A stretch of DNA of 64,000 nt from Bugula neritina (Eukaryota; Animalia; Bryozoa), in assembly GCA_964035545.1 (NCBI GenBank), contig OZ037767.1, forward strand, positions 16,424,581-16,488,580. The letters are read 5' to 3'. Below are positions 1 to 64,000 of this stretch, in pieces. The position numbers and the translations under genes are program-made. Within the stretch, counting starts at the first letter, position 1, and every line of letters starts with the position of its first letter. Under the pieces are notes generated by a model, which saw only the letters and a program-made list of their open reading frames with translations, had not been told where the DNA came from and did no database searches.

Positions 1-299
1 GTGTTCATGATGCTCCTAAAAAGAGAGAAATACAGCTCGTTGTTTCAGGGCAGTGTATTTGACCAATAAGAATCGGCCAGATTATTTATATGAATTGGAC
101 ATTGATGTGTGAGCTGTTAGACTGTTATAAAAAGCTTTCCAATCAAAAAGGAGAAAACACAATAGGCTAAAGTCTTGTTGAACATGACCGAGTAACCAGT
201 AGACCAAGGTCAAGGTCGACTATGAGTGACACCTACCCATTTGGCAGTGAAGCTGAGTTTGCACAGATGGCATTGTGGAGAGTTTGAGCTTGCAGGCAT
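1..299 (-). CDS. C2H2 zinc-finger protein, 5' part (exons 299-237 and 15-<1; runs off the left edge)
   Basis: Acceptor tttag lies 7 nt before the ATG. The 63-nt exon MPASSNSPQCHLCKLSFTAKW ends at donor gtaggt, and the next exon after ctttttag reads EHHEH in frame, giving C-x2-C-x3-F-x8-H. Confidence 0.6.
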
Positions 300-919
300 C
301 TCACCACTAAAAGAAAAATACTCGTTCGACAAATTATGAAAGAATTATAATAACCAAGTGTAAGAGCAAACGAGCAACCCAGTAGACATAATCATAATGC
401 TAGTACCAAACAGTGAATGTCACTGTGAACAAGTATAACTCATCAACTGTTTAAGTACTGTAAGCAAGTGTAATACACAGTCAAACTGACACTAATTCTA
501 AACCTCAGTAATAGCGATAGTATAAGTACGACTATGAGAGTCCGTAAGCGTGACACTACCAGTGGCAGTACCACTACCAGAATTATTCAGTTGAAGCAAC
601 AGTAAGTGTAACACTAACTGTCACTGTAAGTGTAGCACTAACAACTAACTTGTAAGTTGCAAGCTAAAGTTGGAAGTGCAAGACTTAAACATAGAATAAG
701 TATAACCATAAGTATAACAGTAATGAGTTAACACCAACAGTAAAACTAACACCAACAGTAACTGTAAGAAACTAAATTTAAGTTAGCAGTTACTAATTAC
801 TACTAGTGCTAGTGTTACACCAAGTCCAACAGTAACACTAACGGTATAACTATATTTAAGTTTCGTCATTACTATTACTATTTGTTTTAGTATTACTAAA
901 GAAGATACACTAAAAATGA

Positions 920-1350
920 AGTGAGCAAAATGAAGAGATTTTCTCGTAAACCGGATCTGTGGGCCTCTTGCTAATTTTAAACCCTTTTTCAAGCATCTGA
1001 AAAAATCAATAACCAAAATTCCCCTCTCATTAGTCTTACAAACAACCAAAACAAACGTACTGAGGACCGCAAAGAATGCGCTGAGCTTCTTAACAACTTC
1101 TTCCAAGAACAATATTACAAGGGCCATCGTCGAACGGATCACCGAGTGGGACTGCTTGCCAGAATCCTTGGGGATGAGGAACACCACAGCGCACTCTCGA
1201 TCAGTTACGATGAAATTATGTAAAGCAGATCAAAAACCACCATGTACACTTGTGCTGCCAGCCGTGAACAACTGAATTCAATACATGCCTTATCAAGCGT
1301 TTTCAGAGACAGTTTCCTTCTCAGGACAATATGAATATGTGATATGCGTC
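920..1350 (+). mobile_element. Degenerate, internally deleted LINE (CR1/L2-group-like) ORF2 relic
   Basis: Frameshifted peptides KPFFKHLKK..SPLISL..EDRKECAELLNNFFQEQY (APE-RT linker type) are followed by FRDSFLLRTI*ICD, resembling the ORF2 C-terminal FxxSFFPRTIRxWN motif. Confidence 0.55.
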
Positions 1351-3313
1351 TAATACAAAATGAAACTGATGACTAATGTCAAACAGCGTTACGCTGCAAC
1401 CCCAGACCATAGTTTCTGCAAAACCGTTTTTACTTAGCACACCTGAGGCGCTTCGCCTGTGCTTCTAGCAATCTCGAGCGTGCAAAGGATACAGAGGTAA
1501 TATTACTATTACTATTAGTATTAGCATTAGACTTAGTAAAAGTTAAAGTATATAACTTAATCGTTAATTATTAATAACATAAGTATTACCACTAGTACTT
1601 ACTAGTACTACTATTACTATCAGTATTACTATTACCATTACAAATACATTAGACTTAGTATTAGTATAAGTAAAATACATTAACTAGTCTAAGTCTAGCA
1701 GTAGTAGTAGTATTACTATTAGAATTACTATTACTATTAGTATTAGACTTACTAGTACTACTATTAGTTATTACATTTTGATTTACTATAAGTATAACTG
1801 TTAGTATTAGTATTACTTTAGTATTAGTATTACTATTACTATTAGTATTTAGTATTACTATCGTATTAGTATTAGTATTAATATTATTATTTATTATTAC
1901 TAATACTACCCAAGAGTGAGTAGTCTACGGAGTACCTCTAAAAAGAGAGAGCCTGATTATTTATTAATTAGATAATTTAATTACCGACAATTATTCAACT
2001 TAGCTTGAGCAATTGTCAACTGCAAAAATAGAAAATTTAGGAAAATTTAAAGCTGGACCCGCGTGCTTCGTAGTGTGTTTAGTATGCATGTTTATATTAC
2101 ACAACGTGCACGACGAAGACATCTGAAATATTTGCCATCACAGCGAGCCAAGTTGTATTCGATAAATTCTCAAAGAGCCTTAGATTATCAGAAAATCAAT
2201 TACTAAAAGCTTATCCGCAGTTCTATGCTGCAGTTTCTATTGGCAGACTACTCCATCTACTTGATTTTATTGGCTCGAACGAAAGTATTATAAAACATAA
2301 AGCATAATGTTACAAACGCACGGGCTAGCAAACAAAAACTTGTCAACGTATGGGTGCAAAATCAAATAGCTGTAAAACTAGTTAATGTAAGAACGAAGAA
2401 TTTAATTATTGGAATGAAAGAATTAGAGTATAAGTAATAATCAAATTTATGTCAATGTATTTGCACCTTATATGTACAAGGAAAAACTTAGGTCTCATGT
2501 TATAGGTTGCATTTTAGAGCTGGTGTTTTTTATATATATATTCATATTGATAATTGATTTATTACTAATTTAAATTAGTAAATGTAATCTACTAATAAAA
2601 TTAGCTTTTACTTTTAGTTTTAGCGCCTTAAGCTTGTGTAACACTAAAAGTCACAGTAACTCTAACTGTATGGTTATCAGTACCATTATGACCACGAGTA
2701 TCAGTATGAGTGTATCAGTATGAGTATGAGTATCACATTCAGTTTCACTATGAGTATGAGTATGACTATGAGTATGGTTTACAAATATCACGATGACTTA
2801 GTCTAAATCGTATGACTTATGAGTAAGACTAAGTATATTTGTCAGTATGAACTTGAAGTGAATATGAGACTAAGTATCAGAATCACTATTATCATTATGA
2901 CTATCACTATGACTCTCATTATCACTATGGGTATGAGTATTTGTCATAATTGAATTAGTTAATCTTTCTAATAGTTAAAATGCTACTACTGCTACTTATT
3001 GTGTTTATGTTTTTTATATTTTTTAAATTGAAAATTATGTTGAATGTTTTTATTTTATCTCGTCTCTACTGCGACTATATATTTATTTTATACATAATAC
3101 AAAATCGAAAATTACTGCCGTGATTCATTACTTTTCAAGAAAATTTAACGGAAATTGAAGAAAAATTAATTTAACTTTCTCATTGTTGTAAATATTTGTT
3201 TGTGTACCATTATTACTATAATATTGTGGTGCCACCGACCTTATAGTTTTTCACTATAACTCTGATTCTTGTATATGTTTTCATTGCAGGCTTTCAGTCA
3301 GATTTTCACAGAC

Positions 3314-6300
3314 ATGTTGAGGAAAAGGCGAAACACGATTATATTCCTAATCGGTCTGATAGTTCTTGTGTATTTTCTGTTCCTCAAGATGACTGACTCC
3401 CACAACCAGTCTGACTTAAGTGTATGTATTTTCTGTTATACTAGTATTTTGTTGTTAAAAATCCCGTAGTCCCTGTGGTGTAATGGTTAGCGCTCCTGCT
3501 TGCAATCCAGAGGTCTCAGGTTCGAATCCCAGTGGGGGCAAAAGTTTTACAACATTTAGTAGTGTATTTAGTAGTATTTAGTAGTATATTATGTGATAGT
3601 GTATTGTTTACTACTTCATACTATATTATAGTGTTTTGTTTACTCCTTCATATTATATCATAGTATATTGTTTACTACTTTATACTATATCATAGTGTAT
3701 TGTTTACTACTTCATATTAAATTGTAGTGTATTGTTTACTACTTCATATTATTTTATAGTGTATTGTTTACTACTTCATACTATATTATAGTGTATTGTT
3801 TACTACTTTATATTATATTATAGTGTATTGTTTACTACTTCATATTATGTCATAGTATATTGTTTACTTCTTCATATTATATCATAGTATATTGTTTACT
3901 TCTTCATATTATATCATAGTATATTGTTTACTACTTCATATTATTTCAACTCAAACAGGTTGAATTGGAAAAACGTCTCTCGGAGCTGAAAGTCGAAGTT
4001 GTCGCCAGCGATGAAGCTCTTGCCAAACTGGAAGCGCAAGTTGTAAGCTTAGAAAAGGGAGAACAATTACCAGGTAAATTGGTGTATATTTCTGCTGAGT
4101 AAAAGAGAAGACAACTTTTAATTAAATTGGTCTATGTATAGATTAAACTCATACAAACCGATTTTGTGCATTAGTAATGCACTCGACTGATATAGCTGAA
4201 GTATTTAAATCTGTTTAGAAGTAGTGGCTGATAATAAGCCTATCATAATCTCGGGAAATAGAGTCAGTAAAGAACAGAAAGTGTATGACTTGGCAACTTT
4301 CTCATCGTCTGGCCAAGTTTGCAGCCTATCAGAGGCACCACAACCCACAACTGATGTGCAGGTAAGAGCACAGTCTATGTTGGGTTAGTGATTCCACCAA
4401 ATAAAGTATTAGCACCTGTATTAAGTGCATCAACATTGAATGCCTAGTTCTCCCGTTACTTCTACATCTACTCATCTTGTTTATAAGATGTGTGGTTAGA
4501 AAAGAGTTGAAGAGGTTGAGAAGTGCAATATTTTTTTCGAAAGACACTGTTTAGGTGTTTCCTGTACAAATTGTAGTTTATAATATCGGCTCAGCTCTAT
4601 GATTTACTATCACTACTATGATAGACAATTTCATAGGATGTAAAGTGATATGTGTTTGTATCGATGACGCTATTATATTCTAACACATCCCGGCCTTCAT
4701 ATTTGATGTTAGACGTCTGCTAGTCTGGTAGTCAGCCGACGTCTCATAGTTAGTGCTGACTCAGGTACTCTTTGTCCGGCACACCAAAACTTACTCTGAA
4801 ATCTTTCACTCTTGTAGATGTACAACGTGATAGATAGCATTAGTTTTGAGGATGTGGACGGGGGCGTGTGGAAGCAAGGCTATCCTATAAAAGTTGAGGA
4901 CTCCCAGTGGACGCCCGAGAAACCTTTGAAAGTGTTTTTAATACCTCACTCACACGACGATCCAGGTAGTTATATTAGAATATATTACGTCATAAATTTT
5001 ATAGTGCATTATGTGATAATAAATATATTGTATATTATATAATAAACTTACGCAAGTTTATAGTCACTTACCCTGTGAGAAACCCCTGATGGAAAGGGTT
5101 TTTGTTAAATAGGGCTAAGGACTTGTTCAAATGAGGCACAGGAGCAATTATGATTGGATGCTCTTCCTAACATCACCAATGGCGTTTGTCAGGTTCGAAC
5201 CCATGACTTCGTGTTTACTAGGCAAACGCTTCAACAGTCTAACCCCTAGACCACGGCTGCTCCCTATTGTATATTATATAATAATTTATAATATTATATA
5301 ATATATATCACATATTATAATATATCATCTAACATATACTTTAAATTATAATATGTTATAAAACCATATTCGATAATGTATTGTATTCTAGTATGAATAT
5401 AACACTTTATTCAAATAACTACCTTTACAAATTAAGCTGTAAATATGAGTCTTGTAAACAAGTGGTGGATACATTTTCGGTGGAAAAATCATCAGGGGGA
5501 GAGAAATTAAAAGTTATAAGTTAATGAAGCCTCCTTAGCATCAGCTCTGTTCTCTCTACTTCACACCCACAGTTATGGCAAAACTCTGAAACTTGCTATG
5601 ATAATCTTTTGTTTAGAGCTACATGATGTTTGTATTTCGTATAGACTACAGACTGTAAGTTGTAATTAAAGTTAGTGTCCTGGTTGGGAGGGTTGCTATA
5701 CCCCCCTCCTTCTAATATGTACTGTCTACTGTACACACAGGCTGGCTGAAGACATTTGACGGGTACTACTCAACCCAGGTGAAGAACATTCTGGACAACA
5801 TGGTGTTGAAGCTGCGGCAGCACGAGAGGATGAAGTTCATCTACGCCGAGATCTCTTTCTTCTCTACGTGGTGGAAGTCAGCGACTGATGAACAGAAGGA
5901 GTCCGTGAAAAGGTAGCCTTGTTTATTCTGTAGGTCAAACACGGGTCATTTTGCTTAATTTAGTAAATTGAGGTGTGCGAACTGTGATGGTTTTTTCATC
6001 ACGGTCCGCACACCTAACTTTACTAAAATATTAGGAAATCCAGCAGAGTTAGACAAAGCCTTTGTTACTCAGCAGTTTTTTAATAATTTTAATACAGTTT
6101 AATGCAAGAAACTACATACATTAGCTTATAAACTGTGGAAAATTACTAAAAACTAAAGATATATAGTGTGTAATAAATTAAGTAAAATGACTGGTCTCTG
6201 TCGCACAAGCTGTCACTGTTCTGCATTCAACCAGGTAGCATGGAGTTGAGTATATGTATTCCGTGCTACAGGTATATCAGTGAAGGTCGGTTTGAGTTGG

Positions 6301-9300
6301 TGACGGGAGGATGGGTGATGCCGGATGAAGCAGCCGCCCACTACTGGGCCATGCTTGACCAGCTCATCGAAGGGCATTCATGGATCAGAGAGAACCTGGG
6401 TCAGAGTTCATTATGTAATAATATCATAATATAATACAGAGTAATACAATAATACAATGAAGTGTAATATAATAATACTATATGCTTTAATATGGTAGTG
6501 GAATACGCTGTAATGTAACAATACACAGTACTAATATAATACACTGTTATGTTGTAATACAAGATACGATACACGTTACAGTGTAACGTTATAGTATGAC
6601 ATATAGTTTGTAATACAATATGCTGTAATACAATCATACACAGTAATATAATACAATAAGATGATATATGGTATGTAATACAGTGTAAAGTATTGATATT
6701 TGCAGGTGCTTTAACCTATTCTGTGTACACTACAGTTATACTCTAAACTACAATGCAATGGTATAACATATAGACAGTTTTGCTGTATATTCGTAGTTCC
6801 ACAGTCCAGTCTTTTGGTTAGATATACTGTAAGATCTCTTCCAGTAATGTAACTCATAGTAATATTTACTGCAGGACCGAATGCCGTACCTCGCAGTGGC
6901 TGGTCTATAGATCCGTTTGGCCACTCGTCCACCATGCCATACATCCTGCGTCAGAGTGGGCTGAGAAACATGCTAGTCCAACGAATTCATTATTCAGTCA
7001 AGAAGTATTTCTCCATTAATAAGTTTCTCGAGTTTAACTGGAGACAGACTTGGGGCAAGTCACTTATCTATTCTGTTAGCTCTCCACTCTGTCTGTTAGT
7101 TTGCAAGTTGACATATTGTGTTGTGTGAAAAGTTTAGAGTAATGAAAGATATTTTATGTTTTACTTTGTGATATTTATGTGTTGTCATGGCAACTTTGAC
7201 AATGCTTTCTCAATGTTTGGTGATTAGTTTCTATAACACAAGTTTTTATATTATATCAAATTATATTATTTTATATATCTATAATATATTATGTGTATAA
7301 TATGTATATAATATATTAAACAAAATAAACACATTGCTACGATTCTGTACACTACTGTTGTTATAGTTACCTGTTTTTGTTTACGTGTTGCTATGACTAC
7401 AGACTCTGTTGGCTCTACTGATATCTTGTGTCACATGATGCCTTTCTACTCTTACGATGTCCCTCACACCTGTGGACCCGACCCTAAGATATGCTGCCAG
7501 TTTGACTTTCAGAGACTTCCCGGCAGCAGACTCAACTGTCCCTGGAAGAAAGCTCCGCAGCCAATCACCGATGCTAACGTTCACGAACGGTAAACACTGC
7601 CTACTGTCTTCTTTCCGTCTAATATGCGAGAGACGTTTTATTTTCTTACATGTTCATTTATACCAACAAATGCAATGCCCAGTTTCTTCTTTCTTTATAA
7701 TAAAATGTTAGTTTATAAATAGAAGTCTAACTAAGAATAAGCCAATGTCGAGTGATTATACTTTTCTAGAGCTGCGACCCTGCTAGACCAGTACAGGAAG
7801 AAGTCGTCCCTCTACAAGAGTAACGTAGTCTTGATACCACTGGGAGACGACTTTCGATACGATACTCCAGGCGAGTGGGACAAACAGTACACCAACTACG
7901 ATAAACTCTTTACATATATGAACGGGAAACCTGAGTGGAATGTCAAGGTCAGTTGTACACACAGGTCAAGGTCAGTTGTACACACAGGTCAAGGTCAATT
8001 GTATGCAGCCGAAGGTCATCAGTATACAGGTGAAGATGCAACATTATAGTTTTGCGGCTTCAATCAGATACTATATTCAAAGGGTAACGTTGTTGCCATA
8101 GTAACAGTTGAAATATTATTAAATCAGTAAAATAATGTCAGTTGACGGTCAGTAGTGTTAGTAGATCATGCAGTGAAAATTATGTAGTCTGAGTAACTTT
8201 ACTTCGGACATCAACGCTAAGGCTATAGTTGCTAGTTTAATTTCAGATTTTATATTATTTTTATGTTACAGATTGGCAAGCTGTAGTAAAAGTATAAGCA
8301 TAAAATTTTTATTATAATAAATTAAAAGGAGTGTAGTTGATCTAACTGCTGGGGGATGTGAAGGGGTTGTCATGTAACTCCCTTATTCCTTTCACACAGG
8401 CTCAGTTTGCGACACTCTCAGACTATTTCAATGAACTGAGGAAAGAATCTGGTGACACGGAGCTTAGTGGAGCGTCTCTGGCCGGCTTCCCCACTCTGTC
8501 AGGTGAACTATTGTGAACTAAGGCTATGGGCTCAGTCGTTTGAAAAATCTAGTTGTTTTCATGAATTGGTCGACTTTTACACTTTGTTTCATGACTTTAA
8601 TTGCACTGTGGCTTGCAAGGGAGCAGCTGTGGTCTAGGGGTTAGAGCGTTTGGCCTAGTAAGCACAAAGTCATGGGTTCGAACCCCAGTAAAGGCTATTG
8701 GTGATGTTAGGAAGAGCGTCCAGTCCTAATTGTCCTGTGCCTCATCTAAATAAGTCCTTAGCCCGATTTAACAAAAGACCCATCAGTGGTGTTTACTGTC
8801 TAACAGGGATAGTGACTATTAACTTGTGTGAGTCTTTGTAAGAAAGTTGAAAGTCAGGCTGGGAAAACTAGTTTCAGTTGTATTGTAGTTGTCTACACTA
8901 TGCTAACTCAACTTGATGCTGTTTTGTAGGTGACTTCTTCACGTATGCCGATAGAGCTGATCATTACTGGAGCGGCTATTTCACCTCCCGACCTTTCTAC
9001 AAGCACTGGGACCGCCACTTGGAGTCCACGCTAAGATCTTCTGAGATCATATTCAGTTTGGCTCAAGCGAAGGCTCACCACAATCACATTTCTACCTTTC
9101 AGTCTAAAGAGTTGTATGAGAAGCTTGCATACGCGCGTCGCTCTCTTGGCTTGTTTCAGCACCACGATGGAATCACTGGGACAGCTAAGACGTTCGTAGT
9201 GGCTGACTATAGTGAGAGGTAAGCTATGACTCGTGATAGAAAATGCTAGAATAATATTGTTTAGTGTGGTTAAAAATTGTGATGTAATATTAGAATGAGA

Positions 9301-12300
9301 CTCTCTTGTCAAAATTGCTTTTGGCCAACTTTCAACTATGCAAACTCTTTGGAAGTATAATAGACTTTTTCTATCTATTAGTGTCAACTAAGTCTTCACT
9401 TTTTGTATGCCGCAGCTTCTAACATATAATGAGTTGTTTAGCTTCACATTACAATTTCTAAGTGTTGATTGAAAATTTGAGTTACATGAACTCTTATGTT
9501 TTGAAATGTATGCAAGGTGACTCATACTGATATGCTGATACATACTAACATGCTGACTCATACTAACATGCTGACTCATACTGACATGTTGACTCATACT
9601 GACATGTTGACTTATACTGACATGTTGACTTATACTGGCATGTTGACACATACTAATACATACTGATATGTTGATACATACTAACATGCTGACTCATACT
9701 GGCATGTTGACACATACTGATATGTTGACTCATACTGACACATACTGATATGTTGACTCATGCTGACACATACTGACACATACTGATACATGCTGACTAT
9801 AAATTGCTGGTTGACTCACTTAGAATGTTGCGAGGCTGGAAGTCAGCACACGAGGTGATCAAAGAGTCAGCTCAGCTCCTGCTGTCTGACTCGTCAGCCG
9901 TGCAACAGGAAGTGTTTGATGTTGATTGGCTGAAGGATGTAGAAGACGTGTTGGAGACTCGCAGACTCATCAGCTTGTCTCCCGGGCAGAGGTTAGTGTG
10001 GCTAGTTTAGACCTTTACCATATGACTTAGTTCAGTTCTATTGAATAAATGGCTAAGCCCGTGTTCTATACTTCAGGAAAGAGCTGGTCATCTACAACTC
10101 CTCCCCTCACCAGAGACAGGAAGTGGTGAGAGTCTGGGTCTCTCGGGTGCCGATATCCGTGTACGACGTTACGCTGCAGGCGGTGGAGTGCCAAGTCTCT
10201 CCTTACTTTGAGGCAGAGACTGTCGTATCTAACAACAAGTTCAAGGTCTGTCAGTCGCACTGTCAGTGGCACTGTGAGTCAGTCGTGTGTGTGGAGCATG
10301 TAGGTGTGTGTTTGAGTCAGTCAGTCTGAAGGAGGCTGTCAAAGTAGCCAAGTTCAATGTATGTCATATTTTAGTTCATTTAGAAGCTGTCTTAGTTCTC
10401 TGGCTTGAGTTTTATAGTTGGTTGCATTTAATGTATAGGCTTTTAGTTGGTCTACTTCTTGTATTAAGTGTTAAGCTTACTCATTTTGAGTTGCTGAAAA
10501 TTGAACCCTTCAACCTAATAACTCGTTAAACGTGGCTAACTTGGCCAATATTAGTATGTGCAAATTTTTTAAAGCACTCCACTATTATAATAATAATTTG
10601 ACTTTCATATTTTCTTATGCCAATAATATTGATAGTTATATAAACAATATATATGAAGACAACTTTTCTATGCTCCCACCTTGTCTCAATGAGTCTGATA
10701 GACAATTACTGCTTGTAATACTAGTCCTATGTCTTTCAGTTGAGTTTCCTAGCTAAAGTTCCTGCTCTGGGTATGGTAACATACTCACTGGAGGCCTCAG
10801 AAACCAACCCGTGTACTATTGCTACTGTCACGTACTATAACCATAGAGATAGTGTGGCCGAAGAGTAAGTCCTGGAATGAATAGTTCTATTGCTCATAAT
10901 ATATCTACCAACTTTTATTTCACTTAGTTTGTCATATTGCAACTAAATTTTCTAGTTTTCCCCAGTTAACTAGGAGTTGTGCTTCTTTTCCGAAACTTAA
11001 TATATTGTAGTTTTAAATGAGAGAAGCTAATCTCTGTCTGAATCTGAATTAAAGACTGTGTAACTGATAATCAACTATAAACTTCTTAATTGATTGGCAT
11101 TCTGCCAAGTTAAATTAACCGATCGAAGTGACTAACAGATTGTACCAGTGTTAGCTGGAGTTACCTACAATGTTCGCTGGAATTATTGTAGTGGAGTGTT
11201 CAACCCCACACTGGACACAGGAGACAAGCTGACTATACACAATGATCAGCTTGAAGTGGAGTTATCCACCTCTTCTGGGATGTTACTTGTGAGTTACTTG
11301 TATATAATATACTATTATGTGTGTCTGTATATGTGTATATACTAGTATGTGTGTCTGTATGTATATACAGATATAAATCACGTGTTATTCTTAATGTTAC
11401 AGTCCATGACTGACAGGAAGTCTAATGAACAACATCCTCTAGAGATGAGTTTTATAAAATACAAATCATCAAAAGCGAGAGATCATGCCGGCGGTGCCTA
11501 TCTGTTTATTCCCACTGGAAGCTCACAGGTGTGTACGCTGCTCAGCGCTGCTGCTAATGCTGACTTATGAAAGCTTTCTTGGTTTTCTCTCTCTCTTTAT
11601 TAGAGGAAGTTGTCTGCCTATCTTTAGTAGACTGTTGATCCTCGTGTCAACTTTAGTGCTAGTCATTTCTGTAATTGGGAACATTATTTCATCTGGGAAC
11701 ATATCCGTTGTCAGGATGTGCTGCACCAGTTATTGCTGAGTTGAGAGGGAATATTGCTCATCAATAGATTTCAGTGACTGAGGAATATAGTAAGAGTTAC
11801 CAGCTCATCTCTGGTCTGTCTATTATTTTTGCAGTCAGTTCTCCAGAGTCGCCCTCTCATGAGAATTATAAAGGGGAATCTGTTCCATGAAGTGCACACT
11901 ATGACCTCTCTAGTCGAACACACTGTTAGACTAGTCAACACTCCAGGTGAGAGCTCATTGTCTACTCTGTAACAGTATAACTGTGTTACTTTGCAGCGAT
12001 AACTCTATCAGCATAAACGTCTGTGTTACACTTCAGTGTCAGTGCTATCAGTATACCTGTGTTACTCTGCAGTGTCAATGCTATCAGTATACATGTGTTG
12101 CTCTACAGTGAAAACTCTATTAGTATAAACATCTGCGTTACTCTGCAGTGATAACTCTATCAATACACCTGTTTGTGTTACTCTGCAGTGTCAATGCTAT
12201 ATAATGTACACACTGTCATACACAGGTCCCGAAAGTCTTGGACTGGAGGTAGTAAACATAGACACCATCACGTCTCTGGACGACACGGACTTCGGTATGC

Positions 12301-14912
12301 AGCTGTCGTCTGTGGTGAAAGATCCGGAAATTTCTGATGCCGTATTTTACACAGACCTCAATGGATTCACTATGTACAAGGTAACATAATATACAGAGCA
12401 CGCTGTAGACCTCAATGGATTCACTATGTACAAGGTAGTATAATATACAGAACACGTTGTAGACCTCAATGGATTCACTATGTACAAGGTAATATAATAT
12501 ACAGAACACGTTGTAGACCTCAATGGATTCACTATGTACAAGGTAATATAATATACAGAATACGTTGTAGACCTCAATGGATTCACTATGTACAAGGTAG
12601 TATAATATACAGAATACGTTGTAGACCTCAATGGATTCACTATGTACAAGGTAATATAATATACAGAATACGTTGTAGACCTCAATGGATTCACTATGTA
12701 CAAGGTAGTATAATATACAGAATACGTTGTAGACCTCAATGGATTCACTATGTACAAGGTAGTATAATATACAGAATACGTTGTAGACCTCAATGGATTC
12801 ACCATGTACAAGGTAGTATAATATACAGAACACGTTGTAGACCTCAATGGATTCACTATGTACAAGGTAATATAGTATACAGAGCACGTTGTAGACCTCA
12901 ATGGATTCACTATGTACAAGGTAATATAATATACAGAACACGTTGTAGACCTCAATGGATTCACTATGTACAAGGTAGTATAATATACAGAGCACGTTGT
13001 AGACCTCAATGGATTCACTATGTACAAGGTAGTATAATATACAGAACTCGCTGTAGACCTCAATGGATTCACTATGTACAAGGTAATATAATATACAGAA
13101 CTCGCTGTGGACCTCAATGGATTCACCATGTACAAGGTAGTATAATATACAGAACACGTTGTAGACCTCAATGGATTCACCATGTACAAGGTAACATAAT
13201 ATACAGAACTCGCTGTAGACCTCAATGGATTCACTATGTACAAGGTAGCACTGAGCTCTCGTAATGCGCACAATACGTTGTAGAGATCAATGAAATAAGT
13301 GATTCTATAACTCTAGAACTCATTGGTTTCATTATACACTGAATAGTCACGTAGCTGTAGAACTCAATGGTTTCCCTCAGTGATCTCTCACTTGTAGAGA
13401 AAGAGACAGGAGAAGATCCAGCTGCAAGGCAATGTCTACCCCATGACCAGTATGATGTACGTTGAGAATGACAGCACTAGGCTGTCGGTACTTGCTGCGC
13501 AGTCAGCTGGAGTTATCTCCTCTTCTCCTGGTGCGTTGTGGTGTCTACTTATTTGGTGATCCATCTTGTTTTCATTAAACAGATGCTGTACTTTCTACTG
13601 CAAACTGTTTGAGGATTAATTCAAATTACTCTTTGCATGTAGACAATATGCCATGGTATTCTGTTCTTTTTTTGTCAAAAATTTTGATGGTAGAATTTTC
13701 TAAGCCTAAGATTTTATCAGATTTAATCTTTAATTTTGGAAACTGGTTAGATGACCCCCAAACCATCTCTGTTTGTTTCACAGGCAATCTGCAGGTTATA
13801 TTGGATAGGAGGTTGAACCAGGATGATAACAGAGGGTTGGGACAGCCCGTCACAGACAACAAGAGAACTGAGAGCAGGTTTTATATACTCTTTGAGAAGA
13901 AAACTCCTTCTAAACATGTAAGTAGGAGTTATGCTCCCGTGTAATGTCTATGAGCAGAAGTTGTGTTCTCACATGTCGTCTTCCAATAGGAGTTATGTTC
14001 TCAAATGTTGTCTAAAGGTAGGAGTTATGTTCTCACATTTTGTCTCTAAATAAAAGCATGTAAACAATTAGTTACCAGGAGACGCAGAATGTTTATATAA
14101 GTTATCTGGTTTTAGAAAGACAAAGTTATTGGCTACCCTTCATTGACGTCGGCCATATTGTACCAGCACCTTATTAGTCCACTTATCACACTTCACGTCA
14201 GGTCTGGTAAAACCCCGCAGTCCCAGTTCATTCCCCTCACCACCAGTCTCCCCTGTGAACTAAATCTACTCAACATGAGGTCTTCATACGACTCTGTAAG
14301 TGGAGAGGTCAAGGCCGAGAGTCTCCTTCTGGTACATCACCAGGCTACAGATTGCAGTCTACCGAGCAAAGGCCTAACTTGTACTACCAACAACGGGAAA
14401 GTGAGTAGGATTTGTCTGTCTGTGTCCTTCCTTCTGTCTGTCTGTGTGTCCCTTCTTCTGTCTGTGAGTGTCTGTAGCTGAGCATCTCTCAAATATTTGA
14501 AACTGATTCATATCTATCGGCTAATGAAGCCATTTTAATTTTGAATATGATGTCATATCCTATCATTTCACTTGAAACATTTAGGCTTTCAAATTTCTAT
14601 ACGAGATTTGTCTTTCCTATTGCACTGCTATAATATGTTGGCTATTAATAGACGTATCGATCATTTTACCATTTCTGAGCCAATCACAGTATTGGTGTCG
14701 CTATTCTTTTGATTTTCACTATGAAATTTAGTTTGTACCACACGATGTCTTGCAACTTGCAGGTGAATATTGAGAGTTTATTTAAAGACTTGAAAGTTAA
14801 GAGTTTGGAGCGAAGGACTCTAACTGATTTAGAAGTTCACTCCGATTCATCAACGAGATCTCTGGACATTGGGCCAATGGACATTGCTGCATATAAGTTG
14901 ACTTTCGAATAA
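3314..14912 (+). CDS. MAN2A1: Golgi alpha-mannosidase II (GH38, type II membrane protein), about 22 coding exons
   Basis: N-terminal basic-TM-coiled stem, then [106 protein letters not shown]. Approximate exons: 3314-3421, 3959-4073, 4219-4361, 4818-4966, 5741-5912, 6272-6399, 6876-7054, 7403-7589, 7770-7947, 8400-8502, 8930-9218, 9824-9990, 10077-10245, 10740-10864, 11182-11288, 11403-11528, 11835-11946, 12226-12380, 13398-13530, 13784-13917, 14116-14400, 14763-14912. Co-orthologous to MAN2A1/MAN2A2. Confidence 0.95.
3467..3550 (+). mobile_element. tRNA-derived SINE head or tRNA pseudogene (family A)
   Basis: A-box tggtgtaatgg and B-box ggttcgaatccc are present, but the anticodon and T stems are mismatched. 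A related copy lies at 40464-40545. Confidence 0.65.
3597..3945. repeat. Intronic minisatellite, about 32-bp unit, about 11 copies
   Basis: Repeated gtgtattgtttactacttcatattatatcata ending just before the acceptor at 3958. Confidence 0.9.
5044..5262 (-). mobile_element. tRNA-derived SINE family B
   Basis: Reverse complement of the ~215-bp element at 8620, 17071 and 50978 (ggagcagc..gtggtcta..ggttcgaacc..gatgttaggaagagcatcc..taagtccttagccc..ctcacaggg). Confidence 0.85.
8620..8838 (+). mobile_element. tRNA-derived SINE family B
   Basis: Pol III A/B-box head and a body shared with three other copies in the window. Confidence 0.85.
9520..9800. repeat. Intronic minisatellite, about 18-bp unit
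   Basis: Repeated catactgacatgttgact. Confidence 0.9.
12353..13247 (+). repeat. 54-bp tandem array (17 core copies) containing an exon 3' end and splice donor
   Basis: Unit ag-ACCTCAATGGATTCACTATGTACAAG-gtaatataatatacagaacacgttgt, with cores every 54 nt from 12355 to 13219. The first copy is the real exon end (DLNGFTMYK). Confidence 0.97.
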
Positions 14913-15711
14913 TAAATAATCTTCATTTTATTTACAGTTTTTAATTTATTTTGTTTTATTTTTGTTAACTGTGCACTTAGAAAGGGGAACTTATTGAATT
15001 CACTACAGGAAAAATTAATAGTTTTAAGCTGTTATATTTTGTTGCAATAGTTCTTGCTCTCAGTATGCAAGTGTGTACATATACAATCATTACGTGTATG
15101 ACAATATATTCTATGTCTATAAATGTGAGCCGTCAGGTTTGTGAGTTATTCGAATTATTCGCTGTACATAAGGAAGTTGTGTTATAAATTAATGCAATGT
15201 AATATTATAGTTTTATATTTTACAGTTCAGTAGTGTACAGAGTAAATCATTGAAGATGTATTTACATGATGGTGGCTTTAGTGCATTTACTGTTGGAATA
15301 AATATACAGTAGTAAAGTTAAAGATTATTTTTATTTGTGGCTAGTGATGTTCAGTTTTTTAGATACCCTAACTGTTGGTGGCGTAAGTTCATCTCACTAG
15401 TCGGCTAGGTAACACTGTATAACTCAAGTGAGTAATAAATACTAAAAATAAAATAAGAATATTTTTAGTGCCTGGTTTTGTAGTTACTAAGGCTATTTGC
15501 AGGCTAAATATGATATATTGTAAGAAGTTGTTTGCTCTTATGAAATTTCAAAATTCAAAAACAAAAAAATATTCTTGCAATTATTTTGCATTGAGTTGGA
15601 ACTATTATAAATTGTTTCTATATTTTATTGCATTCCCAACACAAAATATAAGTTTCTAACAGATTGTCATAAATTCAGAGGTCATACGGGTAAAAGTTAT
15701 AAGTTCAGAGG

Positions 15712-18114
15712 TCATAAGGTCGAAACTCTCCTTTCTACCACAGTTCTATCGGCCATTTTCTGTTTGTACGATTTCTTGACGAGGTCGGATATGGAGACAG
15801 CATCGAAGGAGTCGTGTTTCTCGTAGCGTTTGATCCACTCCTGTCTGAGGAACTTGATTTGGTTGATGAGTCGATCAACGACATCGATGATGAGACAGTA
15901 GCACAGGATGTACACAGCGACGCCGATGGTGGCGTAAATTGCGTGCTGTGGAGTAAAACGTCGCGATAAATACAATCATAAGCAAGTTATACTTCACTGT
16001 TTGATTTTATTATCAAATTTTAATTACATTGACAAATGACCAGCTATTGAAAAATATTTTAATGTCAACGAATTCAATTACAAAAATTAGAAAATCTCAA
16101 ATTTCGCACAACCCTCTACAGCTGAATGCCTTCAGTTTACACATGCAGCAGCACTTTCTGTTCTTACTGATGCCTCAGACAGCTGGCGTGAACATTTAGA
16201 GACAAGCCACTTTGAGTGCAACTGTTAGTTACAGTTGAGAAGTAAATTCAATCAACGACGACTAAATATATCACTCACTCCTTCAACTAAATATATGACT
16301 CACTCATTTAACTAAAATATATTACTCACTCCTTTAACTAAAATATATACTCACTCGTTTAACTAATGACTTGATCTTTGAAACACAACCAAATGGCCAG
16401 ACTACAGTTTGAATTTGAGCTGTGGTCTCCTTCAGTACTTTGTAGGCACACTTTGTGTTGATTATCTACAAGAGGGCGTATCACAGAATGAGGCGGTGCT
16501 CTTATGCAAACGTGTAACGTGCAAAACAAGCATGAAACGTGCAAACTTGAGAAAACTCTTTCAATAAACAAAATAATGAATCATTGAAGTTAAATTATTT
16601 TAGAATACATTTAAAGATACTTTATAGTGACAGTGTGATAACTACACAGGTTATGGTTAATTATTCTGCTTTGAGTTTACATCCTCTCCCACAGCTAACA
16701 ACCAAACAATACAGTTACTGGGAAATAACTATCTGTTTCTCACATCAGCGTCGATATCATTGGGTGCCATGCAGCAGGAAAACGGGAGGGAACAACTCTC
16801 CGTGCTGGGGTTGTCATCAGTACAGTTGAAGTATCTGTTGCCATTCCAGTCGTTGTACGAGTCTTCACCGGCACCACAGCACTTGAGGGATAACTGGCAA
16901 AACGGAGACAGACTAAGATGGCTACCACTAACCTCGGTAGTTTATAGTAGTTAATAAGAGTATATGAGCAATCACTCATATTGTTGGTTATTTAGGAGTT
17001 CTTAACGTATAATTTTCTGTTATCATAAAGGCTTGAGGCCTATTTGCATGGTGCCATAAATTTGAAACAGGGAGCAGCCATGGTCTAAAGGCTAGAGCAT
17101 TGACTTAGTAAACCTGTAGTCATAGGTTTGAACTCCAACAAATGTCATGTTGAGAAGAGCCTCTAGTTATAATGGCTTCTGTGTCACATATGAATAAGTC
17201 CTTAGCCCTTCATATCAGGGTTTCTCACAGGGATGGCGACTATAAACTTTTCGAAGTTTTTAAAAACTTGCTTTAACCCTATTTCTATAGCATTATAAGG
17301 GCTTGAATCCCATTGGTATGATACTATAGGAGTTTGAACACAATTATAGCAATGAGGTTTCATTCAAGTAGAAATGTTTTACCTGAATAAAGTCAATAAT
17401 ATTTTGGAGGTCAATATCTTCTGTGTACTGGACAATAGCAGTCTTCTTCACAAACTCTTGGATGTACTTCACCGATACAGAAGCAAATATAATCAAACAG
17501 ACAATAGCGACGATTTGCAGTCCTAGGATTATTATCAACACATATCTGAAGAACCTACAAGCAGACAAACAGAGATATTCTGCAGTCTCAACACATACTT
17601 GAAAAACCCACAAGCAGTTAAAGTGACTTGAAAGAGTCAAATAAAAAGCTTCAATGACATTCAAGTCTTAATTCAATTTGATAATAAGATTTTAGCTTGG
17701 TTTTTCAATAATATATTTTTCCTTGCTCTACTATAAATGTTTATAGTTTGAATAACACCAAAGTATAATTTGTTTGTTAGAAACAAACATGTATTACGTC
17801 TCATATATTATAAACTAAAAACAAACTTGCACGCACCGTATATTATAAGTTAGAAACAAGGATGTACGTACTGTATATTATAAGCTAGAGACAAGGATGT
17901 ACGTACCGTAGTAGACCAATGTTCTGACGTAAAGTTCCAACGCAACCAGCGAATGATAGACTGAACACAACAAAGCCAAGGATGGAGAAGACAATAGCAA
18001 TATCTGTTACCACATCAAGGACTCCCTGAATAGTTCTACTCTCTATAATTGGAAGCAAGACTGTATCATATAGCAGTAGTAGTAGCAGAAGTAGTAGTAG
18101 TAGTAGTAGTAGTA

Positions 18115-18198
<84 letters not shown>

Positions 18199-18352
18199 AA
18201 GTAGCAGTAGCAGCGGTGGCGGCGGCAGCAGCAGCAGTAGTAGCATTACTAGCAGTAGTAGTAGTAGTAGTAGTAGTAGCAGTAGTAGTAGTAGCAGTAC
18301 TAGTACTAGTAGTAGTAGCAGTAGTAGCAGTAGTAGCAGTAGTAGCAGCAGC

Positions 18353-18384
<32 letters not shown>

Positions 18385-18916
18385 CAGTACTAGTAGTAGT
18401 AGTAGTAGTACTAGCAGTTGCACACTTCACATACTCTGTTTTTGAGTCTTCTGTACAAAAGCCCAGATGCCGATCAGAATGGTGAGGAGACCCACCAACC
18501 AGAACACCACATTCATTGCGAAGATTGTCCACCGCAAAGCAGGGCTGACCACACCGGAGAGGTTCTTGGAGAGTTTCTCCATTTTCCGTTCATGAGCAGC
18601 TTTGTATCTCTCAGCAATGAGACTCCGGTCTCTTTCATCTCTGCTGCCTTTGGAATAAATAATATCTGTCTTATATACTGAATCGTATAAGGGTAGTGGT
18701 GGTAGTAGTAGTAGTAGTAGGTACAACAGTTACAGTACTGATACAAGTTGGTAGCGACAGTTGTTTGTCCTATCAACCATAAAAAATAATAGCATTAGTA
18801 GCAGTGACAAGTTAGTAGTTATAACAGTATTAGCAGAACGAATAGTTACTAGTTAGTAGTAGCAAAATACCTTGACTCTTTTGACCACTTGGTAAACTTT
18901 TGGTGACAGATTGCAT
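15712..18916 (-). CDS. Tetraspanin, TspanC8-like (TSPAN5/17/33 group), about 7 coding exons
   Basis: Four TM segments, FAGCVGTLRQN, and a large loop IDLQNIIDFIQ-LSLKCCG..YNDWNGNRYFNCTDDNPSTESCSLPFSCC..INTKC..GC with 8 Cys. Exon phases join consistently from MQSVTKSL (ATG 18916) to RRVSTL*. Confidence 0.88.
17071..17262 (+). mobile_element. tRNA-derived SINE family B (diverged)
   Basis: Colinear similarity to 8620-8838 and 50978-51193. Confidence 0.75.
18070..18416. repeat. (TAG)n/(CAG)n trinucleotide microsatellite in a tetraspanin intron
   Basis: Read directly. It explains the poly-T, poly-L and poly-V pseudo-ORFs. Confidence 0.97.
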
Positions 18917-19334
18917 GTTTAACTTTCACTTGAATATATCGGCTGGGAAATAATCAGTATGAATTAAATGTATTGTTGATGAAATGCCTTCCATATTTTG
19001 TAATAGCAATCATTATGTAAGAAAACATTGTTATAATTAAAATTAATACCATAAATACTTAAAAAATAGTTTTCACAACTTTTACAGGAATCAGTAACAA
19101 CCTACAAGATATCATTAAACTGAGAGAAGCAATAATACACAACTAATCTTGTTTATTGGTCAACATGCCGGGCTTTAGCCAATACAACTGCATGTTACAG
19201 CTTATTGCTATATTTACAAAAAATATATTTAAAAGATCAGAAATAAAATTAATGTCCATAATGCTAATTTAGTGTTTGTAATGTCCACTGGGAAGAGGTG
19301 AGTGTACTTAAGGGGTGGATACAAGAAAGGGGGG

Positions 19335-22300
19335 TCAGGTCTGTTTCATTGCCTTCTTCTCATCGTAAATGTATCTCTTAAAGGAGAGTAGAATCTCAAT
19401 GCTGTCTGAGCCAGACACGACGTCATCACCTGACGCTGACTTTGACTTTTTCTTACCGGCAGCTGACAATCGAGACTTTGCATCTTCATTTAGTGGTTCT
19501 ACAAACAGCAGCCAATACTACTTGTGTGATGACATAACGCAAGGGGGTCACATGATGTAGAAACACTATATTTATATTGATAATCAAAAGGAACAAATCA
19601 ATATGTGTGAGTTGAGCAACATTTGAGTGAAAGAGAAAACATATGACGCATTTAATCATAACCAACGTAGCCAAGATATCCAGCAAAGTACATGTTTACC
19701 TTGATAACTAGTTTAGAATTGACAAACCTCGAAAAGTGACCTTGAACTTTCCGCTCTGACCGAAGCTGCCCTCGATAACTCCTGCTTCACCGGTACTCAG
19801 CTCCACCTTCATACCAACAAACGATTGAATGTTGGTTTCTTTTTTAAATAAGTTTCTATAGTGAAAACAAAACTGTCACTATAGCAACTGTCTCCATGGC
19901 AACAGTCACCATGGCAACTGTGATTCAAACCATACAGCAGGCATATTGAATCAATGTATAAGATAGCGCTACCTACAATGCTTTCGCTGCAGTCAAAACA
20001 GGAAAAATTCAACTCCACAATATGCAGCTCTAGTTTATCGTAAGTTAAATATTTTTACCAGAAACCATATTTTTATATTTCCTGTGTAAACATACGCAAG
20101 ACGATTGATTTGTCAAGTAAATATAAGTTACCTTCCAATCACAGTATAATCATCTACCATTCGCTCCACTACGCCTTTTCTCTCTTTAGATTTATACACT
20201 TTCAGGTCACTCAACTCTAAAACCAGTCAACAATACTACAGTTCTGTAACACTATATGTATACAATACTACAGATCTGTCACACTACATGTATACAATAC
20301 TACAGATCTGTAACACTACATGTATACAACACTGTAACATGTACACAATGCGACAGTGGCACAAATCTAGAATAATATAAGATTGAAAGTGTGCTATGTA
20401 TAGTAAGATATAAACAAAACACAAAACCAGGAAAACTAGTAATCATTACAGACTGGCCTGTCTTTTAGCAAACATCAAAATGACAGAAAATATTTATTCA
20501 CATGCCTTCAGCCAATCAGAACATATCACTTATCTTCCGAAAGTCATTAGCCAATCAGAGAACTGGTACTTTAAACTCACTTGTTTTCTGATAGTCTGCA
20601 TCAGTAAATGACTGAATCAGTTTGCCATGAAAAGCTATTCTACAGGACTGAGTATTCACATCCAAATCTAGTTTACTTCCTATAAACAGAGCTTCATCCA
20701 TGCACGTGATTGGCTTCTCAAACTGCAACAATAAATATAATTGGCTAGAAATCCCACATAATAAAATGGCTCGATAACTCCAAAGAAGTTAAATTAAAGT
20801 GAATTAGTTCCCAACAAATAAGCTTCAACCAGAATAGCAATTAAGGTTTGCCAGTGAAAAATAGATAAAACTATAGTTATTAATATCAGATGGGAAAAAC
20901 ACCAAAAGAATTCCTATTGCCCAGCCACTAAAAGTCACGTAGTCACCGTGAATATACCTTGCAACTTGAATGCTTCATTTTGTAAATGAAACTTTAAAAT
21001 GAGAGCAACTTTAGAGCTCAGTGTTTTGTGAAAGCTACTTTTATTCATGCCACGTAGCTAGACCTGATTGCAAAGTTCACAAGCTCCGCCCTGCATTAAC
21101 ATAACATTAAACCTTAAGTATAGGCTGATAGAAGGTAGTAACTGTGTGTGTATCAAATTTTATTTCACTTTCTTCCCCAACTTTACTTATCACTATGCAA
21201 GTCCAAACTTGCCCGAAGTACACTACAACTTCTATCCCATAATGCCAAGTAACACAAACCTGCAGTAAAGCGTAGAAACCAGAGTTTGAAGATTCCCCTG
21301 CATTGAGCTCTTCAACATAGATAAACTCATGGCTCCATATGAATCCAACATCTCCCTCTCTGTTTGCTAAATAACAACTAACTGTTTTACTTTTACTAGC
21401 CATGTGGTGAAGTGAACTTGCTTAATAATTAAATTAATTAAATTAAATTAATTTAATTAAACTAATTAAATTAAACTAATAAAATTAAACTACAAAAACA
21501 GCTCTAAACAAATAAATAAGAAAAGTTAAAAATAGACTAAATTTCTAAAAATAACTGGCTTAGGGAATTATTTTTACGATGGAAGTATTTCATTTTCATA
21601 TGACCGAATAAAAGATGATGCATTAAAGTTATTTTCAATATAACTATTCATAACTGCTTCATTCTAGTTACTACCCCTGTACACTGTGCTGCAGTCTAGT
21701 TACTACCCCTGTACACTGTGAGGAGTGTCACAGGAAAAAGTGTGTAAACCTGCCTGTTGCAAAGAGCTGAAGACTCGCCATGACGGTGTCGTGTCCGATG
21801 GTAATGTGGAACTTATGTTTGCTGGAGATGACGGACTTGTAGTAGGCTATCCTGTGTATGGAAACTATAGCCCCGTGAACCTGAGACATTGTCGATGCGG
21901 CGCATACATATCCCCTCTCAAACTGACTCGGGTCAAACTGCGTCACGCAGATACCCAGCCTATCTCCCTGAAATCATCACACAGGAATTTAAGAATATAT
22001 AACTTTGTGTTCTTTATACAAATCTAAATTGCAACACAAATTATTTTGTTGGAAATACACTGGCTTCAACTATAAGACAAGTTTACCTGTTTAGCTGATG
22101 TAACAGGCTTCCGAAACATCTGCATTGATTTGACTTTCTTTGTGACTTTTAAATGGGGGATTTCTACGGTCTATAACAGAATATATTTACAAATACACTG
22201 ATTCTTCTAGATAAGACAATTACTGGACACGTATAAAATAACAGAACTGCATAATTACCTTAAGACTTAACAGTAATAAATGATACTACTCTGCTAAACA

Positions 22301-24625
22301 TGTTAGGTGCATTCCAACAGCTTTTCTTATGCTATTGATCAACTTTTGGTGAGTAACTTATTTGAAGACTAGTACCAAACCTTATGCAGATAAACTTGAG
22401 AAGAACATGGGGAGACAATTAGTTTCTGATCTATAGCAAGAGTTGTCTTTTCATACACATTTTTTTCGTCAAATAACATAAGGCTATACCAAGAAGTAAA
22501 CACTTTAACTAGTAATGAATAGGCAGAGAGATTTACAGGCAGAGGTGTACATACAGGGGTGTACATGCAGGAGTGTACATACAGGGGTGTACATACAGGG
22601 GTGTATATACTAAAAAGGTAGGCTAATCTGCTAGGTGACTCATAATCTGGAATCTTCTAAATAAACTTACATCGTTGACATTGACTTGACCTTGAAGTAT
22701 AGTGCCGGTCATAACAGTTCCCTGGCCTCGAATACTGAAGCAATGATCTGCAGAGAATATGAAGGGCTTGTCTACATTCCGCTGGGGGACATAACTCCGG
22801 GTTTTTATTGCCTCAATGAGATCAGCCACGCCCACGCAGTTGGACAGGTCTGGCTATGAATTAGTACAACACAGTAACACTGTTGGACAACTTTCATTAT
22901 GTTGTATATATACTATATTATACATATATACTATATTATATATACTACATTATATATACTAGATTATATATACTATATTATGATAGACTATATTATAATA
23001 TACTATGTTATGATAGACTATATTATATATACTATAATATATACTGGAATACATATAACTTCTCACACTGAACACTGGCATTGCACGAGTCAAAAGACTT
23101 ACATTTTCAGCAGCTCCAGGATTTGCAGCCACCGCCACTATTGGACTTCCAGAGAATCTGGTATTTTCTAATGTTTTCAGCATACGTTTGGTGACCTGCC
23201 AATCATACATATATTACTGTCACATATATTATGGTCACATAATACACACTGGTTCATTATACTAGAGTTTTAAACCCAGTCATATATATTACTATTTTAT
23301 ACAAAGACATGTTTTCACCTTTTCAATGGAAGAAGACCTTTTCTCCACAGGAAGTAGATCAACTTTATTCAAGACAACTATCATTCTGTCACAGAGAATC
23401 TCTCCTATTACCAGACACTCTGCCGTCTGTGTCTGCACCCCCTTCACTACATCCACCACTAGCAGCATCATGTCAATTATCTGCGATCCTGAAAATCCAA
23501 AGTCTATGTACGAAAGACATTAAAGCAGAACGGAGGAGCTTTCACATTTATTTTCAGCACATACTGCGTGACTTCTCAATTTTCTCAACCCATATTTTAT
23601 TTATAACACAGCAAAAAACTATCAAAAAACAAAAACTAGCATTTGCAGTTAAACAGGCTTTAAATATGAAGGCATCTTTAACTATATCATACACACCGCC
23701 AATGATTGTGCGAATAAGAGAGGCATGGCCTGGACAATCTACCAAAGTAATTTGCATCTTATTGGTTGAATCATTTTTCTCTGCGACTTGATTGGATAGT
23801 TTTATGTGTTCTGGTACATCAACTGCAAAGGATGAGAACCCCAGATCTAATGTTATTCCCCTTTCCTTGCTCTAAAATAGGTGTGTCGCAATTCTAAAGC
23901 AACATGCAAAGAAATGTTAAATTCTAAGAAAATCTAGGTTTGACAATAAATTGATAAACTGTTTAGACCGTTGTATTTCTATACGCCAACTTTATTGTAT
24001 ACGAGGCTAAAGGCCTGGTCATACACTCGTGAGAATCACAAAAAATTTGTGTGAATATTGTCGTGAGTTATCCTTTCGTTATGACCAGCCAAACGCTAGC
24101 CAGACGAAATACATAATAAATAGTCTGTGAATGAGTCTTGCACGAGATACAAACAGCAAAAAATTTCTAGACACAGAAATGTGGTAGAAATGAAATAATC
24201 ACTGTTGTTAAAATTTTATTGACCAATCAAATGATGCTTATAGTCAATTGAGTTTTTCCATCTATCGTCATCAGTGGATGCACCCAGCGAACATGATTTC
24301 ATATGAATTCCCTAAAATTTGATCGTACGTTTGTGTGTTCGTGTAAAATATATGATTTTGTGTAATTCTCACGAGTGTGTGGCCAGGCCTTAAGAGTTTA
24401 TAAGCGTAATAGTACATACAGAAACTATAGTTGTCAACTCTCATTTCATTGTACGGTTTGAAAATTGATGACTATGAATAACAATAACAATAATATCAGC
24501 TAATGTAGTGTTACCTGAGGGTTTTTGTCAAAGGCTGCTGTGCTGGCTGTTGTGCTTAGGGCTTTCACAAGACTGGTTTTCCCAGAGTCAACATGCCCCA
24601 AAACACCCACATTGAAATTAAACAT
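19335..24625 (-). CDS. EEFSEC: Selenocysteine-specific translation elongation factor eEFSec, about 12 exons
   Basis: MFNFNVGVLGHVDSGKTSL..STAAFDKNPQ, RGITLDLGFSSF, ITLVDCPGHASLIRTIIGG, DHCFSIRGQGTVMTGT, KKVKSMQMFRKPV, GDRLGICVTQFD, CRIAFHG, GVIEGSFGQSGKFKV, and C-terminal LSFKRYIYD..KQT* (TGA 19337-19335). Confidence 0.96.
24011..24390. mobile_element. MITE, PIF/Harbinger (Tourist-like)
   Basis: TIRs aggcctggtcatacactcgtgagaat / attctcacgagtgtgtggccaggcct, with TAA on both sides (24008-10, 24391-93). Confidence 0.85.
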
Positions 24626-26278
24626 TCTTACTCTATGGAGACTTCTGCAATTATAATATTATAGTGTTTGCTTAAAGTTATTAACTCAATAAATTATTAG
24701 CATAACAAATTATTGATTGAAAGTTTTAAAAGAATTTATTGATACTTTTTATTTGATTTCTCATGCTAATTTCAGCATACACAATCACAATGAATATTAT
24801 ATACACAATTAATATTATTATCATTATTTGATGCTGGCTGAATTGTAATATCAATACTGTTTTAGATAAACATAAATTAAACATGCAACAAAATCACAAT
24901 GCTACGTTTTAGCCTAAACAGACTTACTCTTACCCTTAGAAGCAGGGAAAGTTAGATTAAAACTAAAAATATATCTTGGTCTTCACTGATTGAGTTTTTG
25001 CAGTTTTTTACTTTTAGTCATAATGATAATGATAAAAACTTAATCATAATCTAAATCATAATGCCAATGATAAATATCAAATTAAATAACAATGCTGCTA
25101 CTGTTGAAATTTATCCATTACATAAAATTTTATGATTTAATCTCATTACTAGTTACGGTTACCATAACCATGGTCCATGATTATCAGTATCACGGTCACC
25201 ACTACTAGTAGTAGTAGTAGTAGTACTACCATTGCCACGTTTACTACCACTACCAGTGACCATGATGATGATCATGATGATGATGATCACCATGAAATTG
25301 AATCATGATACTGATACACTCATACTGATACTGATAGAGTGATAGTGATACTGATAGTCAATGTCATACTCATAGTTACTATTATTCACTAACATGTTAC
25401 AGTTACACTTATATTTACAGCTATAGTTATACGATTTCTTTATATAATTCAACAGTTTTGTTAGAAATGAGCCGTTCTAAATAATTGTATTAATTGTATC
25501 TTCATCCTACTCTACAATAGCTATAATTATATTATTGCTCGTGTACTTTTTTGATCATGACAGCAGCGACTCGATTTATAACGTTTCTGATTGCGAATTT
25601 TATGTTAACCCAGTGATACACGGAATATTTGTCATGCATCCTCTAATCAGCGATCTTTAGATATACATTTGTGTAAAATAAGTTGGTACGGCTATTTTAT
25701 ATTAGCAGCGTTTCCATAAAAGTCAGTGCTTTTCGTTGGGACTAATGTCGTACACCATCGAAAGATAGCCTCCTCAATGAATTTATAACCATTAGTTACA
25801 TCTAGCATCAGTTTGAACCAATTTTAAAATAAAACTGGTCATGCTCGACACTGTCTGAAACATAGTTTAAGTTTCGTTCCTGGGCAGACAGTATAATATA
25901 TTTATTAGTTTATAATTTAGTGATTTATAGTTATTCATTTGTAGTGCATTTCTACTTTACTTTTTTTTTCTTTTTAAGAATCAAAGTGAATCATTATTGG
26001 AGTTTCTATTTGAGATGTTTCAGTGCTTATACTTATACTTATAGTTATTGAGTTATTCATATTTATTTATTACTATTGATATTCTGATTCTCATTCTGGC
26101 GACTCATTTAATATTTTTAATTTATTTCTGACTCTTCAATCTTAGTTTTCTACTGTCAAATTAGATTGAATACTTTTATTGATAATAACTAAAGTAAATA
26201 TGTCACAACTGTAATCCAATCACTAATTCTATTTGTAAGTAATAATTATAATGGTGCAATAATTTCTATTAAAGGAAA

Positions 26279-29200
26279 ATGTTTGTAACTGACTCACTGT
26301 TTACTCTTGAGTTCTGTGTGGACAAACTTACTATAAGTCCGGGAGTTGTCTGCCGGTTCCCAGCTGTAGCCTTCAGGTTCTTAGACTTCCCGACTATAAC
26401 TCTACATCTGCTGGAAGAGCATCAAAGAGATAGACTCAGGGCTAAGCTTACTATTGACCCTGAGTTTCAAGTATGAAGTCAAATTAGTAGTGCAGTGTAT
26501 TATTCTTTTTAAAATATAGATGTCTTGGACGTCATAAAGCTATATGTTCTAACTTCTGTTACTACATGTAATACTCTGCTATGCTATACTATGTACTACT
26601 ATGTACCACTATGTACTACTGTTGCTATAGATACCGGACCAAATCAAGGATTATCAAGATAAGTCAGGATACTATGAGTTCAACAATGGGAAATCTTGTT
26701 TGTATAGACTGGCTCCAGACACATTAAGGTTAGTCAACTTCCTAAACTGTTCCAAGTTGCTGTAAGACTGGCTATCAGTCTACACACTTTAATAGTCCTA
26801 TAAAGTCACACTCTTTATTGTACATTTACCTTTTTCTCTGGTATTAGGTCTCTGCTAGCCCAGGTTCCATTATACATCATCATTGCGGACGGGTTCACGC
26901 AGACCCCCACCCTTGTTGGCAGTGCGATGTTGCCCCTCGCCGAACCCATGGAGCAGGTCTACGAATTGCTTCTAAAGGATGGCATTTCTGTTCCAGCCAG
27001 TAGCGGCGTAAGAAGCTCTTTAACTGTTTACAACTTGATGGGGCATCCTATAGGTGAGGATCACAGGCTAAGATTAGAATAGATTACTCACACTACTTTA
27101 TAGCCTTTGCTCTATAACTCACGTTTCTTGCTGCATAGCATAGGAAGCTGATTGTACATTGCTAGCTAGTTACACGTCTCGGTAGTCAACAAGACTTGTG
27201 TTGTTACCTCCAGGTCAAGTGATTGTGGGATGTAGACTAAGCTCCCTGGGAATGGCTCTCTTAACTCACCTGCCTCAAGAGTCTGTGGCTTCGTATCACC
27301 AGTACAAGGCAGGCGTGTTCATGCCCGCATTTACACAGCCCTCAACTCTGGAACCTCAAGCTATGGGCTGTGCAGACGAGCACAACATATCAGCAGTTCT
27401 CAATGACATAGCCAATGAAAAAGCAGCAGAGGTGTAGCCTCAGTTCTCTTCTAACAGTAGTCTTTGCTTTTCACACACTTGCGAATAAATGAAGAGTTTT
27501 GTTGATGTTTTTCATTTTGTGGAGAAAACTTGTTTTTTTGTGGTTTCTAATGACTTTTCTCTTCTTAGCTAGAAAAAGTATTGGCTATAGTTTAGTGCTG
27601 TTGCGGCCCTAGTTTACAGGAGTTATGCTCTCTTTGTATGCAGAAGTTCCCAATCATACACAGGGAAAAATCACCACCTGCTGAGTCTAAGCCTGGCCCA
27701 GTTGAGGATGGGAGAGCACCTGCTGTCAGTGTCAAGCAGAAGCACACTCAGACTAAGCAGAAGAGAAAGGAAGCAGACGACACAGGTGTTACTTATGCTC
27801 ACAATCTATTATGCCCAAAGTTATGATGAATAATTAAGAAATAAAATTTTAGTAGATGCTGAAATTAATGAGAGTAAATTATGATGTTTTTATATCTTAA
27901 CTTGTTAAAATCTGAATTTTGTAAGCAATTGTAACTCAACTAGTTTTCTTACCCCTCATTCGCACTTACCGTGCCGTAGGCCGTAACAGCGAATACCAGC
28001 CATTTTTACAAATGTCTGAGTTTCCTATGCGGCATTGCAGTACGTTAGGATCAAGCACTGCTTGATTCAAAAATGTTGCGGCGGACTCCTATTGGACAGA
28101 AAAACTTTCGCTTTAACTTATTGGATATAATTGTCCAATGAAGTGTCATAGATCGTACCTAATAGCGGACTTTGAAAACTTCAGCCCGGACACATTAAAA
28201 ATGGCTGATATTTTACGTTACGGGCTACGGTATGGTAAGTGTGAATGAGGGGTTAGAAGTACAAGGGGTGGTTTAGCTTTTTGTGAATTTGTAATACATA
28301 TTCTGTAACGCTGTATTGCTACATGTATTCTACTGTGTTGTTGTTACGCTCTGTTCAGATGAAGGTATAGAGCTGATTGTACCGGATGTTTATTGTCCCC
28401 CTCCGCTCTACTACAACAAGATGTCTGTACCTCAGTCAACTATACCTCTACAACAGTCTCTAGATGTCAGTGATGTCTCCTCTCATACTAGCTCTGCAGC
28501 TTCCTGTCAGTCTAGAGGAGAGGTCAATGTGACTCCACACAAGTCTGAAGTAAGTAATATCTTGTGTCTCACATTTTCCTGTGTCTAAAATAAAATAAAT
28601 TAAATTGAGTTAAATTAAATTACTCTTTTACGTAAATGTTGGAAGGTTTTTATATGGATAAAGTTTTGCATAAACTACTGTGAGTCACTGTTGAATTTAA
28701 TTTTATCTGATTTAAAAATAAAACTTGAATTAGAGTAGCTTAGATATAAATTTATATTTCTATTACTTTTAATATTTTCATTTGCTATTTTTGCTTTTTT
28801 CTTTCTCGGAATGAAGTGTTGGAATAAAATACTTCTTTTTCCTTTAATATTTCACAGTTACATCTCCCACTCAGTTCTGCATTAAATCACTGAGCCCATT
28901 TTTTTCTAGTTTGGTAAACCTCCACCAGAGATGCTAACTGCTCAGGCTAATAAAGAAAACATTGAGACGAATGTCAGCCAACGCGGGGCGCCGTCCGCTG
29001 CCCCTCTTCCATCACAGCTAGCTGACGTGTTAGGAGCTAAGGCTACATCTGCCAGCGCATCTTTAGGCGAGAAGATCGTATAAATATCACTGTTGTTACT
29101 GAAATATTCAGATACTTGTTTGAAAATATTCATTTTATTATAAATAGATAAGGATGCAGTCAGGCATTTTATAAATATTCATAGAGAAAGTCTCGTAATT

Positions 29201-32200
29201 CCTCATATTTTTAGGATTTCAGTTAATTTTCTGTCACCTTCTATTTTGTTGGTCAGATGGTTAAGTAATTATACTAACTGTTAGGGACTCATATCTATGC
29301 TGTGTTTGCAGCTGGGTTTCCCTTGCTGAAGGCTATAGTGTCTGAACTGGTAAAGTTTGGGGAGTTGTCCAACTCTCAACCACCCAGCCCCAAAGTCACA
29401 TCTACTCCTATAAAATCTGCAGCTACATTCTCAGCTTCTCGTATCAAAGAGGTATTTTCACAATTTTGGTGAAGTTAGACTTGAATTTTGTTCATGTCCC
29501 TATTCCTAGTGCTAAATACTCAAAGTGCTGGTATGACTACTTAATCATTAAACATTGCATAATCTCTTTTAGAGTTGTTTCCCCTTTATTGAAAGTTGTG
29601 TTGAACAATAAACGTTCAGTTTTCTTTGATGGAAGTGTATTCTGTGTTATTTTATTGCCCAATTAAATTTGATTTGCTGTTGCACCTTTGTACTTGTATT
29701 AACCTTACTGTGTAAAATGTTTCTCTATCAATGAAAATATTTTATGTTTTCATTGTGATTAATAAGTCAGCTATTGGTTTTATTTATTTATATACACACA
29801 AATATGCCAATTAGAATGGTGGTATATTGTTACTATGTTTTGTAGTGTGTATTGTACTTACTGTAGTATACTATTACTACAGAATCTTTCCCCTGAGAGT
29901 CCCCCCAAGGGACATCAAGCTGATGCACCCCCTCTGCTGGCACACGGTGTAACAAAGAACACCAAACCCTCAGATGTCTCTAAGAAACTCTCCACCTCCA
30001 AACCTGGGCCCAAACCAACCAGGAAAGGTGTGTATCAGACATCAACTCGTGGTGTATTAGCTTATTGCTCTGTTTCTTTAGCAGTTTTATTAATAAATTT
30101 TATTGCAACAATTTCTTTTATTTTTAGCTTCTTAATAAGTTTTAAGTAATGGCTGATGCAAGTTAAATACAGAATACTGACTTATCTTATCATGACTTCA
30201 CAGTTTTGCTTTGATCATTTAATATAAAAGGTTGTTCCATCATCAGTGTGATAAGGAGTTATCCCACCATCATCTGTCACATAACTAGTGTTAGCCATTT
30301 TGTAGTTGTGCTCTCATACCTGTCAATATATTAAAGTAGTTAATTTTATGCTGCTTTAAAAAGGACCATTAGTCTATGGATACACAACTACGCAAAAACT
30401 GAGGCTGTCTAAGACCAACCCCAACCTCCTCAGACAGATTGAGGAGTCAGAAGAGCAGGCTAAGCTCAAGAAAGGTGAGTCACTATCCAGATTGGTTTAT
30501 TGTCTCTCCTTTATTATACTCACTATGTGCTCCTCTAACTGTCTATGTGCTTCGTGTTGCAGCTAGCATTTCATTGGCTAATGACTCGTCTGGACAAAAG
30601 TCAACTAAGCTCCGCCTCCCTAAAGGTTAGTATGTTAGTGGTTGGAATATCTTGAGATTGGCGAATCAGGAGTTATCTTCTTTTTATTGTATTCTTGAAG
30701 TTTTTATTTCTTGTCAAGTATTTAGAAAGATTTCATGATGTCTGTCTGTCTGTCCTGCAGGTAAGAGGAAGGAAGGGCCAAGGTCGTTCCGCTCCTACAC
30801 GAGTCAGCAGCCCCTCGACATCTCCACCGAGATGGGACGACTCACAGTTGAGTTGGCGGAAGTAAAGCGGGAACTGGCAGCGCAGAAGGCTGCCCAGATG
30901 ACTCCACGGTATGCGGGGAGGGAGTAAGAGGTGTACTGGTAGATAACGGGGTGTACTTGTAGATAAGGGGGTGTACTGGTAGATAAGGGGGTGCACTGGT
31001 AGATAAGGGGGTGTACTGGTAGATAGGGGGTGTACTGGTAGATAAGGGGTGTACTAGTAGATAAGGGGGTGCACTGGTAGATAAGGGGTGTACTGGTAGA
31101 TAAGGGGTGTACTAGTAGATAAGGGGGTGTACTGGTAGATAAGGGGGTGCACTGGTAGATAAGGGGGTGTACTGGTAGATAAGGGGTGTACTGGTAGATA
31201 AGGGGTGTACTAGTAGATAAGGGGGTGCACTGGTAGATAAGGGGGTGTACTGGTAGATAAGGGGTGTACTAGTAGATAAGGGGGTGCACTGGTAGATAAG
31301 GGGGTGTACTGGTAGATAAGGGGTGTAATAGTAGATAAGGGGGTGTACTGGTAGATAAGAGGGTGTACTAGTAGATACGGGGGTTTACTAGTAGATAAGG
31401 GGGTGTACTGGTAGATAAGAGGACTACTGGTAGATAAGAGGGTGTGTTGGTAGATAAGGGGGTAGATACTGTGTCTCTCTAACTTGTTGTCTGTGGATGT
31501 AATGCTCAGACTATTTGGTTTGTAGGCTGAACTCCCTGCATGAACCCCCTCTTCACGCTGAAATGGGTGTCACTAGAATTCTCACACCGAGAATGGGTAA
31601 GATTATCTCCCCTCGGCCTTCCCAGCAGACTCCCCGCAGGTCAATGAGTGCATTGAGTAACATAAACTCTCGGGATGGTAAGTTCTTTTCTCAGACTACA
31701 GTTTGTGTTCTGATACTCTGACTATCTCAGCGCCGATAGTGATAAGATAATAATTTTCTTGTAATCTGTTTCTAATTATTATTCCAGACAACTTAAGTAG
31801 CTAAATCATTATATTTTGAGTTTTTAAATTATGTACTTGAGATTTAATTGCATTCCGGCTCTACGAGATAGTACATTATGTAACCTTTAGCCTGCAGTTC
31901 TATATGCGTAGTACTTGTGGTGGGGAAGGGGTTCATCCAGCTTAATATGTGGAACTATTGTTTCTCAGAGCATATACTCAGGTTTCATGCTGCAGAGTAC
32001 GAGACGTTTGACTCACGTCTCAACAAATTTTAGCTCTAACTAGCTGGTTGGTAGGTAGACATGTGTAGACTGAGTGGAGAGTAGACAGAGTAGAGAGTAG
32101 ACTGAGTAGAGAGTAGACTGAGTAGAGAGTAGACTGAGTAGAGAGTAGACTGAGTAGACTGAGTAGAGAGTAGACTGAGTAGAGTAGATTGAGTAGAGAG

Positions 32201-33733
32201 TAGACTGAGTAGAGAGTAGACTGAGTAGAGAGTAGACTGAGTAGAGAGTAGACTGAGTAGAGAGTAGACTGAGTAGAGAGTAGACTGAGTAGAGAGTAGG
32301 CTGAGTAGAGAGTAGACTGAGTAGACTGAGTGGAGAGTAGACTGAGTAGAGAGTAGACAGAGTAGAGAGTAGACTGAGTAGAGAGTAGACAGAGTAGAGA
32401 GTAGACTGAGTAGAGAGTAGACTGAGTAGAGAGTAGACTGAGTAGAGAGTAGACTGAGTAGAGAGTAGACTGAGTAGAGAGTAGACTGAGTAGAGAGTAG
32501 ACTGAGTAGAGAGTAGACTGAGTAGAGAGTAGACTGAGTAGAGAGTAGACTGAGTAGAGAGTAGACTGAGAGTCACAGTGATATCTTGTCTTTCAGAGTT
32601 GTCTACTCTCCATGAACACTCCATCCAATCAGATTCAAGGAGATCTCTGGAGATCCACCTGCCCACCCCGGCACTGGATGACACGGAGGCCCCTTTCTCT
32701 CACTCTGGTTCCCAGTCTACACAGCAGGATGCTGACAGAGGTATGGATAAGGCAGCACCTCTCATAGTCTACCTGTATATCACTCTGTGTACAACTTCCA
32801 TAGTCTGTGGGTTTGCTGTTTCCGTCAACAAATCTTCATAACCCGCAATGCTGTAGCCTGTGATCTATTAGTTAAACATGCTGGGCTAGAGAATCAAACC
32901 ATGTTGCCAGTAAGAGGCAGTCCATAGACCTCCCACCATCATGTCTGACAGGATCTGTGGCTATAAACAAGGTGGGGTTGAAGAGTAAAGCAAGTAGAAG
33001 GAGATACACATATCAGCTGACGGGCTGCTTATATCCAAGGCACTCTGTATAATAGGCTTAATATCGGGTGTCACTGCTGTGATGGGTTTAATTCTAAAAT
33101 ACTTACTCTTTCTAAACCTTAACTCCATCTTCTTAATAGTTTATAGATGGCCTGGAAATTTCAATTTAATTTTAAGTTTTTTGTAACGACTTTAAGCAGC
33201 AGATTGTGTGAAGAATGGTTTTACAGTGAAATCAGTCATAGAATTGATAATAATTAGTGTTTACTACAACATGCCGTTAGTTTACAGCGTGCTATTTATT
33301 TTTCTATATCAAGTTTATATAAAATAATATTTGTTTACTTCATTGAGTAGCTAAAAAATCACCCAGAATTCAATTGAGATTTATAGACAACTTGTACTAA
33401 ATTCTGTGAATCATAAACCAGTTGCTTTTAAATCATGTTTTCAAGTCATGCTCTTACTTATTGACTCTAAAATAATTCCTTGTTTGACCCAATAACTTAA
33501 GTTACTATGATGGGATGTTTTATGCATAGACATTAGTAGTCGTCTTACTCTGTTGTCAAGGCTAATGTAACCACTACTTAAGTGCTCTTCACCCTAAATG
33601 GGGGATTGTGTTTAACAAGTGCTTCTTTAATACTTGTATACTTTCAGCTCAACGTCTGTGGGTTTTGTATCTGTGACTGTGAAGTTACTTCCTGAACAGT
33701 ACACACACACACACACGCACGCGCACACACACA

Positions 33734-33787
<54 letters not shown>

Positions 33788-36059
33788 AGCAGCAGCAGCA
33801 TGTTTAGTGGCAGTGGTAGGGTTAGGCTGTTACATAACGCAGCTGAGCGAATTGGCACCACCATCATCTCAGTCTGTTAATCAAATGGATTACTTAGTTA
33901 ATCCCATAATTAATACGAGTTGATGAGTTAGTCTGGGATTAAAGGCTTATAGATAGAAACAGAGATAAGTAATATGTGCACTGCTAATTGCTCTAGTGTT
34001 TATCTTATAGTAAATACCTTATAGTAGATAGCAGATACTGTATATGATTTTATCTTGGTTTAATATCCAGTTGACAAGTACAGACTGGAAATTATATTGT
34101 TGGTAATCTATTGAACTGGAAACTCAAAGAATTGCTCTTCATGCTCCAGTGTCTTATTAGAAGTTGTTAGAGAGATACTGTGCTGTTAGTGGCACTGCAA
34201 ACTCCTTTCACATAGTCTCCACTGAAAAATTTGTAACTACACTCAACTGTTTATCTGTCCATTCGTAGGACTGCAGAAAGTATGTTATTATTATATTAAA
34301 GCATCAAATATGTAACTGTAGTGTTATTTGGTTATAATTTAGTAAGTTGTCCCCACATGTTTTGAACTATTTTTAATTGCATGTGGATCCTTTAATATTC
34401 CAAGAGCTGGCAATCAAATTACATCTATAATTTGACAATGTACAAGAAATAGTTATATATTGAATAACAAATAAAACATATATCGAAATAACTTTAGTTA
34501 ACAACTATCTCTATATTCTTCTTCTATTCAGTATAGCACTTAGGGAGTTACCTCCCTTTAACCTAAACTATTACACATTTACTCTCTGTCATCTGAATGA
34601 CTCATACTAAGTTATTTCCACTCTCTGCATGAGTAGTTCCCCTCCGTCATACCATAACATCCTCTGCCCGCATTCTCACTACTCTCTGTGGATTCTCACA
34701 CCATTCTGTGTGGGAATATCTCATCACCCACATTATAATCTAGTTCATATCATATGATGTTTTCACTCCTTCTGAAATATGTGGCATTTCCATGTGGCTC
34801 TCTATTCACAAACTCTGTTTCCCCACTCCCTCCATTCTATTGTCTTATGCAAATTCTTACTCATTAGCTTCGAATAATTAACTAGCATTTTCCATTCAAA
34901 TGTGTTTTGCATACCATACTGTATAAGTGACTGTATATTATCATATATTACACTCTGTAATTTAAATGAAATATTCCAAACCAAGTGCACGATTTTGTTT
35001 TTTATAAAATACAATTATAGGACATAATGAAGGGCTAAATTTTTATTGTTTAATATTCAGACATAATTGTAATAAGTTTTGTAACTGTATTTAATTCTAG
35101 CTTAGTTTACAGTTTACTGTGAGATAAACTGATTGGATTTCTGTACCTCCGCCAGGGTAGGGTACGTTTAGTATTACGTCAAGACTTGCTCTGCAAATAC
35201 TCTCTGCCTACCTGCTTCCTTATCTCCCACACTCACTGCTATTTGAGTGTTTGTAGTGACTTTAAAATAGCATTACATCGCATAATGGAAATGTGATTCG
35301 CAATTAATCAAACATTCGTCTTTTGGTACAGAGTGTATGCGATTTTCTGGCAGTGTAAATACTGTTAGAATTAGTAGAATTACACTGTAGGGACAGATGC
35401 CCTCGTCTATATGTAAACACTGTAGGGGCAAATGCCCTTACCAAGATATGTTATTTAAAGTTATTAAAACAATAAAAAAAACTTAGCTTCTGACTCGCAC
35501 AACACACCAACAGATTTACTCTGAGCATTGTATCTGCATGCAGATGTGGGCATAGTTTAGCAAAGAATCATATTCTAGTGTTTTTATCAGATTTATTAAA
35601 CCAAGATGGTTTTCTGATTTGAAGCAACAGCTATTGTGTATGTGTTGTCAATTTATGTTTGGGTCCAGCTGGGTTTTCTGGCTATCAACATGATAGTTGC
35701 TGTCACATGGTTACTGAAATGTATTTTTAACTTCTGTCTTGTAACTCAATTTGGTTGCTTTTTTACTTCAAGTGTGTTTGCTGTACTTTTAGTATTTTTC
35801 GTGTTGTCATAGAAATTTTGTTATTTGCGGACATGTGTTTACAGACGGTGATATGCAAACAGGAAGTCAGAGAGATGATAGCATGTATCATTCCACACAG
35901 GAAGGGGGAGACTACTCCAAGACTGAGGCTACAGCCGACATGGCCGACGAATACTCGATGGTGTTTTCTCCGGAAGTTGGGAACAGTTCTGCGTCTCCAC
36001 TCGGTCACTACAGAGATAGCTACGGCTCAGACTCTTTTATTAGTGAGGACAGAAATTAG
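26279..36059 (+). CDS. MAP10: Microtubule-associated protein 10 (KIAA1383/MTR120) homolog, about 15 exons
   Basis: LFTLEFCVD..PAVAFRFLDFPT, FNNGKSCLYRL..TLR, PLY, YNLMG, CPPPLYY, LVYGYTTTQKLRL, then a low-complexity S/P-rich C-terminal half. The last exon (~35844-36059) is joined by matching phase 1 across a ~3.1-kb intron and is less certain. Confidence 0.85.
27952..28252. mobile_element. MITE, PIF/Harbinger-type
   Basis: Long imperfect TIRs cccctcattcgcacttacc.. / ..ggtaagtgtgaatgagggg with a TTA TSD (27949-51, 28253-55). Confidence 0.85.
30930..31465. repeat. Minisatellite, 20-21-bp unit, G-rich strand
   Basis: Repeated gtgtactggtagataagggg(g), starting about 20 nt after the donor at 30909. 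Confidence 0.95.
32064..32570. repeat. Minisatellite, 16-bp unit
   Basis: Repeated gtagactgagtagaga. Confidence 0.95.
33701..33787. repeat. (CA)n microsatellite
   Basis: Read directly. Confidence 0.95.
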
Positions 36060-36217
36060 TCCACAGTCTTCTGTTAGCAAAGGCGGAAATTAGTCTATGA
36101 TCTTCTGTTAGCAAAGGCGGAAATTAGTCTATGATCTTCTGTTAGAGAGGACTAAAGTTGGTCTGTTATTTTTGTTTGAAAAAAAAATCATTTCGCTGAT
36201 AAGCTTTGTGGCAATCA

Positions 36218-36648
36218 GTCCAATAGCTGTTAGTGTTACTGTTTATATAATGTATTTCTGTCCAATAGCTGTTAGTGTTACTGTTTATATAATGTATTTC
36301 TGTCCAATAGCTGTTAGTGTTACTGTTTATATAATGTATTTCTGTCCAATAGCTGTTAGTGTTACTGTTTATATAATGTATTTCCGTCCAATAGCTGTTA
36401 GTGTTACTGTTTATATAATGTATTTCTGTCCAATAGCTGTTAGTGTTACTGTTTATATAATGTATTTCTGTCCAATAGCTGTTAGTGTTACTGTTTATAT
36501 AATGTATTTCTGTCCAATAGCTGTTAGTGTTACTGTTTATATAATGTATTTCTGTCCAATAGCTGTTAGTGTTACTGTTTATATAATGTATTTCTGTCCA
36601 ATAGCTGTTAGTGTTACTGTTTATATAATGTATTTCCGTCCAATAGCT
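36218..36648. repeat. 42-bp tandem repeat, about 10 copies, downstream of the MAP10 stop
   Basis: Repeated gtccaatagctgttagtgttactgtttatataatgtatttct. Confidence 0.95.
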
Positions 36649-36852
36649 AGTTCATACTACAAATCTATAAATCATCAGATAATGTTATACTTTCATGTGA
36701 CGTACTACTTTCTCATCTCCATTTTTTGTCCAGAATAATACTTCACTCAGTGCTATGTTGATTAACAGTTAATCCCCCAGGATTTGTGTTTTCTTGTGAA
36801 ATTAATAATATATTGTAGTAATCCTCACCAGAATCTTCATTCATTACTTTTA

Positions 36853-37092
36853 AGGGTGATATTTAGGGGGTGATATTCAGGGGGGTATAGCATTCAGGGG
36901 GTGATATTCAAAGGGGGTAGTATAGCCTACAGAGGGTAGTATACAGGGGGTGATATTCAGGGGGTAGTATTCAGAGGGTAGTATACAGAGGGTAGTATAC
37001 AGAAGGGGTAGTATTCAGGGGGTAGTATACAGAGAGTATAGTATTCAGGGTATAGTATTCAGGGGGTGATATTCAGGGGGTAGCATTCAGGG
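36853..37092. repeat. Degenerate ~15-bp G-rich minisatellite
   Basis: Repeated gggggtagtattca-like units. Confidence 0.85.
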
Positions 37093-38667
37093 AATAAAAT
37101 TCAAAGACATCTGAGCAGACAGCATGACAATGTAATGAACAAAGATTTTACCAATTCTTTATCAGTTGAAACTTCACTTCTGCATGATATCAGGGGTGTA
37201 AGATGCCCACATTGCTTTCCTCAAAAGTTAATTAGCATGCTAAATATTCCAAAATACCACAATACACTATCAAGAATGTGAATAAATGTATATACTTCAA
37301 TAAAATTATAAAAGACAATGAAAGTGATATTTATATGATGGTTAATAAGAATTACCCCTTGCATAACGTTACAAATTCATCCACCACTGGAATGCATATG
37401 GTTATAATCTGTAACATAATGAGTAGATATCCCCCATGTACCAAGCTACGACTTTATGTTAATCCACCATTTGAATAAATTAAAACCCCTTGCAGTATTT
37501 AAAGGGTTGAGAGTGAGTTGTAAAGCTATAAGCAGTTGAGACGCTGTAGGGAACAGACAGACAGACAGACAGACGGACAGACAGACAGACAGACAGACGG
37601 ATATATTGTGGCAGTCAGTACTCAGGTGGGTTAATACAAGCATCGCTGATAATTATATACTATCTTTCAACATTATAAACATGTGCTGCTGTGTTATTCA
37701 GTTTATTTAACAGCGAATATACAATTTTTTTCTTGAAGTATATAACACTTTTCTCACATATATATACAAATTGTATTATGGATATTTTATCTAGCAAAAG
37801 TGATTTTAATAATATTATATATACCTTTATTTGAAGTGTGTAACAAACAACATTAACTAAAATGCTTAAACAGTACAGCTGTAGCTGTCAATTGAATTAT
37901 ACTTTATTAGAACAAATTTAAAGTGTTTTAAACAACAAGTATTTTCCAATAGTTATCTAAACACCAGCCTTTTTATTTATCAAAATATTATTCTTATAAT
38001 ATGATAAGTGTACTTTGCAGTTATATAATATTTCTTAGCTTTTTGTAGTCAAGTGAAATATATACTAACCTTAAAATTTACTCCCAATCTGTATTATATT
38101 ATATTTCGTTATAGTATTGTATTGTATATGTTATATTATATTTTGTTGTAGGCCTATTATAAAAATTAACATATTGTATTCATTACATACTAATGTAGTA
38201 TTATATTATCTTGCATTGTTTTATTTTATATTTTATTGGGTCATTTTATTTATTTTAGTACACACTGGAAATCTCCAGTTTTTAGCTATTTTTCACAAAT
38301 TAACTGCTAATGAATAAGGGCTTTTGCCCAAAACTAGTAAAATATGAATAAACACATCTAAATAATCGAGGTTCTTCTTAATTTTGCTTGATTTCCCATG
38401 TTTTTTACTAATTATTCAGCTACTTTTGATTGCAGAGTGTTATGAAAAAACCATAATTCTCCGAAAATATATAAAATGAAATAGATACTAATGCAGTGCT
38501 ATATTGCATTATATCAAATACTAAAGTATTGTATTATACTTTATTGTAGTATCATGTTGGCCATTTGACATGATGTCACACACCAATAATCATGCTATGT
38601 TACAAATTATATTCCATACTTGAATATTTTACAGTTGAAATGTGTTTAATTTTAGTTGCATGCAGCT

Positions 38668-41599
38668 ATGAATAGATACATTGCCTTAGTCGCTGTTCTA
38701 GCAGTAGTGAGTAGAGTACTGGGGGACGGCCCTTCATATCCCGTACAAGGTTATTCAGGTACATAACTAAACTGCTATAGTGTTATTTCAAGTAGTTAAT
38801 ATAATGTAATAATTGTTTGGTTCTTTTTTGTATCTGAGATATATTTGTGATATTGTAGCAAGCATTGCTGGTATCATGTTGCTTATATACACTGATATAA
38901 CTACTTATTCATTGGACAGTTTAACTGTGATATATCATATCATAATATTATATCATATATAGTATCATATCACATTGTATCATATCACATTGTATCATAT
39001 CATATTGTATCATATCATATGGTGTATAGTCTCTGCTTGTACAGATAGCTTTAATGCCAACAGTAATATATCGGTTATACTTGTCACTATATACTATCAC
39101 TACATGCTGTCGCTATATACTGTATACTAAACACTGTATACTATATACTGTATACTATACACTGTATACTATATACTGTATACTATATACTGTATACTAT
39201 ATACTGTATACTATATACTGTATACTATATGCTGTATACTATACACTGTATACTATATACTGTATACTATACACTGTATACTATATGCTGTATACTATAC
39301 GCTGTATACTATATACTGTATACTATACGCTGTATACTATATACTGTATACTATATACTGTATACTATATGCTGTATACTATATACTGTATACTATATAC
39401 TGTATACTATATACTGTATACTATATACTGTATACTATATACTGTATACTATATGCTGTATACTATATACTGTATACTATATACTGTATACTATATGCTG
39501 TATACTATATACTGTATACTATATGCTGTATACTATATACTGTATACTATATACTGTATACTATATGCTGTATACTATATACTGTATACTATATACTGTA
39601 TACTATACACTGTATACTATATGCTGTATACTATACGCTGTATACTATATACTGTATACTATACGCTGTATACTATATACTGTATACTATATACTGTATA
39701 CTATATGCTGTATACTATATACTGTATACTATATACTGTATACTATATACTGTATACTATATACTGTATACTATATACTGTATACTATATGCTGTATACT
39801 ATATACTGTATACTATATACTGTATACTATATGCTGTATACTATATACTGTATACTATATGCTGTATACTATATACTGTATACTATATACTGTATACTAT
39901 ATGCTGTATACTATATACTGTATACTATATACTGTATACTATATACTGTATACTATATGCTGTATACTATATACTGTATACTATATACTGTATACTATAT
40001 ACTGTATACTATATACTGTATACTATATACTGTATACTATATACTGTATACTATATGCTGTATACTATATACTGTATACTATATGCTGTATACTATATAC
40101 TGTATACTATATGCTGTATACTATATACTGTATACTATATACTGTCACTATATTATACAGTAACTGTATACTGTCTCTGTTTGCTGCCGCTGCTTGCTGC
40201 CGCTGTTTGCCGCTCACTCTCATTCATCTGTTTAGCGAAGAGCTGTTCAGAAGAAGGTGAGTTCTTTGCTGACAAAGAAAACGTGTGTTGGTACCACAGA
40301 TGTGTGAGAGATGAGTCTGAGGGGCTGAAGCTGATGCCCCTAATGTGTGCTCTGGGAACCAAGCTAGATAGCTCCTTTGTGTTTGGCATGTATAACCCCT
40401 GCACAGAGCACATGGAGAACAGCTTTATTGGTGAGTCAGATGTAGTGTTTAGCATATCTAAGTAGTTCATGTGGTGTAATGGTTGGCCTGCCAGCTTGAA
40501 AGCTGGAGGTCCTGGGTTCGAATCCCAGTGGTGGCAAAGTTTTTTTTATATTAGAAACTTAGCAGGAAAGTTCTTGTTGCTGAGATTATTGTAAGCTTTA
40601 ACAAATTAGTACTTTTTCATTATTCCTGATCAAATTTAAAGCAAGTGTTTTGTTTTTCATTCTTGACCTTCAACCACTGTGAACAATGTATCCTGTAGGC
40701 TATATGACCTTGAAATCATAACGATGTATCTTGTAGGCTATGAATGTGAGAGACAAGAACCTGCTGCAGACGTACCTCCACCATGTGCCTCAGATGGGTC
40801 ATACGTCTGCTACAACGACGGCATCCTGACGTACGAGGCCAGCAAGTGCTGGTGTCTCTGTCACCCGGACTGGCAGGGAAATCACGACTGCTCCAAGCCA
40901 ACAGAATATGACCGGGTTATTGTTATCGACAGTGACGCCATCTGTAAGTAGCAAACTCACTTCCTGTCATGACTATCGTGTCAGCGAGCATGTCAACCTA
41001 AGTTATAGATGACTTTATAGCTGACCTAAGCTGTATATTATAATATAATCATAATATACATAATATAGATTTTTATTTCATGTAGTGTTAAATATTATAT
41101 AACATATAGATTAATATAATTATATAAGTTCTCTGAACAAGCTAAACATATATGAAACTTTTTCATTAATTTCTATCTGACATCATTTTCGTAACCAAAT
41201 AGTTGCAGAACATGAATTAATTTTGAATTTATACTACAAGTTGAATCTGCGTAAATATATATAGCTTTTAATAATGAAAGTAGAAATTTTACAGCATTAT
41301 AAATTTGGATCTTTCTTTCTATTCTCTCAACCCAGTCACCTTTTTCAAACTAGTAAAATAATTAAGTCACATACTTTTTTATTAGTCTAAATCCTGATTT
41401 GACTTTTCCTATTGGCCAATTCATTGCAGGTGTGGATGGTAAGCCAGATGATGACCACTGCTCCAAAGCTGGCGGCTGTTTGCACGGCGGAAAGTGTCAC
41501 AATCAATGTCAAGGTTACTGGTGTGAGTGTCCAGACAGAGATCTCTTCGACTACATTGGTCCTCGCTGTGAGAAGGATGATGACGACTACAAAAAGTAG
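38668..41599 (+). CDS. Secreted cysteine-rich protein (~220 aa): signal peptide, chitin-binding type 2-like module, two EGF-like domains
   Basis: Exons 38668-38758, 40236-40430, 40737-40943 and 41430-41599, all phase-1 junctions, 663 nt in total. Signal peptide MNRYIALVAVLAVVSRVLG; EGF patterns CYNDG..CWCLCHPDWQGNHDC and CLHGGKC..YWCECP..YIGPRCE. Confidence 0.85.
39110..40145. repeat. 14-bp tandem repeat, about 1 kb, in intron 1 of the EGF gene
   Basis: Repeated ctgtatactatata. It explains the YTIYCIL pseudo-ORFs. Confidence 0.97.
40464..40545 (+). mobile_element. tRNA-derived SINE head (family A)
   Basis: Shares gtggtgtaatggtt..ggttcgaatcccagtggtggcaaagtttt with 3467-3550. The cloverleaf is imperfect. 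Confidence 0.65.
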
Positions 41600-42601
41600 T
41601 TACATAGCAACCCAACTAGTTGCATAGTAACCAAAATAGTTGCATAGCAACCGAAATAGTTGCATAGCAACCAAACTAGTTGCATGGTGACATCATAACA
41701 TATCATATTTAGTCAGGTTCTTCAACTTTCTTGACTGTTGGGGGGGGGTATGGTATGCGGCATGCATTACATTGTCATCTATTTTATAGCCAATCTTTTT
41801 CAGCTCAACTTCCTGTAATTACTAGCCAAATAATTTCATAGTTGGAGTCTGATTTATACATGTTTATATTATATAGCCAAAGTATTCAGTATTGTAATGT
41901 TTGTAAATAGTTGGCTAATTTCAAGTTTTTATAATTGATTTTATTTATTAAATTCACCAACAGAATTTGTGTAACATACTCTTTTGCATCAAATATTTGG
42001 TGCCACAATAATAAACTATATGATACATCATATGACTTTCCATCTCTCTGAGCCACAACTCATTCATATCATGAGCACACTTGGTATTCCTCCTGCAGTT
42101 CTGTGGAGTTGCCCCATCACTAGTACCTTTTCTTGATGTAATATTCCAGAAAATTTACCTAATGTAATTTCTGTCTACTTCTTACATAATACTATATTAA
42201 AATACTTTAGTGTAACATTATAAGAAATAATGCAAATTTCATCAAGTAAATGATCCATGCTTCATTAATTCAAGTTGAAATAATGGCGTATATTAATATT
42301 TAAACTATAATTTAGAAATAGGATACACTTAGTGACACGACGTACAAGCCCCTCATACTATATATAAGAAACTCCGCAGACTCATTAACAAGCTTGTCTA
42401 GAACTACACTAAGTAGTATTTTCAGTATATTCTGTATTCTAAAGCAATTTATAGTAGGAATACAAAACCATAACTATAACTCTCTAAAACAGCTACTGAT
42501 GTCACAGCTCTGCATGTGATAAACTTCATGTTTTTCTCAACTAAGCTAAAACGAAACATACGTGACTACCCCAGAATGGAGTTATACACTTAGTGATAGT
42601 A

Positions 42602-42674
<73 letters not shown>

Positions 42675-42680
<6 letters not shown>

Positions 42681-42869
42681 GAAATAAAATGAGATTTGAT
42701 TAATATAATGGCATTTATTACTAGTAGTTTCGTACACAAGAACGATGTGCACTCGTCAGATAAATTAGCCATTATATTAATCAAATCTCATTTTATTTCT
42801 TCTAATGTTTACGCTCTAGATTTATTTCTATAGAGCACTCTAGTAACGTTTTATAAACACTCATTTTAC
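42675..42869. mobile_element. Non-autonomous fold-back mini-derivative of the adjacent Penelope-like element, in (TA)n
   Basis: It has the same left end (ttagaagaaat..) and right end (..cattttac) as the 42960-45129 element, with everything between the two stem-I arms missing. Confidence 0.88.
42705..42775 (-). ncRNA. Type I hammerhead ribozyme (copy 1)
   Basis: Minus strand reads CUGACGA-gugcaca/uguguac (stem II)-GAAAC-uacua-GUA, closed by stem I. Confidence 0.85.
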
Positions 42870-42879
42870 TATATATATA

Positions 42880-42965
<86 letters not shown>

Positions 42966-42989
42966 GAAATAAAATGAGATTTGATTAAT

Positions 42990-43060
42990 ATAATGGCATT
43001 TATTACTAGTAGTTTCGTACACAAAAACGATGTGCACTCGTCAGATAAATTTGCCACTAT
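42990..43060 (-). ncRNA. Type I hammerhead ribozyme (copy 2, 3' pLTR)
   Basis: Same core as copy 1. Stem I arms are auaguggcaaauuuau / auaaaugccauuau. Confidence 0.88.
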
Positions 43061-43158
43061 GATTGCTTACAACTATAAAATATTGTAATATGTAAATATA
43101 CGCGGAATAAAGCTAGAAGATCAAAATATAACAAAGAGGTAGCATTGGAAGTAATTGG

Positions 43159-44809
43159 CTATGTCACAGCATTCTTGAGTAGAAATTTACTACTATGTCT
43201 GCATATAGATAAAAAGTCATTGCGCTTATTGAGAGAAGACAACTGTGGCTTATAAAGAATGAAATATTTTTCCCATAAGCACAGCTGACAGTTTTTAGTG
43301 ATGTTATTGTATGGTTGAGCTTTTCTGAGGATTTTCCAGGATATGGTAAAATCTAGACCTTTGTCTTTTAAGGACCAGATGTGTTTGCTTAACTCAGTTT
43401 GCAAGCGCTTGGTTGGGTGCCTGAAGGAAGCAAGGTGGTTGTAGTATCTTGCCTTGAATGCAGTGGAGGAAATTCCTACATATGTTTCGACAGTATCGTT
43501 TGATGGGACGGATACTTTGGCCTGGTACACAATGTTTGGGATGGTGCATTCTTCTGGAAGAGGGCATGTCTCTACATTTCTACAGTTACAGCTTGCCTGT
43601 GATATAGGGGCAGTGTTGCATTTAGTGACACTTTTGTTGTGGGCAGTGATAGTCTGCTCTAAATTCGGGCAGCAACTGTAGCTGAGTTTGAGTGTGTTTT
43701 TATTAAATATTTTGTGCAGTGGGTGTAATTTGGTGTGGAATATATCTTTTATCAGCTTGAGGAATATGGAGCCGATTTTCGTCTTTACATTACGGCTATA
43801 AGGTGGGTTGTAGCAGATGACTCGTCTTTGTCGTATGGGTTTGATGCTTGTGTTGGTGTTGTTGGTGTAGTCTTTGTATTTGAGTTGGTAATTATATCCA
43901 CTTTTAGCCAATGCATCTTGATATTGTGGAATGGCATTGTTGAAAATAGTTTCATTAGTAGATATATCACAAAGTCTGCGGTTTATGGATTCTGGTATGT
44001 TTTCCAGTATGCTAGGGGGATGGTTAGACTCTTTGTGTACATACAGAGGAATGTTGTTAGGCTTAGAGTATGGTGTATGATGTTTCTTGACCAGATCTAG
44101 GGTGACATCTAAATAGTCAGTTGTCTTAATGTTAACATCTATGGTGTTCTTTAGACCGTGTGACTGGAATAATATGCAGAGATCTTTTTTCAGTCTTTCA
44201 GCTAGTTGTGGTTTAAGATCTGTTACTCCTAACCCATCATCTCGATATAGTCCAATATTAGCTTTAAACTTTTTTGAGATTGTACTTAATAAAAATAATC
44301 CTACTAATTCACATGTTTCAGCACCATCGTGTGAGCCCATAGTGACGTCAAACAAATTATCTGATTGTCTTTTACCCCAAAATGAGTTGTCATGCACCAA
44401 TATAGATTTTTTTGTGTGCAATATGATATTCCGTTCGTGGTTGCTGACTGTAGTATGCAAGTTGGCAAAGTCGAGAGCATCTGATAGTAGCTTTGGCGAT
44501 ATAGATGGATAAAATTCCACGATATCAAACACGATAAAAGAGTGCCTGTTTGTGGTGGTTAAATTGTTAAACCAATGTAAAACTGCAGATGTGCTTTTCC
44601 ACTGATTTAGGCCAAGTTTGCTGTTTATCGTTGAATTAATTCTGTCAAGTAGTTGTTTACTCACCCTACCTATCTCTGGTTTGGTGGGGTTAATAAGGCG
44701 ACAGGTGGGGTTAGTTATGTAGTTAGCCTTATGGTCCTTGATAGTAATGAAGGCGGGTTTCTTAGCTGTTATAGTAATTCTGTCTTCAAGTTCCAATTGT
44801 TCAGCCATG
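43159..44809 (-). CDS. PLE reverse transcriptase + GIY-YIG endonuclease (N-terminally truncated, otherwise open)
   Basis: CRLINPTK, FDIVEFYPSI, FDVTMGSHDGAETCELVG, LYRDDGL, DYLDVTLDL, YVHKESNHPP, linker CNCx5CPLx3C, IVYQA..YVG..FKARYYNH, CQLCLWEK..LNKR..CRH. The first ~24 aa of the ORF-track protein come from the inverted pLTR. Confidence 0.92.
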
Positions 44810-44964
44810 ACTTTTTCTATATGCAGACATAGTAGTAAATTTCTACTCAAAAATGCTGTGACATAGCCAATTGCTTCCAATGCTACCTCTTTGTTATATT
44901 TTAATCTTCTAGCTTTATTCCGTGTATATTTACATATTACAATATTTTATAGTTGTAAGCAATC

Positions 44965-45035
44965 ATAGTGGCAAATTTATCTGACGAGTGCACATCGTTT
45001 TTGTGTACGAAACTACTAGTAATAAATGCCATTAT
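44965..45035 (+). ncRNA. Type I hammerhead ribozyme (copy 3, inverted pLTR)
   Basis: CTGACGA 44981-87, stem II 44988-94/45002-08, GAAA 45009-12, minimal stem III, and a GTA triplet with predicted cleavage after 45021. Confidence 0.88.
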
Positions 45036-45126
45036 ATTATTCAAATCTCATTTTATTTATTCTAATGTTTATGCTCTAGATTTATTTCTATAGAGCACTC
45101 TAGTAACGTTTTATAAACACTCATTT

Positions 45127-45216
<90 letters not shown>

Positions 45217-46412
45217 CCCCTCCTATTTCTTAAAGGCTTGTAATACTTTTGTGGTGATAATCTTTTATTAAATTTTCATTATGTATTATAACAAAACCTA
45301 ATCACAATATCATTAGAGTTACAGATTAAACTTGCATAAATAGTAAAGCTTTCTTTTACTTCATGTGCTGCAACTAGCCAATTCACATTTCTCATAAAGG
45401 TTGAATTTATTAAACATTAAATCTACAATCAAAATAATACAAAATTTTAGCACCATATTGATTTACCTTGACTGACAAAAAACGTATTGCATTTCATGTA
45501 ATCTTGTAATAAATTATAAGGCAATTGTGTCATATCATCAATAAAATTGTGTTTGTGCGTGGGTGTGTGTGTGTGTGTGTGTGTGACTATTTTATATTCA
45601 TGATCTTGCACAATTGCTTTATAATTTTTTTACAAGATTACATGATTTGTAATTATAATACAAATCAATTAACTGTGATATGTATATATGAAAAACATGC
45701 ACAGTAATTATAATAAATTAATAAAGACAATAAATAATGCATTATGCAAGTATTAAAATAAGAAATTGCTTCAAGCAGTAAAGTGGTATACACAAAATAT
45801 GACCAGTGAATAATTAATTGTATATGAATCAAGCTTTGCATGTTGTCTGTAAGTAATGACAATGTAACACATAATAGCATATTATGTCTGAACTTGCGAT
45901 TATCTCTAAAATACATATTTGCATGTCTACAAAACAAAACATTTTGAAAACATGTATAAAAGAAATAATTAAATAAGAATGAAGAACAGATTCAAAATAT
46001 AAGCACTGCATGATACTGTATACATTTGACACACCGTAACAACCTCCATCACAGCTGCAGCTGTTACGAAGGCACACAACAACATATCACAAAGAAGAAT
46101 ATGTAAGCTTTTTGCTTTTAGCATAAAATTATACCAAAACTACTATTTCAATTGATGTCACATGGTGATTGGATTGTTATGAGTAATACTACTATGTTAT
46201 GGAATGGTAGCGGAGGGACTTTGCTGGAAGTTTTGTAGTCAGTAGTGAGTAGTCAGTAACTAGTGAACATTAGTCACTGGCTAATAGTTAGTAGTTAGTG
46301 AACAATAGTTGCTGACTAGTGCTTAGTAACTAGGGGGCAGTATAGTCACTGGTTAGTACTTAGTAACTAATGGACAGTATAGTCACTGGTTAGTGATCAC
46401 CGGGTGCTATAA

Positions 46413-49400
46413 TCACAATTCCGAGAGTTTATCACTAGAAGACTGGGCATGGAGAGAGTCAAAGACCGGATTGGTTGTCCCATTATTGTTATTTTCTAAC
46501 TGTTTTAAACCGACTGCTTTAACATCTCCACTACTCTCTTCTTCAAGTACCTGTAACAGATTTCTTGAGAGTTTAAAATCTACAATTTTTTTTCAGCACT
46601 TTGATATTAAGTATCAAAAACTCTAGAGTTTAAAGGCTGAGTTTGAATCTTGGTGACAGTATTTGTTATATCAGGCGAGTCAGCCAAAGTTGCTCACCTA
46701 ATTACATAAAACTTGCATTGCAAAGCTTCACTCAACTTTCAAGCAGTTTTCACCAAGTGTGTTGCAACATTAAATTGAGCTGAGAGTTGCTTCTCCCTGT
46801 TACTTTTTAAACCAGAGAAGGCAACTTCAATTGTGTTATAACAGTTTCCACAACTATAAGATACTATACTACTAAATTCTAAACAGGAGTTTGGAGTTGC
46901 ATTACTCTAATACTGTTTCGATGAAAACATAACATTTATAGTTACATTAAGAGCTTTGTAGTTGAAAAGTTTAATTTGAAAAAATGTTCAATTTTTTTAC
47001 TGTATAAAACAAATAATATGATTAAAATGATCAAGACAGGGTTTATTAATTCTCATAACTTTTTCTCCTAGTTTTAAACTTTATTAATTTACGTATTCAA
47101 AATAATAATTTTGGCAATATAAGATATATTTAGTCAACTGTTAAATAATATATTCCGCTATTTAGTAAACAGTATATCATATTGAAATGATTCTAGTTCT
47201 CTTACTAGAACCAACCTTCTCTGAGAGAGATTGTAGATCTATTCAAATGAGACAGGCATTGTTTCACAATATAAGTAAGCTACATTTCCAGTTATCTTAT
47301 GCCGCATATAATCTTACCTCTTTATCCGAAGAGTCGCCACTCTTTTTCCTTCTCATATAAATACACCTACCAATGAGGATGATGTAGAAAGGCCATGGAG
47401 TAAAGAGATTTAAGATGATAGGCACAGCCGTGCTGCAACATTACTGTAGCAGGTAGAATATGCACATCTCATTTTATATAATTCAACAAATAGTTTCATT
47501 TTCTCAGACTACTGACCTAATATCTGCCCACGGCTGCGCTAGCGTAGTTCTTAGCAATATGGTGGCCACCGAAGTGTTTTGTACTGCAGTCTCTATAGCA
47601 ATTGTCAGGGCCACAGGCTTCTCTCTCCTAAATGCTAGTGCTATTAGAAAGGCGATAAGACCTCCTAAAACAAGCACAGGGTGTATAATATACTCAATTC
47701 TTAATATGTAGGGGTTGTCTTCTCCTTCATGGGTATAAATTTGACTGAAAGTATTCAATATTAAATATTAAATAATATTAAAGTAAAACAAATTTAATTA
47801 AAATTAAACTTTAAAAAATAAATTTAAATGAATTAAAACAATATTAAATAATTAAATATTGGCTTGGGTGGTCTGCAAGATTAGCCATATGTGGTTTACC
47901 TTATAGTTGTAAGAACCAAGTCTATAGATATGGCTCTAAATCTATATGAATAGATGCCTAGCATTTATATTCAAGAAATATTCTGCATTTCAGTATGTAT
48001 AAGCATTACTAGTTAAGATGAAAGTAGTGTTGAAAGGTGCTTACCAACCCAAGGAAGGCTTAAGCCACACAAGGCGAGTTGGTAGTCATTAAATATCACC
48101 TGATATACGTACAAGTTAGCATATGTACCTAAAATATATCAAACATTGCTTGGTTATAAATTAACATTAAGTTACATTTCAGACAACACTTGCGCTTACA
48201 ATGTGAGAAAATATATAAGCAAATAGCTGGGAGTCCAGCTTGTACTTACTAGTTATTTGTATTAATCAAGTTATGTACACTCTAAAATTTTAGACAGTTT
48301 TATTGATCCTTACACACTGCAAGTTCATACAAAGAGCAAGTTACATGTACGCCCAAAGAATAAGTTACACATACACATTGCAAGTTATTTACGCAGAGAG
48401 TAAGTCACACATACACACAAAAAGTAAGTTACACATACACACAAAGAGTAAGTTAAACATATGCATAAAGAGTAAGTTATACACGTACACAAAGAGTAAG
48501 TTAAACACGCACACACTGTAAGTTATTCACACTGCAAGAAACCTACCAAATCCTATAGCAAACAATATTGTGACAGCAACTCCCGGTTTCTGCAGCTTGA
48601 GAAGGAATTTAGCGAGTTTCGGGATAAAGCGATTAATAAGAAGACCAACCACGAGAGGGGCAACTACGCTGGCTAGAGATGTGAACATATTCTCTATTGG
48701 TAGCTCAATCTTCTCATCACCGATCACGTATTGACCAACAGTGTACATCCACAAGGGCACAAACCCTACAATGACCAAAGTATCTTTAGCGTAAGTGTCG
48801 CAGTATAAGAATCACAATGTAGTATGTAGGTACATGTATTTTAAAAGACAGGTTTGAAATTTACTAGTGTTGATTGTGATTGATGTCATTTTGCCAATTC
48901 CATGCTCTGTAATTTTGAGATAGCAAATATTATGAGTAAATATATTCCTAAGGGTTGGTAACTTCATTAAAAATAAATAAAGGAGAAACAGTTTAATTGG
49001 CTACTTTTTTATCTATAAATAAACAAAGTAAATTGTAATTTTGGATACCACTGTATCTATATTCAGAGTTATTCACACATTGCTTGATCCTAACGTACTG
49101 TAGCACCGTACAGGAAGCTCAGACATTTGTAAAAATGGCTGCTATTTTACGTTACGGCGTACGATATGGTAATGTGTGAATAGGGGGTTAATTGATTAAA
49201 ATTTAAAAGTTAAGACGTTCTAAATTATAAATTCCATTCAATTAACTCTGAAGATAGATACAGTCATACAGAGGTATTCGAAATATAAGTTTACTTTGTT
49301 TATTTAGGACAAAGGAAATAGTAGAAAAATTTTTTTTCTTGTTTACAATTATTTAGCTTATAGTATGTCTTTGTTATGCCCTATGGGGTGGAGGAGTATA

Positions 49401-52400
49401 AGAAGATGTACACACAGCAGACATTATCACGTGGTCACAATCGTGATGCTAAGATGTAGATTTGGTGAAAGTGATAAGCAGTAAAAACAACTTTGATAAC
49501 GACTGTTGAGAAGGTCACCGAATGGAACATTGTAAACATGATCCAAATGTGTAATCCTACGCTCAAAGTTTTGTGATGGTTGAGCAAACTCACAGCGATA
49601 TAAAATTCATTAGAAAAACAAACATTCTGGAATAAGCTAGGTCTATTTATAATAAGCTGCTACCTATCTGTCACCTGACTTCTACCTAGCTGTCACCTGA
49701 CTTCTACCTATCTGTCACCTGACTTCTACCTAGCTGTCACCTGACTTCTACCTAGCTGTCACCTGACTTCTACCTAGCTGTCACCTGACTTCTACCTAGC
49801 TGTCACCTGACTTCTACCTAGCTGTCACCTGACTTCTACCTATCTGCCACTTAACTTCTACCTAGCTGTCTCCTGACTTCTACCTATCTGTCACCTGACT
49901 TCTACCTAGCTGTCACCTGACTTCTACCTAGCTGTCACCTGACTTCTACCTAGCTGTTACGTACTTGCTACCTACCCAGAGCGGCAATTGTGCTGATAAA
50001 TGTCATTGTTATACTGAGATCCACATCTCCGCCCAACAAAAAGCACCAGACGTTTGACTGCCCCCCTCCTGGTGCCACACTAGCTGTAAACACTCCCAAC
50101 TCTAGCGAGGGATGTTTGTTGATAACTTGAGTTAACGCAAATCCTGTCTAAAAAACATATCACAATTCCTATCATCACAATTCTTGTTTTTTCTAAAAAC
50201 TTAAGGAAGCATTTTAGTTCTAAAAATTGCTTTTAAAAAGTCTATTTTTTAAAATTTGGCAATATTTGTAGCAACTAATGGACATTTTGTCAAAATAGAA
50301 TAATAATGCCCTTCATCACAATGATCATGCTCTTTCTAAAATTTAAAGAACTATAATTTCACATTTCTAAAAATTACTTTGATTTTTAGCATTTGGCGAT
50401 ATTTATTATACCTAGTAGACATTGTTTGAAAAATATATAGAAAACTATTAACTAACCAGAGGCATGACAATGAACTGGCAGACAACTCCTATAGAAGGAG
50501 AAAATGGCTTCTTTAAATAGGCTTTAACTTTCTGCAGGTCTAGCTTGATTCCGAAATTCATCGTGTTGAATACGACCAGTATTATGATGCCATAAAGGAA
50601 GATCTGTAGAAGTACAACTAGTATTATGATACTGTAGTGAATATCTGTATAGAAATACAACTGTAGAGGAACATCTATTATAGCAATAAACTATATTGCC
50701 ACACCAACCGCTACATGGGTGTTTTATTATCAAATTGTGACTATGCATAATGATGTGAATAGGTTTACAATATTGAATAGAATACTCATTAATTAAAAGT
50801 TTAAATGTATTAAGGCAGTGTGTAAGCTATAATAAATATGGTACCAGTTATTATTTTTACTGGCTTGTTAGGCAATTTTGATTAAATAAGATATTATTAA
50901 AAACAATTTTGATAGAAGGTTTTATCATTATACAATTTACAGCATTTAATAGACACATTACATGGCAATAGATGAGGGGAGCAGTGGTAGTCTAGAGGTT
51001 AGAGCGTTTGCTTAGTAATCAGCAAGTCATGGGTTCGAACCCCGACAAAAGCCATCGGTGATGTTAGGAAGAGCATCTAGTTATAATCGCTATTGTGCCT
51101 CATCTGAATAAGTCTTTAGCCCGATTCAACAAAAATCCTTTCCATCAGGAGTTTTCTCACAGGGATGGTGACCATATACTTTCGTGAGTTTTATTACATG
51201 ACAATGTATGCTGCAGTCTCCATTGTCAACACTATAGAGCCCCAGGGAGACATCAAACTGAGTGGCGTACCTTGTCCTTGATTTGCTGAGGTTTCCTGAT
51301 GACCCCTACGGGGTACTCCAGCAGCACTTCCTCTGTGGTAGCATCAGCAATGAACAGCGTTACGTACCCAATGACCTTCCCCGTGATCTCAACTTCAGTT
51401 CCACCAATCAGTGTGCCGTTGTCGTGGAGTTGACAGGAGACGTTGTAGACATCAGAGGGGTACTCTATGTTTAAGTTTCCTCCTACAAGTAGTTATAGTT
51501 TACAAGTTAATGGAATAAACAGGGAGATCAACTTTATGTCATTTCAGCTCTTTTCTGGTACAAACACTTACAGATGGATGAGGGGCTTCAACCAGATTAA
51601 GTAGAATTGGGTTGAGAAGTAAACACAAGCTTTAATCATAATAGATGTTCAATTGTTCTACTGTTGGATTGTATTTACAGCTCCTAATTCAAGTACCTGT
51701 TACATATACTCTGACAATATACAGCATATTGGAAATTGAACACTTGTCTAGGACACCCACACACACACACGCACACGCACACTCACACACGCACACGCAC
51801 GCACACGCACGCACACACGCACGCACACACACGCGCACATACACGCACACATACATGCACACATACACGCACACATACACGCACACATACACGCACACAT
51901 ACACAAACACATACATGCACACATACATGCACACATACACGCACACATACACGCACACATACACGCACACATACACGCACACATACATGCACACATACAC
52001 GCACACATACACGCACACATACACGCACACATACACAAACACATACATGCACACATACATGCACATGCGCACACACTGCTATGGGGCTGGCACACACAAA
52101 TCCCGTTAATCACAGAATCTGTAGTCGTAGGGCAAGAGCTAGAAACTTAAAAAATGTGAATCGACATTTTTAAACAATCTTTTTAGCCTTTGTTCAATTT
52201 TTGCTTGCATGTATACTTAATACAGAAATTACAAACATGTATAGTCTTTGTTAATAAAATAGCTATACAAAATGAAAGAAAATTTGTGCTGCAAAGTTAC
52301 TGGCTGATTAAAACACTCGAGCCTATTGGTCAATACTATTACATATGTAGCGTATTGCGGTGAGATAAGTAAAGTCTGCACCAGCCCGCAAGTTAGGCAG

Positions 52401-54813
52401 TATTACTATTATGATTTAAGGCTAAATCCAGGTTCCCATTTAGCTAAGCCAATATGATTCATCATCTATGAAGTAAAATGCTAATCCATTATGCAAACGA
52501 AAGTATAGGCGGTTTGAGGTTTAGCCACTAAGAGCTCTAAGCACTTGTTGTTCAATATCATTCAGACAAATCAGACTGCCTAGAAATGAAAACTTACTTC
52601 AAACTGGAAACTGGGTATATCTGTGACTTTAGCCACTATTTGTTGCTTTAATAATTTGCCAGGATAACTTTAGAGAAAATAGCCCGCACCTAGCTGCATC
52701 TGAATCTCTCATATATGGTGCAGAGACAAAAAGTTAGAATTTCTCTATAAGCAGCTTTGACTTGGGACTGACTGAGTGCAGTAGTTTGGGATTCTAAAGT
52801 TTGGAGTCGAGGATTCACCAAACCCCCAACTCCACACTCAAGAACCTTGAACTACTACACTCAGTCACACCCAACTCCGAGTTGCGTATAAACCATTTTC
52901 AAAAGTTACTTTCAATTTTAGCCTCAGTTCTAGCAGATAAAATTAACATAGACATATTGTTTGCTTTCAAATAAATATAAACATTCAACAAAAAAAAACC
53001 TACAAAACAAGGTATAAACAGGGCTGAAGAGACACTTACAGGATACAGAAGTCATTGAGTACAAGTATTGTTACAAGTGGAGTGTTGCCATGACAACAGA
53101 GTAATATAAGACAAATTATCCCTTGACCAGTCAATTGATGGAATTTACACCCTTTCACTGCAGGTGATGCACATAATGCATGTTGTATTATTTTAAATAA
53201 GATAATGTAATGTATGCTAGTTATACCGTCAGTCTCTCTCTCAAGTATCTCATACAAATATACTTCTGCCAAGTTGGTATGTAACCTTTCCTGGTGTTAG
53301 TATTCAGTATTACCATTGAATTCATGCAATTATTATAGTCTAGATCTCAAACTGAACAACACGGAGCTTTATGCATAGTACCCAGTATTAAATATGTACT
53401 AGAGACCCTGGGAACTTAGCCTATCGTAAATAATATCAGAGCAACAGCTACGGGTAAGACTATGAGCTCTAGAATTTTCTTTGAGATGAAAAAGAGGAGG
53501 TCTTCATTTGACAAATAAACATTTGCGGCAGCTGCCATCACAAAGTAGCTGCCAAACTTAGAAGTGCGCTGTTCTCCATTAGCACAAGCTTTCAGTTAGG
53601 AGTGTTTGCCCCCCCCCCTTTTTGTGCTCACCCCCTACTTGTTTCACTCCCTTACCATAGTTACATAGTAGCATAACACTGTATGTGACTCAACACAGAT
53701 AATGAGATATCTCCAGGCACACATCTCTAGTTAATCATTGTTGTTGTAGCTATATTGTATGCATGCAACGTTTAGATCAATATCAGTTGCTTAGTATAAT
53801 GAAATTGTATAAATTTAACCAGTTCTGTTGACAACATGCAGTGCATTGTCTGTACTGTTACAATATTATGATGTGAAAGAGTATTACATAATATAATATA
53901 CTTTTTATATATATATAAATTGTGAGTATAATATTATAATATACAATGTATAATGTAATATACAATATATAATGTAAATTGTAATATATACAATATAAAA
54001 TGCAATAATAATACATAATGTAATAATGTTAATGCAGTCATTCAACATATGCAACAGCTCAAAGTTTCAATTCATATCGGCCAATAGGCCAACAGAATTT
54101 CATGTTGTATTAGAATATTTAAAAAATGCCACCAAAATGTCACAACTAATGTTTTCCTAACAAATCACGTTTTCTGAGTAAAACTTGTAAAGCTGTTTAT
54201 AATATGCTAGCTCCACCATGTGAAATGTGTGGCCAATCAGCTTAAACCCAAATATGTAATGCCAGCATGACGTACATAGGGCATGTTACAGTACCCCAAA
54301 ATACTCATAAAATATAAGCTGGCCAATAAAACTAAACTGAAACTAAATTTTATCCACTAAATTAAACAAGGTGCTTGTAGACAACCAATTTACCTTATTT
54401 AGTTCTAATGGTGATCATATGGGCGTTGGTGGGAGAAATTCCAATATAGCCCAAATTCTTAAATTTTACCTATCTCTTTATACAACTGAGCACAACATCT
54501 GCTGCTTGGGGAATCCATTTCTTTTATTATTCAATGTTTATTCTAACTTGCAATAGAAATTTCAACCTAAGCCATTTCCATGTTTTATTGCATTACACTC
54601 ACCTTCAGAGATGGAGATGCTGAGGTGTTTCAGAGTGGAGTTGTCTGTACAATTAGTAAAGTAAAGTTTGATAGACAAAGATTCTTCCTCTACCAGTTCG
54701 TTCACTTCACTAGGAGTAGCTCGTAACAGACCAGGTGCTGCCGCATCTCCTGCTGTCAATACTGCCAAGCAGCAAGCAGCAAGAATGACAGCATGTAGAG
54801 CAGCTTGTCTCAT
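46413..54813 (-). CDS. SLC10-family sodium/bile acid cotransporter-like protein with a signal peptide and extracellular N-terminal domain
   Basis: [76 protein letters not shown], and a tail ..NPVF..SEL*. About 9 coding exons. Confidence 0.9.
49075..49190 (-). mobile_element. Fragment (one arm) of the 27952-28252 MITE family
   Basis: Similar to the reverse complement of 27952-28070. Confidence 0.75.
49660..49960. repeat. 22-bp minisatellite, about 13 copies, next to an SLC10 splice donor
   Basis: Repeated ctacctagctgtcacctgactt. Confidence 0.95.
50978..51193 (+). mobile_element. tRNA-derived SINE family B
   Basis: Full-length copy colinear with 8620-8838. Confidence 0.85.
51757..52076. repeat. 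CA-rich compound microsatellite (12-bp cacacatacacg)
   Basis: Read directly. Confidence 0.95.
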
Positions 54814-57406
54814 GGTTTGTGAAGTTCAGTGGAGTAGCTGTATTAATCGGCTCTGTTGATGTATAGTAGAGCCCTGGAAGTTGAAGTAGACACCGTGACT
54901 CTACTAACTGTACATTTATATAGCTAGCAGCTTCTCTCAATAACGTGTACAGCAACAATAGCATTTCTTTAGTATTGCAGCTCAACGAGGGTTTATGGAC
55001 TACTAAGAGAAACTATATAGAACATAACTCGGAGTTGTATTGTTGACTCTTTTTGCTATGGATAAATAAACTATTTTCTACTTGAACTGTTAGCAATAAC
55101 TTTAGATGTTTTAAGGTTACAAATAATGTTGACCCAGGGGCAGGTGACACCTGCCCCGTGGACACTGTGATCAATCAGATTGAATACTAGGCTATATACT
55201 TGACATCCACTGTATGCCCATTCACCTGGTTAAGTGGAGTTACTCTACATTACATAATAAATATAACATAAGTATAATAAAATAACATTATAGTTCTCAA
55301 TACCAGCTACCTTACCTGAACTTCTAAATCCGTATGACATGTAACTATCTTTGTCAAATGTTCACATGTAATCAGCTATAGATAGATGCTGATAAGATAG
55401 CTTTATTAGTGAAGATCTCATTGCATGTGAAGATATCAGTAGAGAGAGGGAGGGAAGCTTAGCTTAAGTAACTTAGATAATACTTGATAGCATATTCCTA
55501 TGACAATAATATTATACTATCTGTGATATTGTTTTGCTAGGCGTTGTGGAACTACTTAGAACAGTTATTTATATTATACTCTTATATTTATTCTCAATAT
55601 ATTAAAAGCAATGAAGCGTGACTGCTTGATTATCCATTGTTTATCAGAGGCTTTGAAGTTGTCTGTCCATTTAAAACAAGTGACTGGGGTTTCTGGGAAG
55701 ATATGTATTGAAGTCTACAGTTTGGTGTAAGCTTGTAGTTCATTGTTTAAACTCAAATCAGTGCAACTCAGCTTTCTTTTCTCCACAATATTTTCTTTGA
55801 GCTATTCACCTACATACATGTATATAGAAAAAAATCATAATGTAGCTTTTCAAAGATTATAAAAAATCATTATAAAATAAAATCATGAATTGTGTAAATT
55901 GTAAATCTATTTTATATAGAACATTGGCTTTAGGAACAAAACACCATAACAGGGCAACCATAAAAATAGCTTTGTATTAAAGTAGAGTTCACTTTTTTTG
56001 ACAAAGTTTCAGCTGAATGTGCAGTATATTATATTATATTATATATTATATTATATTATATTATATTATATTATATATATTATATTGTATTATATAAGTA
56101 CTATAGATAAAATTAATGCTTTTTTCAATGGCCACAAATTACAATAACAAAGCATTTTAAAGCAATTTTCAAAGACCACTTGAAATTTATAGATAAAAAA
56201 TAAAAATGTCAATCATATAATATGATGGCTATCCTGCATTTTCTTAATGTATGAACTGTAACAATTTGCAGGATAATAGCTTACTTCTGTATAATTATTT
56301 TCCAACTTGTGTAGATGATCTGTTATAGATGTATATGTTTAAGTAAGCAATACATTACCATTGGCTCAATATTGTCTTATATAAGGTTTTATTAATTGTT
56401 TACATATATTCTATCTTAATTGTTTATATATTTATATCTTGCTATTTCTATGCATAGTACACTATAATACCGTAGCAACATTAAATGGACACATATAGAA
56501 GTTATCTATTATGATACAGAACATACACTTTATTGCTAGAGATGATATATAGAGTTAGCATAAGAATGATATATATATTACCAAGTACGAACTTTCATAT
56601 AATAACATAATGATAACATTAAAACCTATTAATAATTATTATTAATAATAATATATGAACTTTTGTACATGAGTTTCTAGCTTAAAGATTACAGCATTTC
56701 ACTCTTTAGCTATATATACGACACACTAACAATTCCACTAATCTTACTTTTATGTCTAGTATTAAAGCTACATATAATAGGTGACTATAAGGAGAGGTCC
56801 TTCTGAAGTGATGTGGTCGCTGTGGAACTGAATATTTCCTCTCTCTTATGCCCTAGAGTCTGTCCTGATCAGATGTGACTGAAGAGAAGTAGCTTCTATA
56901 TACAATACTACTGGTTAGTATAACACATATGCATAGAATATATATATACTATAATACCTTATATACCATAATATACATATATATCTTGAATATTTCTTGT
57001 AAACTTTTTGCTGTAAACTCCAAGTATCTAATATAAAAATACTGTGCTTTGATGCCAGAAACAGAATTTGAACATCTATTAGGTCGATTCATGTTATATA
57101 AGCATGTATTTCTACAAAACAACTACAAAACTGGAAGCAGATTTAAGTATATTCAACTGCTGGAAATTATATTTCATAAGTTTATTATAATATACATAAA
57201 TAATTGCATAATAATGAATCATTTGGATGAATAACATTGCATCATTTATAAAACAACACCAATGAGATTTAAATAAATTATTTTCAAGTTGAGATGCTGA
57301 GTCTGTATTATCGGATATAATTGGGATATTACTGTAATGTAAATATAACGCAACAAGTTTCGATTTTTCGGAGTTGTTTAGCCTTGTTTAATATATTTTT
57401 AACAAC

Positions 57407-57446
57407 CATTGAACTATAATCTTCTAGTTATAGTTTCAGTTCAGTG
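57407..57446. mobile_element. 40-bp P-type end remnant with an 8-bp TSD
   Basis: ttaacaac [cattgaactataa..ttatagtttcagttcagtg] ttaacaac. Confidence 0.8.
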
Positions 57447-57476
57447 TTAACAACTTCTAAGAAATAAGGTCGAAAA

Positions 57477-57514
57477 CATTGAACTATAACCCATATTATA
57501 GCTTCAGTTCAGTG
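57477..57514. mobile_element. 38-bp P-type end remnant with an 8-bp TSD
   Basis: gtcgaaaa [cattgaactataa..ttatagcttcagttcagtg] gtcgaaaa. Confidence 0.8.
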
Positions 57515-57759
57515 GTCGAAAACATCGAACTCAATAATATCTGGAATGGGTACGGGTGTACTTTGTAATGTAACCTCGTTGCCGATTGGCTTTGTGAGCC
57601 CGAGCATGCTCATTTTCTAGCGGGAGAAAATAGAGCCGGTCGTCCATCATTTCGATTGAGTGAATCTCACTTTTAAACTTTGTTTTTTGTCCTGCTTTAT
57701 ATCTGAAGCGACTATATTTTTATTTAATTGTGTTTTCTATCATCTCTACTTCGTTAAAC

Positions 57760-58474
57760 ATGTCGAATTCTCCGTATCCTGAGCAAACTAAGGGTCAAAG
57801 AAGCAAGACCACTGGGTCTCAGTGTTATGCATACAATTGCCGCAACTACCAGTACAGCAGTTACATAAAGACAAAGAAAATCTCTTTTCACAAGTAAGTA
57901 TATGGCTTTAGTTACAAAATCAGTGAAAGTAATACATGAACTAGCGTAACAGTAGGCTTAATAGTTGTGGTAGCGGTGCTGCTGCTTACTAGTGGTACTA
58001 GTACTAGTAGTACTCTACTACTACTAGTAGTAGTAGTAATACTAATACTAATAGCTAAGGCTAATGGCTAATGTTATACTTACAGTATCAGTATGATATT
58101 ACTACTACTACTACTACTGCTGCTACTACTACTACTAGCCTACTGCTACTACTACTACTATTACTACTAGCCTACTGCTACTACTAGTACTACTACTACT
58201 ACTACTAGCCTACTGCTACTACTAGTACTACTACTACTAGTACTAGCCTACTGCTACTACTACTACTAGCCTACTGCTACTACTACTACTAGCCTACTGC
58301 TGCTACTACTACTAGCCTACTGCTACTACTACTACTAGCCTACTGCTACTACTACTACTAGCCTACTGCTACTACTACTACTAGCCTACTGCTACTAGTA
58401 CTACTACTACTAGCCTACTGCTACTACTACTACTAGCCTACTGCTACTACTAGCCTACTGCTACTACTACTAGC

Positions 58475-58517
<43 letters not shown>

Positions 58518-58555
58518 GAGCCTACTACTACTACTAGCCTACTGCTACTACTAGC

Positions 58556-58594
<39 letters not shown>

Positions 58595-59960
58595 GCCTAC
58601 TACTACTACTACTAGCCTACTGCTACTACTAGCCTACTGCTACTACTACTAGCCTACTACTACTACTAGCCTACTACTACTACTACTACTAGTAGAGCGC
58701 TACTTTGGCAATGCAGTTATAATTGAGTGTTGAACTAATATCTTTATTGTGTCATCTACTCAGGTGTCTCTTGCTACCCAGTTGCTGTCAGCTTCAGTGG
58801 CTGACTCACTTGATACGCTGAAACAGTTGGGACTCTCTAAATTCCAGCAGTGTGATGCTACCATCAACTTCATTAGGGTTTGTTACAGCTTTTAGTTTTA
58901 TTTCTTTAAAATACTGTAACTGCAATCGTCCCATGTTCTGCTGATGTTACTTTTTCTGTAGCGAGTAGATCGGTTGTTTGACATCCTGAATAGTTGATCA
59001 GCAATAGCTAAAGGCTACAAGCAGCCTTTACATCTAAATGGTATCAGTGTCATCATTCCTTTTCTGAAAGATACACGGCAATATTTGCTAGGCCTAAAGA
59101 ATAATGAAGGGATACCTCTGTACAAGACCAAAAGGTAAATTTCCTATTAACATAGAAAGTGTTACTTGTCTATATTTCAGATCTAATATGTGCTTGTCCC
59201 TATTTGTGTTATTTACAGACATGTTTGTATTACTGGACTTGTATGTGACACAGTATTTGGGTTGGTGGAGAAACTGTTGGTGCCTAAAACGCTGGACTAT
59301 CTGCTAATGTATAAATTTTCGCAAGACCATTTAGAGCTGTGGTATGCTACAGCTCTGAACAGCTATGCATGAAGCCCAGTCTGCATGCACTTATGTTAAC
59401 ATGTTTATTTGTTCTCTTACTCTCTTATCTCTTTCCTTCAGGTGTTCGGTTTTTCACTTTGCTTTGATAGGTGCAACTAAGATGGTCGGTTGAACCAACT
59501 GTGTTGAAAAGTGAATTTTTTTACATGAGCTTAGCGGTTAAAATGCATGCAATATGAAGTATATTTTATTAACTTTTGAATACGAAGAGACAAAGATGAT
59601 GAATTTTCAAAAATTTCCAAAACTGTGGTGTCAAAGCAATTGTGCATTTTTTAATTAAATGACTTTTTTGGCTTAATTGCATGCAAGGTTTTGCTTGTGT
59701 TCTAAAAAAAAAAAATCATTTTTCTGGGTAAACATAATCCAATCATTAATTGTGAACAGGCAATTGATGTCCAAGCATTTTTTTAATATCTGTTTTAGGT
59801 GGATGGAATAATAACGCATCTGTAACTGGCTTTCAGTCTATCTTTAGAAAATTGGTGACCCGATGTGGTGTACATCCAGGCAACTCAGGAAATTCTAAGC
59901 CATTAGATAGCACAACTGCTATTCATGGAGACATCATTAGGCATCGAAAATCATCATTTC
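57760..59960 (+). pseudogene. Spliced P-element/THAP9-like transposase pseudogene
   Basis: Exon 1 has a THAP start, CYAYNCRN..ISFH, then gtaagt. Later exons read VSLATQLLSASVADSL..ATINFIR, VDRLFDILNS*..KGYKQPL, YLLMYKFSQDHLELW and GGWNNN..FQSIFRKL. The rest of THAP and the N-terminal catalytic exons are absent, and there is an in-frame TGA. Confidence 0.88.
57995..58695. repeat. (CTA)n-based compound microsatellite within transposon intron 1
   Basis: Repeated ctactactactagcctactg. Confidence 0.95.
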
Positions 59961-60839
59961 TCCCTTTTAAATTTACTCATTGAAGTATATTATGACTTAT
60001 TTCAGCACCACATTGCTAAACTAACAAATATTGCTATTCACAAACTAAATTTCAGGCAATGTAGCAACAAAAGTGTACTGTTTAGAGGCCAGTAATAAGG
60101 ATGTGGGTAATTAATCGTTTAGAAGTTATTACAACAGTATTTATATTATAACATTAGATGATAACAAATATTGTTATTGCAATATAATATTATTTTTTGT
60201 TTATTCTGTAATTCTATTTTAATCACTTATTGCTTTCAGATTAGCACTTGAAAACAGAATTTAAAACTTTGAAAAGTTTAAGGAAATCTGTTACTTGCCT
60301 GTGTTGTAAAGCTGTGTCTTACCACCGGTTTTTTTTATATTATTTATAAACTTTTATACTTGTTATCCTTACTGTCAGTGTTCATGTACTAAGGCTGAAA
60401 TTTGCTTTGCTGTTGCTTTTCATTTCATGTTGACTAATGTGTTGATCTAATCAATAAATATGTAATGCATTTGTTAGGTTATTAAAGTTATTATCATATA
60501 TACTTGAGGTACATGCTTCATAAAATGATAATTAGTCATGAAATTACAAATACCAAAAGTAAAATAAACAAAATAATTGGTTCCTGCTTCACATTGCTGA
60601 ATTTTCTTTATTTTTTAGTGTTTACCTCAATTTATAAGCTCTAATAGCTTGCATTTATAATGGATTTTACTACTACTGCTGTGTGCAAAACAAGTAGGCG
60701 TGGTTAAGTTTTCCATGTTAAGGCGGAGCTAAACTATTTGGCCAAGCTAAAACGTCCTTGGCCTCTCCAGGTCTATTCCAGCTCAGTGGTCGAAAACCTC
60801 TGCACCACAAGGATCTAAGGCTTAAAGTAGCCTAGGACC

Positions 60840-60877
60840 CACTGAGCTGGAATAGTTAATAATTATTGAGTTCATTG
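60840..60877 (-). mobile_element. 38-bp remnant made of both ends of the adjacent P-like element, reverse orientation
   Basis: ctaggacc [cactgagctggaatag..attattgagttcattg] ctaggacc. Confidence 0.85.
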
Positions 60878-60884
60878 CTAGGAC

Positions 60885-60910
60885 CACTAAACTATAGTTT
60901 CAGTTCAGTG
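60885..60910. mobile_element. 26-bp P-type end remnant
   Basis: cactaaactatagtttcagttcagtg, with TSD cctaggac at 60831-38 and 60911-18. The left copy is displaced by the 60840 insertion. Confidence 0.75.
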
Positions 60911-62321
60911 CCTAGGACTCTCACGCTGGCTGCAACTAATTGTGATGGATAAATCATAATGATTATAATTATTGTTATGCAGTATAATAATATATTCACT
61001 TATATTAATATTGAAACTTTTAGTACGAATATTTTTATTTACTGCAGCATTTATCATAATCAATCTAAATTTTAATGAAGAAGTTTGACTATTTGTTCCA
61101 CTTCCAAGCATTACAATTACATTTAGTGATTTACTTTTAGTTTTACTTTTAGTTTTACTTTTACTTTTAGTTTTACTTTTAGTTTTACTTTTAGTTTTAC
61201 TTTAACTTTTAGTTTTAGTTTTACTTTTAGTCAATTAATGATTTACTAAATCTAATAGTAATAGTAATACTAACAGTAATACTAGTAAGTAACACTAATG
61301 GACAATAGTGAAGTGATAGTAATACTCATACTGTAATAGTAATACTCATACTGTCATCGTAATACTAATACTAGTAGTAATACTAATACTAATAGTAATA
61401 CTATTAGTATTACTACTAGTATTACCCGTATTAGTTTTACTATTATTATTTGCGTTAGAGAATTATTTTGATTATTTCAGTACTAATAGTAATACTAATA
61501 GTAATACTAATAGTAATACTAAAAGTAATAGAATACTAATACTAGTAATACTGCTGTTAGTGTTAATAGTGCTACTACTAGTCATAATCACATTCACTGT
61601 AAGTGTAATGCATCATAATAATATTAATATTAATTAATAATGATGTTCACCAATAGAAATTTTCAGTCAGTTGCATTGTTGTGTGTGCTTGTTGCATTTT
61701 TATTACACACTGAGCAATAATTCATAATCACTGTCAGTGTTGTGGTTACTTACTATAAAAGAAAGATTCTGTACCAGTGCATGGTACTTAGGAGTTACTA
61801 AAGGTGCTGGTTCTTATACTAGCCTTTAGCAGTTGACTCAGACTCAGAATGAATTAAGGCAGATTATATGTTTTTTGCTTATTCTAGTCTTTTGTGCCTT
61901 GGGTTTTCACTGCAACTAGCTGTGCCACAGATACATACACACCAACTTTAGTCTGTGGGACAGAGTTTAAGTGACACTACAGCTTTGAGGGTTTGGTTCT
62001 ACTCATTGCTAATATTGGCTACTTTTACATTTAGTTTTGATGCATACATTATTTGGACCTGTAAAATATCAATATAGCTGTTTACTACCATTTACATTAT
62101 TTAGTTTAAATTTGAGATAAAATTAATTTGTTGCAAATTTTAATCTTTTCACTAAAATTTTGTATGCTCTATATCACATTTAAACACTATATTATTGATT
62201 TGCTATTTTACAGTCTGTCTTACTAATGACAAAAATAAAGTAGTTTGAAAGATTGCATCAAAACTGATCAATTTTTGCATAGTTTTTGCAAATATTCATG
62301 TTTTCCAGCTGAAGTATAGAA

Positions 62322-62472
62322 ATGTCATACAACTATCGAAAGACCGTGAACACACGTCACCATCACCTCCCCCTTGAAGGAAATACCCAGTCTTTAATAG
62401 AGAATGAGTTTGGAAACGTCCTTGTCATATACACAGGAGGTACCATTGGCATGAAGTTAAACAAACAAGGAG
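62322..62472 (+). CDS. ASPG: L-asparaginase / 60-kDa lysophospholipase, first coding exon (gene continues beyond the window)
   Basis: Active-site signature VLVIYTGGTIGM. Acceptor tttccag lies 13 nt before the ATG, and the donor is gtgaat at 62473. Confidence 0.8.
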
Positions 62473-64000
62473 GTGAATCTCTATCAGGATATACTATTTT
62501 ATTTACTCGTAAACTCGTACTGAGTTGAAGTTATACTGGTATATCAAGTAAAACTTAATGTTACATTAACTACTTATGGTTATACTGACTCAAGTAATAC
62601 TTAAAGTTATACTGACTCAAGTAATACTTAAAGTTATAGTTACTTCAAGTGTTACTAACTTAAGTTATATTAGTTGGATTTGTATAAATATTCAAATGAG
62701 CTTCAAGCGCATTGATTTGCATCACGGAAATGCAAGTCACTGAAAATTTAGTCAATTGATGCAATTTATTGTTAACTACGATTTGGCTTGAATTGACTGA
62801 CCCTGCTTTACGTACTAGACTTATTCTATAGTTTTAGTAATGGATAATCTGACATCACGTTGTACAGCTAGTCTTGTTAACTTAACTCACTCTCTACTTA
62901 TTATCCTCTCTATTACTATTGCATTTTGATAGCGATGGTTAGTATCTATGCTATATAGTATGTATTATATCCTATATAATATAATATGCTATATACTATA
63001 TAATAATATAATATGCTATATACTATATAATAATATAATATGCTATATACTATATAATAATATAATATGCTATATACTATATAATAATATATATGGTATA
63101 ATATGCTGGCTATAACACAATGTCACATGAAACAGAGATGTCTAGTTGCATTCATCTTATAATAGATACTAGCTTCAGTCAGGCAGAGAGCTCAAGTAAT
63201 TTAGTTTTATAATACTTTTTGTGCACATACGGCGTCAATTAATTCAAGATGCTGCCGATTGTTTAAATGTCGGCAGCATCTTGAACTAAAACTTTACACT
63301 ACTTGCTGACCTAAGGAATTAGCTCAAGGCATAGGAATTATTAAAAGATATCGTCAAAGACATGTGCTGTAAACTCGAGTTGATAAGCTTACAACTCTGA
63401 GACTGTATTTGAGTCATAGCCAAGATATCTTTGCAGATTTTATTACTACACAAATGTACCTAAAAAACCTCTTCAAAGTTTTAAAGGTCACCCTGTTGGC
63501 TGCTATATATCTTTGGTTTGAGGTCATTGCACTGCTGTCCTTGTGGTCAAGTTATAGTCCTCTAATTAGTGCATGAAAGAAATTAGGTTAATTAGTGGGA
63601 GAGCTGATTAATGCACAGCTTTGGGTAAGGTTAATTGTATCTTGAAAGGGTTCAACCCAATATTCCAAGTATATTATATTTTCTTATACTAAACAAACCA
63701 CTGGAGTTGTCCACTCTATATAGAATTTGAATTCAAAGCATATCTCACTGTGTATAGCAGTTCGGTATATCTAACTGAAGCAACAGTGAACATCTAAAGG
63801 TGAAGTTATGTGCTCTTTTCTGAAGGGTTTACGCCACAACTTCACAGGGATATCACTTGTAGCAGGGGAGACAATTTATCTTGTGTCTAACTGAGGTGTA
63901 TACTGTTTAGGTGACATGAAGGAAGGGGCAAACTCCCAAACTCAATAATATTCATCATGAGATTAAAAATCTTGCTGAAGATCTAGAAGCAAGATGGAGT

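Follow-up and report, generated by a model that had tools for sequence, protein, structure and literature searches.

The window analysed here, a 64,000-nucleotide stretch of the Bugula neritina contig OZ037767.1 (assembly GCA_964035545.1, forward-strand positions 16,424,581 to 16,488,580), contains a P-like element and, on both sides of it, four short inserts that we call scars. Their coordinates, together with the target-site duplications (TSDs) and the recognizable parts of the transposase gene, are collected in Table 1.

Table 1. Coordinates of the P-like element and the short inserts, numbered from the first letter of the window
Feature	Position	Strand	Remarks
Family A scar, 40 bp	insert 57407-446; with TSDs 57399..57454	+	perfect 8-bp duplication TTAACAAC
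Family A scar, 38 bp	insert 57477-514; with TSDs 57469..57522	+	perfect 8-bp duplication GTCGAAAA
Family B1 P-like element, 3266 bp	57523..60788	+	internally deleted, broken; third TSD copy 60789-796
First coding exon	57760..57893	+	THAP-like Cys spacing by eye; alone no Pfam hit
(TAC)n microsatellite tract	57987..58695	.	occupies the expected place of the middle of the transposase gene
Transposase exon pieces	58764..59920	+	PF21788 and split PF21789 pieces; stop at 58995-997
Family B2 scar, 38 bp	insert 60840-877; with TSDs 60832..60885	-	perfect 8-bp duplication CTAGGACC
Family A scar, 26 bp	insert 60885-910; with TSD to 60918 (60885..60918)	+	TSD CCTAGGAC

The P-like element and its neighbours

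The exons of the element were searched one by one. Pieces of them matched PF21788, the GTP-binding insertion domain, with an E value of 2e-11, and PF21789, an RNase H C-terminal piece, was matched weakly and in split form. Relatives carry PF21787, PF21788, PF21789 and PF22824, and PF05485 was found in one of them; TNP-like RNase H and THAP9_C are among the domains represented, as is THAP. A transposase whose RNase H fold holds a GTP-binding insertion domain, an 8-bp (7-9) TSD and CA..TG termini place the element in the P superfamily (THAP9-like). Sequence searches of the PDB gave no useful match. Related sequence is also contained in symbiont metagenomes. One transposase exon matched 33 genomic copies, about 20 of which were identical and lay in shorter elements. 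A second set, 95% identical, lies in 4704-bp elements with an open frame of 282 residues. At least six of these copies (one at C1:24910557-24915260) have the same length, and the 4704-bp elements are likely to be the autonomous partners.

The four inserts were found as the first-pass annotation had described them, all beginning with CA and ending with TG. All are P-like remnants, as it had proposed, but three of them belong to a second family, A, and not to family B, that of the 3266-bp element. The 8-bp duplication ascribed to every insert was perfect in three cases, and that of 60885-910 became visible only when the nested insert 60840-877 was removed. Insert 57407-446 is composed of about 14 nt of a CATTG end, a short filler and 20 nt of a CACTG end, and insert 57477-514 of 16 nt of a CATTG end, a filler and 19 nt of a CACTG end with one substitution. 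Insert 60885-910 consists of 12 + 18 nt that share a 4-nt TATA microhomology, and the same product recurs at unrelated sites. Insert 60840-877 had been read as 16 nt of one end, a 6-nt filler and 16 nt of the other. The supposed filler proved to be element sequence: a B2 5' end supplies 23-24 nt, which meet 15-16 nt of the 3' end directly, with 1-2 nt of microhomology and no filler. In Markov-shuffled windows, 0-2 TSD-flanked CA..TG inserts of this generic kind arose by chance per window.

The 3266-bp element and the adjoining scar 57477-514 have one TSD in common, GTCGAAAA, and that 8-mer was therefore a target twice. On the right-hand side, the target of 60840-877 is displaced by 1 nt and takes in the initial C of 60885-910, the older of the two scars. 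Such stacking occurs elsewhere in the genome. Abutting two-end loci numbered 26, of which 20 had a gap of 7 or 8 nt, while the control gave 5 matches and the random expectation was about 0.01; the neighbours were displaced by 1 nt (7-nt gap) in 11 of the 26. The cluster probably grew by repeated insertion into one preferred 8-mer. In one other sample, a contig covers 60849-61098 and differs from the window at 7 places, which indicates that this sample has most of the right-hand pair as well; another contig departs from the window at 57402, within the first duplication. No empty allele was seen among the assembled contigs. The inserts had been called fixed germline excision scars; the description as excision scars was upheld, but the evidence bearing on fixation concerns the right-hand pair only, in one other sample.

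Scars and full-length donors across the genome

Genome-wide searches covered 216.0 Mb in 321 pieces, and the matches fell on nine large pieces. The generic pattern was found at 818 loci as compared with 48 in the control, and this genome contains about 770 scars from several families. Searches with family-specific ends gave 242, 223, 85 and 118 genome matches, with 0 in the controls. An 18-mer from the end of family A accounted for the 242 matches, and the second end lay at most 30 nt away in 223; family B was represented by 118 short inserts with both ends. Several P-like families coexist, and a third, with few copies, was seen at locus L054.

Full-length donors exist for both families. Family A has about 9 elements of 2.2 kb with the same ends as the scars; 12 ends of B1 and 13 or more copies of B2 were found. 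The first-pass annotation had named a lack of full-length elements with these termini as grounds for rejecting excision, and donors are present for A, B1 and B2. It had also proposed a genome search on size and filler diversity, and the scar lengths extended from 23 to more than 60 bp, with mostly unique interiors. Among the stored loci, a TSD with at most one mismatch flanked 48 of 57 scars, with the consensus GT....AC, and 47 of the 48 were distinct. Both termini of an existing longer element thus lie between two TSD copies, and the junctions are variable, with microhomology or templated inserts. The inserts in the scars are AT-rich and in part copies of the element ends; similar AT-rich, end-copying inserts occur in the fly where polymerase theta has repaired an excision site (PMC2895639). 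The short inserts are almost certainly real excision footprints of P-type (THAP9/P-like) elements, and the full-length donors, the diverse interiors and the distinct TSDs bear out the earlier proposal of excision with a long stagger.

An inner motif and the length of end that is kept

All long ends have an inner motif, C followed by TGGA..GG, at a distance from the terminus that depends on the end. It follows nt 19 at both ends of B1, nt 23 at the B2 5' end, nt 22 in a rarer B3 5' variant, and nt 22 (5') and about 18 (3') in family A. The B 5' end and the 22-nt end of family A are homologous. The scar ends reach only the base before TGGA, so that 19, 22 or 23 nt are kept according to the end, far beyond chance. 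The 16-17-nt stagger suggested for these elements by analogy with the fly was not borne out, and the limit of 17 nt per end known from the fly is exceeded by ceilings of 19, 22 and 23 nt. The tallies below were made by hand from listings, and the ceilings are maxima of repair products.

At the B 3' end, 24 scars keep at least 18 nt. Seven stop at 18, eleven at 19, three at 20, none at 21-22 and three at 23, and G is present at nt 19 in 17 of the 24 (P ~1e-9); three of the 19-nt B scars may be GG-to-GG joins through the 5' motif. At the A 5' end, 20 of the 33 scars that keep at least 21 nt reach 22; 14 of these 20 reach 23, with one further matching A, and 2 reach 24 or more. Snap-back on the C-run of the other end was considered as the source of the G's at the A end and was ruled out, since four G were found in only 1 of the 20. 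At the B2 5' end, 9 of 20 scars keeping at least 21 nt reach 23-24 and none reaches 25, and a T common to the other end is present in 7. All four scars of the B3 5' end stop at C22 or at a shared T. Because of the extra A in 14 of 20 A 5' scars and the shared T in 7 B2 scars, the register is uncertain by 1 nt. Retention at the A 3' end is 17-19 nt over a slippery C-run, a range without power against 17.

Read-through beyond the motif was searched for genome-wide. There were 0 matches from ends of the CATTG/CAATG type, and CACTG-type ends gave 4 matches, corresponding to three events. As an internal control, scars were sorted by head type: of the 61 with the B2 head, 24 had the B2-type spacer, as compared with 0 of the 39 with the other head (P ~1e-6), and its confinement to the B2 head type indicates that it was inherited and not newly made during repair. 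The B2 spacer starts with a palindrome, and hairpin-derived (hAT/RAG-type) P-nucleotides were considered as its origin; they were ruled out, since the spacer is the sequence of full-length B2.

Proposed cleavage and repair, and comparison with known P elements

In the mechanism that we propose, the transposase would cut the transferred strand at the terminus and nick the other strand within the element, and long 3' tails of element sequence would remain on both donor ends. Judging from the repair products, the inner nick would fall between C and TGGA..GG of the conserved motif, possibly 1 nt later. The tail length would follow the spacer: 19 nt for B1 5' and B 3', 22 for B3 5' and A 5', 23 for B2 5', and about 18 for A 3'. 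To make the inner nick, the enzyme would use the inner motif as its anchor, and it would tolerate a variable spacer. The tails would then be rejoined by microhomology-mediated end joining in the style of polymerase theta, with templated AT-rich inserts; we infer both this repair enzyme and the transposase that would move B2 and A. The terminal C or TC of one tail would pair with G or GA of the other, a pairing that predicts recurrent 29-, 32-, 33-, 34- and 38-mers. From these sequences, the inner nick is likely to be placed by the motif and not by a ruler from the terminus. The chemistry is likely that of the long stagger already known, with tails that are longer and differ from end to end and with a position probably set by the motif.

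In the fly P element, cleavage of the transferred strand is at the terminus and that of the other strand 17 nt further in, by an order and mechanism reported as unknown (PMC7776569). Excision junctions in the fly do not go past 17 nt (PMC2895639 Tables 1-3). Since the P end runs on as AGG (PMC9682801), the fly nick lies one base before GG; by this analogy, the fly cut before AGG would fit the register of the ceilings described here. The fly structure shows the HTH domain bound to the inner half of the repeat, with nt -14 to -18 of the transferred strand disordered (PMC7776569), from which a variable spacer would be expected to be tolerated. We lean, with somewhat less assurance than for the nick itself, towards a nick set throughout the P superfamily by an inner anchor, one base before GG, with the terminus engaged separately, so that one enzyme could produce unequal tails.

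The strongest alternative keeps the fixed stagger of about 17 nt seen in the fly. In it, the additional bases derive from a short stretch of synthesis on the sister template, which stalls at the motif, for instance where transposase is bound, before the ends are joined. In its favour, the majority of scars keep no more than 17 nt, long one-sided retentions at L037, L039 and L065 represent products of aborted synthesis, and aborted SDSA with end joining is common in flies (PMC2895639). Such synthesis, however, must always halt at this one motif, to within 1 nt, although the motif lies at four different distances, next to nothing was found just past the motif, and the recurrent lengths match a primer with a 3'-terminal C or TC. 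We regard this explanation as unlikely. A separate transposase with its own fixed ruler for each family or subfamily, the match to the motif being co-evolved and not mechanistic, is less probable still. The coexistence of several P-like families agrees with it, as does the family A transposase exon, which is only about 63% identical (one match; the long elements are known from end coordinates and one exon search). It is opposed by the unequal ends within single elements (23/19 in B2 and 22/~18 in A) and by the tested exon, in which deleted B1 and B2 copies are 100% identical to each other and 95% identical to the 4.7-kb copies.

A mobile micro-MITE family of 26-40 bp would explain why some interiors (a 26-mer, a 30-mer, a 34-mer and, seven times, a 38-mer) repeat at unrelated sites. 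Every recurrent form that was checked equals a microhomology join of both ends; the commonest 30-mer is 18 + 16 nt sharing ATAT with the end of the 4.7-kb subfamily. The homogeneous size and interior of a MITE were not found, and the inserts are without the inner motif common to all long ends. With donors present, TSDs distinct and interiors variable, a micro-MITE is very improbable, and this reading is largely refuted. Extreme internal deletion without excision, by replication slippage or by an ectopic deletion that brings the two ends together, is hardly credible in spite of the microhomology at many junctions, as it predicts neither the sharp two-sided ceiling at the motif nor the templated AT-rich inserts, which resemble those of excision sites in the fly (PMC2895639).

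The natural subfamilies with 19-, 22- and 23-nt spacers offer a ready test of the motif against a ruler, and the 4.7-kb copies may supply an active enzyme from an animal other than the fly. The scars document how ends are joined in vivo in the germ line of a bryozoan, and each excision event adds 30-50 bp to this genome. If placement by the motif is correct, the 17 nt of the fly would be one value of a variable spacer, and scar archives in genomes could map the cleavage positions of P-like elements without biochemistry.

The scars resemble the footprints of the Drosophila melanogaster P element (PMC2895639, PMC7776569) in the 8-bp TSD on both sides, the CA..TG termini and the retention of both ends, and also in the microhomology joins, the templated AT-rich inserts and a ceiling one base before GG. 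The fly element has a 17-nt ceiling and two identical 31-bp repeats, whereas in B. neritina the ends are unequal and imperfect, the ceilings of 19-23 nt differ by end and subfamily, and a single assembly retains hundreds of scars. Zebrafish Pdre2 / THAP9, in the available part of its description (PMC10983969), shares the THAP9-like transposase domains, the 8-bp TSD, CA..TG and internally deleted copies; it differs in its 13-bp perfect TIRs and in flank deletions in cell assays, and that part of the report gives no mapped cut sites. For the P element of the Drosophila repleta group and the BuT5 MITE, the corresponding part of the source (PMC3698922) presents a very short perfect terminal match, as here, and an inner repeat that likewise lies nearer to one end than to the other (32 vs 30 bp); unlike here, the TSD is of 8-9 bp, and that part does not describe footprints or cut positions. 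Double insertion of the fly P element at one target is known (10.1101/158386), and the tandems of B. neritina likewise lie one TSD copy apart, since insertion preserves the target; unlike in the fly, different families and scars are stacked here, with the 1-nt displacement of neighbours described above.

Target choice in stacked insertions

In the genome-wide search, a 7-nt gap separated 11 of the 26 abutting end pairs, which places the older terminal base within the new 8-bp target. The newer insertion thus often takes the terminal base of the older insert into its target, as exemplified in the window by the B2 scar nested in a family A scar (Table). A tail-to-tail B2 pair, 7 nt apart, together forms a 6.5-kb inverted repeat. 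Additional scars adjoin known ones at two loci, and among them is a rare third family, sharing the TSD with its neighbour.

Table. Coordinates of the features (window positions unless prefixed; C1, piece of the searched genome; L, stored scar locus)
Feature	Position	Strand	Remark
CA..TG insert, 32 bp	12146-12177		8-bp duplications on both sides
Inverted repeats, flanks	~42603-45214		long
ORF, 573 codons	43159-44880	-	reverse-transcriptase (YRDD) and GIY-YIG-like motifs
(TAC)n tract, ~700 bp	57987-58695		in deleted middle of transposase gene
Nested B2 scar with duplications	60832-60885		target includes older terminal base
B2 pair	C1:617777-624253		tail-to-tail
Adjoining scar	L054:1459-1492
Adjoining scar	L023:1386	-
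Long element	C1:24910557-24915260

Scar counting and other inserts

At L057, L059 and L068, a single B2 scar lies within another multicopy repeat and was copied along with it; its six matches in the B2 5'-end listing were entered as one. The 32-bp insert, which lacks family A or B ends, may reflect either chance or another family. The 573-codon ORF, for which the Pfam search reported no hit, is enclosed by the inverted repeats, and the arrangement looks like a Penelope-like retroelement.

Copy length and subfamily origin

The length of B2 copies varies between 2.1 and 3.8 kb, and the (TAC)n tract may account for some of this variation. The long element listed in the Table and its counterparts at five or more further sites measure 4704-4707 bp and carry an open frame of 282 residues; they are candidate young autonomous copies. 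The longer spacers at the B2 and B3 5' ends resemble repair inserts, and this resemblance suggests that new subfamilies may arise via one-ended cutting and end joining, while remaining mobile.
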